Source: Halarcobacter sp. (lineage in GTDB: Bacteria; Campylobacterota; Campylobacteria; Campylobacterales; Arcobacteraceae). From it: a stretch of 64,000 bases of DNA. Positions 1-64,000 of the stretch are shown piece by piece; positions within the stretch are counted from its first letter, which is position 1; the number at the start of each line of letters is the position of its first letter. The DNA lies in the NCBI GenBank assembly GCA_048571215.1, contig CP182352.1, positions 1,888,001 through 1,952,000 on the forward strand. The letters run 5' to 3'. Below the pieces are notes generated by a model. That model was given only the letters and a program-made list of their open reading frames with translations. It searched no databases and had not been told where the DNA came from. The translations under genes and the position numbers were made by a program.

Positions 1-867
1 TGGATCTACATAAACTTTTTTCCCAATAATACTATCTATGATTTTTATAACATTTTTTGCTTCAACATTTTTTAGTGGATAAACTTCAACAACCCTTTTT
101 ATTAAAGAATCATTAGAATCAATTTTTTTAATATATTTTTTTAAATAATCTGTATTTTTCTCATTTCCAATTAAAACTAAAGAGTTATCCTCTTTATTTG
201 CTATCACATCAACCTTTTCAGTTTCTATTTTTACATCAAAAATAGATTTAACTATTGCGTCTAGATTTTTTTTAGCATCTATTGCAGTTATATTTTTAAG
301 GGGAATTGTTATCATAGATTTTTTTGCACCTATTGTCATAATTCCAACTATTTTTTTTACTGTTTTTATATTATCTTGAAAGTCAGTCAAAACCAAAGTA
401 TTTGCTTCTTTATTTGTAACTAACTTTGCATCCTTTGAGATAAGATGTCTTATTTTTGAAGCTATATAATCTACATTTGCATTACTTACTTTAAAAACCT
501 CTGTTACCATTTGATTGTAGTTTTGTTTTAGTTTTGAAGTTACTACAGGTACATTGTTTTTTGCACTCACATTTAGTTTTACTATTCTTAGAATTTTTCC
601 ATTATTTATAAGTGTATAACCTTTGTCCTCTAGAACATAAATAAGTATTTTTACTAATTCATCTTTGTTTACAGGCTTATTTGATATAAAATCAACATTT
701 CCTTTTATATCATCGGTCAATAAAATATTTTTATCAATAATCTTAGAGGTGATTTTAACCAAATCCATAATCTTTAAATCTTTAAAATTTATATTTATTT
801 TTTCTTCTTGTGCAAAAGAGCCTATTGATAAAAAAACTACTAATAATATAACACTAATCAATCTCAT
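1..867 (-). CDS. gspD: Type II secretion secretin GspD, N-terminal part (runs off window start)
   Basis: Not in the ORF track. Hand translation from ATG 867 gives MRLISVILLVVFLSIGSFAQEEKININFKDLKIMDLVKITSKIIDKNILLTDDIKGNVDFIS..., a signal peptide plus secretin N0-domain pattern; it lies directly after gspC. Confidence 0.88.
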   Translation of the reverse strand, partial: MRLISVILLVVFLSIGSFAQEEKININFKDLKIMDLVKITSKIIDKNILLTDDIKGNVDFISNKPVNKDELVKILIYVLEDKGYTLINNGKILRIVKLNVSAKNNVPVVTSKLKQNYNQMVTEVFKVSNANVDYIASKIRHLISKDAKLVTNKEANTLVLTDFQDNIKTVKKIVGIMTIGAKKSMITIPLKNITAIDAKKNLDAIVKSIFDVKIETEKVDVIANKEDNSLVLIGNEKNTDYLKKYIKKIDSNDSLIKRVVEVYPLKNVEAKNVIKIIDSIIGKKVYVDP

Positions 868-1669
868 AATTTAACTCCACGATTTCATTATTTCTCAAAA
901 CTTCAATACTTAGATAATCAATATTATTTATCTGATTATAAACTTTAAATGCATCTGCATAAGAGTTCATTTTTGTTCCATTTATTGATTTGATAACATC
1001 ACCTTTTACTAATCCTAATTTTCCAAATACAGAGTTTAGATTTACTCTATCCACTTTAAAACCTTCTATTTTATTACCAACTCTAACATCTGTTATTGCA
1101 ATATTATTCCAAACCTTATCAATATCATTTACATAAGAGTTTAAATAATCCCTTTTTACTTTTATTTTTCCATTTGAGAAACTAATTTTTTCTTTTGTAT
1201 TATTTGATAAATTATTTGTAAGCTCATATTTAACATCTTCATCCGTAGGCAGTTCAAGTTTAAACTCTTTTAGATTTTTTTCAAAAACAATATAAGTTTT
1301 AAATAGCTTTGTTAGAGTATAAGCATTAAACTTTTCATATTGAGCTAAGATTATACTCTTATGTGAAGATTTATCTTCTATTATTGCCCAGCCACCATTT
1401 GTACTAGTTGAGTACACAGCTTTTAATTGATACTTAGAAAGAGTTGCAACTGTTTTAATCTCTTTTGGTTTAGCAACATCACTATTATTTGATAAAGAAT
1501 AAAAACCACTATATTTTTTATAATTTATTGAGACATTATCCTCATCAACAAATTCAACACCACTTTTTGGTAAAAAAATAAAAAGAACTGTATTTAGAAT
1601 ATACGCAAAAAGTATTATATAGATATATATAATCAGTTTTTTATATATAGTATTAGAAACGCTGTTCAT
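854..1669 (-). CDS. gspC: T2SS GspC-like protein with C-terminal PDZ domain
   Basis: N-terminal TM helix and PDZ-like tail GFKVDRV..SVFGKLGLVKGDVIKSING. Start placed at MNSVS (ORF-track start is 1684). Confidence 0.75.
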   Translation of the reverse strand: MNSVSNTIYKKLIIYIYIILFAYILNTVLFIFLPKSGVEFVDEDNVSINYKKYSGFYSLSNNSDVAKPKEIKTVATLSKYQLKAVYSTSTNGGWAIIEDKSSHKSIILAQYEKFNAYTLTKLFKTYIVFEKNLKEFKLELPTDEDVKYELTNNLSNNTKEKISFSNGKIKVKRDYLNSYVNDIDKVWNNIAITDVRVGNKIEGFKVDRVNLNSVFGKLGLVKGDVIKSINGTKMNSYADAFKVYNQINNIDYLSIEVLRNNEIVELNYEID

Positions 1670-2180
1670 AATAATACTTCCCATCTTTTAATTTAAACTG
1701 CGATAATAGATTTCTATATTTTGACTTCATTATTGAAGAGGGTTCCAAAATAGCAACAAGTTTTCTATTCAATATATCAACATTTCCATTTAAACTTCCA
1801 AAATCTCCTGAGGCTTTTATATATGCTGTTTTAAAATCTATTATTGAGTGTTTTATAGTTATATTTGATATTTTTTGAGGTAAAAAGTTTTGAAACTCTT
1901 TTGCTACTAAAATATTTTTAAACTCTATTTTTGAATAAAATAAAAGTGTAAAAATATCTATATTTTCAATATATGCGCTTTTTATTTTCTCAAAGTAAAT
2001 AGTAGAATCTTTTACCTGTAATGATATATACTTATCTTTTTTAATCTCATTTGAGATTATAATTGAGTTTTTTTCTAAATTCTTTTCTAGTAGATTAAAC
2101 AACTCAACTTTTGGTAAGAAAACTAAAAAAGCTAAAAGAAAAACTAAAATATATGAGATTGATTTTAATAAAAACTTCAT
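1653..2180 (-). CDS. T2SS accessory protein, GspN-like
   Basis: Single N-terminal TM (FLVFLPK) and position between the M-like and C genes. Confidence 0.5.
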   Translation of the reverse strand: MKFLLKSISYILVFLLAFLVFLPKVELFNLLEKNLEKNSIIISNEIKKDKYISLQVKDSTIYFEKIKSAYIENIDIFTLLFYSKIEFKNILVAKEFQNFLPQKISNITIKHSIIDFKTAYIKASGDFGSLNGNVDILNRKLVAILEPSSIMKSKYRNLLSQFKLKDGKYYYEQRF

Positions 2181-2575
2181 TATCTAAATCCTATTTCTAA
2201 ATATATAGAAGTTTTTTCTAATTCTATTTTTTTTATTATAAATTTATCATTTAACACCCTATTTAAAAACTGTTCTAAAATATTTTGTTTATTTGATTCA
2301 ATTTTTACTTTTATTAGGTTTGAATTTTCACTTTTAAGTATTTTTTCATTTCTAAAACTTGAGCTTTTTAATAATCTATCTAATCTAGTTTTAACTCTAT
2401 TTTTATCAAACCAAGTTGTTTTGTATTCGTTAAAGTTTTTTGCACTTGAATTGATTTGATAATAATCGCTACTCATATTTTCAAAATCACTTTTTTTATT
2501 TATTACTAGTATTATTGAAAGGATAAATATAGTTGCAATAAAAGCTAAAATATATATTGGATTTAGTTTACTCAT
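2180..2575 (-). CDS. T2SS GspM-like bitopic protein
   Basis: 131 aa, N-terminal TM, follows the L-like gene. Confidence 0.5.
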   Translation of the reverse strand: MSKLNPIYILAFIATIFILSIILVINKKSDFENMSSDYYQINSSAKNFNEYKTTWFDKNRVKTRLDRLLKSSSFRNEKILKSENSNLIKVKIESNKQNILEQFLNRVLNDKFIIKKIELEKTSIYLEIGFR

Positions 2576-3495
2576 AATTTAATACTCACTTTTAAAACCA
2601 AAGAGTTTAAACTTGTTGAAATGTCTTTAAATTTTGCTTTTAAGTATGACTCAACTTGTTTTTTATCTGCACCTATATATTCCAAAGAGATATTTTCTTT
2701 ATCTAAAGAAAAAGATTTTAGATTGAACTTTTTGTAAGCTAAAATATAATCGATGGCTTCCCTTTTTTCATCTTCCGATTCTACTACTGTTTTATATCTA
2801 TTTAATATAGATTTTGTTTGAATAGAACTTGCAGGGAGTTTATTTATCTTTTTTGTTTTTTCTATATTTTGCTCTAAGGTATTTTCTTCACTATTATAAG
2901 CAAAATATTTAACCCCATTTAAGATAATCAAGATACCCAAAATGGTAAATATAGAATAATAAAATTTAGTATCTATATAATCATTATAAAGTTTTATTTG
3001 AACCTTATGGTTACTAAGTTTGATATTGTTTAAAACCCTATTTAAATCTACAGTTTCACTTAAAAGTTGATTTGGAACCTTTATTAGTATCTCATCACTT
3101 GTATACATAAACTTTTGATTATCAACCTCAAAGGCATTGAACTCTTTACATTCGTTTTGTGCAAAATAGAGTGAAGAAACATTTGATATGGGTATCATTG
3201 CTTTTTTTATTGCTTCATATACTACTTTATTATTAAAAGCAAAGCATAAATATTGATTATCTTTTAGCTTTTTAACTTGATAAGTTAATGTTGTAGTATC
3301 ATTTACTATATCTTCAAAAAGTGTAGGTAAGACATGTCTTGCTTGAGCTTCTGTTTTAACAGGTATTTCAAACTTTCTAATCCAATAAAACTCTGGGGAG
3401 ATTATGATATCAACTTTTGTGTCTAAAGTTTGCACTAGCTTACTATTTGTTGTCAAAAATATCTTTTTTGTTTCTTTACTTGAAACTAACATCAA
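2572..3495 (-). CDS. T2SS GspL-like protein
   Basis: Cytoplasmic domain (ISPEFYWIRKFEIPVK..ARHVLPTLFED), central TM, periplasmic tail; operon position. Confidence 0.6.
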   Translation of the reverse strand: MMLVSSKETKKIFLTTNSKLVQTLDTKVDIIISPEFYWIRKFEIPVKTEAQARHVLPTLFEDIVNDTTTLTYQVKKLKDNQYLCFAFNNKVVYEAIKKAMIPISNVSSLYFAQNECKEFNAFEVDNQKFMYTSDEILIKVPNQLLSETVDLNRVLNNIKLSNHKVQIKLYNDYIDTKFYYSIFTILGILIILNGVKYFAYNSEENTLEQNIEKTKKINKLPASSIQTKSILNRYKTVVESEDEKREAIDYILAYKKFNLKSFSLDKENISLEYIGADKKQVESYLKAKFKDISTSLNSLVLKVSIKL

Positions 3496-4117
3496 AATAT
3501 TGAACCTCGCCTTCTTTTTTTAATATATAATAAGCACTTGCAGTAGCACTATTGTATTTTACTTTGATATCTAACTCATATAAATTATCTGGTTTAAAAA
3601 ATCCTAGATTATCTTTTATCTTTAATATATCTTTTGAGTAACTTCTTAATATAAAAGTATTTATTATATCATCTAGTTGCTTACTGTTTTCAACTTTAGT
3701 GTCACTGTTTTGAAACTTTTCTTTATATATATCTACTAGATAATCATAATTAAAAACATTGTTATTTGAAAAATACTCTCTTAGAATATTTGAATCTTTA
3801 ACAGCTATATCATTTATATCTACCCTATCATATTTTTTTAACTTAAAAGATAAGTCTAACTCTTTTAGTTTCAGTTTCATAAAACTATCTTCAAAAATAT
3901 CATTTTCTAAAACTTCATCTATATCCTTACTGTTTTGCTTTAGAAGTTTTCCCACCTCTTTTTGAAAATCTTCAATGGAGATAATAACTTGTGTATTATC
4001 TTGAATATAGTTTTGTTTTTGTAAGAATTTATCTGTATCATCTAAATTTTTTACAACCAATAAAGAGATAGCTGTTATAAAAAAAAGTGATATTATAAGA
4101 ACTACACCTTTTTTCAA
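3476..4117 (-). CDS. GspK-like minor pseudopilin
   Basis: MKKG|VVLIISLFFI: prepilin-type N-terminus lacking Glu5, as is typical of GspK. Confidence 0.6.
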   Translation of the reverse strand: MKKGVVLIISLFFITAISLLVVKNLDDTDKFLQKQNYIQDNTQVIISIEDFQKEVGKLLKQNSKDIDEVLENDIFEDSFMKLKLKELDLSFKLKKYDRVDINDIAVKDSNILREYFSNNNVFNYDYLVDIYKEKFQNSDTKVENSKQLDDIINTFILRSYSKDILKIKDNLGFFKPDNLYELDIKVKYNSATASAYYILKKEGEVQYFDVSFK

Positions 4118-4120
4118 ATC

Positions 4121-5335
4121 TTATCCTAAATTCATAGAAAATATAGGTAATAACATAGCAACAACAATAAAACCAATAATTGAACCAACAATCAACATAA
4201 AAATAGGCTCCATTAGCGATAACAATAGGTTTATTTTGTCCCTATTTGATTCATTGTAAAGTTTTGCTAGATTGTTTAATATCTCACTTAATCTACTTGT
4301 ATCTTCCCCAATTGCAATTGAATGAATAAAAGACTCATCTAGTTTATAAATTTTGTTTTGAAGTAATAAACTTGAAAGTTTTTTTCCCTCAACAACACTT
4401 TGTGAAGCATCCATAAAAACTTTTCTTATAACTGTGTTTTTTAAAATATTTGCACTTAAGTTTATAGCTTGAACTATAGGTACTCCCGATTTTATCAATA
4501 TTGAGTTCATATAAGAAAACCTTGATAATTCACTGTGCTCTATTAGTTTAGAGAAAAATGGAATTTTCAATAAAAACTTATCAAAAGCATATTTAAACTT
4601 AACACTTTTTTGTAAAGAAAAAACAAAAATAAATATAGCAGAGATTAAACCTGCAATCACAAACTGATAGTTGTTTGAAAAGAAATCTCCCAAGGCTATT
4701 ACTATTTTTGTACTTTGGGGTAACTCTTGGTCAAACTGGGTAAAGATAGAAGTGATTTTAGGAACAATAAAACTCAACATAAATCCAACCATAAAAAATG
4801 AAACAAAAAGTATAAATAGTGGGTATGCCATAGCAGAAGCAACTTGTTTTTTGATTCTATCTTGCTCTTTTAAAAAGATAGATAACTCCATCAATACAGA
4901 TTCTAACAAACCACCATTTTCACTAACCTTTATAGATTGTTTATAGAAACTTGGCAGGGCTAAAACTTTTTGAGACTCCAAAGCATCATAAAACCTTTTT
5001 CCCTCATCTAAGTACCCCTTTACAGTCTCAAAAAAAGTAAAAAGGGTTTTATTGTTTTTGTATCTTTGTTTTAGTAAATTTATAGAACTTATAAGTGTAA
5101 TTCCTGAGTTTAAATATATACTTAAATCTCTACTTATATATGAAAGGGTTGAGAGATCAAGTTTTTTTCTTCTTTTGAAACTTACTTTTCCAAAATCGAT
5201 AGAATCTTCTTTTAAACTAGTGTATAAAATCCCTTTGGCTTTTAATTTAAGCTTTGCATCTTCTACACTACTTGCTTCGATTTTTGATTTTATTTTTAGA
5301 CCACTTTTATCTAAACCACTATACTTATAAAGCAT
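4121..5335 (-). CDS. gspF: T2SS inner-membrane platform protein GspF
   Basis: GspF/PilC motifs LNSGITL, SENGGLL, AMAYP, LLSLMEP; 404 aa. Confidence 0.92.
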   Translation of the reverse strand: MLYKYSGLDKSGLKIKSKIEASSVEDAKLKLKAKGILYTSLKEDSIDFGKVSFKRRKKLDLSTLSYISRDLSIYLNSGITLISSINLLKQRYKNNKTLFTFFETVKGYLDEGKRFYDALESQKVLALPSFYKQSIKVSENGGLLESVLMELSIFLKEQDRIKKQVASAMAYPLFILFVSFFMVGFMLSFIVPKITSIFTQFDQELPQSTKIVIALGDFFSNNYQFVIAGLISAIFIFVFSLQKSVKFKYAFDKFLLKIPFFSKLIEHSELSRFSYMNSILIKSGVPIVQAINLSANILKNTVIRKVFMDASQSVVEGKKLSSLLLQNKIYKLDESFIHSIAIGEDTSRLSEILNNLAKLYNESNRDKINLLLSLMEPIFMLIVGSIIGFIVVAMLLPIFSMNLG

Positions 5336-5870
5336 CTTTTACCTCTATTTCCATTTTATCAAACTCATCTAAAATCTCATCAGTAGATTTATAAACCTCT
5401 ATATTATTTGAGATTGACTTTATTAGATATACTTTTTCATCTAATGTATCTAAAACAATATTTTTATGTTTTTTATCTTTATTTATTGTTAATTCAAAAA
5501 ATGGATTATAAGAGATATCATCTATTTTTACTTCTAAAAACTCCATAGGATTTAAGTCTCTACCATACTTATAAACCTTAGGAATTTCATAGAATAAATT
5601 TTGTATTTTTACACTATATTTTTCATTATTATCTATAAAAACATAACAAGGCAAATTCTCTTCTTCAACACATATAAAAGAGATTTGATCCTCATATTTA
5701 AACTTTTGTTCTAAAAACTCTTTTAGATTTTCTAATTTTACTTTATACTCTTTTTCTTTTTTAGGTTGAAAGGAAGAGATAGCTATAAAAGCTATAATAC
5801 CAACTAAGATTAAAACAACCATCATCTCTACTAGAGTAAAAGCGTTTTTCACTCCAATAGATTTTTTCAT
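5325..5870 (-). CDS. Minor pseudopilin (GspH-like)
   Basis: Prepilin motif NA|FTLVEMMVVL. Confidence 0.75.
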   Translation of the reverse strand: MKKSIGVKNAFTLVEMMVVLILVGIIAFIAISSFQPKKEKEYKVKLENLKEFLEQKFKYEDQISFICVEEENLPCYVFIDNNEKYSVKIQNLFYEIPKVYKYGRDLNPMEFLEVKIDDISYNPFFELTINKDKKHKNIVLDTLDEKVYLIKSISNNIEVYKSTDEILDEFDKMEIEVKDAL

Positions 5871-6245
5871 CTATTTATTACACTTTGAATAATAAATATC
5901 ATCCTCTGTACTCTCTTTTTTATCTGCCCCAAAAGAGATAAGTTCAAATGAATCTTCGTTTTGAACATATATAAAATCATTGCCCCATGAATCTTTTGGT
6001 AATTTTCCATCATCAAAATATTTTTTCTCAACTAAAATATTTAAGCCCTCTTCTGTAGTAGGATAGCTTGAATTATCTAATTTATAAAGTTTTAAAGCCT
6101 GACTTACACTTTTCATTTGAACACAAACAATCTTTGCTTTTGCCTCTTCACTCTTACCTGTCAAATTTGGTAAAACAAATGCAGCTAATAAACCTAAAAT
6201 AATAATTACAACCATCAATTCCATCAATGAAAACGCTTTTTTCAA
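5871..6245 (-). CDS. gspG: Major pseudopilin GspG
   Basis: KKA|FSLMELMVVIIILGLLA; ALKLYKLDN..YPT..EGL; PKDSWGNDF; SFGAD. Confidence 0.93.
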   Translation of the reverse strand: MKKAFSLMELMVVIIILGLLAAFVLPNLTGKSEEAKAKIVCVQMKSVSQALKLYKLDNSSYPTTEEGLNILVEKKYFDDGKLPKDSWGNDFIYVQNEDSFELISFGADKKESTEDDIYYSKCNK

Positions 6246-6315
6246 TTCAAATCCTTATAAAAAATAAAAAATATTATATCTAATTTTGATTATATAAAAG
6301 TTACAAAATAGGAAA

Positions 6316-6576
6316 TCACTCTGTATTTTCACTATCTGCTGAATTTTTAAATTTTTCTATTCTTTCTAAAAACTCATCTGACATCTCTTTTGATTTCAAT
6401 AAAAATTCCCTTGAAAAAGAGCATTTTTTTGTATCTGTTTCACTCTCTTTTTGGCACTGTAAAACCTTTTGATTTTCACTGCCATTTTTTTTTAAATTTG
6501 GCAAAATAAATGAAACAATCAAAATCAAAAAAATAATTAAAACCAACCACTCTCTAGTTGAATATGCTTTTTTCAA
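6316..6576 (-). CDS. Small divergent pseudopilin-like protein
   Basis: N-terminus aligns with GspG (KKAYSTREW..ILPNL vs KKAFSLMEL..VLPNL); has a Cys pair. Confidence 0.55.
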   Translation of the reverse strand: MKKAYSTREWLVLIIFLILIVSFILPNLKKNGSENQKVLQCQKESETDTKKCSFSREFLLKSKEMSDEFLERIEKFKNSADSENTE

Positions 6577-6627
6577 ACCAAAATCCTTTAGATAAATTTA
6601 TTAGAATTAAAATTAAAACTAATTTTT

Positions 6628-8535
6628 TTATTTCACAAAAAATCCTTCAATAGATTCTATAGAGATAATATTTGGAATACTCTTACTATCTAGTTCATTT
6701 TGAATTATACTATCACTTGATATAGCTTTATACTCTTGATTTACTGAATCATATTTCCAGATAACTTTTACATTTGGGTTATCTGTGAAAAACTGGTTTA
6801 TATCACTTATTGTTTGTGAACCTATCATATTCCATTGGTTCGGTGTGATTGTTATACTATCTGCTAATCCATCACCTAAGATGTTTACTGATGTATCTTG
6901 TGACACTTTTATCCAATACCCATATCCATCTTCTAAACTTGTTAGTGTATTTGAGTTTGAGTTTACATCCCAATCTTTCCATACTCCATTTTGCAAACCT
7001 TTTATTGTTTGAATATAGCTATTATTTAAACTTGAAATATCTATATTTGAGTTTAATTCCAAGGCTACTAGATTCCATCCTGAGATTAGATTTAAAGTAA
7101 ACACTCTTGAATTAGCATCATTTGCCTTTGTTCCATCTTGATACTCTTCCAAGTTTGTTTTCCCATCACTATCTAGGTCGCCATTTGCATCATTTACTAG
7201 TGGATTTAATCCATTTGCTATTTCGTAACTATCTGAGATAGTATCGTTATCATTATCTTGGTAAATTTCATCTGGAATTCCACCATTGTCTGTATCCAAT
7301 CTTGGATCAACAGCATTATCTGTATTTGCAATTTGCAATATTATTGTTTTGCCATTAGCTAGTCTTATTTCTGTATTTTGTCCTACATTCCCCGTAACAT
7401 TTATTTTTAAAGTATTAGCATCCATCCAATCTATTTCTGGTGTATTTGAACTATAGTAATATGAAGCATCAGTTCTAGAATCATTACAATCAATAGGAGG
7501 GATATATACCATGTAGGTGTTTCCACTGATTATATTAAATGTTTGTGAACTTTGATTTACAATATAATATGGGAAATCTAAAGTTTTTGTATAAAAACTC
7601 CACTCTCTTTCTTTTAATATATTATTTTCTTTATATATAACTTTTGCACTATACTTACTACCATAATCTAATCTTTTCATAGGAAATAGTGCAAAATCTT
7701 TATCTGTAAAATGATTATTTATATCACTACTCTCATCCATGATTGTTGTATTTGTAATCTCATTATTATTTTCATCAAAAAGTTGAAAAGATTCTAAAGA
7801 GATCGTTCCTGTAGTTAAAGGATTAAATTGAATACTAATTGGATTTCCAGTAACACTGCAGCTAGGAAGGGGATCGGGAGATTCTTCAAAGAATGCTGGT
7901 TGAAAATCTATTTGATTTGAATATGGCCAAGTTACAATATCTGGATTTAATAAAATATTTTTATTTTTTATTTGATCATACAAAGAAGCTTCTATTCTAA
8001 ATTTAGTTCTTTCACAAACACCTGTATAATAAGCATTATAACCTAAATAACTAAAATCACCATTGCAAAGAGAATTTATATAAGTATTTCCTAGATTATA
8101 TACATGGGTAAATAAATCTCCATATTCAGTATTTATTGATTGTGCAATCCCTATTTCATTATAAAAAAAATCTAAAAAACCTAGTCTATGGTAAATGGCA
8201 GTAAATAAACCATCAATTGAACTTTCATAATTAGAATATCCCACAGTCATATTTTCAGCTATATATGATTCATAATTAACTGCAAATGCTCTATCCCAAG
8301 GTGTTACACCAGTATATTCTGGATTTGTTGAAGTTTCATAATGACCTTCATATCCATAGGTATAAATATTTGTAGATACATAATTCGCATGATTTTGTGC
8401 AGATTGATTTAAAGTTGTATTTTGAGTATATTGTGTCATACCAACTTTTAAACGCTTATCATTCAAATACTCCAATGGTGTTTGTGCAAATAGTATATTT
8501 ACAAAAAAAATACCTATTAAAAACTTTTTTATCAT
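6628..8535 (-). CDS. Secreted CAP/SCP-domain protein with Asp-rich Ca-binding repeats and C-terminal tandem 'GWNL' domain
   Basis: Signal peptide; CAP motifs LNQSAQNHANY, GHYE, AEN, AIYHRLGFLD, EIGIA; DxDxDG repeats; LNLISGWNLVAL...GYWIKV. Confidence 0.8.
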   Translation of the reverse strand: MIKKFLIGIFFVNILFAQTPLEYLNDKRLKVGMTQYTQNTTLNQSAQNHANYVSTNIYTYGYEGHYETSTNPEYTGVTPWDRAFAVNYESYIAENMTVGYSNYESSIDGLFTAIYHRLGFLDFFYNEIGIAQSINTEYGDLFTHVYNLGNTYINSLCNGDFSYLGYNAYYTGVCERTKFRIEASLYDQIKNKNILLNPDIVTWPYSNQIDFQPAFFEESPDPLPSCSVTGNPISIQFNPLTTGTISLESFQLFDENNNEITNTTIMDESSDINNHFTDKDFALFPMKRLDYGSKYSAKVIYKENNILKEREWSFYTKTLDFPYYIVNQSSQTFNIISGNTYMVYIPPIDCNDSRTDASYYYSSNTPEIDWMDANTLKINVTGNVGQNTEIRLANGKTIILQIANTDNAVDPRLDTDNGGIPDEIYQDNDNDTISDSYEIANGLNPLVNDANGDLDSDGKTNLEEYQDGTKANDANSRVFTLNLISGWNLVALELNSNIDISSLNNSYIQTIKGLQNGVWKDWDVNSNSNTLTSLEDGYGYWIKVSQDTSVNILGDGLADSITITPNQWNMIGSQTISDINQFFTDNPNVKVIWKYDSVNQEYKAISSDSIIQNELDSKSIPNIISIESIEGFFVK

Positions 8536-9150
8536 TTTACAAAAATCCCTTCATTTGGTTTTATACTTAAAATACTTGGTATACCTTTTGTATCCAAATC
8601 ATTTTGGATATCTGTATCACTTGATATAGCTTGATATTGCCCGTTTGTATATTTCCAGATAACTTTTACATTTGGATTATCTGTGAAAAACTGGTTTATA
8701 TCACTTATTGTTTGTGAACCTATCATATTCCATTGGTTTGGTGTGATTGTTATAGTATCTGCTAAACCATCACCTAAGATATTTACAGGTGTAGCTTGTG
8801 ATACTTTTATCCAATAGGCATATCCATCTTCTAGGCTTGTAAGAGTATTTGTAGTTGAAGTTTTGCTCCAATTTTTCCATACACCATTTTGTAAACTTCT
8901 TATTGTTTGGATATTACTATTATTTAAGCTAGATATATCTACATTTGAGTTTAATTCTAAAGATACTAGATTCCATCCTGTTTTTAGGTTTAGGGTAAAC
9001 ACTCTTGAGTTAGCATCATTTGGTTTTGTTCCATCTTGATACTCTTGAATATTTGTTTTTCCATCATTATCCAGATCATCTTGACTATCATCTACTTGTG
9101 GGTTTAAGCCATTTGTATTTTCATATTCATCACTCATACCATCATTATCT
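6628..9150. repeat. Two highly similar ~0.6-kb copies (about 6628-7250 and 8535-9150) encoding the shared C-terminal module
   Basis: Long identical DNA runs, e.g. ATCTGTGAAAAACTGGTTTATATCACTTATTGTTTGTGAACCTATCATATTCCATTGGTT near 6781 and near 8679. Confidence 0.9.
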
Positions 9151-10028
9151 GTATCTACTTTGTTTATTGTTATAGTAACTGTATCTGTAGATGTTGCTCC
9201 ATCATTATCTTCTACTGTTAAAACTATTATATGTGTTCCAATTGTAAAATCTGTTTTGCTAAAGCTTTGTGCCGTAGATAAAACCGTTGTTCCTTCTTTC
9301 CATTCATATGAAACTATTGTCCCATCACTATCACTTGAACTTGATGCATCTAATGTAACAGTAACACTCTCATCTATACTTTGATCAAGCCCTGCATCTG
9401 CAATTGGAGAATAATTATAAAGTAAATCATCATATATTTGCTCTTGGACATTCGTAGGTATATCGGTATCTGTTTCAACTGCAATTGTATTAAACACTGA
9501 ATCAAAATTTGATAAATAACTATTATATTCACTACTAGTTAATTCACTAACAGTATCATTAATAAATCTAATATAACCTGTATCATCATAACCTTGAACA
9601 TTAAAAGTTGCTAAAGCAAATATTTTAGACTTAATTGTTTTATTATATAAATCTAAATACATATATTTTTTTAATATAGTAAAAGTTACTATTACTCGAA
9701 CTCCTTCATAATATATATCCATTGCTCTCCAATTAGTTTTTGTAGCAATACCTTCATAACCTTGCCCTGTCCAATTCATAGGATAAGTTAATTCTATACT
9801 CATAGTTGTATTCAACTCACTATCATAAAAAGATTCAGTATTAACTACATTTAAAATACCATTACCACCATTTGATACTATTAAAGTTATATTTGAACCA
9901 TCTGAAATATAATTGTAAGTTTTTGGTGTTGGTAATAAAATATCTAATTTAGGTTCGTCAAGGCTTGAAGCATAAAAACAATCCATAAATAAATAAAAAA
10001 TTAAAATAAATCTAAATACTTTTTTCAT
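8532..10028 (-). CDS. Secreted PKD-domain protein with Asp-rich repeats and the same C-terminal 'GWNL' domain
   Basis: PKD pattern PIADAGLDQ..VTLDASSSSDSDGTIVSYEW..LTVEDNDG; C-terminus near-identical to that of 6628..8535. Confidence 0.8.
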   Translation of the reverse strand: MKKVFRFILIFYLFMDCFYASSLDEPKLDILLPTPKTYNYISDGSNITLIVSNGGNGILNVVNTESFYDSELNTTMSIELTYPMNWTGQGYEGIATKTNWRAMDIYYEGVRVIVTFTILKKYMYLDLYNKTIKSKIFALATFNVQGYDDTGYIRFINDTVSELTSSEYNSYLSNFDSVFNTIAVETDTDIPTNVQEQIYDDLLYNYSPIADAGLDQSIDESVTVTLDASSSSDSDGTIVSYEWKEGTTVLSTAQSFSKTDFTIGTHIIVLTVEDNDGATSTDTVTITINKVDTDNDGMSDEYENTNGLNPQVDDSQDDLDNDGKTNIQEYQDGTKPNDANSRVFTLNLKTGWNLVSLELNSNVDISSLNNSNIQTIRSLQNGVWKNWSKTSTTNTLTSLEDGYAYWIKVSQATPVNILGDGLADTITITPNQWNMIGSQTISDINQFFTDNPNVKVIWKYTNGQYQAISSDTDIQNDLDTKGIPSILSIKPNEGIFVK

Positions 10029-10108
10029 TTAAACTCCTAGTATTTCTTTTTAAATAAACCTCATATCAATAAACATAATTTATTTACTGATATAAAACTT
10101 ATTTATAA

Positions 10109-10131
10109 AAGATAGTAAAAAATACTATCTT
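10109..10131 (-). terminator. Possible intrinsic terminator hairpin
   Basis: AAGATAGTA-aaaaa-TACTATCTT downstream of 10204..11130. Confidence 0.4.
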
Positions 10132-10203
10132 CTACAAATTTAAATATACCTTTATCCATAATATTATTATTTTTATAGATAATTTTTTTTGCCACGATTA
10201 CAA

Positions 10204-11130
10204 TTAGAAAACTGGACTTGATGGTGGCATTTCTATTGATGTGTCAGTAGGTGTTGGTACACTATAATCATTTGGGTTTACAAATGTTAGGTTTCCAAAG
10301 TTTACTACATCATTGTTTGCAGTAAATATATCACTTTGTGCTATAAATGTTGTATTATCAAAAGTTGTTTCACCCTCAAATACTTTTAACACAACTTCTT
10401 GATTAAAATAGTCTGCATTGATTTGAATAGCTGACACTGTTTTGCTTAGCATTGTTCCTTGAAATAGTGTAAACTCACCACTACTATTTGCATTTGATTG
10501 GTCTATATTTTGTGTAGAGTATATAAAAACAGTATAAGGTAAACCATTTACTCTAAGGCTTGCTTTTGAAGCAATTTCATCTCCACCTATTCCCCATGCT
10601 CTATAATCAAACATTTTAAAAATCATATCAAAATTAGCTGTTGCTTTTATCCAATAACCTTGATTTGGTAAACTTTCACCTCTTGAATAATTTATTGACT
10701 TTAAATATGTAAAAGAACTTGTATTCCCTACTCCTCCACCTGTTGCTTTTTCAACTTCTGGGTAATTTGCTAAATCAGAAGCTTGTATAGTTTCAAATGG
10801 ATAAATTAAATTCCAACCCTGTTTTAATGCAATTTTTGTTGGTACAGAAGATTTTGTATAAGTAAGTGTAGTATTATTTAAAGATTTTACCCAATAAGCC
10901 TGTCCTAGAAGAAAATCTCCTCTTGAATAATTTATTGACTTTAAATATGTAAAAGCATTTGTATTTCCTTCTCCTCCACCTGTTGCTTTTTCTATATTTG
11001 AATTATTTGAAAGTATTGAAGCACTATCAGTTGACGGTATACCTATTAGATTCCATCCCTCTTTTAACTCTAAACTATCAGCTAATAAAAAAGAACTACT
11101 TAACAGTAAAAATAAATACATTTTTTTCAT
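10204..11130 (-). CDS. Secreted protein: two 'GWNL' repeats plus a C-terminal domain shared with 11133..11507
   Basis: Signal peptide; LKEGWNLIG..AYWVK and LKQGWNLIY..GYWIK; 240-bp-period DNA repeat (10679-10752 vs 10919-10992); FDYRAWGIGGDEIASK; Pro-rich tail. Confidence 0.75.
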   Translation of the reverse strand: MKKMYLFLLLSSSFLLADSLELKEGWNLIGIPSTDSASILSNNSNIEKATGGGEGNTNAFTYLKSINYSRGDFLLGQAYWVKSLNNTTLTYTKSSVPTKIALKQGWNLIYPFETIQASDLANYPEVEKATGGGVGNTSSFTYLKSINYSRGESLPNQGYWIKATANFDMIFKMFDYRAWGIGGDEIASKASLRVNGLPYTVFIYSTQNIDQSNANSSGEFTLFQGTMLSKTVSAIQINADYFNQEVVLKVFEGETTFDNTTFIAQSDIFTANNDVVNFGNLTFVNPNDYSVPTPTDTSIEMPPSSPVF

Positions 11131-11132
11131 AA

Positions 11133-11507
11133 TTAATCCTTTTGTATTGTAATTGAAAATTTAATTACATCCTTATCTAAAAAAAGTTCTTCACTTTCTC
11201 CTACTAGCTTTCCATTTTTGAAAGCTTTTATTAAAATTGGTTGTAGCTTATAGTTTGAAGCTAATTTTATAGGTTCCACTTTTTTACCATTTACTGTCCC
11301 AAATAAAAGTGTAAAATCACCATCTAAATTTACATCATCTTTTTTAATATCTAAAAAAGAGAAAGGCAGAAGAGTAATCTCTTCAGCCTCTAACTTAATA
11401 GATGATTTAGAAGTAATTTCATTTCCACCAATATCATAAGCTCTATATTCAAAAGCATTTAAAGCTAGAGCACATATAAGTACTAAGAAAAAATTCCTTA
11501 TCACCAT
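11133..11507 (-). CDS. Small secreted protein, single domain homologous to the C-terminal half of 10204..11130
   Basis: Signal peptide (ALNA|F); FEYRAYDIGGNEITSK..GDFTLLFGT vs FDYRAWGIGGDEIASK..GEFTLFQGT. Confidence 0.75.
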   Translation of the reverse strand: MVIRNFFLVLICALALNAFEYRAYDIGGNEITSKSSIKLEAEEITLLPFSFLDIKKDDVNLDGDFTLLFGTVNGKKVEPIKLASNYKLQPILIKAFKNGKLVGESEELFLDKDVIKFSITIQKD

Positions 11508-11514
11508 TTATCCT

Positions 11515-14500
11515 TTATTTACTTAGAATTTCATCGAAATCTAAAGTTTCACCATCTGCGGGTATAGCTTTGTATCCAGTTGATGTTACAAGATTTCCAT
11601 TTGAGTCAAATACTTTTAACATCAAGTAGCCATTACTTGCATGAGCAGGATCTAATCCAAATACCTCTTGAGTCCCATTCACTTTAAATGAAACAAAGAC
11701 ACCAATTCCACTTCCTTGTACAACTTCTGTAGAACTATATGCTTTAATTGTATAATTTCCTATAGTTATAGTTACTGGATTTGTTAAAGCATCTATTGAA
11801 GTAATCTCTTCAACTGAAGAAGCAGTAATAGTTGCATTATCAACCCCATTAGCTGTATCATTTTGGAAATAATATGTAAAACTATTTCCTCCATTTGCAA
11901 CTATTCTTTCCTCATCATCAGTTGAAATCTTTGCATCTGAATTTGTAGGTTCAGTTTCATCGTTACCGCAAGTAACTGAAAAAATATTTGTATCAAACTC
12001 TTTCCATCTTCCATAACAAGTAGATTCTAAAACTCCACCCATATATCCAACTTCAACATATCTACCATTTAGATAGAATATGCTTGACATGTAATCTCCT
12101 CCACCAAGATCAATTAATACAACTTTATTAGAAACTACAGCCGAAACATTCAATCCTGTCATATCTTCAAAGAAATCCATAGCATTAGTACCAGACCAAA
12201 TATAATCAGTTTCTGTAAATCCTGCTTGTTTTTCTTGAGATTGAACGATATTATTATTTCCATCTAAACTAAAGCTATGTAATATTTTATAGTTTGCAGA
12301 TAAATCTACATCAATACTATCACTATCAGAAGTCCATCCTCCAACAACTGTTGTACTAGGTGTATACATAGGATTATTGTTATTATCATATCCATTAAAT
12401 GTTCCAAGTACAACTTCTCCAGTTGGTTTTAACATAAATACTTCTGGTTCTTGGAAATATGTATATCCATCAGTCAATCTTTGAACTAAACCTGATATAT
12501 CATGACTCAAATCATTATTATAGTCCCAATTCCAATTCCAAGTGTTTTGTTCTGTTTCTGTTTGCCCATCAGCTATTGTACAAGTGTTATTTGTTCTATA
12601 AAGGTCACTATATACAGTCTCTTTATACACATTTACTTTTTGAGTATCACTTGACACGCAATTCATAACACCAGCAAAACTAAATGACTTTCCATCTGGT
12701 GCTAGTGTTATTGGATTTGTTTCACTTTTTTGAAATTCAAATACACCATTATTCTTGTCATACATATTCATTGTCATTTCACTAGAAGTAAAAGTTGTTA
12801 CATCATACCAAGTTGAATCATCACTAAAGATTACAGTGTCACCTGCTGAGATTGATGCAGTTGGATATGTTAAATCTACGGCAGAAAAACCTTTAACTTT
12901 TACAACCGTTGTTTCATCTCTAGGATCTGGTGTTGTAGTTGTAGTATTTACTCTACTTCTAATACCTGCACTTGTAAATCCTAAATTATAATTTTCTGAA
13001 TTTGGGATAGTGAAAGTATCTGTTGCAATAGTAGTTGTACCCTCTTTTACAGTGAATGTAATCACTCCAGTTGAAGAATCAACACTAATACTTGGATTTA
13101 AATCTTTACCTACATAACTTCCTGTTGAAATTAACGTTGTATTTGTTAACTCTTGAGTTGTTTTATTTCCATTTGTATCATATGTGTCTAAATCTATTAA
13201 ATAAATAATTGAACTCTTTTTGATAGAAATCTTAGTAAAAAGTCCAGTTAAACTATGTTTAGAGTCATCCATATAAGCAACTAGTTCAACTCTTTGAGCA
13301 TTTGCTGCTGCATTTTCTAAAGATACCGTTGCTTGAACAGTTGATTTTTTATTATCAAATGAAGTTTTAATTTCACTTATAGAATCTGTAGCATCATCTT
13401 TTTGTGATGTTAACGTTACTATATGGGTTGTATCATCATACGTAACATCATTTCCTGTTACTGTATATTTAGATGAATCTTTTCTCTCAACAAAATCATA
13501 TCCATATTCTGTAAATGATATTGCTCCCATAGATTGTGTATCAACTGCACTTGTACCATCTTCACTTAGTGCATAATATTTTGTTGGGTCAGCAGTATAA
13601 TTAGCAACTAATAAATCAACTAGTGCTTTAAAATCACTATTTGCATAATCAGTTTCAGCTTGTTGCGTAAAGTTAAATAGATAAGAATATCCAGAACCTG
13701 AACTTTGTGTTTCCATACTAACTACTTTGTCTACTAAATAGTTAGAGATAGCTACTCCAATATATACTACTATTTTAGGTTGTGCACCTGAATCAATAAA
13801 ATTAGAGTTGATTGCAGTTTGAGCAAGTTTAACAGAAGCATTTAATGCATCTGAATAAGGTGAAACTAAATCTCCACTTCCATCAAGTGCTACATTAGGA
13901 GTCAAACCATAGTCTGTCATACTTAAGAAAGTATTTACTGCAATAATAGCATGCATGATTGGATAATCTGATGCTTGAACTGTAGAACCTGAGAACAATG
14001 ACATAGGGTCAACATCTAAATCAGACTCAGATATACCTGAAATACCTGCTACTGTTAAGATATCTATGATTTGAGTTTTTGTAAATCCATTTAAATTCAT
14101 TGTTGTTAATGGTGATGTTATAGGATTATCAACACTTGATTTTAATAAACCTTCAAATGGTACACCAACGTGTGAACCTTTTACAGTACCTAACATGATA
14201 ATTGGAGTTCCATCTGGTTGAATCTGACTAAATGTGAAGTAACCATTTTCATCAGTTACAGTAGATACTGGTTCATTTGTATCACAAGTATCATTTTTGT
14301 TTAAGTCTGCGCAAAATTGAGCCCCAATAATATATGGATCAACCGCTACATGAGCTTCTTTTACAGTGACATCAACTGTTACAGGAGTTGAACTAGCTGT
14401 TCCATCACTTGCTACTATAGTAAATGAATCACTTGAAGTGTTAGAACTTGATGTATATGTATATGAACCATCACTGTTTACTACTGCACTACCATAAGAA

Positions 14501-17500
14501 GCATCAGTTCCTAAAGAGTAAGTTAATGTTGCATCATCATTATCTACATCACTTGCTGTTACACTTCCTGATACACTTTGACCAACATAAACTGTCTTAC
14601 TATCACCTGATGTGAAAGTTGGTGCATCATTTACAGCATCAATTGTAAAAGCAACAGTTGCTTGGTTTGTTGAATCATCTATACCATCATTTACAGTATA
14701 TTGGAAACTTGCCGCTCCATTATAATCTGCATCTGGTGTAAACTCTATGTTAGTACCAACAATAGTAACAGTACCATTAATAGGGTTTGATACAGAAGAG
14801 ATTGTTAAACTATCATTATCTCCATCAGTATCATTTTGTACTAAGTCTGCTATTGCAATTGTTAGTTTTGTATCTTCATTTGTACCAGTTACACTATCAT
14901 CTACTGCTACTGGTTTTGTGTTATCAGTAACAGTGATTGTAGCTGTTGCTGTATTTGAAGTTAAGTTTGTCTCATCTTCGATAGTATAAGTAAATGTAAC
15001 AACTCCTGAGAAGTTTGCATCTGGCGTAAATACAATAGAACCATCACTTATATCACTATCTGTGAAAGTTCCTCCTGTAGTTGGTGTTCCAAGAGTTTTT
15101 ACACTTAACTGTGCTCCTGTGTCTGCATCAGTATCATTTCCTAATAATTGTGCACTTGTAATTGTAAGTGGTTTATTAATAGCTGTACTAAATGAATCAT
15201 TATTTGCTACTGGTGCATCATCTATAGCATTTACAGTTAATCCTACTGTTGCAGTTGTAGCTGAATCATCTGTTCCATCATTTACTGTATATTCAAAACT
15301 TGCTGCTCCATTATAATTTGCTATAGGAGTAAAGATAATATCACTTCCACTTATTGCTACTGTTCCACCTTGTGGATTACTTACTGATACAATATCTAAA
15401 GTATCTTGTTCTACATCATTATCATTAGCTAGTAGTGAAGCTTTTGAGATAGTAATAGGTGTATCTTCATCTGTTGAACCTGCATTATCATTACTTGGCA
15501 CTGGTGCATCATTTACTGAACTTATTGTTAATCCAACTGTTACACTATTTGCTGAGCTTGCTGTTCCATCAAAAACTTTATAATCAAAGCTTGCTGGCCC
15601 ATTGTAGTTTTCTGTTGGTGTAAATACTATATTTGTACCTACAACTGCTACTGTACCACCTTGTGGATTGCTTAAATCACTATTTAAAATAGTTAAGCTA
15701 TCACTATCTGCATCTATATCGTTTGCAACTAAACTTGATATTGCTATTGTAAGCTCAGTATCTTCTGGTGTTGTTCCACCATTTGCAACACCAACTGCTA
15801 CTGGAGTATCATTTACATTTGTAACTGTAATAGTAAATGTTTGTGATACTTTTTCATTTGATTCATCTGTTGCTGTTACTTTCATAATATGGTCACCAAT
15901 TAAAGAATCATCCCCATTTGGTGTAACATCTAATAATCCAGTAGTAGGATTAAAACTCATCCATTGAGGTAATAATGTACCATTTGAATATGTAACATCA
16001 TATGTTAATACATCATTTGCATCAATATCTTCAAAACCAGGAGTTACATCCACTTGAATTGTACTATTTTCATCTAATGTTTTATTTGTTAATTGAGTTT
16101 TTACAACTGGTGCATCATTTACATTAGTAACTTCAAGATTGAAAGATGATAATGCAACAGGAGTACTTTTTCCATCTGTTACAGTTATTGAGATTGCATT
16201 TGTAGTACCAACATCATCATTTGTTGGAGTACCACTTAATTTACCTGTTGCAGTATCAAATGTAGCCCATGATGGTTTATTTGTTATTGCAAAGGTTAAG
16301 GTATCTGCTGCATCTACATCATTTGCTGTTGGAGTAAAGCTATATTCTGTATCTTCTGCAATAGTTGTTGCAGGTGTTCCAGAGATAGTTGGAAGGTCAT
16401 TTACATCTGTAACCTCAATACTAAATGGACTTAAAGAAACTTTATCTCCCGCTTCTGTAACAGAGATTATAATATTTGAATAAGTTCCAACATCATCATT
16501 TGACGGTGTACCACTTAATTCACCTGTAGTTGTATTAAATGTAGCCCATGATGGTTTGTTTTCAATACTAAATGTTAAGTTTGCACTGTTATCATCATAT
16601 GCTGTTGGTACAAAACTATAATTTCCATCTTGTGCAATAGTTGTTGTAGGTGTACCAGATATTACAGGAACTGCCGGAATATCACTAAACTCTTTTACCG
16701 TTAAATTTACAGTTGTTGTATCTGTTGCATTTGAACCATCAGTTACTTTGATTGTAAATGTATGCAATACTTCACCAGTAACTGTTGGTGCTGTACCACT
16801 TATAGTTCCAGTTGAAGAATCAATAGATACAAATGCTGGTGCATTTTCTAGAGTAAATGTTTTTGTTTCACCATCACCTTTATCCTCTACACTAACACTA
16901 TAATTAAAAACTGTACCTTGAGTGATAGTTTTTTCTATTGTTTCTGGTGTTAAAACTGGTGTATAGTTTCCAACTGTAATATCAAATGGAGGAATAAATA
17001 CTTGACCACCTGAATTTTTAGCAGTGATTCTAATATCTGAATAAGTAGTTTGTTGAGAAACTTTTGTTGGAGTTCCACTTAATACACCTGTAACTGTATT
17101 AAATATTGCCCAATCAGGTTTACGTGAAATAGTCCAAGATGTTGCATTTTGTGCTTGTGGTTCAAACTTATATTCACTACCTGTAGTAACAGTTGTTGCA
17201 GGAGTATTTGTACCTAATGTTGGTGCTGCCATAACAGTTTGAGATACAAATTTTGTACTAAATCCACCAACAGTCAATGTTGTTTCAGTTTTTTCATTAT
17301 TATTTGAACTTGATGTATGTCTTACTCTAATAGTATCTCCATCTGTTACTGTACTATTAGCTGATGTCCATGTAACACCTTTATCTAAAGAATATTCACC
17401 ACCACTAACTGAAATAGAAGTTGCAGTATTGATTCCTTTAATAGTTTTTTCAGCTGATTCTATAAGTGTATTTAATGCAACATCATTTTTAAATGCAAAA

Positions 17501-19629
17501 CCAAATTGAACAGGTGTTGTATCTGCTGGTGCTGCTGTAAATGAAATAAAACTTGTTTCATAATCACCAACTGTTAATTTAGTTTCTGTTTTTTCTAAAC
17601 TATCTGCTGAAGAAGTATGTTTTACAATAACTGTATCACCTACACTTACTGTTCCTTTATCTGATGTCCATGTTGAACCATTATCTAAACTATACTCACC
17701 ATTTTCTATAGAAATAGCAGTATCAGCATCAATTCCTGAGATAGTGATACTATTTGAAGTGATTTCACTATCAGTTGATGTATCTTTTTTAATATCGAAC
17801 ATAAATTCATCTGGAGTTGTATCATCCACACCATCTGCAACTTTTGTAACTGATACAAAATCTGTTTCATATCTACCAATCATAAGAGTTGATGTAGTTT
17901 TTGTATTATTCTCTTTTGATGCGATATGTCGAACCATCACTTTATCACCACTTGAAAGTGTACCATCTTGATCTGTCCATGTCGTACCACTATCAAGAGA
18001 ATATTCACCATCTTCTATTTTAATATTTACACTTCCTGTAATACCTGAAATAGTTTTTTCAGTTGAAACTATATATTCATCATTTGTATCTGTACTTAAT
18101 AAAGTATCATATTGAGTTGCAAAAGTAAATGCATCAGGTAACAAATCTTGTCCCATTGTAACCGATACAAAAGGTACTTTAACTTCACTGTCGCCTGAAC
18201 CAAAAGTTAATACAGATTTTGTAACTGTTTTATAAGAAGATGCTGTAGTATGTCTAACATAAATTGTATAACCATTATATATAGTACCACTACTAATCCA
18301 AGTCTGTCCTCCATCTAAACTAAACTTACCTATATCAATAGAAACAGGGGTTGCAGCATTAATACCAGAAACTGTAGTAGAAGTACTAACTTGACTATTT
18401 AAAGGTTCCCCATTATCACTATTACCATTTTTAACAGCAAATGCAATTGGAGTAATTTTTGTATCTGCTACAAATGGATCTGATTGAGTTTCAACTTTAA
18501 AATCAACTGGTACACCACCAATAGTTACAATAGCTTTTACTTTTGTATCATAAGTACTTGAAGATGTCATTTTAACTTTAAGTAAATCACCATTATTTAT
18601 AGTTGCATCAGTAGTTGTACTATCTATCCAAGTTGTTCCACCATCTTTTGAAAAGCTTGCATTTGAACTAATACTAACCTTTGCAGTCCCTCCATAAATT
18701 CCATTTACTATAATCTCGTTAGAGGTATATTCAGTAGATAAAAAGGCTTCATTTATATCATCAAACTCTAAACTTGAATCAAAAGATAATTTACCAGTTA
18801 AAGAGCTATCATCTCTAGCAACTTTATTTTCAACTTCAACATTTGACTCAATATTGGTTGCTATTGTAGATAAATCTACATTTTTCTCTTGTTGTTTAAT
18901 TTCATCTATAGCAACAATTGCTTCACTATCAATCTCATCATCTGTTTCTAAATCATCTGCAATTTGATCTAAAACTTTTTCAGGGTTAGATGTTTTAAGT
19001 AAAGATGCAGATAACTTTAAAAGTTGTGTATTTGCAGCTTTATTTGTAGCATCATCACCATTTGTTAAATCCAAATCTTCTAAATTTGCACCATTTAAGT
19101 CAATATTAAAAGCTTTAGCAACTTTTGCTTTAGCTTCCTCTTTTACAGTTGATAAGGCTACAGTTTGACTATTTTTAGCTGCTTCGCTTAAAGAAGCTAA
19201 AATACTTTTTGCTGCAACATGTGTCAAAATATTAACATTTACATTTGAGTCAACAGAATTTGTCATATCCACAACAGCAGTTAATAAACCTCCAGGGATA
19301 AATTGACCTGTATTTTCATCAAGATAAGAACCTTTTACAGTAAGAAGAGTTACCCCTGTCCAAGGAACAGACATAGAAAATTTACCTTTTTTATTGATTG
19401 TTGAAGTAGCAAAATCTGTACCATCTGTACTACCATAACTTGCAACTCCCGCATTATCAAATGTGATTTTTTGTGCAGTTACAATTGACCCCTCTTTAAA
19501 AGGTCCCTTTGCAGGAAGACCACCTGCACCACCTACACTAGAGGAACTTCCTCCTCCACCACAACCAACTAGCATACCTGCTAGAACTATTGAACTGGCC
19601 ATTGTTTTAAATGTTTTTTTGCTAATCAC
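11515..19629 (-). CDS. Giant surface lipoprotein/adhesin (2704 aa) with Ig-like, cadherin-like and other beta-sandwich repeats
   Basis: GTG start with AAGGAG RBS; lipobox LVG|C followed by a G/S linker; about five ~100-aa repeats (DTTP..F..ISGI..GEYSLD.G.TW); putative-Ig repeats (KPSWATF...TG.LSGTP); cadherin-like repeats (VNDAPVA.ND..EDT..LL.ND.D..FTP..NYNG.ASF.Y); DPYIIGAQFCADLN motif. Confidence 0.88.
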   Translation of the reverse strand: MISKKTFKTMASSIVLAGMLVGCGGGGSSSSVGGAGGLPAKGPFKEGSIVTAQKITFDNAGVASYGSTDGTDFATSTINKKGKFSMSVPWTGVTLLTVKGSYLDENTGQFIPGGLLTAVVDMTNSVDSNVNVNILTHVAAKSILASLSEAAKNSQTVALSTVKEEAKAKVAKAFNIDLNGANLEDLDLTNGDDATNKAANTQLLKLSASLLKTSNPEKVLDQIADDLETDDEIDSEAIVAIDEIKQQEKNVDLSTIATNIESNVEVENKVARDDSSLTGKLSFDSSLEFDDINEAFLSTEYTSNEIIVNGIYGGTAKVSISSNASFSKDGGTTWIDSTTTDATINNGDLLKVKMTSSSTYDTKVKAIVTIGGVPVDFKVETQSDPFVADTKITPIAFAVKNGNSDNGEPLNSQVSTSTTVSGINAATPVSIDIGKFSLDGGQTWISSGTIYNGYTIYVRHTTASSYKTVTKSVLTFGSGDSEVKVPFVSVTMGQDLLPDAFTFATQYDTLLSTDTNDEYIVSTEKTISGITGSVNIKIEDGEYSLDSGTTWTDQDGTLSSGDKVMVRHIASKENNTKTTSTLMIGRYETDFVSVTKVADGVDDTTPDEFMFDIKKDTSTDSEITSNSITISGIDADTAISIENGEYSLDNGSTWTSDKGTVSVGDTVIVKHTSSADSLEKTETKLTVGDYETSFISFTAAPADTTPVQFGFAFKNDVALNTLIESAEKTIKGINTATSISVSGGEYSLDKGVTWTSANSTVTDGDTIRVRHTSSSNNNEKTETTLTVGGFSTKFVSQTVMAAPTLGTNTPATTVTTGSEYKFEPQAQNATSWTISRKPDWAIFNTVTGVLSGTPTKVSQQTTYSDIRITAKNSGGQVFIPPFDITVGNYTPVLTPETIEKTITQGTVFNYSVSVEDKGDGETKTFTLENAPAFVSIDSSTGTISGTAPTVTGEVLHTFTIKVTDGSNATDTTTVNLTVKEFSDIPAVPVISGTPTTTIAQDGNYSFVPTAYDDNSANLTFSIENKPSWATFNTTTGELSGTPSNDDVGTYSNIIISVTEAGDKVSLSPFSIEVTDVNDLPTISGTPATTIAEDTEYSFTPTANDVDAADTLTFAITNKPSWATFDTATGKLSGTPTNDDVGTTNAISITVTDGKSTPVALSSFNLEVTNVNDAPVVKTQLTNKTLDENSTIQVDVTPGFEDIDANDVLTYDVTYSNGTLLPQWMSFNPTTGLLDVTPNGDDSLIGDHIMKVTATDESNEKVSQTFTITVTNVNDTPVAVGVANGGTTPEDTELTIAISSLVANDIDADSDSLTILNSDLSNPQGGTVAVVGTNIVFTPTENYNGPASFDYKVFDGTASSANSVTVGLTISSVNDAPVPSNDNAGSTDEDTPITISKASLLANDNDVEQDTLDIVSVSNPQGGTVAISGSDIIFTPIANYNGAASFEYTVNDGTDDSATTATVGLTVNAIDDAPVANNDSFSTAINKPLTITSAQLLGNDTDADTGAQLSVKTLGTPTTGGTFTDSDISDGSIVFTPDANFSGVVTFTYTIEDETNLTSNTATATITVTDNTKPVAVDDSVTGTNEDTKLTIAIADLVQNDTDGDNDSLTISSVSNPINGTVTIVGTNIEFTPDADYNGAASFQYTVNDGIDDSTNQATVAFTIDAVNDAPTFTSGDSKTVYVGQSVSGSVTASDVDNDDATLTYSLGTDASYGSAVVNSDGSYTYTSSSNTSSDSFTIVASDGTASSTPVTVDVTVKEAHVAVDPYIIGAQFCADLNKNDTCDTNEPVSTVTDENGYFTFSQIQPDGTPIIMLGTVKGSHVGVPFEGLLKSSVDNPITSPLTTMNLNGFTKTQIIDILTVAGISGISESDLDVDPMSLFSGSTVQASDYPIMHAIIAVNTFLSMTDYGLTPNVALDGSGDLVSPYSDALNASVKLAQTAINSNFIDSGAQPKIVVYIGVAISNYLVDKVVSMETQSSGSGYSYLFNFTQQAETDYANSDFKALVDLLVANYTADPTKYYALSEDGTSAVDTQSMGAISFTEYGYDFVERKDSSKYTVTGNDVTYDDTTHIVTLTSQKDDATDSISEIKTSFDNKKSTVQATVSLENAAANAQRVELVAYMDDSKHSLTGLFTKISIKKSSIIYLIDLDTYDTNGNKTTQELTNTTLISTGSYVGKDLNPSISVDSSTGVITFTVKEGTTTIATDTFTIPNSENYNLGFTSAGIRSRVNTTTTTPDPRDETTVVKVKGFSAVDLTYPTASISAGDTVIFSDDSTWYDVTTFTSSEMTMNMYDKNNGVFEFQKSETNPITLAPDGKSFSFAGVMNCVSSDTQKVNVYKETVYSDLYRTNNTCTIADGQTETEQNTWNWNWDYNNDLSHDISGLVQRLTDGYTYFQEPEVFMLKPTGEVVLGTFNGYDNNNNPMYTPSTTVVGGWTSDSDSIDVDLSANYKILHSFSLDGNNNIVQSQEKQAGFTETDYIWSGTNAMDFFEDMTGLNVSAVVSNKVVLIDLGGGDYMSSIFYLNGRYVEVGYMGGVLESTCYGRWKEFDTNIFSVTCGNDETEPTNSDAKISTDDEERIVANGGNSFTYYFQNDTANGVDNATITASSVEEITSIDALTNPVTITIGNYTIKAYSSTEVVQGSGIGVFVSFKVNGTQEVFGLDPAHASNGYLMLKVFDSNGNLVTSTGYKAIPADGETLDFDEILSK

Positions 19630-19656
19630 AACAACTCCTTAAAAAATTTATTTACT

Positions 19657-19692
19657 ATTATAACTAAAGATTGTCTCAATTTTGTCTCAATT
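19657..19692 (-). promoter_or_regulatory. Promoter of giant lipoprotein operon: -10 TATAAT with an 11-bp tandem direct repeat upstream
   Basis: TATAAT at 19662-19657; perfect TTGTCTCAATT x2 at 19671-19692. Confidence 0.55.
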
Positions 19693-19801
19693 TTACAAAA
19701 ATTAAAATTTGTTGTAATTATGTAATTTTTTTGTAACTTATTAGTTATTTATTTATACACAGTTATAAAATCTAATAGATATCAATTACATTTTCTAGCA
19801 G

Positions 19802-19966
19802 TTTTTTTGCTTGTTTTAGTGCTTCATTTGCTTATAGTAAAAGGTGTTTCTCTTGGGATAATAAAGTTGCTAAAAGAGTACTAACTCCAATACTTATGGT
19901 TAAAATATTTTAAGCAATAGAGTTTTCATGGGGAATATTTAATTATCTAATAGATTTAAGAAATTT
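19802..19966 (-). pseudogene. Decayed C-terminal fragment of a GGDEF diguanylate cyclase
   Basis: Hand translation KFLKSIR*LNIPHENSIA*NILTISIGVSTLLATLLSQEKHLLL*ANEALKQAKK matches the GGDEF tail; compare LNIKHSYS..LLTVSIGIT..NADQALYKAK in 26654..27619. Confidence 0.75.
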
Positions 19967-19992
19967 TTATACATTTTATTTACAATTAAATT

Positions 19993-21276
19993 CTAATTTC
20001 CAATTGCTAAAGCATATAAAACTTGGGTATTGTCTCCTACAAATTCACAAACTTCATCATCATAATAAGCTCCTATTCCACTACATCCATACCCTAAATA
20101 GTTTGAAGATATATATAGTCTATGTCCTATAATTCCAGCTTTTTGATAAAGTTCTTGGTAGTTTTTGCCCTTTGAGGTTAGAAAAAAGGTCACAGCTGAG
20201 GATGTACCTAAATCTTGTTCTAAACATAAATAGCCAGCTTTTGAAGATAAATCACCTTTTTTTAGAAGTTCTTCATTTTTGTATAGTCCTGGTTTTAACT
20301 CTTTTACTCTATTTACCACATAATATATATCAATCATTTCATCACAATCACTTGTAATTGCTTGATTTAAAACATCTAAAATAGTTTCAAACTCTTTTTT
20401 TGAAATAGCTTGTTTAGTAAACTCTCTTATAGATCTTCTTTTTAAAATAATCTCTTTTAGAAACTCTTTTTGATAATTAAAATTAGGTTTTTTATCCTCT
20501 TCTTTACAATTTTTTAAACTTAATGAGCTTTCATAAGCTTCTTGGATAAGTTCATTTGTTTCAAAATAATAAGAGCCATCTACAGTTGGCAAATCTAATT
20601 TAACCATTTGTACTTGTTTATTATTACTTTTAGCTAATCTAACTGCAACAGTAAAAAACTCTTTCTCATCAAAGTTAAATAAAATGTTTGAAGCTTTTTT
20701 ATCAAAATTATAAACTATTTCATACTCTTTATCATGTACATAAGTTGACATTTCAATTGTGCCTAAAATATGTCCAGCATCAAGTAAACAGTACCTAAAA
20801 GCTCTATTTTTATATTTCCAAGAACTTCTATAATATACAGAAGATATTAAAAATAAAAATCCATCTTGCTGTGTTTCATACCCTAATAAGGGTTCAATAC
20901 CATCATCTTTTATTTTTTGAAGTAGTGTTATAGAAGAGTTTGCAATATCAAAGTGATATATACCATCCTCTAGATTTTCATTGTTTCTACTTTGAAAATA
21001 TATTTCATTTGGATAAAGTGCCCCTGCACTTGGATTTACCCTTAGATAATACTCAACACCTGGATAAGATTTTTTTGCAGTGATTCCAGCTATATAGTAT
21101 ATAAAACTGTGGTTTTCTAAATTTACATCCAAATTTTTCTTTTCAAAACTATCTGGATAAGTTTTGAAAACTTTTGGTTGATTATCCCAATTAAGCCTAT
21201 TAGGAAAACTTCTTACAGAAAAATAAGAGTGTTTAGTTTCCATATGATATTGGTTAAACTCTTCAAAACTAGACAC
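19993..21276 (-). CDS. SagB/ThcOx-family dehydrogenase (nitroreductase fold)
   Basis: LRVNPSAGALYPNEIY; SSWKYKNRAFRYCLLDAGH; RRSIREF; GCSGIGAYYD. Confidence 0.88.
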   Translation of the reverse strand: MSSFEEFNQYHMETKHSYFSVRSFPNRLNWDNQPKVFKTYPDSFEKKNLDVNLENHSFIYYIAGITAKKSYPGVEYYLRVNPSAGALYPNEIYFQSRNNENLEDGIYHFDIANSSITLLQKIKDDGIEPLLGYETQQDGFLFLISSVYYRSSWKYKNRAFRYCLLDAGHILGTIEMSTYVHDKEYEIVYNFDKKASNILFNFDEKEFFTVAVRLAKSNNKQVQMVKLDLPTVDGSYYFETNELIQEAYESSLSLKNCKEEDKKPNFNYQKEFLKEIILKRRSIREFTKQAISKKEFETILDVLNQAITSDCDEMIDIYYVVNRVKELKPGLYKNEELLKKGDLSSKAGYLCLEQDLGTSSAVTFFLTSKGKNYQELYQKAGIIGHRLYISSNYLGYGCSGIGAYYDDEVCEFVGDNTQVLYALAIGN

Positions 21277-21289
21277 TCTTAGACCCTTT

Positions 21290-21499
21290 TTATTTTTTTG
21301 TTGTAGTTATTCCTGGTGCTTCTTGTGTTCCAACATAATCATTATAATCGTTTGTTGATCTAACATATGCAAAAATTGCTCCCACAACTAAACAAAAAAC
21401 AACAACAAGTTTTACAGTATTTCTTTTACTTTTTGATTCCTTGTCATTAAAATCATCAATTTTTTCTAAACTTGGCTCATCATTCATATTACTTTTCAT
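21290..21499 (-). CDS. Small single-TM hypothetical protein
   Basis: AGGAG RBS; 69 aa; one hydrophobic helix. Confidence 0.7.
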   Translation of the reverse strand: MKSNMNDEPSLEKIDDFNDKESKSKRNTVKLVVVFCLVVGAIFAYVRSTNDYNDYVGTQEAPGITTTKK

Positions 21500-21630
21500 T
21501 ATAAACTCCTAATTTATCTTTAAGATTTTCAACTATAACAAAACACAACTTAAAATAATAGTCATAAGTTTAACTTATGATATTTTTTAAAAATAAATTA
21601 ATATAAATTATAAACTAATATAAGTTTAAC

Positions 21631-24600
21631 TTATATTAGTGAAACCATCATTTGATTTACTGTAACAGCTATCTCTTTTATATCTTTATTCTCTTTTGTC
21701 ATAAAGGTATCAAGATTATCTCTTACTTTATAAAATGTATCTTTTTCATTATTAATATAGTTTGAAAATGCTACTTCTGGTTCCTCATTTAGTCTTTGAA
21801 AGTTCAATACTTTTTTGGTGTAATGAACAACTATAAACTCTATGAACTGTAAGACTTGATTTCTTAGTACAGTATCATTTTTTGTAACTATTTTTATTCT
21901 ATTTAAAGCTACAATAATATCTAAAATATTAAACTCATGTATCAATGAATAGAAGATAATAACTACATCTTTAAAAGAATGACTTGTATTTGTTTTTATA
22001 ACAATTGCAGGGATTGCAAACCTTAGATAATCTATAACTGAGAAGAACTCATTAAACTCATCATCTCCCTCAATTAGAACTTCTACTTTTTGTTTATGTA
22101 CTTGTGAAAGAAGTGAGAACAACTCATCTTGATGGTCTAGTATATGTGCTGAATCCAACTGATTTTTCTTTAAATATTTTACCATCCATCTTGTACTTGC
22201 ATATAAAGTATATTCAAGTCTATTGATTAGTTTATATTGTTTGTCAACATCCATAATATAATCTTGACAAGCTATTTTTCGTCTAATCTCTTTTGCCCCA
22301 AATAAACGTTTTGCAACTAGATATGATTTGATTTTTAAAATAAATCTTTCAGTTCCTAGCTTTTCATAATCAGCTACAAAAGTACACCCTTGAGAGTTAA
22401 TTATAACATCTGCCATTTTAGTTGCGATAATCTCTCTTTTTAAAGGATGATTTAAAATATCATGTTCATATGCCCCAACAAAAGATTTTGGGAAATATCT
22501 ATATAGATATTTTAGTGCAAATTGTTCATCTAATAAGCTAGAATCTAAAAGTATTTTTTTTAATAAAATTTTTGAATAAGATAAAAGTGAACATAATACT
22601 GGTCTTACTATAGAATCATTTATATCAATTATTTCATGAATATTCTCATTTTTTGGTATAAAAAATGAAGCTCTATTAAAGGCTTCTACATTGTTTTCAA
22701 GCACTTCAATTGTTCTCATAAAACTATTTAAATATTTTCTAGAAAATCTTTCATCAAGTGAGATTGCTAAAGATTGTTGATAGTTACTTTCTAATACTAA
22801 ATTTACAACTTGTTCAGTAAGAGATTTTAGTGTATTTTGTCTCTCTTCTAAATTTATCTCTTCATGACTACTAATAGAGTTTAATAAGATTTTTAAGTTT
22901 ACTTCATGGTCAGAAGTATCAACTCCACCTGCATTGTCTATACCGTCAATATTTATTTTACCACCATTTAAAGCGTACTCAATTCTTGCTTTTTGTGTAA
23001 AACCTAAGTTTCCACCCTCACTTACAATTTTTGCTTTTAAATCTTTTGCATCTACTCTTACTGATTCATTTTGTTTATCACCAATATCTAAGGAGTTTTC
23101 ATCACTAGCTTTTACATAAGTTCCCACTCCTCCATTAAACAATAAATCAACCTCCATAGTTAAAAGCATTGTACAAAGCTCTTCACCACTTACAATTTTT
23201 CTTTTTGTGTTTACAAGTTTTTTTATCTCTGGTGTTAATTCAATCTCTTTTTCACTTCTTAAAAATATACCACCACCTGCTGATATAATCTTTTTATTAT
23301 AATTTCCCCAACTACCATTTTTAGATTCAAATAATCTTTTTCTTTCCTTGAAACTTTTTTCTAAATCTGGATTTGGGTCTATAAAAATCTCTTTGTGCCC
23401 TATTGCTGCAAGTAGTTTGAACTTGTCTGATTCTATTAAACCATTACCAAACACATCACCACTCATAGAACCTATTCCCATAACAGATATACTATCTTTA
23501 TATATATCTATACCTTGTTCTATAAAAAATCTTTTTGTTGACATTAAAGAACCACGAGCTGTTATCCCTAAATCTTTATGTCCATAACCATTACTTCCAC
23601 CACTGGCAAAGGCATCACCTAACCAATAGTTTCTACTAATTGCAATCTCATTTGCAACATCACTCATAGCTGCTGTTCCCTTATCAGCTGCAACAACAAA
23701 ATATGGATCATCACCATCATAAGCAATAATATTCTTGTCTTTTACTATTTTACCATCAACCATATTGTCAACTAAATCTAGATTTGCATTTATATACATT
23801 GTATATATCTCTTTAAAATACTCTTTTGTAACTTGGGTATTATCTTTATTTATTACAAATCCACCTTTTGAACCATCTGGAATAATTATTGAGTTTTTAC
23901 CCTCTTGGGTTATCATAAGAGATTTTATCTCTTGTCTATAATCATCATGTCTATCACTCCATCTTAAACCACCCCTTGAAATGTTACTCATTCGTAGGTG
24001 TACTCCATAAAAATCTGGGTGATAAATAAAGTTTTCTAAATTTGGTTGAAGTCCTTTTAGGTTTACTCCAAATTTTTTTGTATCAATTTTAAATGAGATT
24101 GTTTCTTTTTCTAAATAATAATTAGTTCTTAACATAGAGTCTAAAAATGATAAAGTTAATTTCAAAATTCTATCATCCATTATTTGAGGTATTTGTTTAA
24201 TTTTATCCTCAATTTTTTCTGTCAATGCCTCTAGTTTTTCTTTTCTTTTTTGTTGTTTAGGATTGAACTTAATACAAAAGTATTCAACAAACATATTAGT
24301 CAAAGCATGATGAGCCACAAGTGTATTTAAAATTGCTGCACTATTGATTGTAAGAACAGCTTGGTCTAAGTACTCAACAAAAGCTCTTACTAACATCAAC
24401 TTTCTAAAATCAAAGTTTTGATTAAGTACAAGTGAAAAAACTTTTGAGTGTTCTATTGAAGAATCTTTAAGACATCTATTTATGATTTTTTCTAAATTAT
24501 TTTTTGAACTATCTAGTTTTTTTATCTCTGTTTCTTCTAAAACTCTTAAATTGAATCTTGATACATAAACAAGTTTTGAACCATTTCTTATATTATAAGT

Positions 24601-24831
24601 AACCTCATCAATAATCATAAGTCCAATATCATGTAATATTGGAGTAATAGATGAAAGATACAATTGATAAGTTGAATATATCTTTATACTTTTTGAATCA
24701 CCATTATTTTCTACAATATGAGTAACTATATTATTGTTAGAAATCTCTTCAAAAAGTTCTTTTGAAATTTCCAAGTCTTTTGGAGTCAAAAGTTGTGAAC
24801 AAATTGCATTCATATCATTTGATGTGCCCAT
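21631..24831 (-). CDS. Large NAD-specific glutamate dehydrogenase
   Basis: GVHLR..ISRGGLRWSDR; KNSIIIPDGSKGGF; YFVVAADKGTA; DAFASGGS.GY.HK.LGITARG; EGGNLGFTQ; IDNAGGVDTSDHEVN. Confidence 0.93.
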   Translation of the reverse strand: MGTSNDMNAICSQLLTPKDLEISKELFEEISNNNIVTHIVENNGDSKSIKIYSTYQLYLSSITPILHDIGLMIIDEVTYNIRNGSKLVYVSRFNLRVLEETEIKKLDSSKNNLEKIINRCLKDSSIEHSKVFSLVLNQNFDFRKLMLVRAFVEYLDQAVLTINSAAILNTLVAHHALTNMFVEYFCIKFNPKQQKRKEKLEALTEKIEDKIKQIPQIMDDRILKLTLSFLDSMLRTNYYLEKETISFKIDTKKFGVNLKGLQPNLENFIYHPDFYGVHLRMSNISRGGLRWSDRHDDYRQEIKSLMITQEGKNSIIIPDGSKGGFVINKDNTQVTKEYFKEIYTMYINANLDLVDNMVDGKIVKDKNIIAYDGDDPYFVVAADKGTAAMSDVANEIAISRNYWLGDAFASGGSNGYGHKDLGITARGSLMSTKRFFIEQGIDIYKDSISVMGIGSMSGDVFGNGLIESDKFKLLAAIGHKEIFIDPNPDLEKSFKERKRLFESKNGSWGNYNKKIISAGGGIFLRSEKEIELTPEIKKLVNTKRKIVSGEELCTMLLTMEVDLLFNGGVGTYVKASDENSLDIGDKQNESVRVDAKDLKAKIVSEGGNLGFTQKARIEYALNGGKINIDGIDNAGGVDTSDHEVNLKILLNSISSHEEINLEERQNTLKSLTEQVVNLVLESNYQQSLAISLDERFSRKYLNSFMRTIEVLENNVEAFNRASFFIPKNENIHEIIDINDSIVRPVLCSLLSYSKILLKKILLDSSLLDEQFALKYLYRYFPKSFVGAYEHDILNHPLKREIIATKMADVIINSQGCTFVADYEKLGTERFILKIKSYLVAKRLFGAKEIRRKIACQDYIMDVDKQYKLINRLEYTLYASTRWMVKYLKKNQLDSAHILDHQDELFSLLSQVHKQKVEVLIEGDDEFNEFFSVIDYLRFAIPAIVIKTNTSHSFKDVVIIFYSLIHEFNILDIIVALNRIKIVTKNDTVLRNQVLQFIEFIVVHYTKKVLNFQRLNEEPEVAFSNYINNEKDTFYKVRDNLDTFMTKENKDIKEIAVTVNQMMVSLI

Positions 24832-24920
24832 TGCATATCCTTTTTATAATAGTATTTACATAATACTACTCTTAAAAGTTTAAAGAATTGTTAAAATAAT
24901 ATACAAGAGGATAATTTATA

Positions 24921-25388
24921 TCAAATGCTAATCTTCTGCTCAGTGGCTACTAATATTTTTTTTAAAAGCTCAGGTTCAATCTCTATATCTAAGCCTCTTT
25001 TCCCACCGCTTACAAAGATTGTCTCATAATTAAATGCACTTTCATCAACAAGAGTTTTTAATCTTTTTTTCTGCCCCAAAGGTGAAATTCCACCAAGTAA
25101 GTATCCTGTGACTTTTTGAGCTTCATCTTTATTTGCCATTTGTGCTTTTTTTACTTTAAATGCATTTGCTACATCCTTAAGACTTAGTTGTTTAGATACA
25201 GGTACTACACAAACAATTAACTCTTTTGGTATTAATTCCACTAATAAAGTTTTAAATACCCTATTCTTATCAAGGTTTAGTTTAGTAACTGCTTCTTCTC
25301 CAAAGTCTGTACAAGCTGGATCATGGTCATATTTGTGTATTTTAAAATCACATTTGTTTTTTTTAAGTAATCTAATTGCTGGTGTCAT
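24921..25388 (-). CDS. ybaK: Cys-tRNA(Pro) deacylase YbaK
   Basis: MTPAIRLL; VFKTLLV; TGYLLGGISPLGQKK; VSGGKRGLDIE. Confidence 0.93.
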   Translation of the reverse strand: MTPAIRLLKKNKCDFKIHKYDHDPACTDFGEEAVTKLNLDKNRVFKTLLVELIPKELIVCVVPVSKQLSLKDVANAFKVKKAQMANKDEAQKVTGYLLGGISPLGQKKRLKTLVDESAFNYETIFVSGGKRGLDIEIEPELLKKILVATEQKISI

Positions 25389-26457
25389 CTAAGATAAACT
25401 CCTTTTTTATCATCTCTTTTCCATTTATTATAATAGAAATATGGTGTTTGCCTAAATAGTGTTTTCTTGTAGTCATATTTTTAAAACTCTGTTTTTTTAC
25501 AAATTTCTTATTTTTTGATTTTATCTCATTTTGACTTATCATAAAAACTTTTTTATTATGTGTCATATTTGACTTTAAATAATACAAACCATACTCAACC
25601 CTTACATTACCAAGTTCTTCATCTGAATTAAGTTCAAAAGAGAAATTTAAATAATCATCAACTTTTACAAGCTCATCACAAATAAAATTAGAAATATTTA
25701 CATGATGTGATTTGCCAAAAGAAAATAACTCCAATACTTCTTTATCTCCCCTTTTAAGTAAAGTTCGAGAGGCATGCTTACATATCCAATCAAGCTCTTT
25801 GGAAACTCCAAGATTGTTTTTAACAAACTCAATTACAAGTTCTGGATTATCTTTTGAGATATCATTAAGATTGTTTGCTACAGATTTTTGTACATATTTA
25901 GAAGGGTCATTTTTAAGAAGTTCAATTATCTCAAAGACTTTTGATGGATTTGCTTTAAATCTAGGAAGTGCCACAGCCCAAGGAAGTCTAGGACGACACC
26001 CTTCACTTGCAAGTCTTCTAATATGCTCATTTGAACTTTTAGCCCAAAGTTTCATTTGTTGCATAGTTTTATCTTCATATTTTAATATAAACTGTCTTAT
26101 TGCAAACTCAGAACTAGAATCAATTGTAAATACTTCTAGTGCATCCATAGAGTTCTCAAAATCATCTAATCCATAAACTTCCACAAAGTCTTGAAAAAAC
26201 ATTGCTTCAAAGCCACTAAAATCTTTTGATGCAGGTTTTAATACCTCAAGTTGCTTTTTATAAGACAAGAGTAAAAACTCATTAAGTGCAATTGCAATAT
26301 GTCTCATTCGCATCTTTAGTTCTAAAGTTTCCCAAGTGGGGTTAAATATAGAGTTTATAAAGCCATCAGTATCAAAGTTAAGGTAGTTTTCTTTTATCTT
26401 TAAACTTAGGTTTTTTATATACTCTTTAGTATATACATTTTTTAGTTGTTCTGCCAT
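25372..26457 (-). CDS. DNA alkylation repair protein (AlkC/AlkD-like HEAT-repeat glycosylase)
   Basis: SSEFAIRQF; RRLASEGCRPRLPWA; YVQKSVANNLNDISKD; TTRKHYLGKH. Confidence 0.87.
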   Translation of the reverse strand: MAEQLKNVYTKEYIKNLSLKIKENYLNFDTDGFINSIFNPTWETLELKMRMRHIAIALNEFLLLSYKKQLEVLKPASKDFSGFEAMFFQDFVEVYGLDDFENSMDALEVFTIDSSSEFAIRQFILKYEDKTMQQMKLWAKSSNEHIRRLASEGCRPRLPWAVALPRFKANPSKVFEIIELLKNDPSKYVQKSVANNLNDISKDNPELVIEFVKNNLGVSKELDWICKHASRTLLKRGDKEVLELFSFGKSHHVNISNFICDELVKVDDYLNFSFELNSDEELGNVRVEYGLYYLKSNMTHNKKVFMISQNEIKSKNKKFVKKQSFKNMTTRKHYLGKHHISIIINGKEMIKKEFILDDTSN

Positions 26458-26653
26458 CTTTTCTCTTTTTAAATTAGTTTTGATATTAAATCATTTGCAC
26501 TTATATCTATCTTATTTTAAATATAACGTAGGAAAGTTCATACTATAGAATTATTCTATTTAGTAGTATTAAGGTTTTAAGACTATATTATATAAAATAC
26601 TTGACTAATAAATAATTATACATCGAATATACAAGAGGTGTATAGAATAATCT

Positions 26654-27619
26654 CTATTTTAATGAAGAAAAATTATTAGAGTAAACTTCAAACCTATTGC
26701 GGCCATAATTCTTGGCTTTATAAAGTGCTTGATCTGCATTGTCCATTAAATTTTCAATACTAGTTTTTGTAGAAGTGATACCTATACTAACAGTTAATAA
26801 TTGATTAAACTTTGAATATGAATGTTTAATATTTAAATCAAGTATGCATTGAAGAATTTTTTTTGCAATAATTTGTGCTTTTTCTAGAGGTGTATAAGGT
26901 AGTATTACCACAATCTCTTCACCACCATAGCGTGCAACAAAATCAGTTTTTCTTGATAATACATTTTTTATTTGATTAGAGACTCTAAATAAAATAATAT
27001 CACCATTTATATGTCCATACATATCATTGTATTCTTTAAAATTATCAATATCAATTAATAAGAAAGAAAACTCTATCCCTGATCTTTTAGTGGCTTGTAA
27101 CTCTAATACAAGTCTTTCGTCATATGCTCTTCTATTTGGTATATTTGTTAATTGATCAACATAACTTAATTTAAGTAGTTTTTTATTTGATTCTTCTAAT
27201 TCAAATGTCAGTAATTGAAGGGATTTCTCATTAGCTTTAATTTTTGTAACATCTCTTGCTATCGCAATAGAACCAATAATATTATTATCTTCATCTTTCA
27301 TATTATGTGTATTCCAAGATAAGATTTTTTTAGTACCATCTTTAGAAATTATAGTTGTTTCAAAATCTATAATTTCGTCTCCCTTATTGATAATTTTAAG
27401 TGCTTTATTGTGAATTGAAGTGCGATACTCTACATCTGGATAAAGTAGTTCCCATATATTACTATTGCCAAGTACTTCTTCTTTAGTGTAACCACTTATT
27501 CTTTCTGCTGCTTTATTCCACATGAGCACATTGGCATCATTATCCAGCATATTTAACCACATAACAGTATTATTTAAGATGATTTTTTGAAATTCTTTAT
27601 CAATTAATGAATTTAACAT
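26654..27619 (-). CDS. PAS-domain diguanylate cyclase
   Basis: PAS (WNKAAERISGY); DQLTNIPNRR; DIDNFK.YND.YGH; ARYGGEEI. Confidence 0.9.
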   Translation of the reverse strand: MLNSLIDKEFQKIILNNTVMWLNMLDNDANVLMWNKAAERISGYTKEEVLGNSNIWELLYPDVEYRTSIHNKALKIINKGDEIIDFETTIISKDGTKKILSWNTHNMKDEDNNIIGSIAIARDVTKIKANEKSLQLLTFELEESNKKLLKLSYVDQLTNIPNRRAYDERLVLELQATKRSGIEFSFLLIDIDNFKEYNDMYGHINGDIILFRVSNQIKNVLSRKTDFVARYGGEEIVVILPYTPLEKAQIIAKKILQCILDLNIKHSYSKFNQLLTVSIGITSTKTSIENLMDNADQALYKAKNYGRNRFEVYSNNFSSLK

Positions 27620-27926
27620 ATATAGTATAACTCCATATACTAACTAAATATAATATAGTTGATAGTATACCATAATTGTGATTTCTTAAAACTAAACATA
27701 CAAAATATACATTTAATGCTTTTTTCTAACAATTAAACAACAAATTTTATGTGTATCATGCTGCACATTCACTTAATCTTATTGGGAATTGGATTCATGA
27801 AGTGACTAAAAAACAAATAAATAACTAGATATTAGTAATCACTTGATATCAAAATATCTAAAATTATTAAGTATAAGTAGGATAGTATATTTTATAATTA
27901 ATATTATCAAAGATTAAAATTTATGT

Positions 27927-29255
27927 GGGAGTGTTAGAAAATCTGTGTCAGTCTGATATAATAAATATTATAAGGATTGATATAGATGGAAAAGAAAAAA
28001 CAATTTGATTTTAATGAAGCTGTACAAGATTTACTTGCAGGTAAAAATATCAATGGTAAAGATGGAGTACTTGCTCCATTAGTAAAACAATTAGTTGAAG
28101 CTGCTTTAGAAGCAGAATTAGATTCTCATATAACTCAAGATGTATTTGCAGGAAATAAAAATAGAAAGAATGGTAAAAGCTCTAAAACAATAAAATCAAC
28201 AAGTGGTTCCTTTGAATTGAATACTCCAAGAGATAGAACAGGTTCTTTTGAACCACAACTTGTAAAGAAAAACCAAACAACAATGTCTAATGAAATAGAA
28301 GAAAAGATATTATCTATGTATGGCTTAGGATTAAGCTATAGAGATATTATAAAACATATTGAAGAGATATATCAAATACAATTATCAAGTGCAACAATAA
28401 GCACTATTACAGATAAAATTATAGATAAGGTAAAAGCTTGGCAAAGTAGACCTTTAGAAGCTATTTATCCATTTGTATGGCTTGATGCGATACATTATAA
28501 AATAAAAGATGGTGGGAAGTATGTGAGTAAAGCAGTTTACACAGTTTTAGGGATGGGAATTGATGGTAAAAAAGATATATTAGGATTATATTTATCCCAA
28601 AGTGAAGGAGCAAACTTCTGGCTTAGTGTTCTTACTGATTTAAATAATAGAGGATTAGAAGATATACTAATTGCATCAGTAGATGGTCTTAAAGGCTTTC
28701 CTGAAGCTATTAAAACAATATATCCAAATACCGAAGTACAACTTTGTGTTGTACATCAAATTCGTAATTCATTGAAGTATGTAGCTTCTAAAGACCAAAA
28801 AGAGTTTATGAGAGATTTAAAACTTGTTTATCAAGCAACAACAAAAGAACTTGCAGAAGATGAGCTTTTAAAACTAGATGAAAAATGGGGAAAAGATATC
28901 CCATAGTACTTCAATCTTGGCAAAATAAATGGGAGAATTTATCTTATTATTTTAAATATCCAAAAGAGATAAGAAAGATTATGTACACTACAAATATTAT
29001 TGAATCTGTACATAGGCAATTTAGAAAATTAACCAAAACAAAAGGAGCTTTCCCTAATGAGAATTCACTTTTAAAATTGTTGTATATGGGAATATTAAAT
29101 GCAAAAGTAAAATGGACTCAGCCAGTGCATAATTGGAGTTTAACAATCTCCCAACTTGCTATATTTTTCGAAGGGAGATTGGATAATTATTTAGAGTTGT
29201 AACAAGTATGGATTTGTTACTTTAGGTGACTTGACACAGATTTTTGAACGGTCTC
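27927..29255 (+). mobile_element. IS256-family insertion sequence, 1329 bp
   Basis: Imperfect 24-bp IRs GGGAGTGTTAGAAAATCTGTGTCA / TGACACAGATTTTTGAACGGTCTC; perfect 8-bp TSD ATTTATGT (27919-27926, 29256-29263). Confidence 0.93.
27986..29202 (+). pseudogene. IS256 (mutator-type) transposase split by a single-base frameshift near 28890
   Basis: PRDRTGSFEP, WLDAIH, SVDGLKGF, QLCVVHQIRN in 27986..28906; YTTNIIES, KTKGAFP in 28885..29202; one extra A in GGAAAAG rejoins the frames. Confidence 0.88.
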
Positions 29256-29294
29256 ATTTATGTTTAATTTACCTCTTCCCTCACCGGAGAAAAA

Positions 29295-30026
29295 ATGTTC
29301 TATAGGAGAAATAAAATACCACGAGTTAAATATCCACATATATATCTTGTTGTCCTAGCAATTATATGGCTTGGACTCTATCTTGATGGTTTACATCAGG
29401 CACATCAAACCTATACAACTACTATAGTGATTATGGCATTTGTATGGGTTTACTATTTTGCATCAAAGCCTATAAAACAGCTTATGCTTTTTGGTCTCAT
29501 TGTAGCTTTAATGGGAGAGATAGTTTTTGCTTTGATTTTGGGAATGTATACTTATAGACTAGATAATATTCCTATTTATGTGCCCTTTGGACATGCTCTT
29601 ATCTATGCAAGTGTTTATTATTTGGTAAAAGAGCCTTTAATTTTAAAACATAAAAAGAAAATTATTATGTTTCTTTACTATAGTATGATACTTTATTCAA
29701 CTCTTTGGCTTATTTTTGCAAATGATGTTTTAGGGTTTACTTGTATGTTAGTTATTTTGGCTGTGTTTAAACGCTATGCATATACGAAACTTTTTTTTCT
29801 ATTTATGTTTTTCTTTGTCGTTTATTTAGAGCTTTTAGGCACATATTACGGATGTTGGTCTTGGCCACCCATTTGGTTTGACAAATTTTCATTGTTTATT
29901 AGTGCAAATCCACCTAGTGGAATATCAGTTTTCTATTTTGGTTTTGATGCTGGTTGTTTATGGTTCTATAAACATTATAACAAAGAAAGATGGAGACGTA
30001 TAAGAAAACTAAGAGTTAGGGGATAA
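29295..30026 (+). CDS. Multi-pass membrane hypothetical protein
   Basis: GGAG RBS; several TM helices; YTYRLDNIPIYVPFGHA and NPPSG motifs. Confidence 0.8.
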   Translation: MFYRRNKIPRVKYPHIYLVVLAIIWLGLYLDGLHQAHQTYTTTIVIMAFVWVYYFASKPIKQLMLFGLIVALMGEIVFALILGMYTYRLDNIPIYVPFGHALIYASVYYLVKEPLILKHKKKIIMFLYYSMILYSTLWLIFANDVLGFTCMLVILAVFKRYAYTKLFFLFMFFFVVYLELLGTYYGCWSWPPIWFDKFSLFISANPPSGISVFYFGFDAGCLWFYKHYNKERWRRIRKLRVRG

Positions 30027-30040
30027 AAAGTAAGAAGAGA

Positions 30041-30058
30041 GAAGAGGATCGCCTCTTC
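30041..30058. terminator. Hairpin between convergent genes
   Basis: GAAGAGG-atcg-CCTCTTC. Confidence 0.5.
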
Positions 30059-31358
30059 AAGAAAAAGAGTTTTTATATAACTCTATAATCTCTTCTTTTC
30101 TTAATTCCCTTTGTAATTTATCACTTTGCTCTTTTACTAAAATACCAAATCTTATGGACTCCTCTTTAGTTAAATCCTCTCCAAAAAATTCACTTATGAT
30201 AAAAGCAACTCCTCCTTTTCCTGATTGGGAATTTACTCTAATAACATTCTCATATCCTCTTTTTATATCTTTTGGGTCTATTGGCAAGTATGGGACATTC
30301 CACTCTTGGCAATTTTCTTTTCTATAAAAGTCAATTCCTTTTTTTATAGCATCTTGATGTCCTCCACTAAAGGCTGTGAAAATCATATCTCCCACGTATG
30401 GATGTCTTGGATTTATATTTAACTTTGTTAAGTTCTCATACATCTTTTTTACTTCATCTACTATTGATAAATCAAGGGTAGAATCAATACCTTGTGAATG
30501 TAAATTAAAAGCAAAATTTATTAAGTCCAAGTTCCCTGCTCTTTCACCATTTCCAAATAGTGTTCCTTCTACTCTATTTGCTCCTGCTAAAACTGCAAGT
30601 TCTGCTGAAGCTACTGATGTTCCTCTGTCATTGTGAGGATGAACACTTATTATAAGTGCTTCTCTGTTGTTCAAATTATTGCACATCCACTCTATTCTAT
30701 CTGCATAAATATTTGCAGTGCATGCTTCTAGGGTATTTGGTAAGTTTATTATCATCTTATTTTGTATAGTTGGTTTTGCTACATCGATTACTTTATTACA
30801 TATTTTTACAGCAAACTCTAAATCAGTTTGGGAAAAACTCTCTGGGGAATAATCATAGATAACATTGCCCTCAAAATCTTTAGTAAGCTCTACTAAGTAT
30901 CTCATTGACTCAACTGCCATGTTTATTATCTCTTCATCACTTTTTTTAAACACAACTCTTCTTTGGAACTCATTTGTAGGATTGTATAAATGAAAAATTC
31001 CATTTTTTACTCCTCTCATAGCTTCAACACTTCTTTTTATCCACTCTTTTTTTGCTGGAATTAATACTTGAATAAAAACATCATCAGGGATTAGCTTCTC
31101 TTCAATCAATTTTCTTGTAAAATTAAAATCAGTATCACTAGCACTTGGATAAGATACTTCTATTTGTTTAAATCCTATCTTTACTAAAGTATTAAAATAC
31201 TCCAACTTTTGCTCTATATTTAAGGGGTTTATTAAAGCTTGGTTTCCATCTCTTAAATCTACGCTTCCATAAATAGGTGCTTTTGTGATTTGATTATTTG
31301 GCCAAGTTCGTACGAAATTTTTGACAATAGGATATTGTCTATATTTTTTATATGTCAT
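30057..31358 (-). CDS. leuA: 2-isopropylmalate synthase lacking the C-terminal regulatory domain
   Basis: VDLRDGNQAL; SVHPHNDRGT; EGTLFGNGERAGN; FTAFSGGHQDAI; IRVNSQSGKGG, with the protein ending about 45 aa later. GGAG RBS favours the MTYKK start (track start is 31370). Confidence 0.9.
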   Translation of the reverse strand: MTYKKYRQYPIVKNFVRTWPNNQITKAPIYGSVDLRDGNQALINPLNIEQKLEYFNTLVKIGFKQIEVSYPSASDTDFNFTRKLIEEKLIPDDVFIQVLIPAKKEWIKRSVEAMRGVKNGIFHLYNPTNEFQRRVVFKKSDEEIINMAVESMRYLVELTKDFEGNVIYDYSPESFSQTDLEFAVKICNKVIDVAKPTIQNKMIINLPNTLEACTANIYADRIEWMCNNLNNREALIISVHPHNDRGTSVASAELAVLAGANRVEGTLFGNGERAGNLDLINFAFNLHSQGIDSTLDLSIVDEVKKMYENLTKLNINPRHPYVGDMIFTAFSGGHQDAIKKGIDFYRKENCQEWNVPYLPIDPKDIKRGYENVIRVNSQSGKGGVAFIISEFFGEDLTKEESIRFGILVKEQSDKLQRELRKEEIIELYKNSFS

Positions 31359-31427
31359 TTTATTCTCCATGATTTTATATATTTTGCAAATATTTGCGAC
31401 TAAAATTGATAAGGTTTGGTTTGAAAA

Positions 31428-31499
31428 TTATTTAGTGAGTAAGAGGTTTGAGAGTAGATTGTTTATTTGAATATGATTATATTGTTTTATACTATTCAT
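31428..31499 (-). CDS. Leucine-rich leader peptide (leuL-like), 23 aa MNSIKQYNHIQINNLLSNLLLTK
   Basis: AAGGAG RBS; five Leu codons (CTA CTC..CTC TTA CTC) clustered at the 3' end; directly upstream of leuA. Confidence 0.8.
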   Translation of the reverse strand: MNSIKQYNHIQINNLLSNLLLTK

Positions 31500-31565
31500 A
31501 ATTTCTCCTTTTATTTACCTAAGTATATAGAATAAAAAAAAATAAATCTTGTACAAAATTAACAT

Positions 31566-32342
31566 TTATGAAAGTATATTTTTTTGATACTCTTTTGGTG
31601 TGATTTGAAAGATTCTTTTAAAACTTCTATTTAAATGGCTTTGGTCAAAGAAACCACTTTGTAAGGCCACTTCTATAATTGGTAGTTTTGAGTTTAAAAG
31701 TTCTTTTGCCTTGTGAACTTTTTTATTGATTATATATGAATGAATAGCTAAACCAAACTCTTTTTTAAAAACTCTTATTAGATGTACAACACTTATATCA
31801 AACTCTTTTGAGATATCTTCTAAAATAATATCTTCCAAAAAGTTTTCATCTAGATAGTTTTTTATTTTTATAGATAAAGAGTTCTTTTCTACTTGTTTAA
31901 TCTCTTCTTTTAAAAAAAAAGTATTTAAACAAAACTCAATAAATAGCTCTTCTTTTTCCAATAAAGAGACATCCTCAGCCAATAATATTTCACATAGATT
32001 TATAAAACTATTTTTCTCATCTTGTAAAAAAACATAATCTAAAGATATACCTAAGTTCAAACTCTCTAAATAGTTTTTAGCTATATATAGTACATAGCCA
32101 TCTTTGACACTTTTGCTATTTAGTGTTGCATTATGGATTATATTTGCGTTAATTATTACTATTTCATTGGGGCTTAATATTTTAGAAGAGTCATTAAAAC
32201 TTATATTTAATGAGCCCTCTTTAAGTGCTGTAATTGTAAGTTCTTCATGCAAGTGCATTTTTTCACATTGGCTTATATCTTTTATATATCTTAATTCAAG
32301 ATAGGGTAAGTTTGTGTTTTTAAAAATCTTACTATTTTGCAT
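31566..32342 (-). CDS. AraC-family transcriptional regulator
   Basis: Cupin N-terminus (HLHEE); HLIRVFKKEFG; GFFDQSHLNRSFK. Confidence 0.92.
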   Translation of the reverse strand: MQNSKIFKNTNLPYLELRYIKDISQCEKMHLHEELTITALKEGSLNISFNDSSKILSPNEIVIINANIIHNATLNSKSVKDGYVLYIAKNYLESLNLGISLDYVFLQDEKNSFINLCEILLAEDVSLLEKEELFIEFCLNTFFLKEEIKQVEKNSLSIKIKNYLDENFLEDIILEDISKEFDISVVHLIRVFKKEFGLAIHSYIINKKVHKAKELLNSKLPIIEVALQSGFFDQSHLNRSFKRIFQITPKEYQKNILS

Positions 32343-32355
32343 AAAATTGATTTAA

Positions 32356-32380
32356 TAAAAAGAGGAAAATCCCCTTTTTA
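32356..32380 (-). terminator. Hairpin downstream of ppaC
   Basis: TAAAAAGAGG-aaaat-CCCCTTTTTA. Confidence 0.5.
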
Positions 32381-32382
32381 TA

Positions 32383-33303
32383 TTATGCGAATGCAGGTTC
32401 TAAGAAAGGGATAATTTGTTTTTTTCTTGATAGACAACCATCTATCCATACTTTTCCATTTTCTAAGTTTTTATCAAAAGCTTTTTCAAAAATAGATGTA
32501 TCTTCACTTGATACAAGTACTTCACTTCCCTCTTTTATAATATCTGTTAAAAGTAAACATGCTGTGTGTAAACCATCTTCTTTTCTTAAAGCATCTAAAT
32601 CAGCTTGCAAATCAGCTTTTACCTCATCAAAAATAGATAAATCTACAACCTCAAGTTGCCCTATTCCAACTTTTTTTCCATGCATATCAAATGGTTTATA
32701 ATCTCTTAAAATCAAATCTCTCGCAGGCACACCTTCAACAGCAGATTTTACTTTAAACATCTCCATACCTAAAGCACCAAAATCTTCTACTCCACAAATT
32801 TCAGCTAATTCTCTTACTGCTTTGATATCAACATCTGTACATGTTGGTGACTTGAAAATAACTGTATCAGATAAAATTGCACACATCATAATTCCAGCTA
32901 TATCTTTTGGAATCTCAACACCGTGAAAGTCATACATCTCTTTTACGATTGTATTTGTACATCCAACAGGTCTAATCCAACATTCAAGTGGTGCAGAAGT
33001 TGTAATATCACCTAATTTATGATGGTCAACTATACCAACAACTGTAGCCTCATCTAAATCTTTTGGAGCTTGTCCTCTATCTGAATAATCAGTAATAAAT
33101 AGTTCACAACCTGCAAATTCTGTTTTAAGTTCTGGCGCTTCAAAACCAAATTTTTCTAAGATAAATTGTGTTTCTGGATTTGGTTCACCTTGTCTTGCAG
33201 GGATTGCTTCTCTTCCTATTTTATTTAATAAATATGCTAATGAGATAGCAGAGCAGATAGAATCTGAATCAGGAGTTGTGTGTCCACATGTATAAATTGC
33301 CAT
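32383..33303 (-). CDS. ppaC: Mn-dependent inorganic pyrophosphatase (family II)
   Basis: GH..PDSDSICS; VDHH; AILSDT; SRKKQ. Confidence 0.95.
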   Translation of the reverse strand: MAIYTCGHTTPDSDSICSAISLAYLLNKIGREAIPARQGEPNPETQFILEKFGFEAPELKTEFAGCELFITDYSDRGQAPKDLDEATVVGIVDHHKLGDITTSAPLECWIRPVGCTNTIVKEMYDFHGVEIPKDIAGIMMCAILSDTVIFKSPTCTDVDIKAVRELAEICGVEDFGALGMEMFKVKSAVEGVPARDLILRDYKPFDMHGKKVGIGQLEVVDLSIFDEVKADLQADLDALRKEDGLHTACLLLTDIIKEGSEVLVSSEDTSIFEKAFDKNLENGKVWIDGCLSRKKQIIPFLEPAFA

Positions 33304-33446
33304 ATATGTCCTTTTTAAAATACCATTAATTTTCGTGATTTTATCTAAAGTTTAGTTAGGAGAGTTTTAAAAACAATAAAAAGAAAAATGATTTAAAAAA
33401 ACTATAACCTTTTTTATGTAGAATGTATAAACAAAAGGAGTTTATT

Positions 33447-33950
33447 ATGATTAGTAAAGATTTACAAAAAGCCTTAATAGAACAGTTAAACAAAGAGTTT
33501 TACTCGGCATATGTTTACTTAGGTATGAGTGCCTATGCTTCTAAGGAGGGGTTTAATGGTGCTTCATCATGGTTTTTAACTCAATACCAAGAAGAGATAA
33601 TGCATGCTATGAAACTATTTAAATATTTAGAAGATCAAGATGCAAAAATATCTCTACCTGAAATAAAAGCAGTTAAAGTAGAATATAAATCACTACTTGA
33701 TACATTTAAAAAATCTTTAGCCCATGAAGAAAGAATGACAAAAAACCTTAATAATCTTTCAGATATGGCAATGAAAGATAAAGACCACGCCACATATAAT
33801 CTACTTCAATGGTATGTAACAGAACAAGTTGAAGAGGAAGCAACACTAAATAAAATAATTGATCACATTAATCTTGTAGGAGATAATGGTTATGGTTTAT
33901 ATACTATAGATAAAGAGTTAGCAACTAGAACATTTGAACATTCAAATTAA
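33447..33950 (+). CDS. ftnA: Non-heme ferritin
   Basis: AAGGAG RBS before MISK; QLNKEFYSAYVYL; QEEIMHA; QWYVTEQVEEE. Confidence 0.92.
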   Translation: MISKDLQKALIEQLNKEFYSAYVYLGMSAYASKEGFNGASSWFLTQYQEEIMHAMKLFKYLEDQDAKISLPEIKAVKVEYKSLLDTFKKSLAHEERMTKNLNNLSDMAMKDKDHATYNLLQWYVTEQVEEEATLNKIIDHINLVGDNGYGLYTIDKELATRTFEHSN

Positions 33951-33951
33951 A

Positions 33952-33980
33952 TAAAATAAGAGGATTTACCTCTTATTTTA
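33952..33980 (+). terminator. Intrinsic terminator after ferritin
   Basis: TAAAATAAGAGG-attta-CCTCTTATTTTA. Confidence 0.7.
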
Positions 33981-34053
33981 CTCACTTAAGAAAACTTCTA
34001 TAAATGATAATTTTGATATAATTTCATACATTATAGAACATTTAGGAACTTTT

Positions 34054-35022
34054 ATGAAAAAACTACTTTTACTTACTTTTACAATTATATTTCCACTTTT
34101 ATTTACAGCTTGCTCTAAAAAAGAACAAGAAACAAAATTTTATGGCAATGTTGATTTAAGAACAGTTTCTTTAGGCTTTAGAGTACCAGGAAAAGTCAAA
34201 GAGGTTTTCTTTGATGAAGGGCAAAAGATAAAAAAAGGGGATGTTTTAGCAAAACTTAATGATGATTTATATATCCAAGCTCTAAATGGAATAAATGCAC
34301 AAGTACTTATGCAAGAAGCACAAATTGAAAAATTGGAAAATGGATATAGAAAAGAGGATATTGCTAAAGCAAAAGCAAGTTTAGACAAAGCTTTAGTTAC
34401 TTTAAAAAAAGCGAAAAAAGATTTACATAGATATGAAAAACTTCTAAGTACAAACTCTGTTTCAAAACAAAATTATGATGATATAAAACTTGTTTTTGAT
34501 AATGCAAAAGCCCAATATGATTATGCAAAAAGTAATCTAACCGAGCTTGAAAATGGTTATCTAAAAGAAGATATAAGTATGGCTAAGGCTTCACTGCAAT
34601 CCCTTCTTGCACAAAAAGAAGAAGCAAAAATACATCTTGAAGATACAACACTTTATGCTCCAAATGATGGAGTAGTACTTACAAGAGCATATGAAGTGGG
34701 TTCTATAATCTCTCAAGGTGCTCCTATATTTGAAGTAGCTTTAAATAAAGAGTATTGGGTAAGAAGTTATATAGATGAGAAGTATTTAGGTTTGATTAAA
34801 CCTGGAATGAAAGCAAAAGTTTTTACAGATAGTAAAGCAGATAGTCCCTATGAAGCAACTCTTAGTTTTATCTCTGCCCAAGCTGAGTTTACTCCCAAAA
34901 ATGTACAAACAGAACAGCTAAGAACCCAATTGGTTTATAGAATAAGACTTATTATAAAAAACCCAGATGAGTATATAAGACAAGGGATGCCAGTAACAAT
35001 TAAGTTTGAAAACTTAGATTAA
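34054..35022 (+). CDS. HlyD/YbhG-type membrane fusion lipoprotein
   Basis: Lipobox FTA|C; YGNVDLRTVSLGFRV.G; AEFTPKNVQTEQLR. Confidence 0.88.
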   Translation: MKKLLLLTFTIIFPLLFTACSKKEQETKFYGNVDLRTVSLGFRVPGKVKEVFFDEGQKIKKGDVLAKLNDDLYIQALNGINAQVLMQEAQIEKLENGYRKEDIAKAKASLDKALVTLKKAKKDLHRYEKLLSTNSVSKQNYDDIKLVFDNAKAQYDYAKSNLTELENGYLKEDISMAKASLQSLLAQKEEAKIHLEDTTLYAPNDGVVLTRAYEVGSIISQGAPIFEVALNKEYWVRSYIDEKYLGLIKPGMKAKVFTDSKADSPYEATLSFISAQAEFTPKNVQTEQLRTQLVYRIRLIIKNPDEYIRQGMPVTIKFENLD

Positions 35023-35030
35023 GAGCTATT

Positions 35031-36728
35031 ATGGCACTTGTTATTGCAAAAAATCTTTCCAAAAACTTTGGTGATACACAAGCAATATCAGATTTGAATC
35101 TAGAGATAAAAGAGGGTGTTATCACAGGACTTGTAGGTCCTGATGGAGCAGGCAAAACCACTTTTATAAGAATGATGACTGGTCTTTTAGATTTTGAAAA
35201 AGGGGAACTTGAAGTTTTAGATTTCTCTTTACCAAAACAAGCAGTAAAGATACAAGAACAAATAGGTTATATGCCACAAAAATTTGGTTTATATGAGGAT
35301 TTATCAGTTTTAGAAAACCTAAATCTTTATGCAAATCTACAATCTATAGAAAAATCAAAACAAGAACAAAGAATAGAAGAGTTATTAGAATTTATAAACT
35401 TAGGAAATTTTAAAAACTTTTTAGCAAGGGATTTATCAGGTGGAATGAAACAAAAACTTGGACTTGCCTGTGCTTTGATAAAAAAACCAAAACTTTTACT
35501 CTTAGATGAGCCAGGTGTTGGGGTTGACCCAATATCAAGAAGAGAATTATGGAGTATTGTTGAAAAACTAGTAAGTGATGGAGTTGGCGTTGTTTGGAGT
35601 ACTGCATATTTGGATGAAGCAGCTTTATGTGATGAAGTTATACTTTTAAATGAAGGTGAAGTTTTATTTAGAGGGATACCAAGTGATTTAAGCAACTCAA
35701 TGAAAGGGAAAGTTTTTAAAGTAGTTGGTAATTTAGATGATAAAAGAAAAACCCTAAGACTTGCACTGAAAAATCCCCAAATTAAAGATGGAGTTATTTT
35801 AGGAGATAGTATAAAACTAATCTGTGAAGATGAATCAAAACTACCCTCTTTGGAAAGTATTGAAGCATCTAACTGCAAATATGAACCTTTAGAACCAAAT
35901 TTTGAAGATGGTTTTATGCATATTTTAGATGGAAACTTCAATGGAGAATCCCTTTTAGCAAAACAAATGGGAACTTTAGAAAAAAATGATTCTAAGTATT
36001 TAATAGAAGCTACAAATCTAAGTAAAAAATTTGGTTCTTTTACAGCTACAGATAATGTAAACTTTAAAATAAAAAGGGGTGAAATTTTTGGATTTTTAGG
36101 ACCAAATGGAGCTGGGAAATCTACCACCTTTAAAATGCTTTGTGGTTTGATGAAACCCTCAAGTGGTACAGCTCATGTGCTTGGATTAAGTTTAGAAAAA
36201 TCCTCACACAAAGCTAGAAGCAAAATAGGATATATGTCTCAAAAGTTCTCACTATATGGAGATATCTCTGTTTATGAAAACCTAAAATTCTTTGCAGGAG
36301 TTTATGGACTAAAGGGTAAAAATAAAAAAGAAAAAATAGATAATATGGTTGAGATTTTTGAACTAGAAAAATATAAAAAAACAGCTTCAAAAAATCTACC
36401 ATTAGGATATAAACAAAGACTTTCTCTAGCTTGTGCTGTTATGCATGATCCAGTAGTTTTATTTTTAGATGAACCAACTTCTGGAATCGATCCTCAAACA
36501 CGAAGAGAGTTTTGGAACCATATCTATGCAATGGTACAAAAAGGGATGACTATCATGGTAACAACTCACTTTATGGATGAAGCGGAATATTGTGATAGAA
36601 TTGCTCTAATTTACAAAGGAAAAGCAATAGCCCTTGATACACCCCATAATCTAATCTCCCAAATAGGAGAAGACTCTACAATGGAAGAGGCTTTTATTGA
36701 ACTTATAAAAAGAGAAGAAGATGATTAG
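35031..36728 (+). CDS. Dual ABC ATPase, YbhF-type
   Basis: Two Walker A motifs (GPDGAGKT, GPNGAGKS); LSGGMKQK; LPLGYKQR. Confidence 0.92.
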   Translation: MALVIAKNLSKNFGDTQAISDLNLEIKEGVITGLVGPDGAGKTTFIRMMTGLLDFEKGELEVLDFSLPKQAVKIQEQIGYMPQKFGLYEDLSVLENLNLYANLQSIEKSKQEQRIEELLEFINLGNFKNFLARDLSGGMKQKLGLACALIKKPKLLLLDEPGVGVDPISRRELWSIVEKLVSDGVGVVWSTAYLDEAALCDEVILLNEGEVLFRGIPSDLSNSMKGKVFKVVGNLDDKRKTLRLALKNPQIKDGVILGDSIKLICEDESKLPSLESIEASNCKYEPLEPNFEDGFMHILDGNFNGESLLAKQMGTLEKNDSKYLIEATNLSKKFGSFTATDNVNFKIKRGEIFGFLGPNGAGKSTTFKMLCGLMKPSSGTAHVLGLSLEKSSHKARSKIGYMSQKFSLYGDISVYENLKFFAGVYGLKGKNKKEKIDNMVEIFELEKYKKTASKNLPLGYKQRLSLACAVMHDPVVLFLDEPTSGIDPQTRREFWNHIYAMVQKGMTIMVTTHFMDEAEYCDRIALIYKGKAIALDTPHNLISQIGEDSTMEEAFIELIKREEDD

Positions 36729-37824
36729 TTTTCAAAGATTAACTGCTATTTTTATAAAAGAGAGTCTTCAAATAATAAGAGACCCCAGCGCTTTGGTTAT
36801 TGCACTTATATTACCTTTGATGCTTCTATTTTTGATGGGTTATGCTATCTCTTTAGATGCAAAACATATTCCTGTAGGAATAGTGGTAGAAAAAAGCTCA
36901 AAACACACCCAAAGTTTAGTAGAAGCTTTTAATGGAAGTGAAAGTTTTAAAGTAGAAGTTGCAAAAGATAAAAGAGTATTTATAAAAGCTTTACAAGAGG
37001 GAAAACTAAGAGCTATGATTGTAGTACCTGCAACTTTTGATAAAGATATTTTAAAAGGTAAACCTAAACTTCAAATAATCACAGATGGAAGTGAACCTAG
37101 TATTGCTGGGTATGTAAACAAATACACCAGTCAACTTTGGCAAAACTGGCTAGAGTTTGAGAAAATAGCCCATGGCTCTTTAATAGATATAGAAACCAGA
37201 TATTGGTTTAATGCCCCACTTCATAGTAGCTATTTTTTACTTCCTGGTTCCATTGCCATTATTTTAACTTTGATTGGAACTCTACTTACAGCTTTAGTTG
37301 TAGCAAGGGAGTGGGAAAGAGGTACAATGGAAGCTATTATGTCAACTCCTACAACTATTTTAGAGCTTTTGATTGGAAAACTATTACCCTACTTTATTCT
37401 AGGACTTTTATCTTTAGTTATTTGTATTCTTATAACTCTTTTATGGTTTCAAATCCCTTTTAGAGGTTCATACTTTTTACTTTTTATCACCTCAGCTGTA
37501 TATTTAATCCCATCTCTTAGTCTTGGTTTACTAATATCAACCTTAGCAAAAAACCAATTTGTCGCAGCCCAAATGGCATTAATAGTGGGGTTTTTACCCT
37601 CTATGATTTTATCTGGATTTATTTTCCCAATAAGTAGTATGCCCTCTTGGTTACAAGTTATTACAAATGTAATTCCTGCAACTTATTTTACAACTATCTT
37701 ACAAACTTTGTTTTTAGCGGGAAATATATATGAAATCCTTATACCAAATACCCTTTGGATGTTAACAATTGGAGTTGTACTTTTTACAATAATTTTTAAA
37801 ATAACAAAAAAGAAGTTAAACTAA
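36721..37824 (+). CDS. ABC-2 permease, YbhS-type
   Basis: KESLQIIRDP; VAREWERGTME. Confidence 0.9.
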   Translation: MISFQRLTAIFIKESLQIIRDPSALVIALILPLMLLFLMGYAISLDAKHIPVGIVVEKSSKHTQSLVEAFNGSESFKVEVAKDKRVFIKALQEGKLRAMIVVPATFDKDILKGKPKLQIITDGSEPSIAGYVNKYTSQLWQNWLEFEKIAHGSLIDIETRYWFNAPLHSSYFLLPGSIAIILTLIGTLLTALVVAREWERGTMEAIMSTPTTILELLIGKLLPYFILGLLSLVICILITLLWFQIPFRGSYFLLFITSAVYLIPSLSLGLLISTLAKNQFVAAQMALIVGFLPSMILSGFIFPISSMPSWLQVITNVIPATYFTTILQTLFLAGNIYEILIPNTLWMLTIGVVLFTIIFKITKKKLN

Positions 37825-38906
37825 TGTTTTATCAACTACTAGCCCTGATTAGAAAAGAGTTCTTAGCAATTTGGAGTGACAAACGCTCTCGTTTAGTAAT
37901 AATAATGCCTCCACTTGTACAATTAGTACTATTTGCATTTGCAGTAACTTTAGAGGTAAAAGATATCTCAATTGGAGTACTTGATAGGGATGGGTCAAAA
38001 CAAAGCAATGAACTAATAAGAGCTTTAAAATATAGTGATAGATTTGAAAAGGTTTTATATCTAAAAAGCAATGAAGATTTACAAGAAAAACTAGACTCCC
38101 AAAAAATTTTGGTGGCTATAGAGATTTCACAAGAGTTTTCAAGAAATCTAGACAAAGGACAAAAAGCGCAAATAGGATTAATAGCTGACGGAAGAAAATC
38201 AAATAGTTCCCAAATAGCCGTAGGTTATATACAAAATATAATCAACTCAACCTTTTCTACTAATGGTCAAAGTATTATTATAAGAAACTGGTATAATCCA
38301 AATTTAGATAATTTTTGGTGGATACTTCCAAATTTAGTTGGAAGTTTGACTATGATTATTGCACTTATTTTAACTTCACTCTCTGTTGCAAGAGAACGAG
38401 AATTAGGAACTTTTGAACAAATCTCAGTAGCTCCACTAAGTCCAACTACTTTACTTATAGGAAAAACTATTCCACCTATGATAATAAGCATAATTGAGGC
38501 CGCATTTATATTCTTAAGTGCAATATTATTTTTCTATGTACCATTTCTAGGTTCATTTTCCATATTGGCAGTTTCTATAGTTGCTTTTGTATTTTCTATT
38601 GTTGGTTTTGGCTTATTTATCTCTTCAATCTCATCAACTCAACAACAAGGGATATTAGGAGCTTTTGTAGTTTTGGTTCCTTCGGTTTTAATGTCAGGCT
38701 TTGCAACACCAGTTGAGAATATGCCAGATTGGCTAATCCCATTTACAGATGTGGTAGCTTTAAAGTATTTTCTTGTTTTATTAAAAGGAGTATTTCTAAA
38801 AGATATCTCTTGGGAGATTGCAATCTGGGAGATAACTCCCATGATTGTTTTAGGTTTTATTACCTTAGCAATTGCAACTTGGTTTTTTAAGAAAAAAGTT
38901 ACTTAA
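37824..38906 (+). CDS. ABC-2 permease, YbhR-type
   Basis: LIRKEFLAI; VARERELGTFEQ; SGFATPVENMP. Confidence 0.9.
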   Translation: MFYQLLALIRKEFLAIWSDKRSRLVIIMPPLVQLVLFAFAVTLEVKDISIGVLDRDGSKQSNELIRALKYSDRFEKVLYLKSNEDLQEKLDSQKILVAIEISQEFSRNLDKGQKAQIGLIADGRKSNSSQIAVGYIQNIINSTFSTNGQSIIIRNWYNPNLDNFWWILPNLVGSLTMIIALILTSLSVARERELGTFEQISVAPLSPTTLLIGKTIPPMIISIIEAAFIFLSAILFFYVPFLGSFSILAVSIVAFVFSIVGFGLFISSISSTQQQGILGAFVVLVPSVLMSGFATPVENMPDWLIPFTDVVALKYFLVLLKGVFLKDISWEIAIWEITPMIVLGFITLAIATWFFKKKVT

Positions 38907-38914
38907 GTGATACT

Positions 38915-40105
38915 TTATTTATCTAAAATATGCTCTTCAACTACCCAGTTTGCAAATGGGATTGAAGAGGTAAAGGCAGGACTAACTGCATTTAATACAT
39001 GTACTGAATTTTCATCTGATTGAACTACAAAATCCTGTACAAGCTCTAAGGTGTGTTTATTTAATAGTTGTGCTCTTATTCCTGGTGTACTCCAAGAATC
39101 AAAACCATCATGATTCATATTTTTAGTTAGTTTCATCGCTAAATTTTTAAAGTATTTGAAATTGTACTTTTTTATCTCACTAAAAGCTAAACTTCTAAAA
39201 GAAAAAGCATCTGTAATAAAAAGCTTTAACTCATAATATGAAATTTCAAAAAACTCTTTTAAAGAAAAATTATCCAAACCTTTATAGTTTTCTCTCCAAA
39301 AAGCAGGAATTGCTGTTGGACCTATTTTACTCTCATTATCCACAGTTAAAGTATAATGAACTCCTAAAAAAGGATTTGCCAAGTTTGGTACGGGATAAAC
39401 ATTTGTTTTAAGATTAGAAACATTTGTTTTATCTTTTAAATATACTCCCTTAAAAGGGATAATTACATAATCTTTTGAAAAGCCATAATCCCGTGCTATT
39501 TTATCAGCATATAATCCTGCACAATTTATCACTTTTTTAGCATAAAACTCACCCCTACTTGTAAGAACTGCATCTTTACTTGAAGAGATATATTTACAAT
39601 CTAAAAGTAACTCAACTCCTAACTCTTGTATAACTTTTGCAAACTCTTTTGTCACTTCTTTTGGATTTACGGTTGCTGTACTTGGACAAAGAAGTGCTTT
39701 TTCATAAGTTTTTATATTTGGATATAGAGTGTTAAGTTCTTCTTCTGTTAGCCATTGAAGCTCAACTCCATTTGCGTCACCTCTATTTTTTAACTCTAAT
39801 AAACCACTTAGTTCATCTTCATTTGTAGCTACTACTACTTTTTTACATTCATTTAATTTTAAATTTCTTTGTTTACAAAACTTTTTAAGGGCAAGATTAC
39901 CCTCTTTTGTAAACTTAGCCTTAAGCGAGTTTGCAGTGTAATAAAACCCAGCATGTAAAACACCTGAGTTTCTACCACTACTGTGCATTGCAACTTCAGG
40001 CTCTTTTTCTATAACTAAGATTTTACTATCAGGAAATCTCTCTTTCAGATTTTTAGCAATATTAAGCCCAATAATTCCAGCACCAATTATTAAGTAATCA
40101 TGCAT
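38915..40105 (-). CDS. lhgO: L-2-hydroxyglutarate oxidase-like FAD oxidoreductase
   Basis: IIGAGIIG; HSSGRNSGVLHAGFYY; PFLGVH; GIRAQ; NAVSPAFTSS. Start placed at MHDYL. Confidence 0.85.
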   Translation of the reverse strand: MHDYLIIGAGIIGLNIAKNLKERFPDSKILVIEKEPEVAMHSSGRNSGVLHAGFYYTANSLKAKFTKEGNLALKKFCKQRNLKLNECKKVVVATNEDELSGLLELKNRGDANGVELQWLTEEELNTLYPNIKTYEKALLCPSTATVNPKEVTKEFAKVIQELGVELLLDCKYISSSKDAVLTSRGEFYAKKVINCAGLYADKIARDYGFSKDYVIIPFKGVYLKDKTNVSNLKTNVYPVPNLANPFLGVHYTLTVDNESKIGPTAIPAFWRENYKGLDNFSLKEFFEISYYELKLFITDAFSFRSLAFSEIKKYNFKYFKNLAMKLTKNMNHDGFDSWSTPGIRAQLLNKHTLELVQDFVVQSDENSVHVLNAVSPAFTSSIPFANWVVEEHILDK

Positions 40106-40106
40106 T

Positions 40107-40703
40107 TTAATATCCCAACTCTTCATTTACTAAAATTATTGTGATTCTATCTTTTTCATCTGCTTTTACCCAAGTAAATTTATTGGCAATAGTGTTTAAA
40201 TTTTGTCTTGGTTCTTTTCCCATCTCTATTGCTTTTTTATTCATTCTATCTATGTTTTTAACAGCAGCTACTTCCATAACTCTTTTAAAACCATCTTCTA
40301 AATTTTCAACAATTTTATTTACACCTACTATTGCTAATATCTTTTTAGGACCAAAACAAAAAGCAGCTACTCTATTTCCACTTCCATCAGCATTTACTAT
40401 TTTTCCATCTTTTGTTAAAGCATTTATTCCTGTAACAAAGATATCTGAAACTAATCCTTGTCTTCTTCTTTCTGTATTCTCTTCCATTGAAATACCAAGT
40501 TCATATTGGTTGTATAAAGTTATATCTTTTTTATTTGCCAAATAATCAAGTAAGCCTATCTCTGAAACAGTAACAGAACCTCCAAGTCCTACTTTCATAC
40601 CCTCTTTTATAAAAGTTTTAGCTAAACTAAAAGCTTCCTCTTTTGTCTGAACAAAGTGTGGATCATAACCACAAGATTTTAACGTATCAATAAGTTTTTG
40701 CAT
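40107..40703 (-). CDS. LUD-domain (lactate utilization family) protein
   Basis: GGSVT; TGINALTKDG.IVN.DG.GNRVAA..FGP; VGVNKIV; ILVNEELGY. Confidence 0.85.
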   Translation of the reverse strand: MQKLIDTLKSCGYDPHFVQTKEEAFSLAKTFIKEGMKVGLGGSVTVSEIGLLDYLANKKDITLYNQYELGISMEENTERRRQGLVSDIFVTGINALTKDGKIVNADGSGNRVAAFCFGPKKILAIVGVNKIVENLEDGFKRVMEVAAVKNIDRMNKKAIEMGKEPRQNLNTIANKFTWVKADEKDRITIILVNEELGY

Positions 40704-40735
40704 CTACTTTTTCCTTAATATTGAGTAATCTTATT

Positions 40736-42643
40736 CTATTTTCCATTGAAGTTTTTATCTTCAATCTTAGATACTACTTCATCAGCTATTTTATTTACAA
40801 CCGATGCAACTTCATTTGTATTATTTGATACTATAACATTTTGTTTTGTTATTTTTTCTAAATTAGTAATTGAGTCATTGATTTGTACCATTTCATCGAA
40901 TTGCAATTGAAAAGAGGAAGATACATTCTCAATCAGTTCTAATGTTTTACTAATATTTAAATTAAGTTTTTCATAACCATCAATCATTTCATCAGAAATA
41001 ACTTTACCCTCGTCTGCTTTATTTGTTGCATTTTCAACTAAACTTTTAATCTCTTTTGCTGCATCAGCACTTCTTGTTGCCAAATTTCTAACTTCAGCTG
41101 CAACTACGGCAAATCCTTTCCCTGCTTCTCCTGCTGTTGCTGCTTCAACTGCTGCATTTAGTGATAAAATATTTGTTTGAAATGAAATCTCTTCAATAAT
41201 ATCAATAGCACTTGCTATTAAATTTGTTTGGGTATTAATTTCATTCATTGATAAAGATGTTTTATTTGCTAACTCTTGTCCTTCGAATACACAACTAGCA
41301 ACAGAATCAGTATATGATGCCATTTCAGTAACAGAACTACTACTCTTTCTCATATTAGCAGTTATCTCTTCTATTGAAGTTGCTATAGTTTTAAGTCCAT
41401 CTGCTTGGTAATTAGTTGAGTTTGTTAAATCACCAACATTTGAAGATAGTGTGTTTGCATTTGTTGATAAAATTGTTCCAATATTCTTATTATCTACTAA
41501 CATAGTTGTAACAGCATCACCTAGTATATTTATATCGTCACAAAGGGATTTTAAATCTCCATCTATTTTTGATATATCAATACGTGAAGTATAATCATAT
41601 TTAGAATACTTAGATAATACTTCACTTGCATGCTTAATATTTAAATCAATCTCATTTAATAACTCATTTATTAAATTTTTTAATTCATTTAAAACAGTAT
41701 TTGATGAATCTCCCATAATTCTTGTATCAAAGAATCCAAGTTTAGCTCTATTTACAGAATCAATTGCATTATTTACTAACTCTTTATCTTCTTCCATTGC
41801 AATTTTAGTTTTTTCAATATTATTATTTATACTTGTTGCCATTTCACATAACTCATCACTACCTTTTAGCTTAATTAATGCTACATCAGTAGTTTCTCCA
41901 TTAATATATCTAAAAAAACCTAGTAAACCCTCTTGAAATTTTTGTAAAGGTTTTTTTATTGAATTGGTAACAAAAGTACTAATTAAAAAAGATGATATAA
42001 GTGAAATAAAAATAATTATATATAAAACATATAAGGTTTTATCTATTTTACTCAAAGACTCTTTATATGTAATTTTATTTTGATTCCTAGCTTCAATACT
42101 AACGTTTTTAATTGTATCATTAATTTTTATAAACAAATTATCTGTAACAAATAGCATTGGCATCGACATACTCATATTAACAGGTTGACCTGGTATTGTT
42201 TGAGATGATGAGATTGTCAACATTGTCAAAGCACCATCTAAAGCTCTATTATACTCTTCTAGATCTTGTTGAATTGTTTTAAAAATCTTTTTATTTTTTT
42301 CATCTAAAAAAGTTGACTTATTGATATCTTTTATCTCTTTATTTATTTTTTCTTGTAAATTTTTTAGAACTTCTATCTCTTTGTCAACTTTTGATTTTTC
42401 AATTCCACTTGATACATAACTAAAAACCTTATACAAGACACTATTTAGAATATTAATATCTTTTAAAAAATTATTGCTATCCATATAAGTTTGAAATTTT
42501 ACTTCAACTATTTCATTTAATATATTTTTATCAGATTTTAAAGCACTAATTGAAAATAATGCAATAACACTTAACATCAAAGTTACAAAAAAAGGAGCTA
42601 AAATAATTTTTTTATCCATTTTCAAATCATTAATAGAATACAT
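40736..42643 (-). CDS. Methyl-accepting chemotaxis protein
   Basis: Two TMs; [35 protein letters not shown]. Confidence 0.95.
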
Positions 42644-42756
42644 AATTACCTTTCTATATTATCAATTAGTTCGAAATTTAAATAAATTCTGTTTAGTCTA
42701 TATCTAAGTTCATAAACTATTATTAAAAAATCTTTAGGAAGTTATTTTCATCAAAA

Positions 42757-42804
42757 AAAGGAAGAGATATATTTTTTCTTTTAGTTAAAATATACTCTTC
42801 CTTT
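42757..42804 (-). terminator. Terminator of the TAXI-TRAP operon
   Basis: AAAGGAAGAG(A)TATATTTT...AAAATATACTCTTCCTTT with a minus-strand U-run. Confidence 0.6.
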
Positions 42805-42912
42805 AAATTCTTAATAAAACAATTTTGACTATTAAATATAAAGCTTTCAAAAAATTTAAATATCTTTATATCACTAAAATCATCACTAATAATATCTTTA
42901 AATTTTATTTCA

Positions 42913-44868
42913 TCAATTCAAATTAGCTGATTCATAAGTTTTTTCTTCTTTAAACAACTTTTTATGTAATACCATAGAAATTGCAAATATTCCAAAACCT
43001 ATAAGATGCGTATTTTGAACTATTCCAAAATATGTATCAAAATTATATGCTTCATCTTCTGTCAATAATAAAATAGCAGCAATTGCAAAAGCTACCCTTT
43101 CTATTATCATCATCTTTTTATCCCAAAAACCTTCCATTACAATAGAAAAACACATTATTCCAAAAAATGCGAAAGTAAATACTTCTATTCTTTCAAACCA
43201 AGTACCAGTCACTAGTGGAGTAAAGGCAAATAACAAAGGAATAATATACATCCCCTTACCTATTTTCCAAGATACAAGTCCTGTTTGCATAGGAGGTGTT
43301 TTGGCTATGGCTGCTGCTGCAAAAGCTGCTAAACAAACTGGGGGTGTCAGGTTTGAATCTTGTGATAACCAAAATATAATCAAGTGAGCTGATAAAAGAT
43401 ACATAGCAACCTCTGGAAGTTCAATCCCTGCATTTACAAGTGCTGCCATCTCTGGGCTTAGCATTAGTCCCACAAGAGCTGGAGCAGATAAAACTGATAA
43501 TACAACATAAGAAGCAGTTACTGGTAATCCCATCCCTAAAATAAGTGAGGCGATTGCTATCAAAGCAATTGCTATAAGTAAAGAGTTTCCTGACCACTCC
43601 ATAATAAGTTGAGAAAAAGTTATTCCAACTCCTGAGATATTTATAACTCCAACAATAATACCAACAGCGATTAATAAAACCCCTGTTACAATCATATTTT
43701 GACTACCAAGTGCAAGGGCTTCTAATATCTCTTTTATACCCATTCTTTTATTTTTTGTTAAATATGAAGATAAAACAATAGTGATTATTGCAATTGAAGC
43801 TGCATAAGTTGGTGAAAAACCATAAATTAATAGTCCAACTAAAGTTGCTAAAGGGATAATAAAATGAAAACCTTCCCTTAATATTGGAAGAATTTTAATA
43901 TTATTCTCTTCCCCTTTTATATTATTCTCTTTTGCATGAATATGAATATAAAAAGAGATTGATGCAAAATACAGTATCGCTGGTAAAATTGAAACCGTAA
44001 CAATTGTCACAAAAGGTATATGGGTAATTTGAGCCATAATAAAAGCTCCCGCTCCCATAATAGGTGGCATGATTTGTCCACCTGTACTAGCTGCTGCTTC
44101 AACTGCTGCCGCAAATGTGCCTTTAAACCCTGCTTTTTTCATCATAGGAATTGTAATGGAACCTGTTGAAACTGTATTTGCAACTGCACTTCCAGATATT
44201 GTTCCCATAAGAGCTGAAGAGAATACTGCTACATGACCAGTTCCTCCTATATATTTCCCTGCTACTGCATTTGATACATCTACTATAAAATCCCCTGCAC
44301 CTGATTTTAATAAAAATGCTGCAAATAGTATAAACATAAATACATATGTTGATGAAATAGTAGCAATTGGTCCAAAAAGTCCCTCACTTGTATAAAACAT
44401 TCTATATAAAAATCTTTCATAATCCATACCAGCAAATGCAAAAATTCCCTCAAAATATTGACCTAAGAAAAGTATATATGAGATACATAAAACAATAATT
44501 GCTGGAATAATATATCCAGTACTACGTCTAACTATCTCTATTGCAAGGGCTATTGTCAAACACACAACTATAATATCACTTAGTCTCATTTGACCATTTC
44601 CAGCTGAATATAAACTCTCTTCAAACAAGACCATATATACAAATGTACACACTGATAAAATTGCTAAGATGATATTTAATATACTAACTTTATTATCATC
44701 CTTAGATCTTCCTAAAGTTAAAAATCCAAGTGAAGCCAAAAATGCAAAGTGTGCAGAGTTAAACCATAAGTCACTTATTCCTCCCCATATATTTATATAG
44801 AAGTGAAAAAGTGATATTAGTATTGCATATACAAAGGTTATTTCTTTAAAATATTTTATTTTTATCAT
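42913..44868 (-). CDS. TRAP transporter fused permease (4TM/12TM, TAXI type)
   Basis: GTISGSAVAN; EAAASTGGQIMPPIMGAGAF; LGMGLPVTASY; TPPVCLAAFAAA; AAGGA RBS before MIKIK. Confidence 0.92.
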   Translation of the reverse strand: MIKIKYFKEITFVYAILISLFHFYINIWGGISDLWFNSAHFAFLASLGFLTLGRSKDDNKVSILNIILAILSVCTFVYMVLFEESLYSAGNGQMRLSDIIVVCLTIALAIEIVRRSTGYIIPAIIVLCISYILFLGQYFEGIFAFAGMDYERFLYRMFYTSEGLFGPIATISSTYVFMFILFAAFLLKSGAGDFIVDVSNAVAGKYIGGTGHVAVFSSALMGTISGSAVANTVSTGSITIPMMKKAGFKGTFAAAVEAAASTGGQIMPPIMGAGAFIMAQITHIPFVTIVTVSILPAILYFASISFYIHIHAKENNIKGEENNIKILPILREGFHFIIPLATLVGLLIYGFSPTYAASIAIITIVLSSYLTKNKRMGIKEILEALALGSQNMIVTGVLLIAVGIIVGVINISGVGITFSQLIMEWSGNSLLIAIALIAIASLILGMGLPVTASYVVLSVLSAPALVGLMLSPEMAALVNAGIELPEVAMYLLSAHLIIFWLSQDSNLTPPVCLAAFAAAAIAKTPPMQTGLVSWKIGKGMYIIPLLFAFTPLVTGTWFERIEVFTFAFFGIMCFSIVMEGFWDKKMMIIERVAFAIAAILLLTEDEAYNFDTYFGIVQNTHLIGFGIFAISMVLHKKLFKEEKTYESANLN

Positions 44869-44956
44869 GATTATTGTCCTTAAGTTTATAGGATACATAA
44901 ATAATTTCTAATCACTTATGTATGATATAGATAAAGAGAGTAAAAACTCCCTTTAT

Positions 44957-45973
44957 TTACTCTATTAAAGATGCTGGTATTTTGACACCTTGCTCTCTAT
45001 AATATTTTGCTGCACCTTTATGTAAAGGCATTGGTAAACCATCTATCGCTTTTTGTAGAGACATAGCAAGTGTTGCTTTATGTACACTATTTAAAAATGG
45101 TAGATTTTCATAAATTGTTTTTGTTAAAAGATAAACTGTTTCTTCAGGAGTATCTTTTGTAACAACCAATAGATTTGGTTGAGCTATTGTATGGATATCT
45201 TTCGTTTGTCCAGGATAAGTTCCAGCTTTTATAGTAAATGGTGTCCAAACAGGATAATTTGCATCAATTTTTTCTAAATCTTCTTTAGAAAAATCCAATA
45301 CTCTTATGTTATCATTTCCAATTGAAGCAAAAGCATTTGTAACTGCTGATGTTGGAGGTCCTGATGGAGTTGTCATACCTTGTACTTTTCCATCTTGAAG
45401 TGCAGTTGAACTTGGACTATAACCTAAGTATTGTAAATCCATTTTATTGAAATCAATCCCAAGTGAGCTTAAAATAGTTTCAGATGAAACTCTTGAACCA
45501 GAACTTCTTCCACCTATAGAAAATCTTTCCCCATAAAGATTTTTCATATCTTTAATATTTCCTGTTTTTGCATATTTACTTTTTATAGTAAATTGTTCAA
45601 CATTTTGCCATAGCATTGTGATTGATCTAAGATTTTTTTGAGGATTGCCAGCATACTTATCTTTTCCTTGCCAAGCCATAGAACCAAATAAACCTTGTAA
45701 AATACCAAAGTTTACTTCCCCTTTCCCTAACATATCAACGTTTTCATTACTTCCTGCACTTGTGATTGCAGAAAATGTAATTTTATGTTTTTTTGCTAAT
45801 TTTATAGAAGCAATTGTTGCAATACCAACACCAACTGGATAATAAGTTCCCCCTGTACTAGCAGTTGCTATTACATACTTAGTCTCATTTGATGCAGCAT
45901 TTGCACCAGTTAGCATCGCTGCAGTTATTACTGAAGTTGCTAATAGTTTTTTAAAAATTGAAACATTTAACAT
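44957..45973 (-). CDS. TAXI-family TRAP solute-binding protein
   Basis: IATASTGGTYYPVG; SAGSNENV; PLHKGAAKYYRE; AAGGAG RBS before MLNVS. Confidence 0.92.
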   Translation of the reverse strand: MLNVSIFKKLLATSVITAAMLTGANAASNETKYVIATASTGGTYYPVGVGIATIASIKLAKKHKITFSAITSAGSNENVDMLGKGEVNFGILQGLFGSMAWQGKDKYAGNPQKNLRSITMLWQNVEQFTIKSKYAKTGNIKDMKNLYGERFSIGGRSSGSRVSSETILSSLGIDFNKMDLQYLGYSPSSTALQDGKVQGMTTPSGPPTSAVTNAFASIGNDNIRVLDFSKEDLEKIDANYPVWTPFTIKAGTYPGQTKDIHTIAQPNLLVVTKDTPEETVYLLTKTIYENLPFLNSVHKATLAMSLQKAIDGLPMPLHKGAAKYYREQGVKIPASLIE

Positions 45974-46012
45974 GTTACTCTCCTTTTTTTTTATGTAAAA
46001 GAAGTATAACAC

Positions 46013-46038
46013 ATTTTGAAACAAAATTGTTTCAAAAT
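46013..46038. promoter_or_regulatory. 12-bp inverted repeat upstream of the TAXI operon
   Basis: ATTTTGAAACAA-aa-TTGTTTCAAAAT. Confidence 0.5.
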
Positions 46039-46284
46039 TGTTTTAAATTTCAAAATTTATTTATAAAGTACGATTTTTAGGGATATTAATTTTTATAAAT
46101 TATATTACCTAGGCTCAAATTTGAAACAATTATCCCTTTATCTTTTATTTTTATCAAAGTTTCTAGTAGTATTTAATAAATCTACTCTATACTTACTTCG
46201 AGAAAAAAATTAAATAAAATACCAATTTAATCTTTAGTGTAATTTTAATTAATAGTTAATTTGTAGTTCTTTATTTAAATCTTT

Positions 46285-47147
46285 CTATTCTATATATTTA
46301 TTTCGTATTAGCAATGTCTTAAAAAGTATTAAACACATAATGACTAATAAAACTGCACTATATAAATATGTAGGTTCAAATAAGAATACTATTATCTGCC
46401 ATAAAGTAGCAAAAAAAGATGTAATAATAATCTTAAGAAAAACTCCTTTTAAAATAAAAAAAATCAACAAAATTAAACAAAATAAAAAGGTAACTAGAGC
46501 AAACCATAATAAGTCTTTCATAGGTGAGAATTTATTACTTTGTTCTGAGTGCATTTTAATACCTAATAACATTCGCCGTTCCATAATATAATGAAATGGA
46601 ATAATCAAATGATTTTTAAAACTTGTCCATAAATTTGTGCTTTTATTTTCTTGTGTTCTAACAATCAAGCGAGATTGTTTTTCATTTATACTTTTTACTA
46701 AAAATGTACCCCAATTCTCAAAACAAGGCTTCCTTCTGGTTTTACATATAGTACAGGAAAATTGTAAATACTTAAAGCACTTTCTTTATTTCTTGAGCCA
46801 TGGACAATATTCCCTACTTTTAAATTAGTGTTTTTAGATATATTTATAGTTTGATATTGGACTTTATTTCCTAATTCATGCTCAATAAAATCATAGCTAT
46901 AAAAACCTTGCCTATTAGCACCTAATTGCATAAGTAATTGCCAAACAATATGTTTATTTGCATCAATTTGTATTGCTCTTGTTGATGTGATGTTTAAATT
47001 ATCATTATCACCCACCATTAACATAGATATCTCTTCTTTTGAAGCTCCCCATTGTGTAATTATAGGTTCTATAAAAATAAAATATATTAACACCTGCAAA
47101 ACTAATATAAAAACTAAAACCAACAATTTTTTTATAAACTTGAACAC
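46285..47147 (-). pseudogene. Membrane-associated SRPBCC-like protein split by two frameshifts (ORFs 46698..47147 and 46285..46668)
   Basis: WGA..EE..GD..TRAI.I.A..VWQLLMQLG..RQGFYSY. The missing linker ENWGTFLVKSINE lies in a third frame and then joins SRLIVRTQ. Confidence 0.7.
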
Positions 47148-47164
47148 TATTTAAATCTTTGTTT

Positions 47165-47704
47165 TTATTTACTAGAAAGTACTAAATTTAATAAGAAATC
47201 ATCAAGTTCTTTATTTCTAGTACTTGATAATCTTGGTTGAATAAATAAAGTACCAAGAAATTTACAATAAATTAACAAAGTCATTTCTTCTCTTGTCTTT
47301 TCATCGGAACTAGGATTAAGTTTATCTTGAATATTTCGTAGTATTAAAATTCGTTCTTTATCAATCTTTTCCATATATGGTAAAACAAGTTCATTTCTAA
47401 GACCCCAGGCTCTAAATTCGATTTCGATATTTAAGTCTTTTGAATATATGGTATTATTTAGTAACTCTATTTGTTTTAAAGGATTATTTTCAAATTGTTT
47501 ACTTTTCTCAATAATATCCATTGTAAAAGTTTTGTACCAATACTCTAAAATCTCTTTAATAAATATTTTGTGGCTTTTAAAATGATGATAAAAAGAGCCT
47601 TTGGTAACTTTTAATTTTTTACAGAGTAAATCGATTTTTAATATATCAACACCATGTTTTGAAACTAATTTCAAAGATGAATCCATCCAATCTTCTTTTG
47701 TCAT
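47165..47704 (-). CDS. TetR/AcrR-family regulator
   Basis: HTH LCKKLKVTKGSFYHHF; AAAGGA RBS before MTKEDW. Confidence 0.92.
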   Translation of the reverse strand: MTKEDWMDSSLKLVSKHGVDILKIDLLCKKLKVTKGSFYHHFKSHKIFIKEILEYWYKTFTMDIIEKSKQFENNPLKQIELLNNTIYSKDLNIEIEFRAWGLRNELVLPYMEKIDKERILILRNIQDKLNPSSDEKTREEMTLLIYCKFLGTLFIQPRLSSTRNKELDDFLLNLVLSSK

Positions 47705-47720
47705 AATATTCCTTTTTGAT

Positions 47721-47750
47721 ATCATACCATACAGTATGGTATTGTGTCAA
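47721..47750 (-). promoter_or_regulatory. sigma70 promoter with overlapping palindromic operator (probable TetR autoregulation)
   Basis: TTGACA (47750-47745), 18-bp spacer, TATGAT (47726-47721); perfect ATACCATAC-A-GTATGGTAT at 47724-47742. Confidence 0.8.
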
Positions 47751-47848
47751 GAGAATATAAAATACTTATTCTATTGAATGTATGATTTCAATTTACAATT
47801 AATTGGTATCCTATCCACGGATTTTTGTAGAGTATTTTCTTTATTGTT

Positions 47849-47917
47849 AGGTAACGTTTAAAATGAGCTGATGAATTGCCCGCAGAGTAATTTATTGGCT
47901 CCTCTGTTTAGTTAGAA
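47849..47917 (-). repeat. attC site A (69 bp)
   Basis: Minus strand TTCTAAC TAAAC AGAGGAGC...GCTCATTT TAAAC GTTACCT. Confidence 0.88.
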
Positions 47918-48198
47918 GATACCGTACCATGTTGCTCCAATAAATAAAATAAATACCTGTATCAATGCAAGTAAACTTGATAAAGTAACTCCTAACCAAA
48001 TAACAATATTCTTACCGTATTTTTTGATATGAAAGTTTCCATAGATTATACTTAATGTTAAAAATATAATAACAATCAATGCCATCAATATAAAATTGAC
48101 TTGAATATTATCAATCCACTCACTTTTCCAATTAAAGAATATCACTCCGCTTAGAAAAGCCATTGTAAAAGGTATAAATTCTGAAATTTTTTTTCCAT
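47912..48198 (-). pseudogene. Cassette: near-identical copy of 48656..48946 with a 4-bp 5' deletion
   Basis: ATGG-A8-TTTCAG vs ATGG-AAAAACGAAAAA-TTTCAG; the remaining ORF is 47912..48163. Confidence 0.8.
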
Positions 48199-48204
48199 TT
48201 TCTC

Positions 48205-48273
48205 TTCTAACGTTTAAAGTGAGCCGATGAATTACCCGCAGAATAATTTATTAGCTCCTCAAATTTGTTATGT
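48205..48273 (-). repeat. attC site B (69 bp)
   Basis: ACATAAC AAATT TGAGGAGC...GCTCACTT TAAAC GTTAGAA. Confidence 0.9.
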
Positions 48274-48576
48274 ACCTGTTCCTAAGCCAAGTACACCAAT
48301 AAACGACCAAAACAGTATTCCAGCCACTGCTAAAATCTGACCATGCAATTTTTGATGATTACGAAATCCATAAATCATAGCCCCAAAGGAGAGCAGGAGA
48401 CCAAGAATCATTCCAAGTTTCGTAAACAATGGAAATGTGTAAAGCAATCCCATTGGTACACCAACTGTAGCTCCAAGAATAAACATGAAGCCAAGCCATA
48501 TATTTTCTTTAAAAACAAAAGAAACAATGCTCAATATGAGAAAGATGCTGACTAATGCAATAATTATTCTTTTGAT
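48268..48576 (-). CDS. Cassette: small multi-TM membrane protein (RBS points to an ATC codon at 48576)
   Basis: Track ORF 48268..48534 extends 14 codons in frame to AGGAG-N5-ATC; its stop lies in the R'' box. Confidence 0.65.
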   Translation of the reverse strand: MKRIIIALVSIFLILSIVSFVFKENIWLGFMFILGATVGVPMGLLYTFPLFTKLGMILGLLLSFGAMIYGFRNHQKLHGQILAVAGILFWSFIGVLGLGTGT

Positions 48577-48591
48577 GAATACTCCTGTGGT

Positions 48592-48661
48592 ACATAACGT
48601 TTTTCGTGAGCAATAATTTTCCCGCTAGGGTAAATTATTGGTCTCCTCGTATTTGTTAGAA
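48592..48661 (-). repeat. attC site C (70 bp)
   Basis: TTCTAAC AAATA CGAGGAGA CCAATAATTTACCC..GGGAAAATTATTG CTCACG AAAAAC GTTATGT. Confidence 0.9.
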
Positions 48662-48946
48662 GATGCCATTCCATGTTGCTCCAATAAATAAAATAAACAC
48701 CTGTATCAATGCAAGTAAACTTGATAACGTAACTCCTAACCAAATAACAATATTCTTACCATATTTTTTGATATGAAAGTTTCCATAGATTATACTTAAT
48801 GTTAAAAATATAATAACAATCAATGCCATCAACATAAAATTGACTTGAATATTATCAATCCACTCACTTTTCCAATTAAAGAATATCACTCCGCTTAGAA
48901 AAGCCATTGTCAAAGGTATGAATTCTGAAATTTTTCGTTTTTCCAT
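48656..48946 (-). CDS. Cassette: 96-aa three-TM hypothetical protein
   Basis: ATG lies just after GTTAGAA; stop TAA lies inside TTCTAAC. Confidence 0.8.
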   Translation of the reverse strand: MEKRKISEFIPLTMAFLSGVIFFNWKSEWIDNIQVNFMLMALIVIIFLTLSIIYGNFHIKKYGKNIVIWLGVTLSSLLALIQVFILFIGATWNGIF

Positions 48947-48952
48947 TTTCTC

Positions 48953-49618
48953 TTCTAACGTTTAAGTTGAGAAATAAGTTGCCCGTAGGGTAACTTATTT
49001 CCCTCCAATGAGACTGTGAAAGAACTCAGTCTCAATTTATATAAATATTCTACATAAAAACACCTAAAAATAATCATCCTAAAAATACTAAAATGTTATA
49101 ATATATTATATTTTAAAGGTGATTTATGGGTATATATAAACAAGGATTAGATAGAAATCAACAGTTACTTTTTCCACCAAGTTTGGATGAATTAATAGAT
49201 GAGAATAATATAACAAGAGCAATTGATTCTTATGTTGAGATATTAAATATTCATAAGCTAAATATAAAAACTAAAAAATCATTAATAAAAGATGGTCAAC
49301 CTGCATTTCATCCAAAACTACTATTAAAAATATATATTTATGGATATTTAATCTTGTGAAGCGAAGCGGTGCTTTAGCATCACTCTCTTTGAGAAAAAGT
49401 TATGTATAGCAATAAAAAATAAAGATTTAACTCAAATTACAAAAGATATAGAGGAATATATCTTAGTATTTGGACTTTATTTGGTTTATTTTTTACAAAA
49501 ATTTTTATATCTAAAAAATTTAAGAAAAAATGTCAGATATTCTGGAAGTTAATTTGGATTTTTACTGTAAATTTAGTTTATTTGGGACTAAATTCACAGT
49601 CTAAATGATTTGTTAGAG
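48953..49618 (-). repeat. attC site D, split by an IS (reconstructs to 69 bp: 48953-49010 plus 49608-49618)
   Basis: The rejoined site CTCTAAC AAATC ATTGGAGG GAAATAAGTT..AACTTATTTC TCAACT TAAAC GTTAGAA closely parallels attC F. Confidence 0.88.
49010..49603 (+). mobile_element. Internally deleted IS1182-family element inserted in attC D
   Basis: IR AGACTGTGAA (49011-49020) / TTCACAGTCT (49593-49602); AAT(G) duplicated on both sides; transposase N-terminus ..DRNQQLLFPPSLDELI..GQPAFHPKLLLKIYIYGY (49126..49359); probable C-terminal remnant 49406-49552. Confidence 0.85.
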
Positions 49619-49635
49619 GATTTTAGCTAGTACAA

Positions 49636-50106
49636 TTAATAATCAATGAAATCTGGAAAAGCAAATTGACTAATTTTCCACTCATTATTCTCTTGTTCAA
49701 GAAATATTTTAAAATAATTTCTTTGACGATTGTCAATCTTTGCTTTCATTTTCCCATAAGCAACAATGTTACCTTTATTAATGTTAGAAATATTTTCTGG
49801 ATAAAAAGCACAACTATAAATCTCAATTCCTTCGTAAAATTTGCTAAATTCATTTTTATATAATTCAAGGTGTGGTAATAATATTTCTTTAACAAAAGGC
49901 TTTTTTAGTGTAACAAGTTGTTTCAGTGATTTTATATCATTTTTTCTTATTGCAATTTCGAATTTTGTTACGATAATTTGCGTATTTTTTGTTGGTATTT
50001 TAACAAAATAGAAATATCCAAGGATCAAAAGTAAAGTAGAAAGAAAAATAAAAATTGCAGATACTTTTAATACCAGTTTTTTAATTGTACTTTCTTTTGA
50101 GTTCAT
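49636..50106 (-). CDS. Cassette: single-TM protein, possibly NTF2-like fold
   Basis: True start is probably MNSKES, just after GTTAGAG (the track's first 24 aa read through attC E); ends LEQENNEWKI. Confidence 0.75.
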   Translation of the reverse strand: MNSKESTIKKLVLKVSAIFIFLSTLLLILGYFYFVKIPTKNTQIIVTKFEIAIRKNDIKSLKQLVTLKKPFVKEILLPHLELYKNEFSKFYEGIEIYSCAFYPENISNINKGNIVAYGKMKAKIDNRQRNYFKIFLEQENNEWKISQFAFPDFIDY

Positions 50107-50114
50107 TTTTCTGC

Positions 50115-50186
50115 CTCTAACGTTTGTCATCACTGGTTTATGTGAAGCGCAGCGGAACACAAATCCAGTGCATGACATTGTTATGA
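50115..50186 (-). repeat. attC site E (72 bp, different sequence family)
   Basis: TCATAAC AATGT CATGCACTGGATTTGTGTTCCGCTGCGCTTCACATAAACCAGTGATG ACAAAC GTTAGAG. Confidence 0.9.
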
Positions 50187-50549
50187 ATCCTTTTTATGTT
50201 CAACGTATTCAACTATAGATCCATCTGGATGTTGTATTCGCATATTCTTACCTGTTGGAACTTTTTTAGGTTTTTCTAAAATGGGTATTCCATTGTCTAA
50301 AAAATAATTATGAAAATCATCTAATGAATCAACAAGGAAAGTTGTTTTTGTTGATTTAAATTTTTCCAAATCTTTTTCTTCACCAGCTAATAACAGGATA
50401 GAAGAAATCTGGACTAATTCTATATTCATTTCTTTGTATATAAATCTAAGAGAACAAGTTTTCTTAAAAATATTTTCATAGAATTTGATTGTTTTCTCTA
50501 ATTTTGAAGGATGCAAAAATATTCTTGTAAGTATTTCTTTGATTTGCAT
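50181..50549 (-). CDS. Cassette: VOC/glyoxalase-family protein
   Basis: FYENIF; FLVDSLDD; PKKVPTGKNMRIQHPDGSIVEYVEH. Confidence 0.85.
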   Translation of the reverse strand: MQIKEILTRIFLHPSKLEKTIKFYENIFKKTCSLRFIYKEMNIELVQISSILLLAGEEKDLEKFKSTKTTFLVDSLDDFHNYFLDNGIPILEKPKKVPTGKNMRIQHPDGSIVEYVEHKKDS

Positions 50550-50559
50550 TTATTTCTCC

Positions 50560-50594
50560 TCATAACTATTTATTCAACGAACATTATATATAAA
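50560..50594 (-). other. Candidate attI-like entry site 2 with TATAAT
   Basis: TTTATATATAATGTTCGTTGAATAAATA-GTTATGA; core complements this cassette's TCATAAC; no attC palindrome. Confidence 0.65.
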
Positions 50595-50827
50595 ATAGTC
50601 TGATATTATCAAATAAACAGACATAAAAAATATTTGTTTATTTGATAAAAATATTTCAAAATGCAATAATTTGATTCTTTTTTTACCAAAAGCATCAAAA
50701 TCTTTAAAATATAGATGAGCATTTAAAAATATTTTTGGCGTTATTTGAACAAAATGTCAGTTAATCGTAGGAAAAAAGTGTTAAATGTACATTATGCGGT
50801 TTATTTTCAAACCTTACATGTAAAAGT

Positions 50828-50989
50828 TTAGAGTTTATAGTTTCTTTCCCAACCAGAACGTCCAATTATAAAAGCTGTTGCTAAAGATGCATACTCTTCT
50901 TTAGATAACGAGTTGATATAATTTTTTATCTCATTTGATGACACTTGGAATTTTTGTATATTTTTAAAAATATTTTCTATTGGTTTCAT
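50828..50989 (-). CDS. 53-aa ORF or gene fragment (MKPIENIF...ATAFIIGRSGWERNYKL)
   Basis: Hand translation; ATGA overlap with the upstream stop; faint resemblance to DUF3775-type L..L..EE...L.A..IGR. Confidence 0.4.
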   Translation of the reverse strand: MKPIENIFKNIQKFQVSSNEIKNYINSLSKEEYASLATAFIIGRSGWERNYKL

Positions 50990-51534
50990 TTTTTTTCATT
51001 GTTATGTTTTGGCTTTGACGCTTCAAGGTAAAGTATTTGCTGAAACATCGTGTGAAACAAATGGCGCACCTCCGTTACAAAAAGTTTTGACAGCTTATCT
51101 TTCGATTTATGCGCTTTCCATATTTTATTGAAATTTTCAATAACGAGGCGTTGCTGCTCTACTGAAACCGAGTTTAGCGGCCTACTTTCTTGGCGCAAAA
51201 GAAGATTTTTTAACTCAACATCTATTACTCGATATTTTTCTGCATAGCAAAAATATGGAGTTTCGTATGATTCAACAAGAGAACTACATAAATCATCTAT
51301 TTTTTTAGCTACGCTTAACGTCTGCTCCTGTGTTTTTGTATCGAAAGCTGAAATAGTAGCTTCAGGTGTTGGTAATGCCTTCGCTAACGTTGATACAGAA
51401 TCAATAAATTTTGATACTGATATCACAATAATCCCAACGACAACCACAAAACCGACAGCCTTCAAGCTGAGTAGCTTGCCTAATATTTCCTTATGCGCTA
51501 CGACTGAGCCTTCATTTTTTACGTCATCTGACAT
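50986..51534 (-). CDS. Cassette: single-TM hypothetical protein, visibly more GC-rich than host
   Basis: AAGGA RBS before MSDDVK, after GTTATGT; matching ACATAAC at 51007-51001, but the rest of the attC is missing. Confidence 0.75.
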   Translation of the reverse strand: MSDDVKNEGSVVAHKEILGKLLSLKAVGFVVVVGIIVISVSKFIDSVSTLAKALPTPEATISAFDTKTQEQTLSVAKKIDDLCSSLVESYETPYFCYAEKYRVIDVELKNLLLRQESRPLNSVSVEQQRLVIENFNKIWKAHKSKDKLSKLFVTEVRHLFHTMFQQILYLEASKPKHNNEKK

Positions 51535-51549
51535 TGCGGATCCTTGTAA

Positions 51550-51618
51550 ACATAACGTTTGAGTTGAGAAATATTTGAGCCGCAGGGTCAAATATTTCTT
51601 TCCAATGATTTGTTATAT
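51550..51618 (-). repeat. attC site F (69 bp)
   Basis: ATATAAC AAATC ATTGGAAAGAAATATTTGACCCTGCGGCTCAAATATTTCTCAACT CAAAC GTTATGT. Confidence 0.9.
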
Positions 51619-52100
51619 ATTTTTGATTGCATTATAACAATACTTCTTGATAGGAAGATACCACTTAGTGAACCATATAAAAAACTAATAGCAATAATAA
51701 ACCCTAACTCATGTATAATAGATAATTCCCTTGCAAGTGCAACTCCAACAAAATATTTAATAAAGAATATAACTAGTATAAGAACCATAGGCATCCAACT
51801 ACCTGGAATATAAAAAACATCTTCAGATTCATTATATTTAATATTTTTAGGAAACGACAATTTTAATCCTATAAGTAAAAATATAAATCCGCCAATAAAC
51901 CATAGTCCTACTGGTGTTATCATTGTTCCAAAAGCAGAAAAAACACCAAATAATGATAGTAGGATCATAGCAATAGGTAAAGTAAATATTCTTTTTAATT
52001 TTACTTCTCTATCTTTTGTTTGTGTATATCCTAAAAAAACCAAACCTATAAACAATATAAAAACCCATATGGGTGTATGCTGAATTATTTCAAGAATCAA
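51588..52100 (-). CDS. Cassette: membrane protein, DUF6622-like
   Basis: HTPIWVFILF..LG..Q..DR; IPGSWMPMVLIL.IF..KY; ORF ends inside attC F. Confidence 0.75.
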   Translation of the reverse strand: MILEIIQHTPIWVFILFIGLVFLGYTQTKDREVKLKRIFTLPIAMILLSLFGVFSAFGTMITPVGLWFIGGFIFLLIGLKLSFPKNIKYNESEDVFYIPGSWMPMVLILVIFFIKYFVGVALARELSIIHELGFIIAISFLYGSLSGIFLSRSIVIMQSKIYNKSLERNI

Positions 52101-52115
52101 TCTTATTCCTTTTAT

Positions 52116-52150
52116 ATATAACTATTTATTAAACACACATTATATATATA
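52116..52150 (-). other. Candidate attI-like entry site 1 with TATAAT
   Basis: TATATATATAATGTGTGTTTAATAAATA-GTTATAT; core complements ATATAAC of attC F. Confidence 0.65.
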
Positions 52151-52433
52151 ATAACCTAAAAATCAATAAATATCATACAATATAAATGTCGTATATTAAA
52201 ATAAATACAAAGCCTTTAAATAAAGTGTTCATCAGTATTTTACTCTAAAAAATACTGCAATACATAATATTTTTTAAATATATTTTAACTTTCTAATATA
52301 GTTTTTATGTACGTTTTATATCGATATTTAGATGATAATAGTACATTTTGTATGTATATTAAGATAATATCGTAATAACATACATTATGTTATATTTATT
52401 AAGAAGTCAATTATTAATCCAATTTATAACTAA

Positions 52434-53144
52434 TTAGCCTCTTTCTATCAAATACCCCAAACCTTTTTTTGAAACAATAAAATCGTCATCAGATATCTTA
52501 TCTTTAACCCTTTTTATAACTGTACGCATAGTTGCATCGGAAGTATTGATATCATTCCAGATGAACTCTTTTAGATACTCTTTTGTTTTTATCTCTTTTA
52601 TATTTTTAACTAAAGCTTCTAAAAGTAGTTTCTCTTTTTTTGATAAGTTTACTAACTCATCATTTCTATATAGAAGATTTGTTTTTCTATTGTATTGATA
52701 TGTGCTATTTAAATCTATGACTTCTTCCTCAGGGCTTGCATTTGATTTCTCTTCTAGAACTTTTGATTTTACTTTTTTTAACATCTCCATCATATTTTTT
52801 ACTTCCAAAGGTTTTACAAAATATGAGATTACATTTAGATTTATCGATTTGAAAAGGTACTCTTCATCTTTATATGCTGATACTATTATAAATTTTTGGT
52901 CTTCATTTATATTTGTAATATGTTCTATCATAGATAATCCATCAAGTTTTGGCATTTGGATATCTGTTAAAACTAAATCAAAAGTTTTATTATCTTGGTA
53001 TGCCTTCTCATAAAGTTCCAAGCCCTCTTTCCCATCACAAGCTATTGATACTTTATCAAAAACCGTATCAAGGTAGAAACTTAATATCTCTCTTGCATCC
53101 TCTTCATCTTCAACTAATAATACTCTTGTAATATATTCATTCAT
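52434..53144 (-). CDS. OmpR-type response regulator
   Basis: LLVEDE; TDIQMPKLDG; KP; winged-helix tail (KGLGY). Confidence 0.93.
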   Translation of the reverse strand: MNEYITRVLLVEDEEDAREILSFYLDTVFDKVSIACDGKEGLELYEKAYQDNKTFDLVLTDIQMPKLDGLSMIEHITNINEDQKFIIVSAYKDEEYLFKSINLNVISYFVKPLEVKNMMEMLKKVKSKVLEEKSNASPEEEVIDLNSTYQYNRKTNLLYRNDELVNLSKKEKLLLEALVKNIKEIKTKEYLKEFIWNDINTSDATMRTVIKRVKDKISDDDFIVSKKGLGYLIERG

Positions 53145-53161
53145 TTTATTATCCTGTGAAG

Positions 53162-55771
53162 TTAAATATTTAGTGTGATAATAAACTTCACACCATCTTC
53201 TATATTTTCTACTTCGATTTTTCCTTTCATATTAGTTTCAATAATTGACTTTGTCATATAAAGTCCTATTCCTGTCCCCTGACATTCAAACTTTGTTGTA
53301 AAATATGGCTCATAAATCTTGTATAAAATCTCTTCATCTATATTTCCTCCATTGTTTGATATTTCCAAGATTAGCTTAGTATCATCTTTGTGAAGTGATA
53401 TATTAATCAAGGCTTCAAAATCCTCTTTCTCTTTTTTTGCAAGTAAAGCGTCTTTTGCATTATTTAAGATATTTAATAAAGCTTGTTTTAGTTCATTTTC
53501 ATAATTAGTTATCTCTATCTTTTCATATTTAAAATCTATTTTGATATTTTCACTTTCATATTGGTTTCTAACCATATCCAATAGTGTATCAATAGACTCA
53601 TTTACATAAAACTTATTTTGTGTTTTAGATGGTTTGTAAAAATTTCTAAAATCATCTATTGTTTCACTCATATACTCTATATGTTTATTTGCTTTGTTCA
53701 TAAATTTATCAAGCTTTTCATCACTTACATCTTTATTTTTATAATTATCTCGTAAGAATTGAAGTATCAATGATACGTTATTTAGTGGTTGTCTCCATTG
53801 GTGGGCTATATTACCCAACATCTCTCCCATGGCTGCTAGTTTATTTTGTTGGATTAGGATTCTATCTTTGTCTCTATTTTTTGAAAGTTCCTCTTCAACT
53901 TTTAATTTAAGTTCCTCTTCACTAAGTTTTATTTTAGTTATATCATTTAAATAACCGTAAAATTGGCTTACCTGCCCTGAATGGTTTTTTATAAGTATTA
54001 CCCTACTTGATATCCATCTTGTCTCATTTGCAGCGTTAATCATTCGACAAATAAAAGTAAAATTTGGCAGGTCTTTTTTTACAGCTGCATTAATAGCAAC
54101 TTGTACCTTGTCAACATCTTCTTTATGAATAAGATCCATAAACTTCATATTCTCTTGTTCAAACTCTTTTTTACTATATCCAAAAGTTTGAATACTATTT
54201 GAGATATATTGCACTGACAAATCTTCATTATTTAGAAGTTTAAAAATTACAATTTTTCCATCTTCAACTAATAATTCAACATCAAGTAGTTCTTTTTTCA
54301 TTCTTTTATTTTTGTCTATATCCATAGACATCATAAGCATTCTATCTAGTTCACCATTTTCATCTAAAAAAGATTTACCCCTTGCTAAAACCCATTTAAA
54401 ACCTTCATTTTTTGTCTTTAATCTATACTCACAAATAAAAGTATCATCACCTTTTGCAAAGATTTTATCAAAGAGTTTTTCGACCTTTACTTTATCTGCA
54501 TTATGAATCAAATCAAACCAGTCCGAAAAAGTCAAAACTTCATCTTTTTCATACCCAAACATATCTAACCATTTATCAGAAAAATATATTTTTTCTGTCT
54601 TAAGATCAATATCCCACAATCCATCATTTGAAGCGATAATTGCCAGCTCAAATCTTTTTTTCCAATGTATTAAAGATACTTTTCCATCTTCGAGTTCATC
54701 ATTATATTCTGTAATAATATTTTTAATAAAATTTGTAAAAAGATATGTAAGTAAAATAAGAAATCCAGCCCCAACTAAAATATACATTAATATTCTAAAA
54801 AGTAGATTTCTATACTCCTTTTCGATTTTATAAATTGTATCTTTTAACTGATTTTCAATAATATCTTTATCATAAATAGTGGAAACCAAAAAATCAAATT
54901 TATCATAAAAATAACTAAAGTTTTTAAACTCATCATTGTAATCAAAACTATTCAAATAATGTTTTACGATTTCATATGATTTATTATTTTTTCTATTCTT
55001 AAATATATCACTAGAATCTTCATATCTCTTATTGCCATTAAAGTTATATGTCTTTTGAGAAATAATATCATAAAACCATATTGGAAAATTCTTATTATTG
55101 ATTGCAGTTATAATAGCTGTTTTAGTAATCTCTTTAATTGAATTTATTGTGGAAAAAGAGCCAATAAAATACTCTTTATTGTTGATAGTTAATTTATCAA
55201 AAAAACTCAATCTAACTGTTCGTGCAACATCATCTTTCCAATATTGAAGGTTATCATTACCTTGAGAATATATATATTTTAAAATAAACTCTTTGTATTT
55301 TTTATTTTTATAACTATAAATTAGATTTCCTAAATATAAAATTGAATTTTCACCATATAAAATTTTTAAATCATCTTTTGTAAAAATTACGATATTTAGA
55401 TCATTTGTATTTTCTATATTTTTTATATAGCTATCCAAGTTTTTTTTATCTTTTAATTTATTTGCTTGTATAAATCCAACTACTTTATAAGTGATATTTT
55501 TAAGGTGTATCTCTTCTTTAGAAAACCTATCTTTTAGCTTTTTGTCTATATAAGATCTAAATGCATTTATCTCTTCTTTTTTAGTAAATTCATAGTTTAA
55601 AAAGTATTTTTGTTTTAAAAGGTCTATTTCTCTACTTTGTTTAGAATCTAATATAAAAAAAGTAATAAGAAAAGATAATAGAGCAATTACAATTATAAAA
55701 ATAAGTGGAATCTGTGAATATAATCGCTCTATATCGTGTAAGCTATATTTTTTTTTGTTTTTTAAGATCAT
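53162..55771 (-). CDS. Sensor histidine kinase with periplasmic sensor and two PAS domains
   Basis: Two TMs; ASNDGLWD PAS; IAHQWRQPL H-box; NNGG; GTGIGLY. Confidence 0.93.
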   Translation of the reverse strand: MILKNKKKYSLHDIERLYSQIPLIFIIVIALLSFLITFFILDSKQSREIDLLKQKYFLNYEFTKKEEINAFRSYIDKKLKDRFSKEEIHLKNITYKVVGFIQANKLKDKKNLDSYIKNIENTNDLNIVIFTKDDLKILYGENSILYLGNLIYSYKNKKYKEFILKYIYSQGNDNLQYWKDDVARTVRLSFFDKLTINNKEYFIGSFSTINSIKEITKTAIITAINNKNFPIWFYDIISQKTYNFNGNKRYEDSSDIFKNRKNNKSYEIVKHYLNSFDYNDEFKNFSYFYDKFDFLVSTIYDKDIIENQLKDTIYKIEKEYRNLLFRILMYILVGAGFLILLTYLFTNFIKNIITEYNDELEDGKVSLIHWKKRFELAIIASNDGLWDIDLKTEKIYFSDKWLDMFGYEKDEVLTFSDWFDLIHNADKVKVEKLFDKIFAKGDDTFICEYRLKTKNEGFKWVLARGKSFLDENGELDRMLMMSMDIDKNKRMKKELLDVELLVEDGKIVIFKLLNNEDLSVQYISNSIQTFGYSKKEFEQENMKFMDLIHKEDVDKVQVAINAAVKKDLPNFTFICRMINAANETRWISSRVILIKNHSGQVSQFYGYLNDITKIKLSEEELKLKVEEELSKNRDKDRILIQQNKLAAMGEMLGNIAHQWRQPLNNVSLILQFLRDNYKNKDVSDEKLDKFMNKANKHIEYMSETIDDFRNFYKPSKTQNKFYVNESIDTLLDMVRNQYESENIKIDFKYEKIEITNYENELKQALLNILNNAKDALLAKKEKEDFEALINISLHKDDTKLILEISNNGGNIDEEILYKIYEPYFTTKFECQGTGIGLYMTKSIIETNMKGKIEVENIEDGVKFIITLNI

Positions 55772-55834
55772 TTAATAACCTGTTTCATAATTGTTTCAAG
55801 TGATACAATTATATTGAAACTTTACTAAATATTG

Positions 55835-56326
55835 CTAATTAATTAAAAATTGTCCTACTGATCTATCTTTTTTAAGTCTGTTATGCTCTACAACAACCCC
55901 ATGCATTGAGATATAAATTCCAGCTTTAATATCTGCATTTAAAAACCCCAAAGCTTGTGAGAAATTCATAGTTGCTTCAACCTCATCAATACTCATTGGA
56001 ACCATAGCACCAGTGAAAACTATCTTTTTACCTTCGATTTTTTCCTCAAAAAACTTTGAAGTTAAATCAACGGTATCTGTTCCATGTATGATTATGATTT
56101 TATCACTTGTGCTGTTTTTTACCTCATCTAAAATAGTTTGTCTATCATCATCTGTAAAATCCAAACTATCTTTAGAAACTATATTTTTAATATCAAAAGT
56201 TACATTATGACAAGATTTTATTATCTTGTCTAAGGCTATATTATCACTAGGAACTTCAAGTTTCCCTTTGATAGGGTTATATCTTTTATTAAAAGTTCCA
56301 CCAGTATTTAGAACTGTTACGGTCAT
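55835..56326 (-). CDS. Short asparaginase-domain protein
   Basis: TGGT and HGTDT catalytic motifs; TGAMVP; only 163 aa. Confidence 0.85.
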   Translation of the reverse strand: MTVTVLNTGGTFNKRYNPIKGKLEVPSDNIALDKIIKSCHNVTFDIKNIVSKDSLDFTDDDRQTILDEVKNSTSDKIIIIHGTDTVDLTSKFFEEKIEGKKIVFTGAMVPMSIDEVEATMNFSQALGFLNADIKAGIYISMHGVVVEHNRLKKDRSVGQFLIN

Positions 56327-57735
56327 TTAACTTCCTTTATTAGATTATTTACCATGTTTTCAGGTCTTAATAACTCATCTAACTCTTCTTTTGTAAATAG
56401 TTCTTGCTCTAAAATTATATCATATACTCTTTTGTCTGTTTTAAGTGCTTCTTTTGCTAAAGCTGAACTTTTTTCATATCCTAAAATTGGATTTAAACAA
56501 GTTACCAAAGTAACAGAGTTTAAGATATTGTTCATACATACATCTTCATTTGCAGTGATACCTTTTACACATTTTTCACCTAAAGAATAAAATGCTCTTC
56601 TCATCATATTTATTGAAGTAAATAGTTTATATGCAATTAATGGTTCAAATACATTAAGTTGTAATTGTCCACCTTCACTAGCTATAGAAATAGTTGTATC
56701 AGCACCAATTACCTCAAAGGCAACTTGATTTACAACTTCTGGAATTACTGGATTTACTTTTCCAGGCATAATTGAACTTCCAGGTTGCATTGGTGGAAGA
56801 TTTATCTCATTGAACCCTGCCCTTGGACCAGAACTTAAAAGTCTTAAATCATTACAAATCTTTGACATCTTGATTGCAACTCTTTTTAGTATCCCTGAGA
56901 TATGAACAAAAGCACCAGTATCTTGTGTTGCTTCTATTAAATCCCCTGCATTAATATAATCAATTCCAGTAACCTCTCTTAGGTTACTAATAACTTTTCT
57001 TTGATATGCAGGTTTTGAATTTATTCCTGTACCTATTGCAGTTGCACCTAGATTAACCTCTTTTAAAAGTGCTTGGGCGTCTCTTAATCTAAATATATCT
57101 TCATCAATCATAACAGCATAGGTTTTAAACTCTTGACCTAAGGTCATAGGAACAGCATCTTGAAGCTGTGTTCTTCCCATTTTAAGTACATCTTTAAACT
57201 CCACTGCTTTCTCTTCAAAACAATCCCTTAAAAACCGTAAACTATCTTTTAATTTATATATCAATTCATACAGAGTTAATTTTATAGCAGTAGGATATAC
57301 ATCATTTGTAGATTGACTCATATTAATATGGTTATTAGGATGGATAATATCATAAGAACTTCTTGGTTTTCCAAGTATCTCTAAAGCTCTATTTGCAATA
57401 ACTTCATTTGCATTCATATTTGTAGAAGTTCCCGCTCCACCTTGGATTGGATCAACTATAAACTCATCATGAAATTTTCCATCAATTATCTCATTACAAG
57501 CTTGAATTATTGCATCCCTTTGGATATCTGTTAAATCTCCCAATTCATAATTTGTTAAGGCACAAGATTTTTTAACCTTTGCAAGTGATTTAATAAAAGT
57601 TGGAAATAAAGATAAACTAGTATGAGTAATATCAAAATTCTCACTAGCTCTTAAAGTTTGTATCCCATAATAAGCATTACTCTCAATCTCTTTTTCACCC
57701 AAAAAATCTTTTTCAATTCTATATTTCTTTTCCAT
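56323..57735 (-). CDS. aspA: Aspartate ammonia-lyase
   Basis: YYGIQTLRA; QGGAGTSTNMNANEV; QSTNDVYPT; GSSIMPGKVNP. Confidence 0.95.
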   Translation of the reverse strand: MEKKYRIEKDFLGEKEIESNAYYGIQTLRASENFDITHTSLSLFPTFIKSLAKVKKSCALTNYELGDLTDIQRDAIIQACNEIIDGKFHDEFIVDPIQGGAGTSTNMNANEVIANRALEILGKPRSSYDIIHPNNHINMSQSTNDVYPTAIKLTLYELIYKLKDSLRFLRDCFEEKAVEFKDVLKMGRTQLQDAVPMTLGQEFKTYAVMIDEDIFRLRDAQALLKEVNLGATAIGTGINSKPAYQRKVISNLREVTGIDYINAGDLIEATQDTGAFVHISGILKRVAIKMSKICNDLRLLSSGPRAGFNEINLPPMQPGSSIMPGKVNPVIPEVVNQVAFEVIGADTTISIASEGGQLQLNVFEPLIAYKLFTSINMMRRAFYSLGEKCVKGITANEDVCMNNILNSVTLVTCLNPILGYEKSSALAKEALKTDKRVYDIILEQELFTKEELDELLRPENMVNNLIKEVK

Positions 57736-57934
57736 GTTTTCCCTTTATTTATAAATCATAATAGTATAAAACAAAAGTATGTAAAAAGTGTGCTTTTTGT
57801 TTTAAAGCAAAAGTATAACTACTTTGAGGAAAGTTTTTAATTATATATTAAAAGAAAAGTGATTTTTTAAAATAAAAAGAGTCACTTTTTTGTAAGTTAT
57901 AAATATATTGTTCACAATTTAAACACAAAATAAG

Positions 57935-57963
57935 TTGACATAGCACTTTTTTTTAGTTAGAAT
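57935..57963 (+). promoter_or_regulatory. sigma70 promoter of the ectoine-catabolism operon
   Basis: TTGACA-N17-TAGAAT. Confidence 0.8.
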
Positions 57964-57993
57964 TTTCTAAAATATACAAAAAGGAGTTAACAT

Positions 57994-58143
57994 ATGTGTT
58001 TTTATAATAATAAACTATTAGACTTAGAATATGTATTTGACTTGCTTATTAAATCAAATGATATGTATATTATTCCACGACCAATAAAACAAATTCAAAA
58101 CTTACTTATCCAAGATAGAAATTTTATTTTAGCTGCCAGGTAG
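57994..58143 (+). CDS. 49-aa upstream ORF, candidate leader peptide
   Basis: AAGGAG-N7-ATG; MCFYNNKLLDLEYVFDLLIKSNDMYIIPRPIKQIQNLLIQDRNFILAAR*. Confidence 0.7.
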   Translation: MCFYNNKLLDLEYVFDLLIKSNDMYIIPRPIKQIQNLLIQDRNFILAAR

Positions 58144-58296
58144 ACCCCACACAATTATCCTTGATTATTTTAATTGTCAAATTAAGTGATAAAATTTATC
58201 CTATATAAATAATTTATATATAAATATTATACTTAATTTAGCGGGTCTTATTTTAAAAATCAAAAAAAAAGTTATATTATTATTTAAGGAAAAAAA

Positions 58297-59541
58297 ATGG
58301 CAAACGAAACAAATATTTTTGAACAACACGAATCTGAAATTAGAGCATATTGTAGAGCAGTACCAACTGTTTTTAAATCTGCTAAAAATGCAGTGATGAT
58401 AGATGAAAACGATGATGATTATATAGATTTTTTTGCTGGAGCTGGAGTTTTAAACTTTGGTCACAACAATCAAAAAATGCAAGATGCAATTATAGAGTTT
58501 ATAAAAAATGATGGTGTAATCCAATCTTTAGATATGTTTACGGATGTAAAAAGAGATTTCATTCAAACTTTTGTAAAAACAATTTTAGAACCAAGAGGAA
58601 TGGGTGATTACAAACTTCAATTTACAGGTCCTACAGGAACAAATGCAGTTGAAGCAGCATTAAAACTAGCTAGAAAAGTTACAGGAAGAACTGAAGTAGT
58701 AGCTTTCCATAGAGGTTTTCATGGTATGACATTAGGAGCATTAGCTTGTACAGCTAATAATGCTTTTAGAAGTAGTTCAGGGGTTCCCTTAAACAATGTG
58801 ATTAGAGGTACATTTAACGATATGCATGCTTTAGAACTTATGAGACAACAAATAGAACATACAGGTTCAGGTCTTACACCTCCTGCTGCATTTTTAGTTG
58901 AACCTTTACAAGCTGAAGGTGGAGTTCATGAGGCTAGTTACGAATGGATTCAAGCTGTTCAAAAATTAGCAAAAGATACAGGTGCACTTTTAATTCTTGA
59001 TGATATTCAAGGAGCAAGTGGAAGAACAGGTAGTTATTTTAGTTTTGATGATATGGATTTAGACCCAGATATTATTGTTCTTGCAAAAGGTCTTGGTGGA
59101 CTTGGTACTCCTATTGGGATGTGCGTAAACAAACCAGAGCATGACAAGGCTTGGGGACCTGGACAACATACAGGTACATTTAGAGGTCAAGGCTTATCTT
59201 ATGTAGCAGGAAAAATTGGAATCGAATTCTTTAAAGATGAAACTTTTAACAATGAAACAAAAAGAAAAGGTGAAATTGTAAGAGCTGTTTTAGATGAACT
59301 TAACAATAAATATTCACAAGTTACTAGTGTAAGACAAAAAGGGATGATGCTAGCAATACAGTTTGATTCTCCTGCAACTGCAAAAGCTATCACAACTAAA
59401 TGTTTTGAAAATAAACTAATCATTGGTGCTTGCAGTACTGGTGAAATTATTAAATTTATTCCACCACTAACTATTGAAGATGAAACTTTAAAAGATGGTC
59501 TAGACAGATTTGTAGCTTCTGTTGAAGCAAGTTTAGGTTAA
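58297..59541 (+). CDS. Diaminobutyrate aminotransferase (EctB-like, class III PLP), probably catabolic here
   Basis: ESEIRAYCR; FFAGAGVLNFGHNN; QFTGPTGTNAVEAALKLARK; DDIQ; WGPGQHTGTFRG. Confidence 0.88.
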   Translation: MANETNIFEQHESEIRAYCRAVPTVFKSAKNAVMIDENDDDYIDFFAGAGVLNFGHNNQKMQDAIIEFIKNDGVIQSLDMFTDVKRDFIQTFVKTILEPRGMGDYKLQFTGPTGTNAVEAALKLARKVTGRTEVVAFHRGFHGMTLGALACTANNAFRSSSGVPLNNVIRGTFNDMHALELMRQQIEHTGSGLTPPAAFLVEPLQAEGGVHEASYEWIQAVQKLAKDTGALLILDDIQGASGRTGSYFSFDDMDLDPDIIVLAKGLGGLGTPIGMCVNKPEHDKAWGPGQHTGTFRGQGLSYVAGKIGIEFFKDETFNNETKRKGEIVRAVLDELNNKYSQVTSVRQKGMMLAIQFDSPATAKAITTKCFENKLIIGACSTGEIIKFIPPLTIEDETLKDGLDRFVASVEASLG

Positions 59542-59550
59542 GGAGTTATT

Positions 59551-60945
59551 ATGGGATACAGTTCAACACACTTTAAATCAATAAATCCATACACTGAAGA
59601 AACAGTGTATGAGATCCCTATGAATACACCTGAAGAGGTAAAGGATATTATTGAAAACTCTCAAAAGGCATATTTAAATACTTGGAGAGATACTTCTTTT
59701 GAACAAAGAGCAGAACTTTTAAGAGCTGTTGCAAAAGAGATGAAAGATAATCTTGATGAATATGCATTACCTATGACAGAAGAGATGGGTAAACCTATAA
59801 ATGAAGCAAGAGGTGAAGTAAATAAAGCGGCTTGGGCTGCTGAACACTATGCCGAAAATGCACAAGAATACTTAAAAACAGAATATATTGATTCTGATGC
59901 AACAGAAAGTTATGTTCAATATTTACCATTAGGTGTAACCTTAGGAGTTCTTCCTTGGAATGCACCTTTTTGGTTGGCTTTTAGATATTTGGCTCCTGCA
60001 CTTATGTCTGGGAATACTTGTATTATGAAACATGATTCCCATACACCATTATGTGCAGTTAAAATCGTACAAGCTTTTGAAAAAGCTGGTATGCCTGCAA
60101 ACGTAGTACAAAATGTTGTGATAAACCACTCTCAAATTGAAGCAATCATTAGACATCCTTTGGTAACAGGAGTTTCTCTAACAGGTTCATCAAAAGCAGG
60201 TGCTGCAATTGGTGGTATTGCAGGAAGTGAAATCAAGCCAGTTGTACTTGAACTTGGGGGTAGTGATCCAGCTATTGTATTAGCTGATACAAAAGATTTA
60301 GAACATGCAGCAGATGTAATTGTATTATCAAGATATATAAATGCTGGTCAATCTTGTATCGCTGCAAAAAGAATCATTGTAGAAGAACCAATTTATGAAG
60401 ATTTTATCACTTTACTAAAAGAGAGATTTGAAAAACTAACTTTAGGTGACCCTAAAGATGAATCAACAAAAATTGGTCCAATAGCTAGACGTGAGTTAGT
60501 TGATGAGATGCATGAGCAAGTTAATAGATCAGTTAGTGCTGGAGCTAGACTGGTTTTAGGTGGTGAGATGCATGAAGGTCAAGGATTTTTCTTTCCAGTA
60601 ACTCTTTTAGCAGATGTAGAACCAGGTATGGTTGTATCTTGTCAAGAAACATTTGGACCAATTGCAGCAGTAATTAAAGCAAAAGATGCAGACCATGCAG
60701 TAAAAATTGCAAATGATACTGAATACGGTTTGGGTGGTTCTGTTTGGACAGGCGATGTTAAAAAAGGTCAAGAGATGGCTAGAAAAATAGTTACGGGACA
60801 AGTATCTATTAATGGAATTGTGAAATCAGACCCAAGACTTCCAAGTGGAGGAGTTAAAAAGTCAGGTTTAGGTAGAGAATTAGGACCTCATGGTATTAAA
60901 ATGTTTGTGAATACTCAACAAGTTTGGGTAGGTCCTGTTAAATAA
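59551..60945 (+). CDS. NAD(P)-dependent semialdehyde dehydrogenase (SSADH-like; DoeC role likely)
   Basis: PWNAP; LELGGSDP; NAGQSCIAAKR; ETFGP. Confidence 0.88.
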   Translation: MGYSSTHFKSINPYTEETVYEIPMNTPEEVKDIIENSQKAYLNTWRDTSFEQRAELLRAVAKEMKDNLDEYALPMTEEMGKPINEARGEVNKAAWAAEHYAENAQEYLKTEYIDSDATESYVQYLPLGVTLGVLPWNAPFWLAFRYLAPALMSGNTCIMKHDSHTPLCAVKIVQAFEKAGMPANVVQNVVINHSQIEAIIRHPLVTGVSLTGSSKAGAAIGGIAGSEIKPVVLELGGSDPAIVLADTKDLEHAADVIVLSRYINAGQSCIAAKRIIVEEPIYEDFITLLKERFEKLTLGDPKDESTKIGPIARRELVDEMHEQVNRSVSAGARLVLGGEMHEGQGFFFPVTLLADVEPGMVVSCQETFGPIAAVIKAKDADHAVKIANDTEYGLGGSVWTGDVKKGQEMARKIVTGQVSINGIVKSDPRLPSGGVKKSGLGRELGPHGIKMFVNTQQVWVGPVK

Positions 60946-60967
60946 TTAGCTATTAGTAAGGAAAAAA

Positions 60968-62152
60968 ATGAAAGCTAAATTGCCTTTTACAAAAAAAGAG
61001 TATATCCAAAGGGTTAGAAAAGTTAAATCGATGATGCAACAAAGAAGAATCGATGTATTAATTGCAACTGATCCAGGAAATATGAACTGGCTTACAGGAT
61101 ATGATGGTTGGTCTTTTTATGTTCATCAAGGGGTTATTATCTCCCTTGATGAAGAGGAACCTATTTGGTTTGGAAGACTTATGGATAAAAATGCAGCCTT
61201 AATAAAATGTTATATGAAAGAGGAAAACCTATATGGTTATCCAGAAAAATATGTACAAAACTTAGATGAACATCCAATGACTTGGATAGGTTTAAATATC
61301 TTTAATAAAAAAGGTTGGACAAAGTGTAATATAGCAACTGAAAGGGATAACTATTATTATTCTGCAGAAGCACACTTTAGACTAATTGCAACTTTACCAA
61401 ATGCAAACTTTATAAATGCAAATAATTTAGTAAATTGGGCTAGAGGAATTAAGTCTAAAAAAGAGATTGAGTATATGAAAATAGCTGGAAAAATCACTCA
61501 AAAAATTCATCAAAGAGTTTTAGATGTAGTTAGAGTTGGTATTCCAAAGAGTCATGTTGTTTCACAAATCTATGAAACTGCAATTGCAGGTGTTGATGGT
61601 TATGGAGGAGATTATCCTTCGATTGTTCCCCTACTTCCATCGGGAGCTGATGCTTCAGCATCTCATATTACTTGGGATGAACGACCTTTTAAAAAGAATG
61701 AGGCAACATATTTTGAGATATCGGGTTGTTATAAAAGATACCATGCTCCAATGTCTAGAACAATTTTTATGGGAAAACCTGAACAAAAATTTTTAGATGC
61801 AGAAAAAGCATTGGTTGAAGCAATTGATGCGGGATTAGAGCAGGCAAAACCAGGTAATAGAACTTGTGATATTGCAAATGCAGTTGATTTGGTTATGAAA
61901 AAATATGGAATAGATAGAAATGATGCCAGATGTGGTTATCCAATAGGGGTAAGTTACCCACCAGATTGGGGGGAAAGAACTTGTAGTTTAAGACCTTCTG
62001 ATTTGACTGTACTTGAACCGGGGATGACTTTTCACTTTATGCCAGGTATTTGGCAAGATAATTGGGGAATGGAGATTACTGAAAGTATTTATATTACAAA
62101 TACTGGGGTTGAAACTTTTTGTGATTTTCCAAGAGAATTATTTATCAAATAG
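60968..62152 (+). CDS. doeA: Ectoine hydrolase (M24 family, DoeA/EutD)
   Basis: NMNWLTGYDGWSFYVHQ; GGDYP.IVPL; GVSYPPDWGERT; GMTFHFMPG. Confidence 0.9.
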   Translation: MKAKLPFTKKEYIQRVRKVKSMMQQRRIDVLIATDPGNMNWLTGYDGWSFYVHQGVIISLDEEEPIWFGRLMDKNAALIKCYMKEENLYGYPEKYVQNLDEHPMTWIGLNIFNKKGWTKCNIATERDNYYYSAEAHFRLIATLPNANFINANNLVNWARGIKSKKEIEYMKIAGKITQKIHQRVLDVVRVGIPKSHVVSQIYETAIAGVDGYGGDYPSIVPLLPSGADASASHITWDERPFKKNEATYFEISGCYKRYHAPMSRTIFMGKPEQKFLDAEKALVEAIDAGLEQAKPGNRTCDIANAVDLVMKKYGIDRNDARCGYPIGVSYPPDWGERTCSLRPSDLTVLEPGMTFHFMPGIWQDNWGMEITESIYITNTGVETFCDFPRELFIK

Positions 62153-62246
62153 ATTTAATCTAATAAGGAGGTATGATAATTAAAAAAATCACACTAATAA
62201 AAAGTATTAAATTAGAACTAAAATCAAAATAGAGAAAGGAATTAAC

Positions 62247-63254
62247 ATGAGATTATTTAAAGGTTTAGTAATAGCAGGACTTATTACTGTTACAAGTTTA
62301 AGTGCAGCAACGTGGAAATATGCATTTGGGGAGGGTGAAAGTGATCCTCAAGGGATTTATGCAACAGCATTCAAAAATTTTATTGAAGAAAATTCTAGAA
62401 ATAAAATAGAATTATATAAAGTGGGAAGTCTTGGTGAAGAGACTGACTTAATGGAACAAACAAGAGCTGGATTGATCCAATTTTTAGGACAATCAACTGG
62501 ATATATGGGTGGAACTATCCCAGAAATGGATATCTTTACAGTGCCATATGTTATGCCTACAGATACAAAAGAATTAGACTACTTCTTTAAACATTCTAAA
62601 GTTGTTAATGAGATGCTACCAAAAATCTTCCACAAACATGGCTTAGAGTTATTATCAATATTTCCTGAAGGTGAAATGGCAGTTACAACTTTTGAAGAGT
62701 TTCATTCACCTGCAGATTTACAAGGTAAAAAAATGAGAGTTATGCCTGGTTCTCCTATTTTAGTTGAAACATATAAAGCTTTTGGCGCTTCACCACAACC
62801 AATGTCTTGGGGTGATTTAGTAGGTGCTCTTAAAACAGGGATGGTTGATGGACAAGAAAATCCAACTGTATGGATTGAAGCTTATGGTTTAGATAACTTA
62901 ACAAAAGTTCTAACATATACTGGACATGGACACTTCAATGCATCTGTTAGTGCTAATAAAAAGTTTTATGATGGTTTATCAAAAAGAGATAAAAGACTAG
63001 TTCAAAAAGCAGCTGAATTTGCACAGAAAACAATTTTAAGAGAAGCTCAAAAACTTGATGCTTATGGATTAGGAAGAATTATCAGAACTAACCCAACATA
63101 TAAAATTGTTACATTAACTAAAGATGAAAGAAAAGTATTCAAAGAAAAAGCTAAAGCTGTTCAAGAGTCTTTTGCATCTAAAAGTGCATCAAATAAAAAA
63201 ATTATGGATCAAATGATGAAAGATTTATCTGCTGCGGAAACTAATGCTAAATAA
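62247..63254 (+). CDS. TRAP solute-binding protein (DctP; TeaA/UehA-like)
   Basis: Signal peptide; WKYA..E....Q..YA..FK; EQTRAG; PEGEM; DGQENP; next to doeA. Confidence 0.85.
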   Translation: MRLFKGLVIAGLITVTSLSAATWKYAFGEGESDPQGIYATAFKNFIEENSRNKIELYKVGSLGEETDLMEQTRAGLIQFLGQSTGYMGGTIPEMDIFTVPYVMPTDTKELDYFFKHSKVVNEMLPKIFHKHGLELLSIFPEGEMAVTTFEEFHSPADLQGKKMRVMPGSPILVETYKAFGASPQPMSWGDLVGALKTGMVDGQENPTVWIEAYGLDNLTKVLTYTGHGHFNASVSANKKFYDGLSKRDKRLVQKAAEFAQKTILREAQKLDAYGLGRIIRTNPTYKIVTLTKDERKVFKEKAKAVQESFASKSASNKKIMDQMMKDLSAAETNAK

Positions 63255-63265
63255 TCTTTTTTAAT

Positions 63266-63324
63266 TATAGTAATCCACTTTATGTGGATTTACTATAGTA
63301 GATTATAGGTTCTGTAATCTACTA
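63266..63324 (+). other. Two tandem stem-loops between the binding-protein and permease genes
   Basis: TATAGTAATCCAC-tttat-GTGGATTTACTATA followed by TAGTAGATTA..TAATCTACTA. Confidence 0.55.
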
Positions 63325-63342
63325 TGGTAAAAGGAATATGAT

Positions 63343-63915
63343 ATGAATGAAAACACAAAAAAAAATCCTTTATTAAGAGCTTTAGATACCCTAGATAGTA
63401 TTTTAAGTAAGTTCGAAGGGGTGATGTTAGCCTTAGGTGTTATAGCAATGGCAGTTACTACAATTGCAGCTGTGATTTCAAGATTTGTTTTTAATGATGC
63501 CTTAACAGTTACAGATGAGCTCAATATGATTTTTATTGTAGTTGTAACTTTTGCAGGTTTAAGTTATGCCGCAAGAAATGGAAGACATATTCGAATGTCA
63601 GCTATATATGATGCCATGCCAACAAAAATGAGAAAAGTTATAATGATATGTATCTCTTTTATCACTTCTATGTTTATGTTTTTATTAGCTAAATACTCTT
63701 TTGGTTATATTGTAGAAGTTTACCAAAGTGGTAGAATTCTTCCAGCTATTGGTATTCCTGTTTTTTATGTTTACATATGGGTTCCTGTGGGATTTACGGT
63801 TACAGGCTTACAATACTTTTTTACTGTAATTAAAAATATAAGTGAATCGGATGTATATCTATCTACTACTGTAAGAGATGGTTATAGTGATTCTAAAAAT
63901 GATATTGAAGTATAA
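63343..63915 (+). CDS. TRAP small permease (DctQ; TeaB-like)
   Basis: Four TMs; YAARNGRHIRMSAIYD. Confidence 0.9.
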   Translation: MNENTKKNPLLRALDTLDSILSKFEGVMLALGVIAMAVTTIAAVISRFVFNDALTVTDELNMIFIVVVTFAGLSYAARNGRHIRMSAIYDAMPTKMRKVIMICISFITSMFMFLLAKYSFGYIVEVYQSGRILPAIGIPVFYVYIWVPVGFTVTGLQYFFTVIKNISESDVYLSTTVRDGYSDSKNDIEV

Positions 63916-63924
63916 GGAAGAGCT

Positions 63925-64000
63925 ATGAAACCTAATTTAAAACAAATATTTATTTTACTTTTTTTAATACTAAGTTTTACAATCCCAAGTTTTGCTAAGG
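63925..64000 (+). CDS. Start of next gene (signal-peptide-like N-terminus), truncated by window end
   Basis: AAGGA RBS; MKPNLKQIFILLFLILSFTIPSFAK. Confidence 0.6.
   Translation, partial: MKPNLKQIFILLFLILSFTIPSFAK

Follow-up and report, generated by a model that had tools for sequence, protein, structure and literature searches.

A complete sedentary chromosomal integron comprises intI, attI, Pc and a cassette array, and attC cores have the consensus GTTRRRY. CALINs, recognized by at least two attC sites with neither intI nor an intI pseudogene nearby, are described as about as common as complete integrons (PMC9024848), and half of them have an intI elsewhere in the genome (PMC4889954; PMC9024848). 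In the same two papers CALINs are severed from Pc and serve as a source of cassettes, which may be re-inserted at the attI of an integron (PMC4889954; Neron et al. 2022, PMC9024848). Because attI is, by their account, not searchable outside classes 1–3 (PMC4889954; PMC9024848), the origin and activity of CALINs are hard to establish.

The window, the 64,000-nt stretch of the Halarcobacter sp. genome (G000) analysed here, holds seven cassettes in a region that also counts six attC and two attI sites and resembles the CALINs of these descriptions: it has more than one attC site, fewer than ten cassettes, and no intI or intI pseudogene nearby, the only intI of the genome lying 1.04 Mb off. Unlike a CALIN so described, its arrays retain attI and a promoter region and appear to receive cassettes, and it belongs to a set of 22 platforms at 11 loci that stem from several integron lineages. 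With sedentary chromosomal integrons the genome shares a divergent intI/attI pair at guaA, related attC sites of 69–72 nt and cassettes mostly without an assigned function, but many short attI-headed arrays are found here instead of one long array. As in the SALIN or attG insertions of Loot et al. (10.1101/2022.09.11.507474), cassettes lie away from intI and would have been placed by IntI in trans; the target here, however, is an attI homologue with a promoter region, reused for different cassettes, and not a chance genomic site. Class 1 integrons flanked by IMU or MITE sequences offer a further parallel, being described as defective integrons relocated by non-autonomous means (PMC3575428), but at this island no flanking repeat pair is seen, and none of the 20 direct and 25 inverted repeat families shown for positions 44000–56000 flanks it as identical copies.

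A search of titles and abstract openings, outside subscription journals and ISfinder, returned no published account of attI in the host family, of multiple integrase-less attI platforms or of IS1182 in attC; these loci may nevertheless be entered as CALINs in the genome tables that supplement the IntegronFinder papers. Here attI is a findable 28-nt motif, and therefore the question of whether integrase-less arrays are dead, donors or receivers becomes testable. The evidence points to the arrays in this genome being receivers.

Cassettes and attC sites of the window

The original prediction of six minus-strand attC sites proved correct at every position. Its single array, however, resolves into two attI-headed arrays in tandem, since cassettes 1 and 3 begin at attI and not at attC. 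It had also overlooked the attI/promoter platforms, which would enable the receipt as well as the donation of cassettes, their dispersal over the genome and the family, and an IS with a fixed attC target.

Platform 1 (52122–52414), on the minus strand like all features below except the IS, is a copy of a whole intI–attI intergenic region with no intI coding sequence and with the attI core G|TT at 52122. Cassette 1 (51556–52121) encodes a 170-aa DUF6622 membrane protein (52100–51588; PF20327, 95.5 bits) and has its attC at 51618–51550. Cassette 2 (51001–51555) carries a 182-aa ORF (51534–50986) with no family match, and its attC is severed just past the inverse core ACATAAC (51007–51001), where it is fused to a gene fragment (50837–51000) that aligns at 79% over query positions 10–174 with a gene complete in relative G163. 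Platform 2 (50566–50811), a second attI module with its core G|TT at 50566, is followed by cassette 3 (50121–50565; attC 50186–50115), which encodes a 122-aa glyoxalase/VOC-like protein (50549–50181; PF12681/PF00903 at E about 1e-3, below the cut-off). An assignment of this protein as FosB was rejected at 19 bits against a cut-off of 171, and no resistance call was made. Cassette 4 (48959–50120) has a 156-aa ORF (50106–49636) and an attC (49618–48953) split by an internally deleted IS1182-family element on the plus strand (49010–49603). Cassette 5 (48598–48958; attC 48661–48592) encodes a 96-aa membrane protein (48946–48656), and cassette 6 (48211–48597; attC 48273–48205) a small membrane protein with its stop at 48268; cassette 7 (47855–48210; attC 47917–47849) is a second copy of cassette 5, at 94% identity and with a frameshift near its start. 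PADLOC matched none of six cassette proteins. Past the last crossover, a fixed right-hand remainder (47778–47854) is common to relative G002 (88% over 67 nt), and a tetR gene with two ORFs without attC (46285–47725) lies within the inserted stretch of this genome and is not found in G002.

As had been proposed, each of the seven 5′ cores matches, exactly and in reverse complement, the inverse core that follows its own gene: GTTATAT at 52122 and ATATAAC at 51618 (cassette 1), GTTATGT at 51556 and ACATAAC at 51007 (cassette 2), GTTATGA at 50566 and TCATAAC at 50186 (cassette 3), GTTAGAG at 50121 and CTCTAAC at 49618 (cassette 4), GTTAGAA at 48959 and TTCTAAC at 48661 (cassette 5), GTTATGT at 48598 and ACATAAC at 48273 (cassette 6), and GTTAGAA at 48211 and TTCTAAC at 47917 (cassette 7). 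Matching in all seven is reached by just 4 of 5040 permutations of the window cores, several of which deviate from the consensus past GTT. The claim of intact boundaries holds for six cassettes, which have both the inverse core and the far-end GTT core. The boundary of cassette 2 is not intact, because the inverse core (R″) alone remains and the next 78 nt have no fold (z 0.06).

Bottom-strand folding was borne out in part. At five of five window sites the better fold is that of the bottom strand, and z falls below −3 at three of them (−5.9, −3.05 and −4.99 for cassettes 1, 3 and 5), with −0.82 and −0.73 for cassettes 6 and 7. In an 18-site attC family, whose consensus structure derives from the same alignment that tested covariation, 93.7% of cells are paired and 9 of 14 pairs show two-sided changes, as did 0 of 500 shuffles; slid controls were 43–52% paired. 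Between the R box and the inner stem, 8 columns of the consensus stay unpaired on either side, and bulges are present in the single folds of attC of cassettes 3 and 6. Rfam gave no matches within the window. Generic fold-based attC scans, which were noisy and missed weak sites, were dropped in favour of nhmmer profiles and a stricter rule. The core matching, the permutations and the covariation of the attC family support the claim that these cassettes were integrated by IntI.

Platforms, the resident integrase and related genomes

None of the genome's PF00589 or TIGR02249 matches falls in the window, which thus has no tyrosine recombinase, in line with the original prediction, and an intI remnant was looked for at the window platform and not found. 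The 310 bp before the response regulator, where intI had been expected to sit, do lack intI but are a copy of intI–attI intergenic DNA. Platform 1 is 80.7% identical over 296 nt to the intI–attI region of this genome (G000:896200–896495), and its 280-nt alignment with the intI-linked region of G035 has 82.5% identity; platform 2 shares 82.6% identity with the intI-linked attI of G000 across 69 nt and 71% with a G102 module across about 250 nt. Candidate cassette promoters were located in platform 1 (TTGATT at 52166, TATAAT at 52144–52139) and platform 2 (TTGATA at 50612, TATAAT to 50583; 11/12), as consensus matches alone, with 21 such sites versus 13.9 in shuffles. At 15 of the 18 intI loci of relatives, the attI motif lies 244–302 nt upstream of the intI start. 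The window sites are homologous to this site, which is divergent from intI and ends in G|TT, and the sequence switches exactly at G|TT and the first-cassette cores match; IntI is predicted to bind and recombine them.

The search for IntI returned exactly one gene in the complete genome, encoding 320 aa without stops (398 bits against a cut-off of 265), near guaA and divergent from its attI. There are 23 attI copies at 11 loci, of which about 22 are platforms without intI; matches at 1124379, 697078, 3257092 and L091+158 were judged not to be attI and were not counted. Among the 23 sites examined, three have no core G, four have no detected attC and three have a non-matching first candidate. 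An attC was detected at 19 sites, and at 16 of these the attI core exactly complements the inverse core of the first attC (shuffles: mean 2.1, maximum 9 in 100,000); 15 of the 16 are satellites. In a coarser test across five genomes, 19 of 46 matched (shuffles averaged 1.9), an undercount that missed cassette 1 by one base and also missed ORF-less and two-gene cassettes. Thirteen of the 23 sites are on the leading strand, and this orientation is uninformative because the skew extremes and the position of dnaA disagree.

Cassettes of the window recur elsewhere. Cassette 7 is found again at the intI-less locus G000:1708079–1707781 (98.3% over 301 nt; cassette 5 is 94% identical to this copy), where it starts at GTT after another attC. 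In addition, two other intI-less loci share a 723-nt cassette at 96% identity, and a cassette 95% identical to it lies 3.7 kb downstream of the intI-linked attI of G002. In metagenome run X5, cassette 1 stands behind a platform-2-type attI and cassette 3 lies inside a different contig, ending at 50566; in run X6, cassette 6 has another context, ending at 48599. Runs X1–X4, which may derive from the source sample, have no cover at 51728–53200, and their joints fit the genome's own repeats, so that cassette circles are not distinguishable.

The strain comparison proposed with the original prediction revealed a locus that is not invariant, G002 having another cassette at the same attI. This relative aligns with G000 unbroken at 96% from the response regulator into the platform, and intI was therefore most simply absent before the two split; they share the intI-less left junction but no cassette. 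The cassette of G002 encodes a HaeIII-type nuclease/methylase of restriction-modification, with core GTTAGGA and inverse core TCCTAAC, and its attC has no end-to-end fold (−6.4 kcal/mol). G002 is the sole relative found with the locus filled; in six others the site is empty, and intI is present in none of the eight relatives read there. Loci at 635 kb and 2745 kb common to both genomes also differ in their interior between conserved flanks. For none of the 12 intact attI sites of G002 do the first 450 nt downstream occur in G000, and at one site with a mutated core (A|TT) the first cassette is identical, although this control is a single site within a 98.6%-identical segment.

Within the host family, the attI motif was found in 33 of the 35 genomes with intI and at least twice in 46 of 130 genomes; the reversed motif occurs in none of the 130. 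Genus g11 has the motif in 12 of 36 genomes and intI in none, and because platforms persist where intI has no match, the presence of a platform is no proof of service. Relatives carry differing IntI types, 65–92% identical to that of G000, and some foreign attI sites may therefore not be used by the resident enzyme. The platforms group with the intI-linked regions of G017, of G019/G024, of G006/G026 and of G035/G003/G000, and a single clade for all G000 platforms was rejected (p-AU 1e-8) in a tree of 29 modules of 250 nt of AT-rich DNA, with 9 short or distant ones left out. Judged by this tree, the platforms stem from at least four integron lineages and not from the resident one; the grouping and the clade test rule out simple duplication of the resident attI.

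At six platforms, intI survives as a stub of its first 12 codons, in every case joined to one repeat family. The repeat upstream of platforms elsewhere in the genome flanks them on a single side and is a target of IS110 rather than a pair of IS ends; the idea that it consists of IS110 ends carrying platforms was rejected, since the IS110 copies are inserted within it at fixed positions. For nine related platforms, an upstream start resembling an IS end (GAGACTGT) was not supported, being clear in only two of the nine. Rfam gave nothing near any cut-off for the upstream repeat. The genome has one Y1 transposase gene, at 2560 kb.

An IS1182 element in attC

Elements of the IS1182 family have terminal inverted repeats and a short target duplication, and group IIC-attC introns are mobile elements with one insertion position and orientation in attC. 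IS1111-attC elements are likewise described as inserting in attC at one position and in one orientation (PMC11187229). The 594-nt IS of the window, with a 77-aa transposase start at 49126–49359, sits just inside the inverse core of attC, has ends G/TAGACTGTGAA and is flanked by a 3-nt ATT repeat on both sides. Its transposase fragment matches the IS1182 profile NF033551 (E 9e-13), a full-length relative of 528 aa scores 349 bits against a cut-off of 270, and the inverted AGACTGTGAA ends with the ATT repeat are those of the family; the flanking triplets differ in several other copies. Right ends fall 9 nt after TAAC in 26 of 28 cases, a fixed attC target. Most of the 114 IS matches were short AT-rich noise, and the strong ones alone were followed. 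Fixed position and orientation in attC are thus shared with IS1111-attC elements and group IIC-attC introns, whereas this element, of the IS1182 family, has terminal repeats as well as a short target repeat and is neither an intron nor the carrier of a DEDD RNA-guided transposase; the IS110 profile does not match it.

Loading of the arrays

We infer that the distant IntI loaded the array in trans. Of the two possibilities raised originally, servicing in trans is favoured over orphaning because the genome has an intact intI at another place and the locus differs between relatives. The two integrase-less platforms with their seven cassettes probably form a receiving satellite, one of about 22 platforms loaded by a single IntI. 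Foreign integrons or pieces of platforms would arrive by horizontal transfer and then lose intI; the resident IntI would recognize the conserved attI core region of these foreign platforms and, from its place near guaA, insert and excise cassettes in trans at the satellites. The predicted promoter of each platform would drive its own first cassettes, so that many cassettes would be promoter-proximal at once. Signs of decay weigh against this explanation, namely the cut attC of cassette 2, the IS in attC of cassette 4, the frameshift of cassette 7 and two weakly folding attC sites.

IntI may instead have built the arrays elsewhere and be inactive here in this cell, with whole arrays swapped between strains by homologous recombination from the conserved platform to the right flank. 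The patchy identity of G000 and G002 (72–99% across the loci compared) is as expected after frequent exchange, cassette-bearing platforms occur in genomes without an intI match, and homology is available in the 18-site attC family and in a 500-nt repeat. We nevertheless consider this unlikely: a new cassette with a matching core at an intI-less attI requires that IntI act in trans in one cell or another, unless intI is retained at this locus in a donor, as it is in none of the eight relatives. Breaks at G|TT are seen in the copy of cassette 7 and in those of cassettes 1, 3 and 6 from the metagenome runs. Quite improbable, in our judgement, is the usual reading of CALINs, by which each array is the dead remnant of an integron that brought intI with it, has since lost the gene and now decays or only sheds cassettes. 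It would account for the 12-codon intI stubs, the truncations and IS insertions, and the relatives' copies of the platform module, 20 of 29 of which are bare. It is at odds, however, with an intI-less left junction common to G000 and G002 without a common cassette, with 12 exact matches of the 28-nt motif in G000 against 66–94% likeness for the remainder of the modules, and with cassettes 96–98% identical at separate loci. That cassettes were dropped at ordinary attG sites and the cluster grew without attI is very improbable: although this route was demonstrated in E. coli (10.1101/2022.09.11.507474) and six relatives have an empty site, each entry point shows homology to intI-linked attI, over 296 and 69 nt, which contradicts it unless the module is not attI.

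We also put forward a wider picture, tentatively and with somewhat less than even confidence. The family would gather foreign promoter–attI platforms, strip them of intI at recurring points and run them as a satellite network under one IntI, with some twenty cassettes promoter-proximal and with an IS1182 lineage specialized on the network's attC. That element would be a third independent route of attC targeting, beside IS1111-attC elements and group IIC introns. If this is true, the platform network would not be bound by the usual restriction of expression to the first cassettes of a single array, platform-bearing relatives that lack intI could be loaded anew by any passing integrase, and the integron of these bacteria would be a genome-wide network and not one locus.

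Cassettes and attachment sites in the window

The minus strand between 47849 and 52122 carries seven units in one orientation, each with a GTT core at its start and the exact reverse complement of that core after its gene. All 7/7 pairs match, which occurs in only 4 of 5040 permutations of the array's cores; the co-oriented cassettes with complementary cores of the original prediction are thus borne out, as are its six attC sites, all located at 47849–47917, 48205–48273, 48592–48661, 48953–49618, 50115–50186 and 51550–51618. Five of the attC sites are intact. The claim of intact cassette boundaries fails for cassette 2, which has only an inverse core; behind it lies a piece of a gene found in full length in the relative G163. 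In single-site folding, the bottom strand folds better than the top at 5/5 intact attC sites, strongly at three (z −3 to −6) and weakly at two (z about −0.8). Across 18 related attC sites in the source genome (G000), pairing reaches 93.7% in an R-box helix together with two inner helices, and 9/14 pairs show two-sided changes, exceeding shuffled and slid controls, with structure and pairing score taken from one and the same alignment.

Compared with cassette 5 and a copy at G000:1708079, cassette 7 (47855–48210) is frameshifted within a stretch of A residues close to its start. In cassette 6 (48211–48597), no standard start for the long frame follows the ribosome-binding site. Decay or assembly error may account for either defect. 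At 46285–47725, tetR and two ORFs without attC lie within an inserted stretch, opposite which the relative G002 has 185 nt including a piece of the mosaic repeat described below.

Cassettes 1 and 3 follow not attC sites but attI sites that had been overlooked (cores at 52122 and 50566; platforms 1 and 2). Both lie behind related AT-rich sequences ending in AATAAATAG, followed across the crossover point by TT. The DNA that separates the G000 intI start from its first cassette matches window positions 52414–52120 with 80.7% identity over 296 nt, and platform 2 matches intI-linked attI DNA over 69 nt. Since the motif lies 244–302 nt upstream of intI at 15/18 intI loci of relatives, we take it to be the attI of the bacterial family. 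As a candidate Pc, identified by consensus match only, there is a TATAAT 17 nt ahead of the crossover.

The element splitting attC4 is an internally deleted IS1182. Among 28 distinct IS1182 right ends from 12 genomes, 26 sit 9 nt after TAAC (genome frequency 0.004), and the transposase is oriented opposite to the cassettes wherever read. Several copies have left and right flanks from different attC sites, which suggests IS-mediated exchange between arrays. IS1111-attC (PMC11187229) and group IIC introns (PMC3001079) are known attC-targeting elements; a literature search on IS1182 and attC returned no report of that pairing.

Platforms and integrase across genomes

The complete G000 genome has a single integron integrase gene, at 895–896 kb, adjoining a guaA-like gene. 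Profile and pattern searches, one yielding 22 attI copies and another a single further copy, located 23 copies spread over 11 loci; just one copy adjoins intI. Downstream of 19 copies lay an attC candidate picked without using the core, and at 16 of these 19 the attI core is the exact complement of the first attC's inverse core (shuffle mean 2.1, maximum 9); four copies had no attC found, three did not match and three miss the core G. Six platforms retain the first 12 intI codons, always fused to one common repeat sequence. In a separate scan with 23 motif matches, a mosaic repeat of ~500 nt precedes 17 of them in the same orientation; it is missing from both window platforms.

This repeat occurs at about 35 places on the chromosome (C1; for example, 2744100–2745300 and 1978800–1980700) in head-to-tail series of between one and four units, with many small hairpins, often terminating at a platform; Rfam gave nothing near cut-off for it. 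The repeat harbours two elements of the IS110 family, one in three copies and the other in four, at C1:383540, 424880, 969587, 1467773, 1705111, 2521627 and 2826742; in the six copies with flanks read, each element has its own fixed repeat position, resembling REP-targeting IS110s. In the intI-linked array, a pair of nearly identical cassettes of 181 nt (C1:896493–896674 and 898384–898565), one of them in first position, have no ORF but a long internal palindrome. At C1:429024–429160, a 137-nt piece is 90% identical to the end of the cassette 1 gene, with two more attI copies nearby.

Of 130 genomes with a completeness of 95% or more, from a family we take to be Arcobacteraceae, 69 contain the exact attI motif, 46 of them two or more times (164 matches; reversed control, 0), and an intI match occurs in 35, of which 33 have a single one. 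The 29 best copies of the window platform in relatives comprise six next to intI or a sizeable part of the gene, three next to a stub and 20 bare. Nine bare copies have one decayed intI start in common, which suggests that the integrase-less platform spread as such. At these nine (L169, L172, L174, L175, L177, L179, L180, L183 and L184), the decayed start of about eight codons and the following sequence are shared; genomes and gene contexts differ.

In the available parts of published work (PMC4889954, PMC9024848, PMC9668308, 10.1101/2025.06.18.660453), CALIN cassettes can be excised or captured in trans, rearranged CALINs are viewed as cut off from Pc, and attI is regarded as not searchable; the part available of PMC9892861 adds nothing on service in trans, Pc or attI. 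The region fits the CALIN definition. Many attI-headed satellites served by one integrase are described neither in these portions nor by any paper that the literature searches listed, which left most subscription journals outside.

Turnover, origin and competing explanations

Eight relatives were read at the window locus. Six are empty, with the response regulator gene directly ahead of the transporter promoter, a join also present on a metagenome contig. G020 has IS debris, and since several IS fragments follow the regulator there (33000–50000 of contig C20), the spot may be an insertion hot spot. G002 has a platform 1 counterpart without intI, aligning at 96% and without interruption from the regulator onwards, with a 105-nt internal deletion. 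A single HaeIII-type nuclease/methylase cassette follows, whose cores match and whose attC folds poorly; the right remainder of the locus is common with G000.

Contents also differ between conserved flanks at two other loci shared by G000 and G002. For 12 intact attI sites of G002, no first cassette occurs in G000, and the one with a mutated core, a single-site control, has a first cassette identical in G000. That whole arrays were exchanged by homologous recombination seems unlikely to us; that they are dead relics we rate as quite improbable, and seeding of cassettes at attG sites as very remote. Individual cassettes recur between loci: cassette 7 has a 98% copy, beginning at a GTT, at the separate intI-less locus G000:1708079, and another cassette is 96% identical between two intI-less loci, with a 95% counterpart that lies downstream of the intI-linked attI in G002. 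On metagenome contigs, cassette 1 lies behind a platform-2-type attI in another study's run (X5), and in other contexts cassette 3 (X5) and cassette 6 (X6) each stop at their own crossover point. Bearing against loading in trans, genus g11 has platforms in 12/36 genomes and intI in 0/36; platforms can therefore persist unserved.

Descent of the G000 platforms from the resident intI-linked one was rejected, their best matches being intI-linked regions of several relatives: G017 (91–92%), G024/G019 (88–94%), G006 (89%) and G035/G000 (82–88%). A tree built from 29 modules, after setting aside 9 that were short or distant, groups them with those same regions, and a tree test rejected one clade for all. 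At the shared locus, intI of G002 (L083:7442–8567) and G000 (895235–896371) are just 83.5% identical and the upstream module type differs, which suggests that even the platform of the resident integrase undergoes exchange.

Anatomy, homology, core matching, variable content, cassettes in common and mixed ancestry are shown by the analysis. We consider it probable that platforms from foreign integrons, having lost intI and kept attI and promoter, are loaded and unloaded in trans by the resident IntI. Platforms would arrive from foreign integrons by a presumed route and drop intI, the resident IntI would recognize their foreign attI sites and still insert and remove cassettes there today, and the platform promoters would be active.

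Follow-up and report, generated by a model that had tools for sequence, protein, structure and literature searches.

Resistance cassettes in which one and the same gene is followed by different attC sites are known from class 1 integrons, and both the incongruence between gene and attC and rearrangement at R'' are already known. Cleavage of the top strand within R'' has been measured for some attC sites, at AAC (Nivina et al. 2016, PMC5027507), and integrase recombination at R'' has been proposed as the origin of the delta-attI cassettes (PMC12901181, citing Partridge 2000, 2009). Leon and Roy (2009, as cited in PMC3053210 and PMC7923331) put forward that there is no relation between a gene and its attC and that the two can be joined by a mobile element at R''. 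Insertion sequences are drawn to these sites as well: the IS1111-attC elements home to attC (Tetu and Holmes 2008, as cited in PMC3001079), and IS1272, a member of the IS1182 family, is described as targeting stems, with deletions and without duplication (PMC4923244). The type of attC has been used to infer the origin of cassettes (PMC8352920). In open-access full texts we found no polarised attC swap with a measured rate (variant tables in supplements may list cases of the same gene with different attC sites) and no description of an IS1182 element that targets attC.

Here we describe a cassette gene, X, that occurs twice in one array of a Halarcobacter sp. genome with two different attC bodies, and we are highly confident that the attC body has really been swapped.

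The array and its two copies of gene X

The window, by which we mean the whole stretch of 64,000 nucleotides that was analysed, is G000:C1:1888001-1952000, G000 being a 3.61-Mb genome in a single contig. Positions 47849-52330 hold a cassette array on the minus strand with single co-oriented genes and attI-like heads at 52120 and 50564, without an adjoining integrase; the only integron integrase of the genome is encoded at 895245-896189, about 1 Mb from the array (398 bits on TIGR02249, cut-off 265). In window positions the features are:

47855-47917, minus strand: attC A, X's own R'' TTCTAAC (47917-47911) and a body of the common AB family
47912-48198, minus strand: gene X copy A, whose frame is shifted by a 4-bp deletion behind the ATG, with an 83-aa frame from the next ATG; cassette start at 48210
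48211-48273, minus strand: attC B, of the AB family, belonging to gene Y
48268-48576, minus strand: gene Y, a small hydrophobic protein, also found in runs X5 and X6
48598-48661, minus strand: attC C, X's R'' and a C-family body; judged from relatives, probably the ancestral pairing
48656-48946, minus strand: gene X copy C, intact, a hydrophobic protein of 96 aa; cassette start at 48958
48959-49009, minus strand: right part (body) of attC D, severed from its R'' by an insertion sequence
49010-49603, plus strand: IS1182-family remnant of 594 bp, 8 nt behind the AAC of R'', with ATT flanking both sides and a transposase fragment at 49126-49359
49604-49618, minus strand: left part of attC D, with R'' CTCTAAC, spacer and triplet, behind gene 50106-49636
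50121-50186, minus strand: attC E, behind a glyoxalase-like gene (50549-50181)
50564-50640, minus strand: attI-like site with a sigma-70-type promoter match, a copy of the site beside the remote integrase gene
51556-51618, minus strand: attC F, behind a DUF6622 gene (52100-51588)
52120-52330, minus strand: attI-like site and promoter region, the head of the array, 81% identical to the site next to the integrase gene over 214 bp

The frame of gene Y opens with ATC (48576-48574) behind AGGAG, and its first common start codon is a TTG at 48534; either a rare start codon is used or an ATG has been lost. Gene 51534-50986 has no attC behind it (50986-50828) and is followed by a short ORF and the second attI-like head. 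The attI-like motif has 17 fuzzy matches in G000, some perhaps by chance, and the attI-like heads part at G|TT in 17 loci. Copies of attI plus promoter head arrays remote from the single integrase gene, and their relatives are alike over about 200 bp and split at G|TT. The attC sites of G000 are spread over about 12 separate places. Strong inverted repeats mark a cassette of about 180 bp that lacks a gene; it lies twice in the integrase array (896494-896676 and 898385-898567), where it is the first cassette behind attI, and is also present in G022 (L079, L082), and another short cassette occurs three times in G012 (L036). In the arrays of G000, attC sites or IS remnants are often cut short by members of a family of repeated non-coding elements, which are several hundred bases long and partly nested (1711900-1711600, 1706650-1706350, 1471860-1472700 and 2826200-2828400).

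In the attC sites the boxes R'' (RYYYAAC) and R' (GTTRRRY) enclose an imperfect inverted repeat of about 55-141 bp. The z-scores for folding are -3 to -6 for attC C, E and F and only about -0.8 for A and B; attC A folds weakly and is probably decaying. In both copies of X, R'' is complementary to the 5' end of its own cassette (TTCTAAC/GTTAGAA). This holds widely, with 4 of 4 bases matching the own cassette end in 144 of 193 cassettes but the end of the next cassette in only 7 of 193, and the matched ends therefore seem to go with the gene part, which would make the body the exchangeable part. X sits behind three different attC sites in G000, hence cassettes change neighbours at G|TT, and the two X cassettes are best read as integron gene cassettes that are presumably mobile at this point.

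A first-pass annotation had noted a near-identical twin cassette gene with a 4-bp deletion at the 5' end of one copy, and attC sites that diverge right behind TTCTAAC. Comparison of both copies bears out both observations. The two share a leader, G|TTAGAAGAGAAAATG, and run together through the TTCTAAC box with 97% identity, differing at 9 bases in 8 codons (5 synonymous, 3 not) and by the deletion behind the start codon of copy A, and they separate directly behind the box. Two objections that the annotation had raised against itself, that attC A and attC C might be each other's closest relatives and that the doublet might be misassembled, do not hold. Aligned, the bodies of A and C are 72% identical, those of A and B 84% and those of B and C 74%. 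Contigs from run X3, which is possibly the sample of the window itself, cover 47500-47940, 47985-48166, 48156-48758 and 48881-49044 without a single difference or gap. Among the parts covered are the A8 run and the joint of copy C with attC C, and the contig over 48156-48758 has the deletion of copy A; misassembly or homopolymer error can thus be ruled out. These contigs cover the stretch in parts, and the one over the joint of copy A with attC A has 29 letters on the gene side, below the rule of 31 letters.

Relatives of gene X and of its attC sites

The attC model was built from 19 sites of G000. A strict structure-only scan gave 5 hits and was replaced by profile scans, which found 369 complete sites in 52 genomes; the search covered 25 genomes of the genus, 44 of a second genus, 28 of a third and a further 10, and the surroundings were fetched for most hits. 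In this collection, 76 sites were counted to the AB family. The sites most similar to attC A are 95% (G012, G002) and 93% identical (position 2746485 of G000 and others), and attC B takes its place behind 67 of the 369 sites, A itself counted. That attC A is much closer to attC B, as had been claimed, is consequently true only relative to C, given the closer site at 2746485 of the same genome. A and B are simply two members of one common attC family, with B no special donor.

The proposal that attC A was overwritten by gene conversion from its neighbour attC B has some basis in the adjacency of the two sites, their 84% identity and one non-consensus T that they share in the stem. Run X5 also has an A-type X (1 difference in 224) followed by a shortened AB-type body that can be placed on B, at depth 6, over 38 letters and under a permissive setting with a repeat warning. 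The large number of sites that precede B among the relatives of A speaks against conversion, as does the fact that A keeps consensus bases where B is derived, and the 97% identity of the genes of A and C stands against only 84% between attC A and attC B. Conversion from B is for these reasons highly improbable.

Gene X itself is rare, being present in 2 of 184 genomes of the family and having 4 representatives among 1.84 billion proteins. Searching the genome contigs with a single X protein confirmed no further copy; a search with an alignment of X gave one real hit, L018, and a metagenome hit, L017, proved false. X is absent from the viral contigs and plasmids that were searched. Its function drew nothing over the cut-off in Pfam or NCBIfam and only unnamed clusters in the Atlas, and Rfam gave one hit at chance level. 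The search for further copies and their attC sites that the first-pass annotation had suggested was carried out, and it brought a third copy in G000, which has no attC, and copies in G016, run X5 and run X7; runs X6 and X7 cover only a small share of the stretch.

These copies give the change a direction. X in G016 sides with A at 9 of 9 diagnostic sites between A and C, and the tree groups the copies as ((A, third copy), G016) with 95% support. At the same nine sites the outgroup L018 agrees with C at 5, with A at 2 and with neither at 2. The remnant of attC behind the G016 copy matches C at 14 and A at 7 of its first 18 bases; compared over 26 bases it resembles a third family, Q, more than C, and in any case it is not of the AB type. 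In run X7, a diverged X (17 differences in 220) aligns through the entire attC C. Since the G016 copy is on the side of A but has a non-AB remnant, and the X7 copy runs through attC C, we infer that X was ancestrally paired with a C-like site and that the lineage of A gained an AB body.

Another possibility is that the X cassette arose on two separate occasions and received a different attC on each. Identical bodies are indeed found behind unrelated genes in different genomes, for instance 8 copies of one F body and a site behind another gene in G165 that is identical to attC C, which means that bodies get copied onto genes, and a 69% homologue of X lies in a gammaproteobacterial contig without attC. 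However, both copies of X have the cassette leader and R'' in common, the lineage of A includes the G016 copy with its non-AB remnant, and no non-cassette source of X is found in G000 or in 183 other genomes of the family. We consider a double origin very unlikely. The annotation had offered attC swapping, conversion or independent pairing as explanations. The relatives of X, with their C-like site, and the body of another family in the lineage of A, together with similar changes in other cassettes, support the first; conversion is not borne out, B being far down among the relatives of A and without the consensus bases that A keeps; and independent pairing is disfavoured by the 5' leader and R'' box common to both copies.

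The crossover at R'' and its possible agents

The position of the crossover can be narrowed. All 13 C-family sites read A at +5 behind AAC, whereas 70 of 76 AB sites and also attC A read C, which places the crossover before +5, within TAAC+0-4, an interval that includes the top-strand cut AA|C; the argument depends on one or two bases, and the spacer differs in 4 of the 13 concordant families described below. The third copy of X (G000 1708080-1707782, 98% identical to A) is fused via TCTAACAA at R'' into the 5' end of a chromosomal NlpC/P60-like gene, which has matches in 6 of 25 genomes. The intact gene in G018 reads GTCTAAC at the joint, a perfect RYYYAAC in the orientation that fits a top-strand cut. 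Such a joint is expected of a top-strand cut against a chromosomal site, and equally of a deletion between 8-base repeats. The cassette upstream of the third copy has an R'' with 12 bases in common with the same chromosomal site. A long attC precedes the third copy and may have arrived together with X; the gene upstream has no homologue among the loci fetched.

To see how often attC differs between copies of a cassette, a family was taken to comprise cassettes whose upstream DNA shows an identity of 85% or more across 150 nt or more before R'', both sites being complete. In the 52 genomes, 4 of 17 such families have attC identities of 33, 37, 64 and 72% and the other 13, not all of them independent (two belong to a single common block, and another is a cassette without a gene), have 82-100%; random pairs of attC reach 80% in 9.6% of 3000 draws. 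The three discordant pairs other than X have the 5' end and R'' in common. An exchange between members of one attC family would go unseen in this count, and its rules exclude broken or IS-split pairs, e.g. G006/G014 (also a change of family), G016/G000 at 632 kb, and two copies of X, the third one and that of G016. Crossovers in the middle of the hairpin are scarce, with 2 clear chimeras, judged by eye, among 246 short sites, of which 9 were flagged as discordant by pattern and 34 were unclassified on one or both arms. In a histogram of breakpoints, stop codons in R'' and decay act as confounders, and we do not count it as support. As far as the compared sequences can tell, the exchange of attC bodies between existing cassettes is recurrent in the family.

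The explanation that we tentatively prefer for copy A is that the integron integrase exchanged the bodies by recombination on the top strand. The integrase would recombine two attC sites on their top strands with the cut AA|C in R'' rather than the usual G|TT, so that both ends of the gene (TTAGAA...TTCTAA) would stay with it and nothing but the body, between C and G, would be exchanged. The hybrid would remain a complete cassette, which normal bottom-strand recombination could then relocate, in this case to a position two places behind the older copy. A top-strand exchange of this kind would explain the crossover interval, the retained R'', the joint of the third copy and the scarcity of chimeras within the hairpin. 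In this array the top strand is the lagging-strand template, and the folding of attC C is nearly equal on the two strands (-13.0 and -12.6 kcal/mol).

There are weighty points against it. Top-strand recombination is reported to run several orders of magnitude below the bottom-strand rate (PMC5027507), and to be at background level both for the excision of attI1 x attC (PMC12614218) and for insertion into the genome (bioRxiv 2022.09.11.507474), and here both sites must use the rare strand. Donors of the AB family favour the bottom strand by a mean of 2.9 kcal/mol. Inverted cassettes, which are top-strand products, are absent among 208 adjacent pairs, and a strand bias is lacking, with the top strand on the lagging template in 6 of the 12 arrays of G000. 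As R'' and the stop codon frequently coincide in part, selection on the gene alone shifts the visible breakpoints toward AAC. The enzyme cannot be named from the sequence, as the 7-8 shared bases, TAACAAA, fit a plain deletion between short repeats equally well.

Such an integrase-independent deletion, by slippage or by illegitimate joining in transformation, would have removed one body and the next gene between two TAACAAA repeats. Every junction falls in shared bases, small deletions in the left arm of attC recur 1-5 bases behind TAAC (G006 L043, G018 L078 and run X5), the two internal chimeras exist, and integrase-free deletions of 60-400-bp cassettes have been ascribed to slippage (PMC5371416). 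The two commonest families, however, share a longer word in the loop, ACCCTGCGG, and chimeras in the loop are nevertheless scarce against 4 clean swaps among 17 families; selection against unpaired sites may be part of the reason. The sites in the 400-bp slippage reported in the same paper were 83% alike, whereas the C and AB bodies are 72-77% alike. We regard slippage as a serious candidate, although an unlikely one.

The element in attC D brings in another agent. Its assignment to IS1182 comes from full-length relatives (354 and 331 bits on NF033551, cut-off 270), the window itself holding a fragment only, and inverted terminal ends are present. The IS1111-attC group was considered for it and rejected, as that group needs an IS110/IS1111-type transposase and the best family here is IS1182. 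Its DNA is matched in 26 of 184 genomes, in part by a subgroup that has a different target. Related copies in G182, G196 and G111 (L141, L142, L147, L148, L123) precede AGGTTGT-like words and not attC. The subgroup at +8 from the AAC of R'' is also found at 631397-632415, 959839-960354 and other places in G000, and in L107 and L134-L140. Two copies in G000 have reciprocal triplets (AGA/AGT and AGT/AGA). Five pairs of empty and filled sites were compared, of which 3 agree exactly with a 3-bp duplication, 1 has one mismatch and 1 is different, and these favour a real target duplication of 3 bp.

An attC-targeting IS1182 could have inserted behind the R'' of X, recombination between two such elements or an adjacent deletion could have joined another body, and the element could then have been lost cleanly. 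The remnant adjoins copy C, and 23 of 23 left ends that pass the pattern lie at TAAC+8 (many of the loci were chosen for containing attC). The flanking triplets agree in 2 of 16 two-ended copies, about the 1.6 expected by chance; we do not take this as proof of swaps by the element and rely on pairs that can be compared directly. Behind one gene, and beyond the same IS junction, stands an AB body in G000 and an F body in G002. In G020 and G121, draft assemblies in which repeats are possibly misjoined, one copy of a gene is followed by the gene's own intact body and the other copy by the element and a different body, and in G020 an intact 130-nt body stands behind two different genes with a difference at +4. 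IS1182 does join genes to foreign attC bodies, but for X it fits less well. The element cuts at +6 to +8 and should leave the spacer of X, whereas attC A has the donor type at +5 and +6; the family-typical bases at +4 and +5 are on the body side in G117/G159 and G006/G014/G159, which also speaks against this route, and a clean loss was not observed in the data examined. The IS1182 route is accordingly improbable for X.

Separately, L093 of G020 contains a direct repeat of 1572 bp (583-2154 and 5308-6878, 99.7% identical) that reaches from TAAC behind two different genes to G|TT and comprises a 130-nt attC body, a gene that we take to be IS110-like and a short attC-like end; a third copy lies in L134 behind an IS1182 end.

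A group IIC-attC intron that joined X to a new attC and was then spliced out, the route of Leon and Roy, would be attractive in one respect: these introns insert in R'', inside the crossover interval, and leave no trace (PMC7923331). Against it, group II introns are without a match in G000 and stay below the family cut-off in all 25 genomes of the genus that were searched, and the three reverse transcriptase loci examined are not beside attC. We find this route hardly credible for X. The reverse transcriptases in G021 and G023 (L095, L096, L103) have a small upstream gene, and these loci are presumably diversity-generating retroelements.

Consequences and comparison with known systems

The event is a re-pairing of existing cassettes and not the creation of a cassette, and it does not account for the match of R'' to the 5' end of its own cassette. 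Its bearing on how cassettes are made, which the first-pass annotation had stressed, is thus only indirect, although the question of their origin is narrowed when the matched ends belong to the gene part and the body is replaceable. Cassettes are treated as fixed units of gene plus attC; if about a quarter of shared cassettes have changed their attC, the inference of origin from attC is weakened, and if such swaps are general, a foreign gene could acquire the attC type of its host. The window holds X, attC C, Y and attC B in this very order, a concrete substrate for a top-strand exchange.

It is a doubtful but conceivable generalisation that attC bodies, reaching from the C of AAC as far as the G of GTT, move as modules in their own right, delimited by the two possible cuts of the integrase, that top-strand recombination trades bodies and joins R'' to chromosomal TAAC sites, and that IS1182 is a second shuffler. 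If so, many of the chromosomal TAAC targets would be at stop codons, and the reciprocal product would be an ordinary gene furnished with an attC body. Identical bodies would spread over unrelated genes, and one half of the genesis of cassettes would be supplied.

The closest known systems share parts of this picture. Like the sedentary chromosomal integrons and CALINs, the array has single co-oriented genes, RYYYAAC...GTTRRRY hairpins, movement at G|TT and an integrase in the genome; unlike them it has attI-like heads without an adjacent integrase, and gene and attC body do not always travel together. The top-strand system of Nivina et al. (2016) likewise has its cut in the AAC of R'', but in the experiments described there it concerns attI x attC and inverted cassettes, whereas here we would have an exchange between attC and attC with natural products. 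As in the delta-attI and truncated-attC cassettes of class 1 and class 2 integrons, attC is replaced at R'' and the gene keeps its R''; those cassettes gain a piece of attI, whereas X gained the whole body of an AB-family attC and became a full cassette, which sets it apart from the delta-attI cassettes.

The model of Leon and Roy also has gene and attC unrelated, with a mobile element at R'' that can join them, but here there is no such intron, the element is an IS1182, and existing cassettes are re-paired. The element in attC D resembles IS1111-attC and IS1272 in being an insertion sequence that homes to attC sites or hairpins; it differs from both in its fixed spot 8 nt behind R'', from IS1272 in its apparent 3-bp duplication, which the latter lacks, and from IS1111 in its transposase.

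What the first reader, a model, noticed from the sequence alone, without database searches (positions are those of the whole stretch)
50560..52150. Duplicated attI-like entry sites: possible integrase-free, multi-copy cassette-capture platform
Seen: both sub-arrays begin with the same non-palindromic motif abutting the GTT crossover rather than with an attC: TTTATATATAATGTTCGTTGAATAAATA|GTT (50594-50564) and TATATATATAATGTGTGTTTAATAAATA|GTT (52150-52120), 24/28 identical. The 200-300 bp further upstream do not align. Each copy holds a TATAAT able to drive the promoterless cassettes. Established: integrons normally have one attI next to intI. Inference: compact promoter-plus-attI units that are repeated and detached from the integrase, each nucleating its own array, would be an unusual and possibly undescribed integron architecture. 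This is my best candidate for a novel system here.
Basis: partly seen in the sequence, partly recalled or inferred. Interest (0 to 1): 0.9.

Follow-up and report, generated by a model that had tools for sequence, protein, structure and literature searches.

The report
Integron attachment sites without their integrase
The two repeated motifs are the business ends of two integron "landing pads" (attI sites with a built-in promoter) that have no integrase gene beside them; this genome holds about 23 such pads but only one integrase, an arrangement I could not find described.

Summary
The motif occurs twice in the window (0.01 expected). The same motif lies about 280 bp from the genome's only integron integrase gene (intI), 1.04 Mb away. 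It also lies 176-267 bp upstream of intI in 44 of 46 other Campylobacterota intI loci. In all of them conservation stops exactly at G|TT.

Copy 2 (52120-52433) is 81% identical over 296 bp to this genome's own intI-attI spacer. Copy 1 (50564-50807) is 80-82% identical over about 245 bp to the spacers of Sulfurimonas/Sulfurospirillum integrons. Both are therefore complete attI-plus-promoter regions that lack intI.

The genome holds about 23 such regions from at least four lineages. Nineteen are followed by attC cassettes on the same strand.

Three comparisons suggest the sites are used:
- The first cassette after copy 2 occurs 91% identical in another genus, where an attC sits left of the same GTT.
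- A close relative has the same integrase-less attI with unrelated DNA after the GTT.
- A cassette at another integrase-less attI shows the same attC-for-attI swap.

Expression and recombination were not measured. I rate this a new variant of a known kind.

The parts
52120..52433 (-). Integrase-less attI/Pc region, copy 2. It spans the whole spacer that normally separates intI from the crossover, and here it abuts the stop codon of a response-regulator gene.
   Evidence: 80.7% identity over 296 bp to the spacer beside the genome's only intI, and 82.4% to the integrase-less copy at genome 1803470. nhmmer E 7.7e-40.
52120..52150 (-). Core motif of copy 2, TATATATATAATGTGTGTTTAATAAATA|GTT. The crossover GTT is at 52122-52120, the -10 TATAAT at 52144-52139 and the -35-like TTGATT at 52166-52161.
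   Evidence: The same core and the same break of conservation are seen in 43 intI-adjacent loci.
51588..52100 (-). Cassette A ORF, a DUF6622 membrane protein. The cassette begins at the GTT of copy 2.
   Evidence: Pfam PF20327, E 4.6e-27. It is 91% identical to G085 and G161 (other genera), with homology starting at the G of GTT. In G085 an attC lies left of that GTT.
51550..51618 (-). attC of cassette A
   Evidence: Covariance model R1, 79.8 bits, E 1.5e-17. Hairpin dG -12.2.
50828..51534 (-). Two ORFs (182 aa, no family; 53 aa, weak DUF3775) lying between the attC of cassette A and attI copy 1. No attC of their own was found.
   Evidence: No R1 match between 51549 and 50186.
50564..50807 (-). 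Integrase-less attI/Pc region, copy 2's neighbour (copy 1), of a different lineage. Homology runs up to the position of the intI start codon, which here reads ATG followed by TAA.
   Evidence: 81.6%/244 bp to L043 (Sulfurospirillum MAG), 81.0%/247 bp to L049 (Sulfurimonas) and 80.1%/246 bp to L046, all intI-adjacent spacers. Its 25-mer is identical to theirs.
50564..50594 (-). Core motif of copy 1, TTTATATATAATGTTCGTTGAATAAATA|GTT. The GTT is at 50566-50564, the -10 at 50588-50583 and the -35-like TTGATA at 50612-50607.
50181..50549 (-). Cassette C ORF, of the VOC/glyoxalase-like family, starting 15 nt after the GTT of copy 1.
   Evidence: Pfam PF12681/PF00903, weak, E about 1e-3.
50115..50186 (-). 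attC of cassette C
   Evidence: R1 46.2 bits, E 1e-8. Duplex dG -15.8.
47848..49021 (-). Distal part of the array. It holds four short-type attC sites (49021-48952, 48661-48592, 48273-48204, 47917-47848) separating three small membrane-protein cassettes. The last R' reads GTTACCTAAC.
   Evidence: R1 70-78 bits each. Sequence read.
52434..53144 (-). OmpR-type response regulator gene, the chromosomal gene that attI copy 2 abuts.
   Evidence: Pfam Response_reg plus Trans_reg_C. In G003, G009 and G014 its orthologue lies directly next to the NMT1-like gene with no attI or array between them.
46085..46130 (-). Degenerate second copy of the last ~45 nt of the response-regulator gene (core ATTGTTTCAAA). 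It marks the far end of the ~6.3 kb inserted segment that carries both attI regions.
   Evidence: Alignment A3. Homology with G002 resumes at 46132.

Best explanation
Each motif is the crossover-proximal core of a complete integron attI region, about 250-310 bp long, that lacks its integrase gene. Such a region normally sits between intI and the first cassette. It carries the outward cassette promoter Pc (-35 TTGAT(T/A), -10 TATAAT ending 19 nt before the crossover), repeated RTGTWYGTT boxes that I take to be IntI-binding sites, and the G|TT crossover. Copy 2 is a paralogue of the attI beside this genome's single intI. Copy 1 comes from another Campylobacterota integron lineage. I propose two functions. 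First, each region promotes transcription of the promoterless cassettes downstream of it. Second, each is a double-stranded integration site where IntI, made from the one intI 1.04 Mb away, inserts circular cassettes by attI x attC recombination. The genome thus runs one integrase with about 23 attI/Pc platforms spread over roughly 10 loci, often one every 1-4 cassettes. Shown: homology to intI-adjacent attI regions, the break of conservation at GTT, attC cassettes downstream, and cassette boundaries that coincide with the GTT. Inferred: promoter activity, IntI binding, action in trans, and when each event happened.
For: (1) The sole TIGR02249 match over cut-off in the genome (398 bits) is at 895245-896189 (-). 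A motif copy at 896471-896495 (+) lies divergent from it. The protein aligns end to end with VchIntIA (PDB 2A3V, E 1.2e-78), including the integron-specific insert.
(2) Of 46 intI loci from other Campylobacterota, 44 have AATAAATAGTT (at most 1 mismatch) ending 176-267 bp upstream of intI. In 43 aligned loci the sequence is conserved up to GTT and unrelated after it, and the next base is a purine in 43 of 43.
(3) Copy 2 is 80.7% identical over 296 bp to the own spacer. Copy 1 is 80-82% identical over 244-247 bp to three Sulfurimonas/Sulfurospirillum spacers.
(4) The genome holds about 23 copies (24 hits, reversed-pattern control 1 hit; 2 set aside, 1 added). The base after the motif is a purine in all 22 copies listed.
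(5) A short-type attC lies within 4 kb downstream on the same strand in 14 of 23 copies. Five more have attC-like sites judged by eye.
(6) Cassette A is 91% identical to G085 and G161, with homology starting at the G of GTT. In G085 an attC lies left of that GTT, whereas here it is attI copy 2.
(7) The MarC cassette behind the integrase-less attI at genome 1472892 is 94% identical to a G002 copy that is preceded by an attC.
(8) G002 has flanks 98.5% and 92.6% identical and the same integrase-less attI beside the same regulator gene, but unrelated DNA right after the GTT.
(9) The integrase-less copies keep the core better than the rest of the region: 20 of 23 keep GTT, although the lineages are only 60-75% identical overall.
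Against: There is no measurement of transcription, because no RNA run was listed, and none of recombination. attI sites are reported to be recognised only by their cognate integrase (abstract of PMC2095811 as listed), so the single IntI may not use the foreign-lineage sites such as copy 1. Three of 23 copies have lost the GTT. At the integrase-less attI at genome 963108, G000 and G002 share the same 4 kb at 97.9% identity, so there was no turnover there. The G002 restriction-modification unit has no recognisable attC at its far end and R1 finds none in L106, so its arrival may owe nothing to IntI. Cassettes could have entered before intI was lost, or whole segments could have been swapped by homologous recombination. 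The promoter-like count in the region is not above shuffles.
Confidence: 0.75

Rival explanations
1. The regions are fossils only. They are what is left of several once-complete integrons whose intI was deleted. Today they act at most as internal promoters, and no cassette is inserted at them any more.
For: A CALIN formed by loss of intI is an accepted scenario (PMC4889954, passages read). The copy at genome 1803470 keeps 13 codons of intI followed by a stop, and copy 1 keeps only the start codon. Three of 23 copies lost the GTT, and the copy at 904713 is cut to about 60 bp. There was no turnover at genome 963108 between G000 and G002.
Against: G000 and G002 share integrase-less attI copy 2 yet differ from the first base after the GTT. 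Cassette boundaries fall on the GTT, with attC in the other genomes. The core downstream of the -10, which a promoter does not need, is the best-kept part in all lineages. No intI fragment is found elsewhere in the genome.
Confidence: 0.18
2. The conserved stretch is the end of some other mobile element, such as the ~600 bp repeat X, an IS, or the 6.3 kb island. On this view the sharp break at GTT is simply an insertion junction.
For: Seventeen of 23 copies have repeat X within 450 bp upstream. X is present in 18 of 24 other genus genomes, including some without the motif. The window segment is an insertion flanked by a duplicated gene end.
Against: The same sequence lies beside intI in 44 of 46 loci across several families that lack X; X was not found outside the genus among the 16 other-family genomes searched. 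Both window copies and the intI-adjacent copy have no X. The DNA after the break starts with a purine and leads into attC-bounded cassettes. X has no similarity to intI and no Rfam family.
Confidence: 0.04
3. The motif is an ordinary promoter plus operator shared by a regulon and is unrelated to integron recombination.
For: There is a good -35/-10 match, and a palindrome ATTGCA..TGCAAT is enriched upstream.
Against: The downstream genes are unrelated accessory genes bounded by attC. The position relative to intI is fixed across the phylum.
Confidence: 0.03

Closest known systems
attI site with Pc promoter of a chromosomal integron, such as attI1 of class 1 or attIA of Vibrio cholerae (recalled; general scheme in PMC4889954 and PMC9024848, passages read)
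   Same: It is a double-stranded site whose conserved left part meets variable cassette DNA at G|TT. It carries an outward promoter for promoterless cassettes and repeated short boxes upstream of the core. Homologues lie divergent from intI.
   Different: Here the site stands without intI, occurs about 23 times in one genome, comes from several lineages, and recurs inside arrays. PMC9024848 states that integrons typically have one attI close to the integrase.
CALIN, a cluster of attC sites lacking an integron-integrase (Cury et al. 2016, PMC4889954)
   Same: The window array has at least 6 attC sites and no intI within 1 Mb.
   Different: CALINs are defined by attC sites only, and attI is not searched for because it is unknown for most integrons (passage). 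Here the cluster has its own attI/Pc at the head and a second one inside.
[quoted passage not shown]
   Same: A non-coding unit inside an array that can drive downstream cassettes.
   Different: Those are cassettes ending in an attC. These units end in an attI core and are homologous to the intI-attI spacer.
Defective class 1 integrons with truncated intI1 that keep attI1 (recalled, not looked up)
   Same: attI is retained after loss of the integrase, and cassette change is possible if IntI is supplied from another integron.
   Different: Those are single sites on mobile elements, not a family of about 23 chromosomal sites from several lineages.
attG sites, non-att genomic sites used by IntI (Loot et al.; abstract of 10.1101/2022.09.11.507474, mention)
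   Same: Cassette insertion away from the integron platform.
   Different: attG sites are short, unrelated sequences. These are full attI homologues with a promoter.

Membership tests
Integron attI site | Sequence homology to sites that lie between intI and the first cassette | tested here: met
   Copy 2 is 80.7% identical over 296 bp to the own intI-adjacent spacer. Copy 1 is 80-82% identical over 244-247 bp to three intI-adjacent spacers. The core is present in 44 of 46 intI loci.
Integron attI site | intI adjacent in cis, divergently transcribed | tested here: not met
   The only intI is at genome 895245-896198, 1.04 Mb from the window. No other TIGR02249 match lies in or near the window.
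Integron attI site | Conserved left half meets variable cassette DNA at G|TT, followed by the purine-rich remainder of an R' box | tested here: met
   Conservation stops at GTT in 43 of 43 intI-adjacent loci and in the integrase-less copies. The next base is a purine in 43/43 and 22/22.
Integron attI site | The same cassette is found elsewhere bounded on that side by an attC at the same GTT (the product expected of attI x attC) | tested here: met
   Cassette A: window against G085. MarC cassette: genome 1472892 against G002.
Integron attI site | Bound and recombined by IntI | not testable with these tools
   There is only indirect evidence: direct repeats of RTGTWYGTT about 41 nt apart (read), and WATGT peaks at 20-24 nt (35 of 44 regions) and 55-64 nt (24 of 44) from the crossover.
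Integron attI site | Pc promoter reading into the cassettes | tested here: inconclusive
   The -35/-10 matches score 11/12 and 10/12. The -10 sits at a fixed distance in the 43 loci. No RNA run is available.
CALIN | At least two attC sites with no intI nearby | tested here: met
   Six R1 matches at 46-80 bits on the - strand between 47848 and 51618. There is no intI in the window.
Complete integron | intI together with attC sites in one locus | tested here: not met
   A complete integron exists elsewhere in the genome at 895-905 kb.
Promoter-bearing ORF-less cassette | Unit ends in its own attC | tested here: not met
   Both units end in the attI core. No attC lies between 51549 and 50594 or between 52433 and 52120.

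The most novel reading that the evidence does not exclude
This is a distributed integron: one IntI serves some twenty attI/Pc platforms collected from at least four integron lineages. The platforms are themselves modular units, often travelling with the structured ~600 bp repeat X. They are placed every 1-4 cassettes and so restart transcription along arrays that would otherwise be silent. A circle carrying an attI could enter any attC by the normal attI x attC reaction, which would make the platform itself a kind of cassette. The layout of the window fits this: an attC, then two ORFs with no attC of their own, then attI copy 1.
Probability: 0.3. Interest if true: 0.85.

Novelty: new variant of a known kind. 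Interest (0 to 1): 0.72.

Why it matters
Integron theory assumes one attI and one promoter per integrase, so that only the first few cassettes are expressed and new cassettes enter at one place. Many integrase-less attI/Pc regions change both points. Many cassettes could be expressed at once, and capture could occur at many loci.

It also gives the Campylobacterota integrons a defined attI: a 25-nt core plus a ~250 bp region. attI sites are said to be poorly described outside class 1 (PMC9024848). A known attI lets attC clusters lacking an integrase be classified as 'headed' or 'headless'.

Finally, the natural attC/attI swaps found here offer ready substrates for testing whether one IntI accepts attI sites of foreign lineages.

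Tried and rejected
- Rfam: nothing in the window at gathering threshold. Nothing at E<=0.1 in 5 of the 6 loci fetched, L009-L011, L013 and L014. L012 was left out after a size error.
- My first attC finder required R''/R' complementarity. It missed the real sites and gave a flat genome-wide background of 275 hits, so I dropped it. The duplex-based finder is unspecific: 44 hits on one strand of the window, of which 3 (51614, 50182, 48657) are real attC sites. I used it only with inspection by eye.
- The loose pattern TANAATN8AATAAATAGTT with 1 mismatch is uninformative in these AT-rich genomes, because controls are of similar size.
- RNA evidence: no RNA holder was listed.
- Reads: only contigs of 4 DNA runs from 2 samples could be laid. 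The joints run between attC repeats or have sides under 31 nt, and cannot be told from assembly-graph ambiguity.
- Repeat X as a relic of intI: no similarity beyond the 13 retained codons in one copy. A local-alignment test of the X end against the intI 5' end stayed within shuffles, scores 18-25 against null maxima of 29-35.
- Search for the unit 'two ORFs plus attI copy 1' elsewhere in 184 family genomes: only its attC and its attI core matched. Cassette C has no relative there.
- Earlier findings of this scan: nothing held.
- Literature: the searches found no report of repeated integrase-less attI sites. One search was swamped by 'attitude'.

Full report
**Observation.** On the - strand the window reads TTTATATATAATGTTCGTTGAATAAATA|GTT at 50594-50564 and TATATATATAATGTGTGTTTAATAAATA|GTT at 52150-52120. 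Twenty-four of the 28 positions agree. After each GTT comes a ribosome-binding site, an ORF and then an attC-like hairpin.

**The array.** Reading the - strand from 52120 down to 47848, I found six complete attC sites of about 70 nt: 51618-51550, 50186-50115, 49021-48952, 48661-48592, 48273-48204 and 47917-47848. One partial site lies near 49620. Fourteen such sites from the window and other loci align well. Seven of 12 RNAalifold pairs show compensatory changes. A covariance model built from them (R1) finds 26 matches in the whole genome, about 24 distinct sites. All the window sites score 46-80 bits. The ORFs between them are typical cassette cargo: DUF6622, a VOC-like protein, small membrane proteins and proteins of no family.

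**What the motif is.**
- The genome (3.61 Mb, one contig) has a single integron integrase: TIGR02249 398 bits against a cut-off of 265, at 895245-896189 (-).
- That protein aligns over its whole length with VchIntIA (2A3V, E 1.2e-78), including the integron-specific insert.
- A motif copy at 896471-896495 (+) lies divergent from it. The ~297 bp between it and the likely intI start (ATG preceded by GGAGG, read) is the position of an attI.
- In all 7 genomes of the genus that have a full-length intI, including this one, an attI copy lies beside it. Six are shown by the motif at 243-282 bp. The seventh, G020, is shown by blastn of the attI region.
- Outside the genus, 46 intI loci from records titled Arcobacter, Halarcobacter, Poseidonibacter, Malaciobacter, Sulfurimonas, Sulfurovum and Sulfurospirillum had enough upstream DNA. 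Of these, 44 have AATAAATAGTT (at most 1 mismatch) ending 176-267 bp upstream of intI. The two misses are L040, with only 145 bp available, and L045.
- Anchored at the GTT, 43 of these loci are conserved up to the GTT and unrelated after it. A -10-like hexamer sits at a fixed distance, and a purine follows the GTT in 43 of 43 (34 A, 9 G).
- This is the signature of an attI whose right half is replaced at each cassette insertion.

**The two window copies are whole attI regions of different lineages.** Copy 2 matches the own intI-adjacent spacer at 80.7% over 296 bp. The match reaches the ribosome-binding site of the missing intI, where the stop codon of a response-regulator gene now stands. Copy 1 matches the own spacer over only 69 bp. 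It matches the intI-adjacent spacers of L043, L049 and L046 (Sulfurospirillum and Sulfurimonas MAG records) at 80-82% over 244-247 bp. Its 25-mer is identical to theirs. The homology ends at the position of the intI start codon, which here reads ATG TAA.

**Many copies, one integrase.**
- Two consensus 25-mers with up to 4 mismatches give 24 hits in the genome, against 1 for the reversed patterns.
- I set aside two hits (3010494 and 3605549), which nhmmer did not support and which I did not examine further. I added one copy (957001) found by blastn and nhmmer. That gives 23 copies.
- Only one copy is beside intI.
- Twenty of 23 keep the GTT. All 22 copies listed are followed by a purine.
- Fourteen of 23 have an R1-type attC within 4 kb downstream on the same strand.
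- Five more (896495, 904737, 957001, 1472892, 1720190) have attC-like sites that I accepted by eye. For four copies I found none.
- The copies fall into at least four lineages. Over the last 200 nt, the copy at 1717230 is 90% identical to the intI-adjacent attI of records titled Arcobacter sp. CECT 8985 and YIC-310, against 66% to the own one. The group at 963108, 1465067 and 1714428 is 84-85% identical to that of Malaciobacter canalis. Window copy 1 is 83% identical to Sulfurospirillum UBA2217. Window copy 2 and the copy at 1803470 are 82-88% identical to the own lineage.
- In several regions (957-967 kb, 1465-1473 kb, 1711-1720 kb, 1803-1807 kb and the window) successive copies lie 1.5-6 kb apart on one strand. 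There an attI/Pc region recurs every few cassettes.

**Evidence that the integrase-less sites have been used.**
- Cassette A, directly behind copy 2, is 91% identical to DNA in G085 and G161, which belong to two other genera. The homology begins at the G of GTT. In G085 the DNA left of that GTT is a short-type attC, whereas in the window it is attI copy 2.
- The MarC cassette behind the integrase-less attI at 1472892 is 94% identical to a copy in G002 that is preceded by an attC. The homology again starts within a few bases of the GTT.
- G002 is a close relative, with flanks 98.5% and 92.6% identical. It has the same integrase-less attI beside the same regulator gene. From the first base after the GTT it carries an unrelated two-gene restriction-modification unit in place of the window's 4.3 kb of cassettes.
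- Since both genomes lack intI at this site, at least one exchange at the GTT probably happened after intI was lost. This is an inference. Replacement of the segment by homologous recombination is not excluded, and the G002 unit has no recognisable attC.
- Against turnover: at the integrase-less attI at 963108 the two genomes share the same 4 kb at 97.9% identity.

**Promoter.** TTGATA-18-TATAAT (copy 1) and TTGATT-16-TATAAT (copy 2) are two of the best -strand matches in 47700-52600. The total number of promoter-like sites there equals that in shuffles. The -10 is kept at the same distance in the 43 intI-adjacent loci. No RNA run exists for this DNA, so transcription is inferred.

**Context of the window locus.** In G003, G009 and G014 the regulator gene lies directly next to the NMT1-like gene (window 44957-46024), with nothing between them. 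Window 46131-52433 is therefore an insertion. Its far end keeps a degenerate second copy of the last ~45 nt of the regulator gene (46130-46085). This resembles the att duplication of an integrated island, but no recombinase gene lies inside it.

**Repeat X.**
- Seventeen of 23 attI copies are preceded within 450 bp by a ~600 bp repeat, here called X. The exceptions include both window copies and the intI-adjacent copy. X forms 38 blocks in the genome, often in tandem.
- X occurs in 18 of 24 other genomes of the genus and in none of the 16 genomes of other families searched.
- X has no Rfam match and no similarity to intI. Eleven of 45 predicted pairs in its core show compensatory change among 21 copies.
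- An IS110-family element sits inside X in L011 (genome about 1467510-1468810, Pfam). Two further X copies, at 2522656 and 2827771, abut the same transposase 3' end, though I did not inspect those two loci separately.
- What X is, and whether it carries attI regions around, remains open.

**Known and new.** The parts are textbook: IntI, attI, Pc, attC and attC clusters lacking an integrase (CALINs). The literature read here states that integrons typically have one attI close to the integrase and that attI sites are poorly described outside class 1 (PMC9024848). It also states that CALINs are defined without attI because attI is unknown for most integrons (PMC4889954). ORF-less promoter cassettes are known but end in attC. 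An abstract states that attI is recognised only by its cognate integrase (PMC2095811, listed). That makes the mix of lineages here a real question. Five searches found no report of repeated integrase-less attI sites. Subscription-only papers are not covered.

**Verdict.** I place this as a new variant of a known kind, with the in-trans activity still to be shown at the bench.

Noticed in passing
Genome-wide, e.g. L014:7080-7750 (-), L010:5390-6330 (-); none in the window except a ~40 nt snippet near window 49385-49345: Repeat X is a ~600 bp non-coding repeat, often in tandem, forming 38 blocks in this genome. It occurs in 18 of 24 other genus genomes. Its hairpins show compensatory changes (11 of 45 predicted pairs) and it has no Rfam family. 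It usually lies just upstream of integrase-less attI regions.
   Followed up: partly
L011:5510-6810 (+): An IS110-family element (327-aa DEDD transposase with about 260 nt of non-coding leader) is inserted in repeat X between GGGATAAT and TTCTTTGC. Two other X copies (genome 2522656, 2827771) abut the same transposase end in the alignment.
   Followed up: partly
window 46085-46130 and 52434-52480 (-): The 6.3 kb segment carrying both attI regions is flanked by two copies of the 3' end of the response-regulator gene (core ATTGTTTCAAA), as in an integrated island. Three genus genomes have the empty site.
   Followed up: partly
L009:4497-4680 and 6385-6570 (+): Directly behind the true attI, and again two cassettes later, lies a ~185 bp ORF-less unit starting GTTGTTCGTTCCCGCTTCGCG with a 157-nt attC-like palindrome (duplex dG -25.8). 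Similar starts (GTTnnnCGTTCCCGC, GTTATCTCGGACGCT) follow the attI in several other Campylobacterota intI loci.
   Followed up: no
L110:2690-2737 (+) = genome 904690-904737: Inside the true integron's array, 8.2 kb from its attI, sits a shortened attI/Pc copy of about 60 bp. Its GTT is changed to ATT, so it may be a promoter-only derivative.
   Followed up: partly
L106:10427-12660 (+) (G002): In the close relative the integrase-less attI is followed by a two-gene unit that reads like a type II restriction-modification system; the second gene has cytosine-methyltransferase-like motifs. I read this from the sequence and did not run it against Pfam.
   Followed up: no
window 49022-49560: This is the only stretch of the array with a + strand ORF (49126-49359, weak hit to the transposase family DUF772). 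It lies between a partial attC that lacks its GTT and the next attC. The same stretch (window 48956-49615) is 91% identical to DNA in a different array of G002 (L133:16715-17374).
   Followed up: no
window 47912-48163 and 48656-48946 (-): Two cassettes encode near-identical small membrane proteins (83 and 96 aa), a cassette duplication within the array.
   Followed up: no
L009:4697-5440 (+); L013:5014-6411 (-): Cassettes right behind attI sites encode TIR-domain proteins (TIR/SEFIR; TIR plus Mrr-like nuclease). This is consistent with defence genes being stored in these arrays.
   Followed up: no
intI-attI spacers, ~110-130 nt from the crossover (e.g. L009:4349-4365; window ~52255-52240): A palindrome of the type ATTGCAnnTTGCAAT is conserved in many spacers (the 5-mers TTGCA and TGCAA are enriched about 5-fold over shuffles). 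It may be an operator for the integrase promoter.
   Followed up: no

Follow-up and report, generated by a model that had tools for sequence, protein, structure and literature searches.

The predicted operon for ectoine breakdown in Halarcobacter sp. appears to be headed by a short leader element, which consists of a 49-codon open reading frame (ORF) and an RNA structure overlapping its stop codon. The element lies in the stretch of 64,000 nucleotides analysed here (contig CP182352.1, positions 1,888,001 to 1,952,000), called the window, and coordinates without a prefix count from its first letter. Comparisons across the Arcobacteraceae indicate that the leader is a real element, beyond chance and under selection. 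Summed over all leader-based readings, it is very probably a cis-acting regulatory element; summed over the ways in which an arrest could be read out, it is probably a metabolite-sensing arrest peptide. The most specific form of this reading, a ligand-dependent arrest peptide that attenuates transcription of the operon, probably through Rho, is given about an even chance. The initial annotation had proposed an ectoine- or diaminobutyrate-responsive leader peptide. Conservation and linkage to the catabolic module speak for its regulatory part, whereas ectoine and diaminobutyrate (DABA) have become doubtful as ligands.

The leader and its operon

The genome consists of a complete 3.6-Mb chromosome with 28.5% GC. 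Upstream of the leader lies a promoter-like site of the sigma-70 type, TTGACA-17-TAGAAT (57935..57963, forward strand), which matches the consensus at 11 of 12 positions and corresponds to the near-consensus promoter reported initially. It is the top scorer among 16 promoter-like sites in a 1.2-kb scan, although the number of sites is by itself a modest signal, as shuffled sequence contains 8.1 +/- 3.0 of them. The ribosome-binding site AAGGAG (57981..57986, forward strand), assigned from the sequence, precedes the leader ORF (57994..58143, forward strand). This ORF starts with ATG at 57994, encodes a predicted arrest peptide of 49 amino acids ending in RNFILAAR with AGG as its final codon, and stops with TAG at 58141-58143, all of it as initially described. 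Directly after the stop codon, at 58144, starts the C-rich tract ACCCCACACAATTATCC, and 153 nt separate the stop from the ATG of the aminotransferase gene at 58297. The impression that no obvious intrinsic terminator precedes this gene agrees with a terminator scan of the leader region, which returned no canonical terminator.

Such an arrangement is rare in this genome. When an ORF of 30-60 codons with a Shine-Dalgarno (SD) sequence and an ATG was required to end 80-180 nt 5' of a long gene, only four of 555 AT-rich upstream regions showed a comparable ORF, this locus among them. The signals for expression recur in the homologous leaders. A TTG-type -35 box, a spacer of 17-18 nt and a TAnnnT box, 28-45 nt 5' of the leader ATG, form the top site in 18 of 20, and the other two (L012 and L014) have TTGACT-17-TACCAT, found by eye. 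A purine SD core lies at most 16 nt from the ATG in all 20. Elsewhere on the chromosome, at C1:926894 (forward strand), a lysine-rich 33-codon ORF with an SD sequence stands 5' of a long gene and possibly encodes a small basic protein.

The first gene of the operon (58297..59541, forward strand) had simply been called the aminotransferase; it is better described as an EctB-type diaminobutyrate aminotransferase paralogue (PRK09264, 550 bits, cut-off 438); the biosynthetic ectB lies elsewhere in the genome. There, a second EctB-type enzyme, 47% identical, is part of a separate ectABC cluster (C1:1277325-1278605). The paralogue is predicted to work catabolically, in the role of DoeD, the direction of its reaction being read from the gene context. 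It is followed on the same strand by a semialdehyde dehydrogenase with a predicted DoeC role (59551..60945; best matches to SSADH-like families, below their cut-offs), a DoeA/EutD ectoine hydrolase homologue (60968..62152; TIGR02993, E 2e-177, 590 bits, just below the cut-off of 613) and, by domain matches, a TRAP transporter comprising a binding protein, a small subunit and the start of the large subunit (62247..64000). Beyond the window, the operon continues with UspA-like, Zn-dehydrogenase, proline-racemase-family, M20 amidohydrolase and membrane protein genes, whose Pfam names are taken from the L069 orthologues; the UspA-like gene presumably merits the label UspA/TeaD. The Zn-dependent dehydrogenase and proline-racemase-family genes (window-relative 66332-68516) are part of many of these operons and may handle hydroxyectoine in place of EutABC.

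Together, the hydrolase, aminotransferase and dehydrogenase form the set found in doe/eut operons, from which an ectoine-catabolic role of the operon can soundly be inferred. Of 29 relatives, 24 match DoeA with E values no worse than 1e-172, all slightly below the TIGR02993 cut-off. On the other side of the leader, the aspartase gene aspA (56323..57735, reverse strand; domain match) runs divergently, as it does beside the leader in L068, L071, L073, L075 and L076, and its product is a plausible sink for the aspartate end product. After aspA comes an asparaginase-like gene of 163 codons (55835-56326, reverse strand), which accompanies it in several relatives.

The doeBDAC-type clusters of Methylomicrobium alcaliphilum, like the doe genes of Halomonas and the eut genes of Ruegeria, likewise place a hydrolase, a deacetylase, an aminotransferase and a dehydrogenase in an ectoine producer. 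The Halarcobacter operon differs from these models by an EctB-type aminotransferase instead of DoeD, an M20 amidohydrolase as presumed deacetylase instead of EutE/DoeB, and the leader peptide at its head. No regulator gene belongs to the methylotroph doeBDAC cluster, according to the accessible part of its description (PMC7192451). Several gammaproteobacterial loci (L092, L093, L094, L095, L099, L100 and L101) combine genes for an M20 protein, an EctB-like aminotransferase, a distant DoeA-like protein (27-30%) and an aldehyde dehydrogenase in an order that matches doeBDAC of methylotrophs. In three of them (L092, L094 and L099), a search for the leader RNA gave no match.

The regulators usually associated with this pathway, namely EnuR (MocR/GabR), AsnC/DoeX and the candidate PucR, are DNA-binding proteins, and none is encoded in or near the leader-bearing operons. 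That no EnuR- or AsnC-type regulator was visible in the window had been pointed out before, and the whole genome agrees: it contains no match to the AsnC domain, and its only two GntR domains belong to ORFs of 238 and 224 amino acids, far from the operon and too short for EnuR. None of 25 relatives has a GntR match at the operon, and in the leader-carrying genomes G045, G049 and G153 no GntR protein of MocR size was found. Rho is encoded (TIGR00767, 665 bits, above the cut-off). Ectoine synthase is encoded in this genome and in all 25 of the relatives with DoeA.

Conservation of the peptide and of the predicted junction at its stop codon

The leader was followed through 184 Arcobacteraceae genomes, 29 of which carry the catabolic aminotransferase paralogue at an identity of at least 66%. 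At 19 of these 29 loci, an intact leader lies 94-153 nt upstream of the gene. The named relatives belong to Arcobacter and Halarcobacter. The peptide measures 49-51 amino acids in 18 of the 19 homologues and 34 in the remaining one (L021). In the alignments, the N-terminal half is variable and the tail almost fixed. This stop-anchored tail (58081..58140, forward strand) follows the consensus P-I-K-x-I-Q-N-L-L-I-Q-[DE]-K-N-F-I-x-x-A-[RIS]; K32, I34, L38, Q40 and I45 are invariant, and the same five columns hold across 31 aligned sequences.

The check proposed along with the initial annotation, C-terminal conservation combined with dN/dS, points in the same direction. Pooled pairwise Nei-Gojobori estimates from 18 sequences (L021 excluded), with pairs that depend on one another and synonymous sites close to saturation, give a dN/dS of 0.17 for the final 21 codons, 0.57 for the N-terminal half, and 0.88 and 3.0 for the shifted frames. 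Within four close groups, the values are 0.08, 0.09, 0.09 and 0.38 for the tail and 0.21-0.44 for the N-terminal half, indicating some constraint there as well. Purifying selection on the leader peptide thus appears clearly frame-specific. The initial reading of a metabolite-sensing leader peptide was said to fail if the ORF were not conserved; the peptide proves to be conserved under purifying selection, and the reading is not refuted on this count.

The nucleotides around the stop codon are conserved as well. In 18 of 19 loci, the codon before the last is GCC, a rare one that accounts for 7% of alanine codons genome-wide and 2% in the ORFs of the ribosomal protein cluster. No tRNA-Ala(GGC), the G-anticodon tRNA for GCC, was found in the genome. 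The final AGG codon, to which attention had been drawn initially, is not conserved (7 of 19 loci), as opposed to the rare GCC before it; the last residue is R in 13 loci, I in four and S in two. The stop codon is TAG in 18 of 19 loci.

Searches for relatives of the peptide led to no characterised family. A profile search finds 26 database proteins, all unnamed or "hypothetical", such as Arnit_1224 of Arcobacter nitrofigilis DSM 7299. Among 1.84 billion proteins there were eight matches, made up of six known members, a divergent protein of 48 amino acids (P0027) and a repetitive false match of 360 amino acids. SpeFL and TnaC entries should be present in the PDB and NCBIfam libraries searched. 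Comparison of the peptide with NCBIfam (19 members), Pfam and PDB chains (E up to 10) gave no relevant match, and the top matches in the ESM Atlas were unnamed clusters at 0.93 that share no common family. Within the genome itself, no paralogue of the leader was detected, whether with the peptide profile, through the architecture of its motifs or with an RNA model.

The peptide profile returned 28 matches from the 184 genomes: the 19 intact leaders, a broken copy in G156 and eight weak matches (E 1e-4 to 8e-3). The weak ones were discarded, six because they contain stop codons and two because they lie in frames of 600 amino acids. No credible copy was found by this search in the 155 genomes of the family that do not have the aminotransferase paralogue. 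Each of the 18 relatives that carry an intact leader matches both DoeA and EctC over the full length. In this sample, the leader is thereby shown to be strictly linked to the aminotransferase-dehydrogenase-hydrolase module. In G156, the leader is frameshifted and its P1 motif (see below) is gone, the aminotransferase gene is frameshifted and doeA is truncated; judging from these lesions, the leader element and the operon have decayed together.

The spacer of about 150 nt behind the ORF, for which no structure had been noted, is predicted to fold into a three-way junction at 58142-58248 (-22.3 kcal/mol, z -4.2), and none of 200 shuffled sequences was equally stable. Taken over its full 170 nt, the spacer is not more stably folded than shuffled sequence (z -1.0), so that the fold signal is confined to the element between the stop codon and the end of stem P1. 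This element folds better than shuffles in 18 of 19 loci, with z values from -2.7 to -9.6. The 5' strand of P1, AGACCC (58142..58147, forward strand), overlaps the TAG and starts the C-rich tract, and TAGACCC is invariant in 18 of 18 loci; taken together, the stop-flanking nucleotides read CA.TAGACCC without exception in the 18 aligned loci. The 3' strand, GGGUCU (58243..58248, forward strand), with GGGTC equally invariant (18 of 18), leads into a pyrimidine-rich tail. It lies 42-50 nt from the aminotransferase ATG in all 18 loci.

P1 encloses two further predicted hairpins. P2 (58151..58177, forward strand), identified by folding and pairing tests, has a CAAUU/AAUUG core, and its anchored pairs differ between groups (U-A to C-G, A-U to U-A). 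When arms were swapped among 17 loci, own arms formed 8.5 of 11 Watson-Crick pairs compared with 7.3 for arms of other groups. P3 (58179..58239, forward strand), based on the fold and the swap test, varies in length and sequence, and its own-arm duplexes average -10.9 kcal/mol compared with -4.9 kcal/mol for between-group arms in the same 17 loci. In P1, none of the five pairs covaries within the Arcobacteraceae, which reflects either sequence constraint or too little divergence. RNAalifold recovered only P1 from a MAFFT alignment, because P2 and P3 vary in length. The nucleotides of the junction and the loops are not conserved. In G045, the peptide is kept and the 3' half of the junction is lost.

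The C-rich, G-poor tract of the initial annotation is present, but it is the 5' strand of the junction, and its post-stop part is predicted to be base-paired once P1 forms. In all 19 loci, C outnumbers G both in the final 21 codons and across the first 23 nt counted from the stop. The synonymous C excess has a mean z of 1.5 without the last two codons and of 1.0 relative to ribosomal protein usage, in sequences that are not independent, and the evidence for a rut site at the leader end is weak.

Proposed mechanism, possible ligands and competing explanations

In the favoured scheme, a ribosome would trail RNA polymerase through the leader. Without ligand, it would terminate and depart, leaving the ACCC tract exposed together with the C-enriched 3' end of the ORF; the P2/P3/P1 junction would pause the polymerase, and Rho would end the transcript before the aminotransferase gene. 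With ligand, the tail of the peptide would arrest the ribosome at or just before the TAG, assisted by the slow GCC codon. The arrested ribosome would cover the C-rich tract and the 5' strand of P1, and transcription would read through. Since about 95 nt more have to be transcribed before the partner strand of P1 exists, normal termination would not suffice; the stall would have to be long-lived. Rho-dependent attenuation is the single likeliest mode of read-out, with roughly the same even chance as the scheme itself.

Two features by which arrest peptides are recognised are present, namely an ORF with a ribosome-binding site directly upstream of the regulated gene and conservation concentrated in a C-terminal segment of tunnel length. 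A conserved tail of about 20 residues, the length seated in the exit tunnel, a stop codon set into the strand of a helix and a position 5' of a catabolic operon that has no protein regulator together match the anatomy of TnaC and SpeFL. However, the peptide (49-51 amino acids) is longer than TnaC (24) or SpeFL (34), and its last residue varies.

TnaC and SpeFL are structurally solved arrest peptides that sense metabolites, as far as the accessible text of the two reports goes (PMC8429421; 10.1101/604074). SpeFL (orf34), which precedes speF-potE in gamma-proteobacteria, is also a short upstream ORF and ends in Ala-Arg-UAG, as the present leader ends in A-R-TAG; both have an RNA hairpin at the end of the ORF and a gene of amino-acid-derivative metabolism downstream. 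The parts of the SpeFL report available describe a hairpin encompassing the ORF's 3' end, an arrest on the last two codons that masks a rut site, Rho termination just downstream and no response to DABA (10.1101/604074). The ornithine-sensor motif HIRRXXH given in the same part of that report is absent from 31 of 31 aligned leader peptides. The leader further differs from SpeFL in having no Phe-rich effector core, in its length (49-51 versus 34 amino acids), in the three-way junction starting from the stop codon, in the position of its rare codon (penultimate, as opposed to codons 12-13) and in phylum and pathway.

TnaC resembles the leader in its place 5' of an operon for a catabolic enzyme and an importer (tnaCAB) and in the C-rich tract right after the stop codon. 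The accessible account of TnaC puts the rut site immediately after the stop codon, and in both systems induction by the substrate is the logic to be expected (PMC8429421). The TnaC pattern of Trp12, Asp16 and Pro24 followed by UGA was not found, as the 19 aligned members contain no Trp and end in R, I or S, with TAG as the stop in 18 of them. The stop codon is UAG rather than UGA, the peptide is twice as long, and base pairing is predicted here for the post-stop tract. By its sequence, the leader is a member of neither the TnaC nor the SpeFL family, with what looks like a functional likeness to both. PepNL and NanCL of E. coli, likened here by description, are upstream ORFs with stem-loops near the stop codon that affect a downstream catabolic gene; PepNL, according to the portion of its report at hand, needs no inducer for its arrest, which read-through of the stop codon relieves (PMC11890864).

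The regulators of ectoine catabolism have to distinguish ectoine as food from ectoine as osmolyte, a problem raised in the accessible parts of two papers (PMC8739950; PMC13188858). EnuR senses alpha-ADABA and so tells breakdown from synthesis, as described in the available section of the first of them (PMC8739950). The same reasoning, which is not a result, tentatively places N-alpha-acetyl-diaminobutyrate first among the possible ligands of the leader peptide, because it is a product of catabolism only, in bacteria that encode ectoine synthesis as well. While ectoine is being made, it would be accompanied by DABA and the gamma-acetyl isomer. As carriers of ectoine synthase would make both ectoine and DABA under salt stress, these two are doubtful ligands. 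Ectoine or hydroxyectoine is accordingly a less probable choice, some other compound is given the same low weight, and DABA is the least likely.

The peptide might also arrest in the same manner while the junction itself is a branched, weak intrinsic terminator, perhaps NusA-assisted, with P1 blocked by the ribosome at the stop codon and Rho unneeded. The Rho version and this one alike predict induction on stalling. P1 is G-C rich and invariant and begins within the stop codon, with pyrimidines behind it in every case; the constant 42-50 nt to the next gene fits as well, and L001, L007 and L008 have six or seven T in the next 8 nt. Over all loci, however, these 8 nt hold between one and seven T, with no consistent U-tract: at least five T occur in just six of 18, several loci read ATTCCA or ACTCCA, and the likely distant homologue in G341 (see below) has none. 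A stem of 5-6 bp enclosing about 95 nt would also be atypical, and the terminator scan found nothing. The Rho version is favoured because the tail after P1 often has no U-tract, and a branched terminator is regarded as a minor possibility.

Another reading keeps translation-coupled attenuation but lets it sense a physiological state rather than a metabolite, so that ectoine recycling would be switched on as salt stress ends. For instance, the state could be ionic strength or an osmotic downshift, sluggish reading of the terminal GCC codon, or a pull exerted outside the tunnel on the amphipathic N-terminal half; jointly, these variants are considered unlikely. They draw on the ectoine synthase encoded by every carrier tested, the leader of the importer-less operons, the rare GCC codon with no tRNA-Ala(GGC) found, and the conserved length and partial constraint of the N-terminal half (dN/dS 0.21-0.44 within groups). 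Yet the residue-specific conservation of a tunnel-length tail suits a binding pocket, a run of regulatory codons is missing, and the natural 34-amino-acid variant L021 dispenses with much of the N-terminal half.

The peptide is improbable as a small trans-acting protein, a partner of an enzyme or transporter, beside which the RNA structure would be a separate stability or processing element. AlphaFold models the peptide as two helices with a pLDDT of 81, a model that is silent on its conformation in the tunnel, and both the conserved length and some selection on the N-terminal half would fit a free protein. The pTM is just 0.37, however, and the conservation is anchored at the stop codon, where it reaches into the nucleotides (GCCA.TAGACCC). 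A 19-residue window reaches a mean hydropathy of 1.6 in just three of 31 members and 0.72 here. The leader is retained in operons without TRAP genes (L070, L071 and L078), so it is not a transporter subunit, and the search for it came up empty in five enzyme clusters that look complete.

Less probable still is a switch acting on translation initiation, in which the freed 3' strand of P1 alters pairing to the ribosome-binding site of the aminotransferase gene. For L001, L005, L016 and L017, the prediction is that this strand pairs with the SD sequence and that accessibility falls to 0.01-0.08, but the direction is inconsistent: accessibility goes up in L002 and L021 and hardly changes in many others. 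An RNA-only riboswitch aptamer with an incidental ORF, or a chance ORF, is very improbable and already largely excluded, since the strong predicted folding is set against a variable junction and loops, no Rfam match better than E 0.49 and frame-specific purifying selection on the peptide.

A ligand-dependent arrest peptide would carry some weight beyond this operon, as the bacterial arrest peptides known to respond to a metabolite of the cell are few. If the reading is true, a family unrelated in sequence shows a further mode of small-molecule binding by the exit tunnel, and it explains how ectoine producers without EnuR spare their own osmolyte, storing ectoine and still being able to eat it. 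Possibly, though at somewhat less than an even chance, the leader is the first arrest peptide that responds to a product of ectoine breakdown, as well as the first one from the Campylobacterota, an independent family that replaces EnuR and whose junction serves as a delay timer at the stop codon. It could also yield a genetically encoded sensor of ectoine-pathway metabolites.

The leader element is apparently undescribed so far. In an incomplete coverage of the literature, which leaves an earlier mention possible, no leader-peptide or ribosome-stalling control of ectoine catabolism was found, and the literature searched held nothing on leader-peptide attenuation in Arcobacter or on diaminobutyrate-linked, Rho-dependent leader peptides. 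The main text of a 2026 survey of ectoine catabolism contains no Arcobacter, Campylobacter, leader or attenuation. The accessible parts of Stav et al., a match for Arcobacter and upstream ORFs, name neither ectoine nor diaminobutyrate, text supplements included. For arrest peptides in Campylobacterota, the search led to a paper on RAPP motifs, and the match for Arcobacter ectoine catabolism concerned another species, as far as the available portions of these sources go. Its small size, the natural variants in which it is lost or decayed and its presence in the cultured A. nitrofigilis DSM 7299 (Arnit_1224) make the leader directly testable.

Losses, a likely distant homologue and natural variants

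The five clusters in which the leader was not found are rearranged operons (G056, G060 and G148-G150); in G056, the start of the operon lies off the contig. In the aminotransferase tree, leader-less loci are nested in leader-bearing clades, which is compatible with losses. The leader-less rearranged operons have a different promoter-like element in common, TTGTA..-N-TATGATACAAT, roughly an inverted repeat, 5' of teaA and the M20 gene. It occurs at L063:12412-12500 and L063:6170-6290 (both reverse strand), L064:10840-10916, L065:11360-11437, L066:11040-11114 and L062:5480-5548, and is possibly a second regulatory solution that uses a DNA-binding protein. Four small genomes (G061-G064, loci L025-L028) contain a lone aminotransferase of the catabolic type with no match to doeA or ectC, and the enzyme may serve another pathway there.

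Split genes occur in two genomes: in G089, the dehydrogenase and M20 genes (L078:3603-4932 and 6232-7388), and in G045, the genome that lost the RNA junction, the large TRAP subunit (L074:8425-10203). These frameshifts may be assembly errors or decay.

Outside the Arcobacteraceae, the catabolic module was found in one of 378 sampled genomes and in one of 61 of that genome's family. Aminotransferases 73-75% identical to the Arcobacteraceae gene are encoded at L088 (Desulfuromonadaceae), together with the dehydrogenase, and on a contig labelled Mariniphaga (L089), which additionally has doeA and the M20 gene. Neither locus gave a match to the leader RNA, and horizontal transfer or misbinning is possible.

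A likely homologue of the Arcobacteraceae leader, judged by its ORF and junction, is present in G341, a genome of the Sulfurospirillaceae. The aminotransferase gene lies inside its cluster there, yet it has its own promoter-like site and a 52-codon ORF on its 5' side. A K-x-I-x-x-I-x-x-Q-x-K motif in this ORF is in register with the Arcobacteraceae tail. The same junction follows, with a CAAU/AUUG core in P2, ACUC/GAGU replacing ACCC/GGGU and 46 nt to the ATG. The C-G to U-A change in P1 is compensatory but comes from a single sequence; the covariation score including G341 was reached by 15 of 500 shuffles, and slid controls were equally high. The ORF is matched by hhalign at E 0.003 with a probability of 9.8% and by BLASTP to the 34-amino-acid L021 peptide at E 2e-6, and it ranks second, not first, by profile among 155 local small ORFs. 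At the DNA level, the alignment is not above background (54/555).

The stop codon of the G341 leader comes three codons later than usual. This ORF (L109:7142-7300) and P0023 extend three to five codons beyond the usual stop, into the P1 strand, and the peptide of P0020 is a natural C-terminal variant that ends in LAPK. These three C-terminal variants are useful for locating the stall site.
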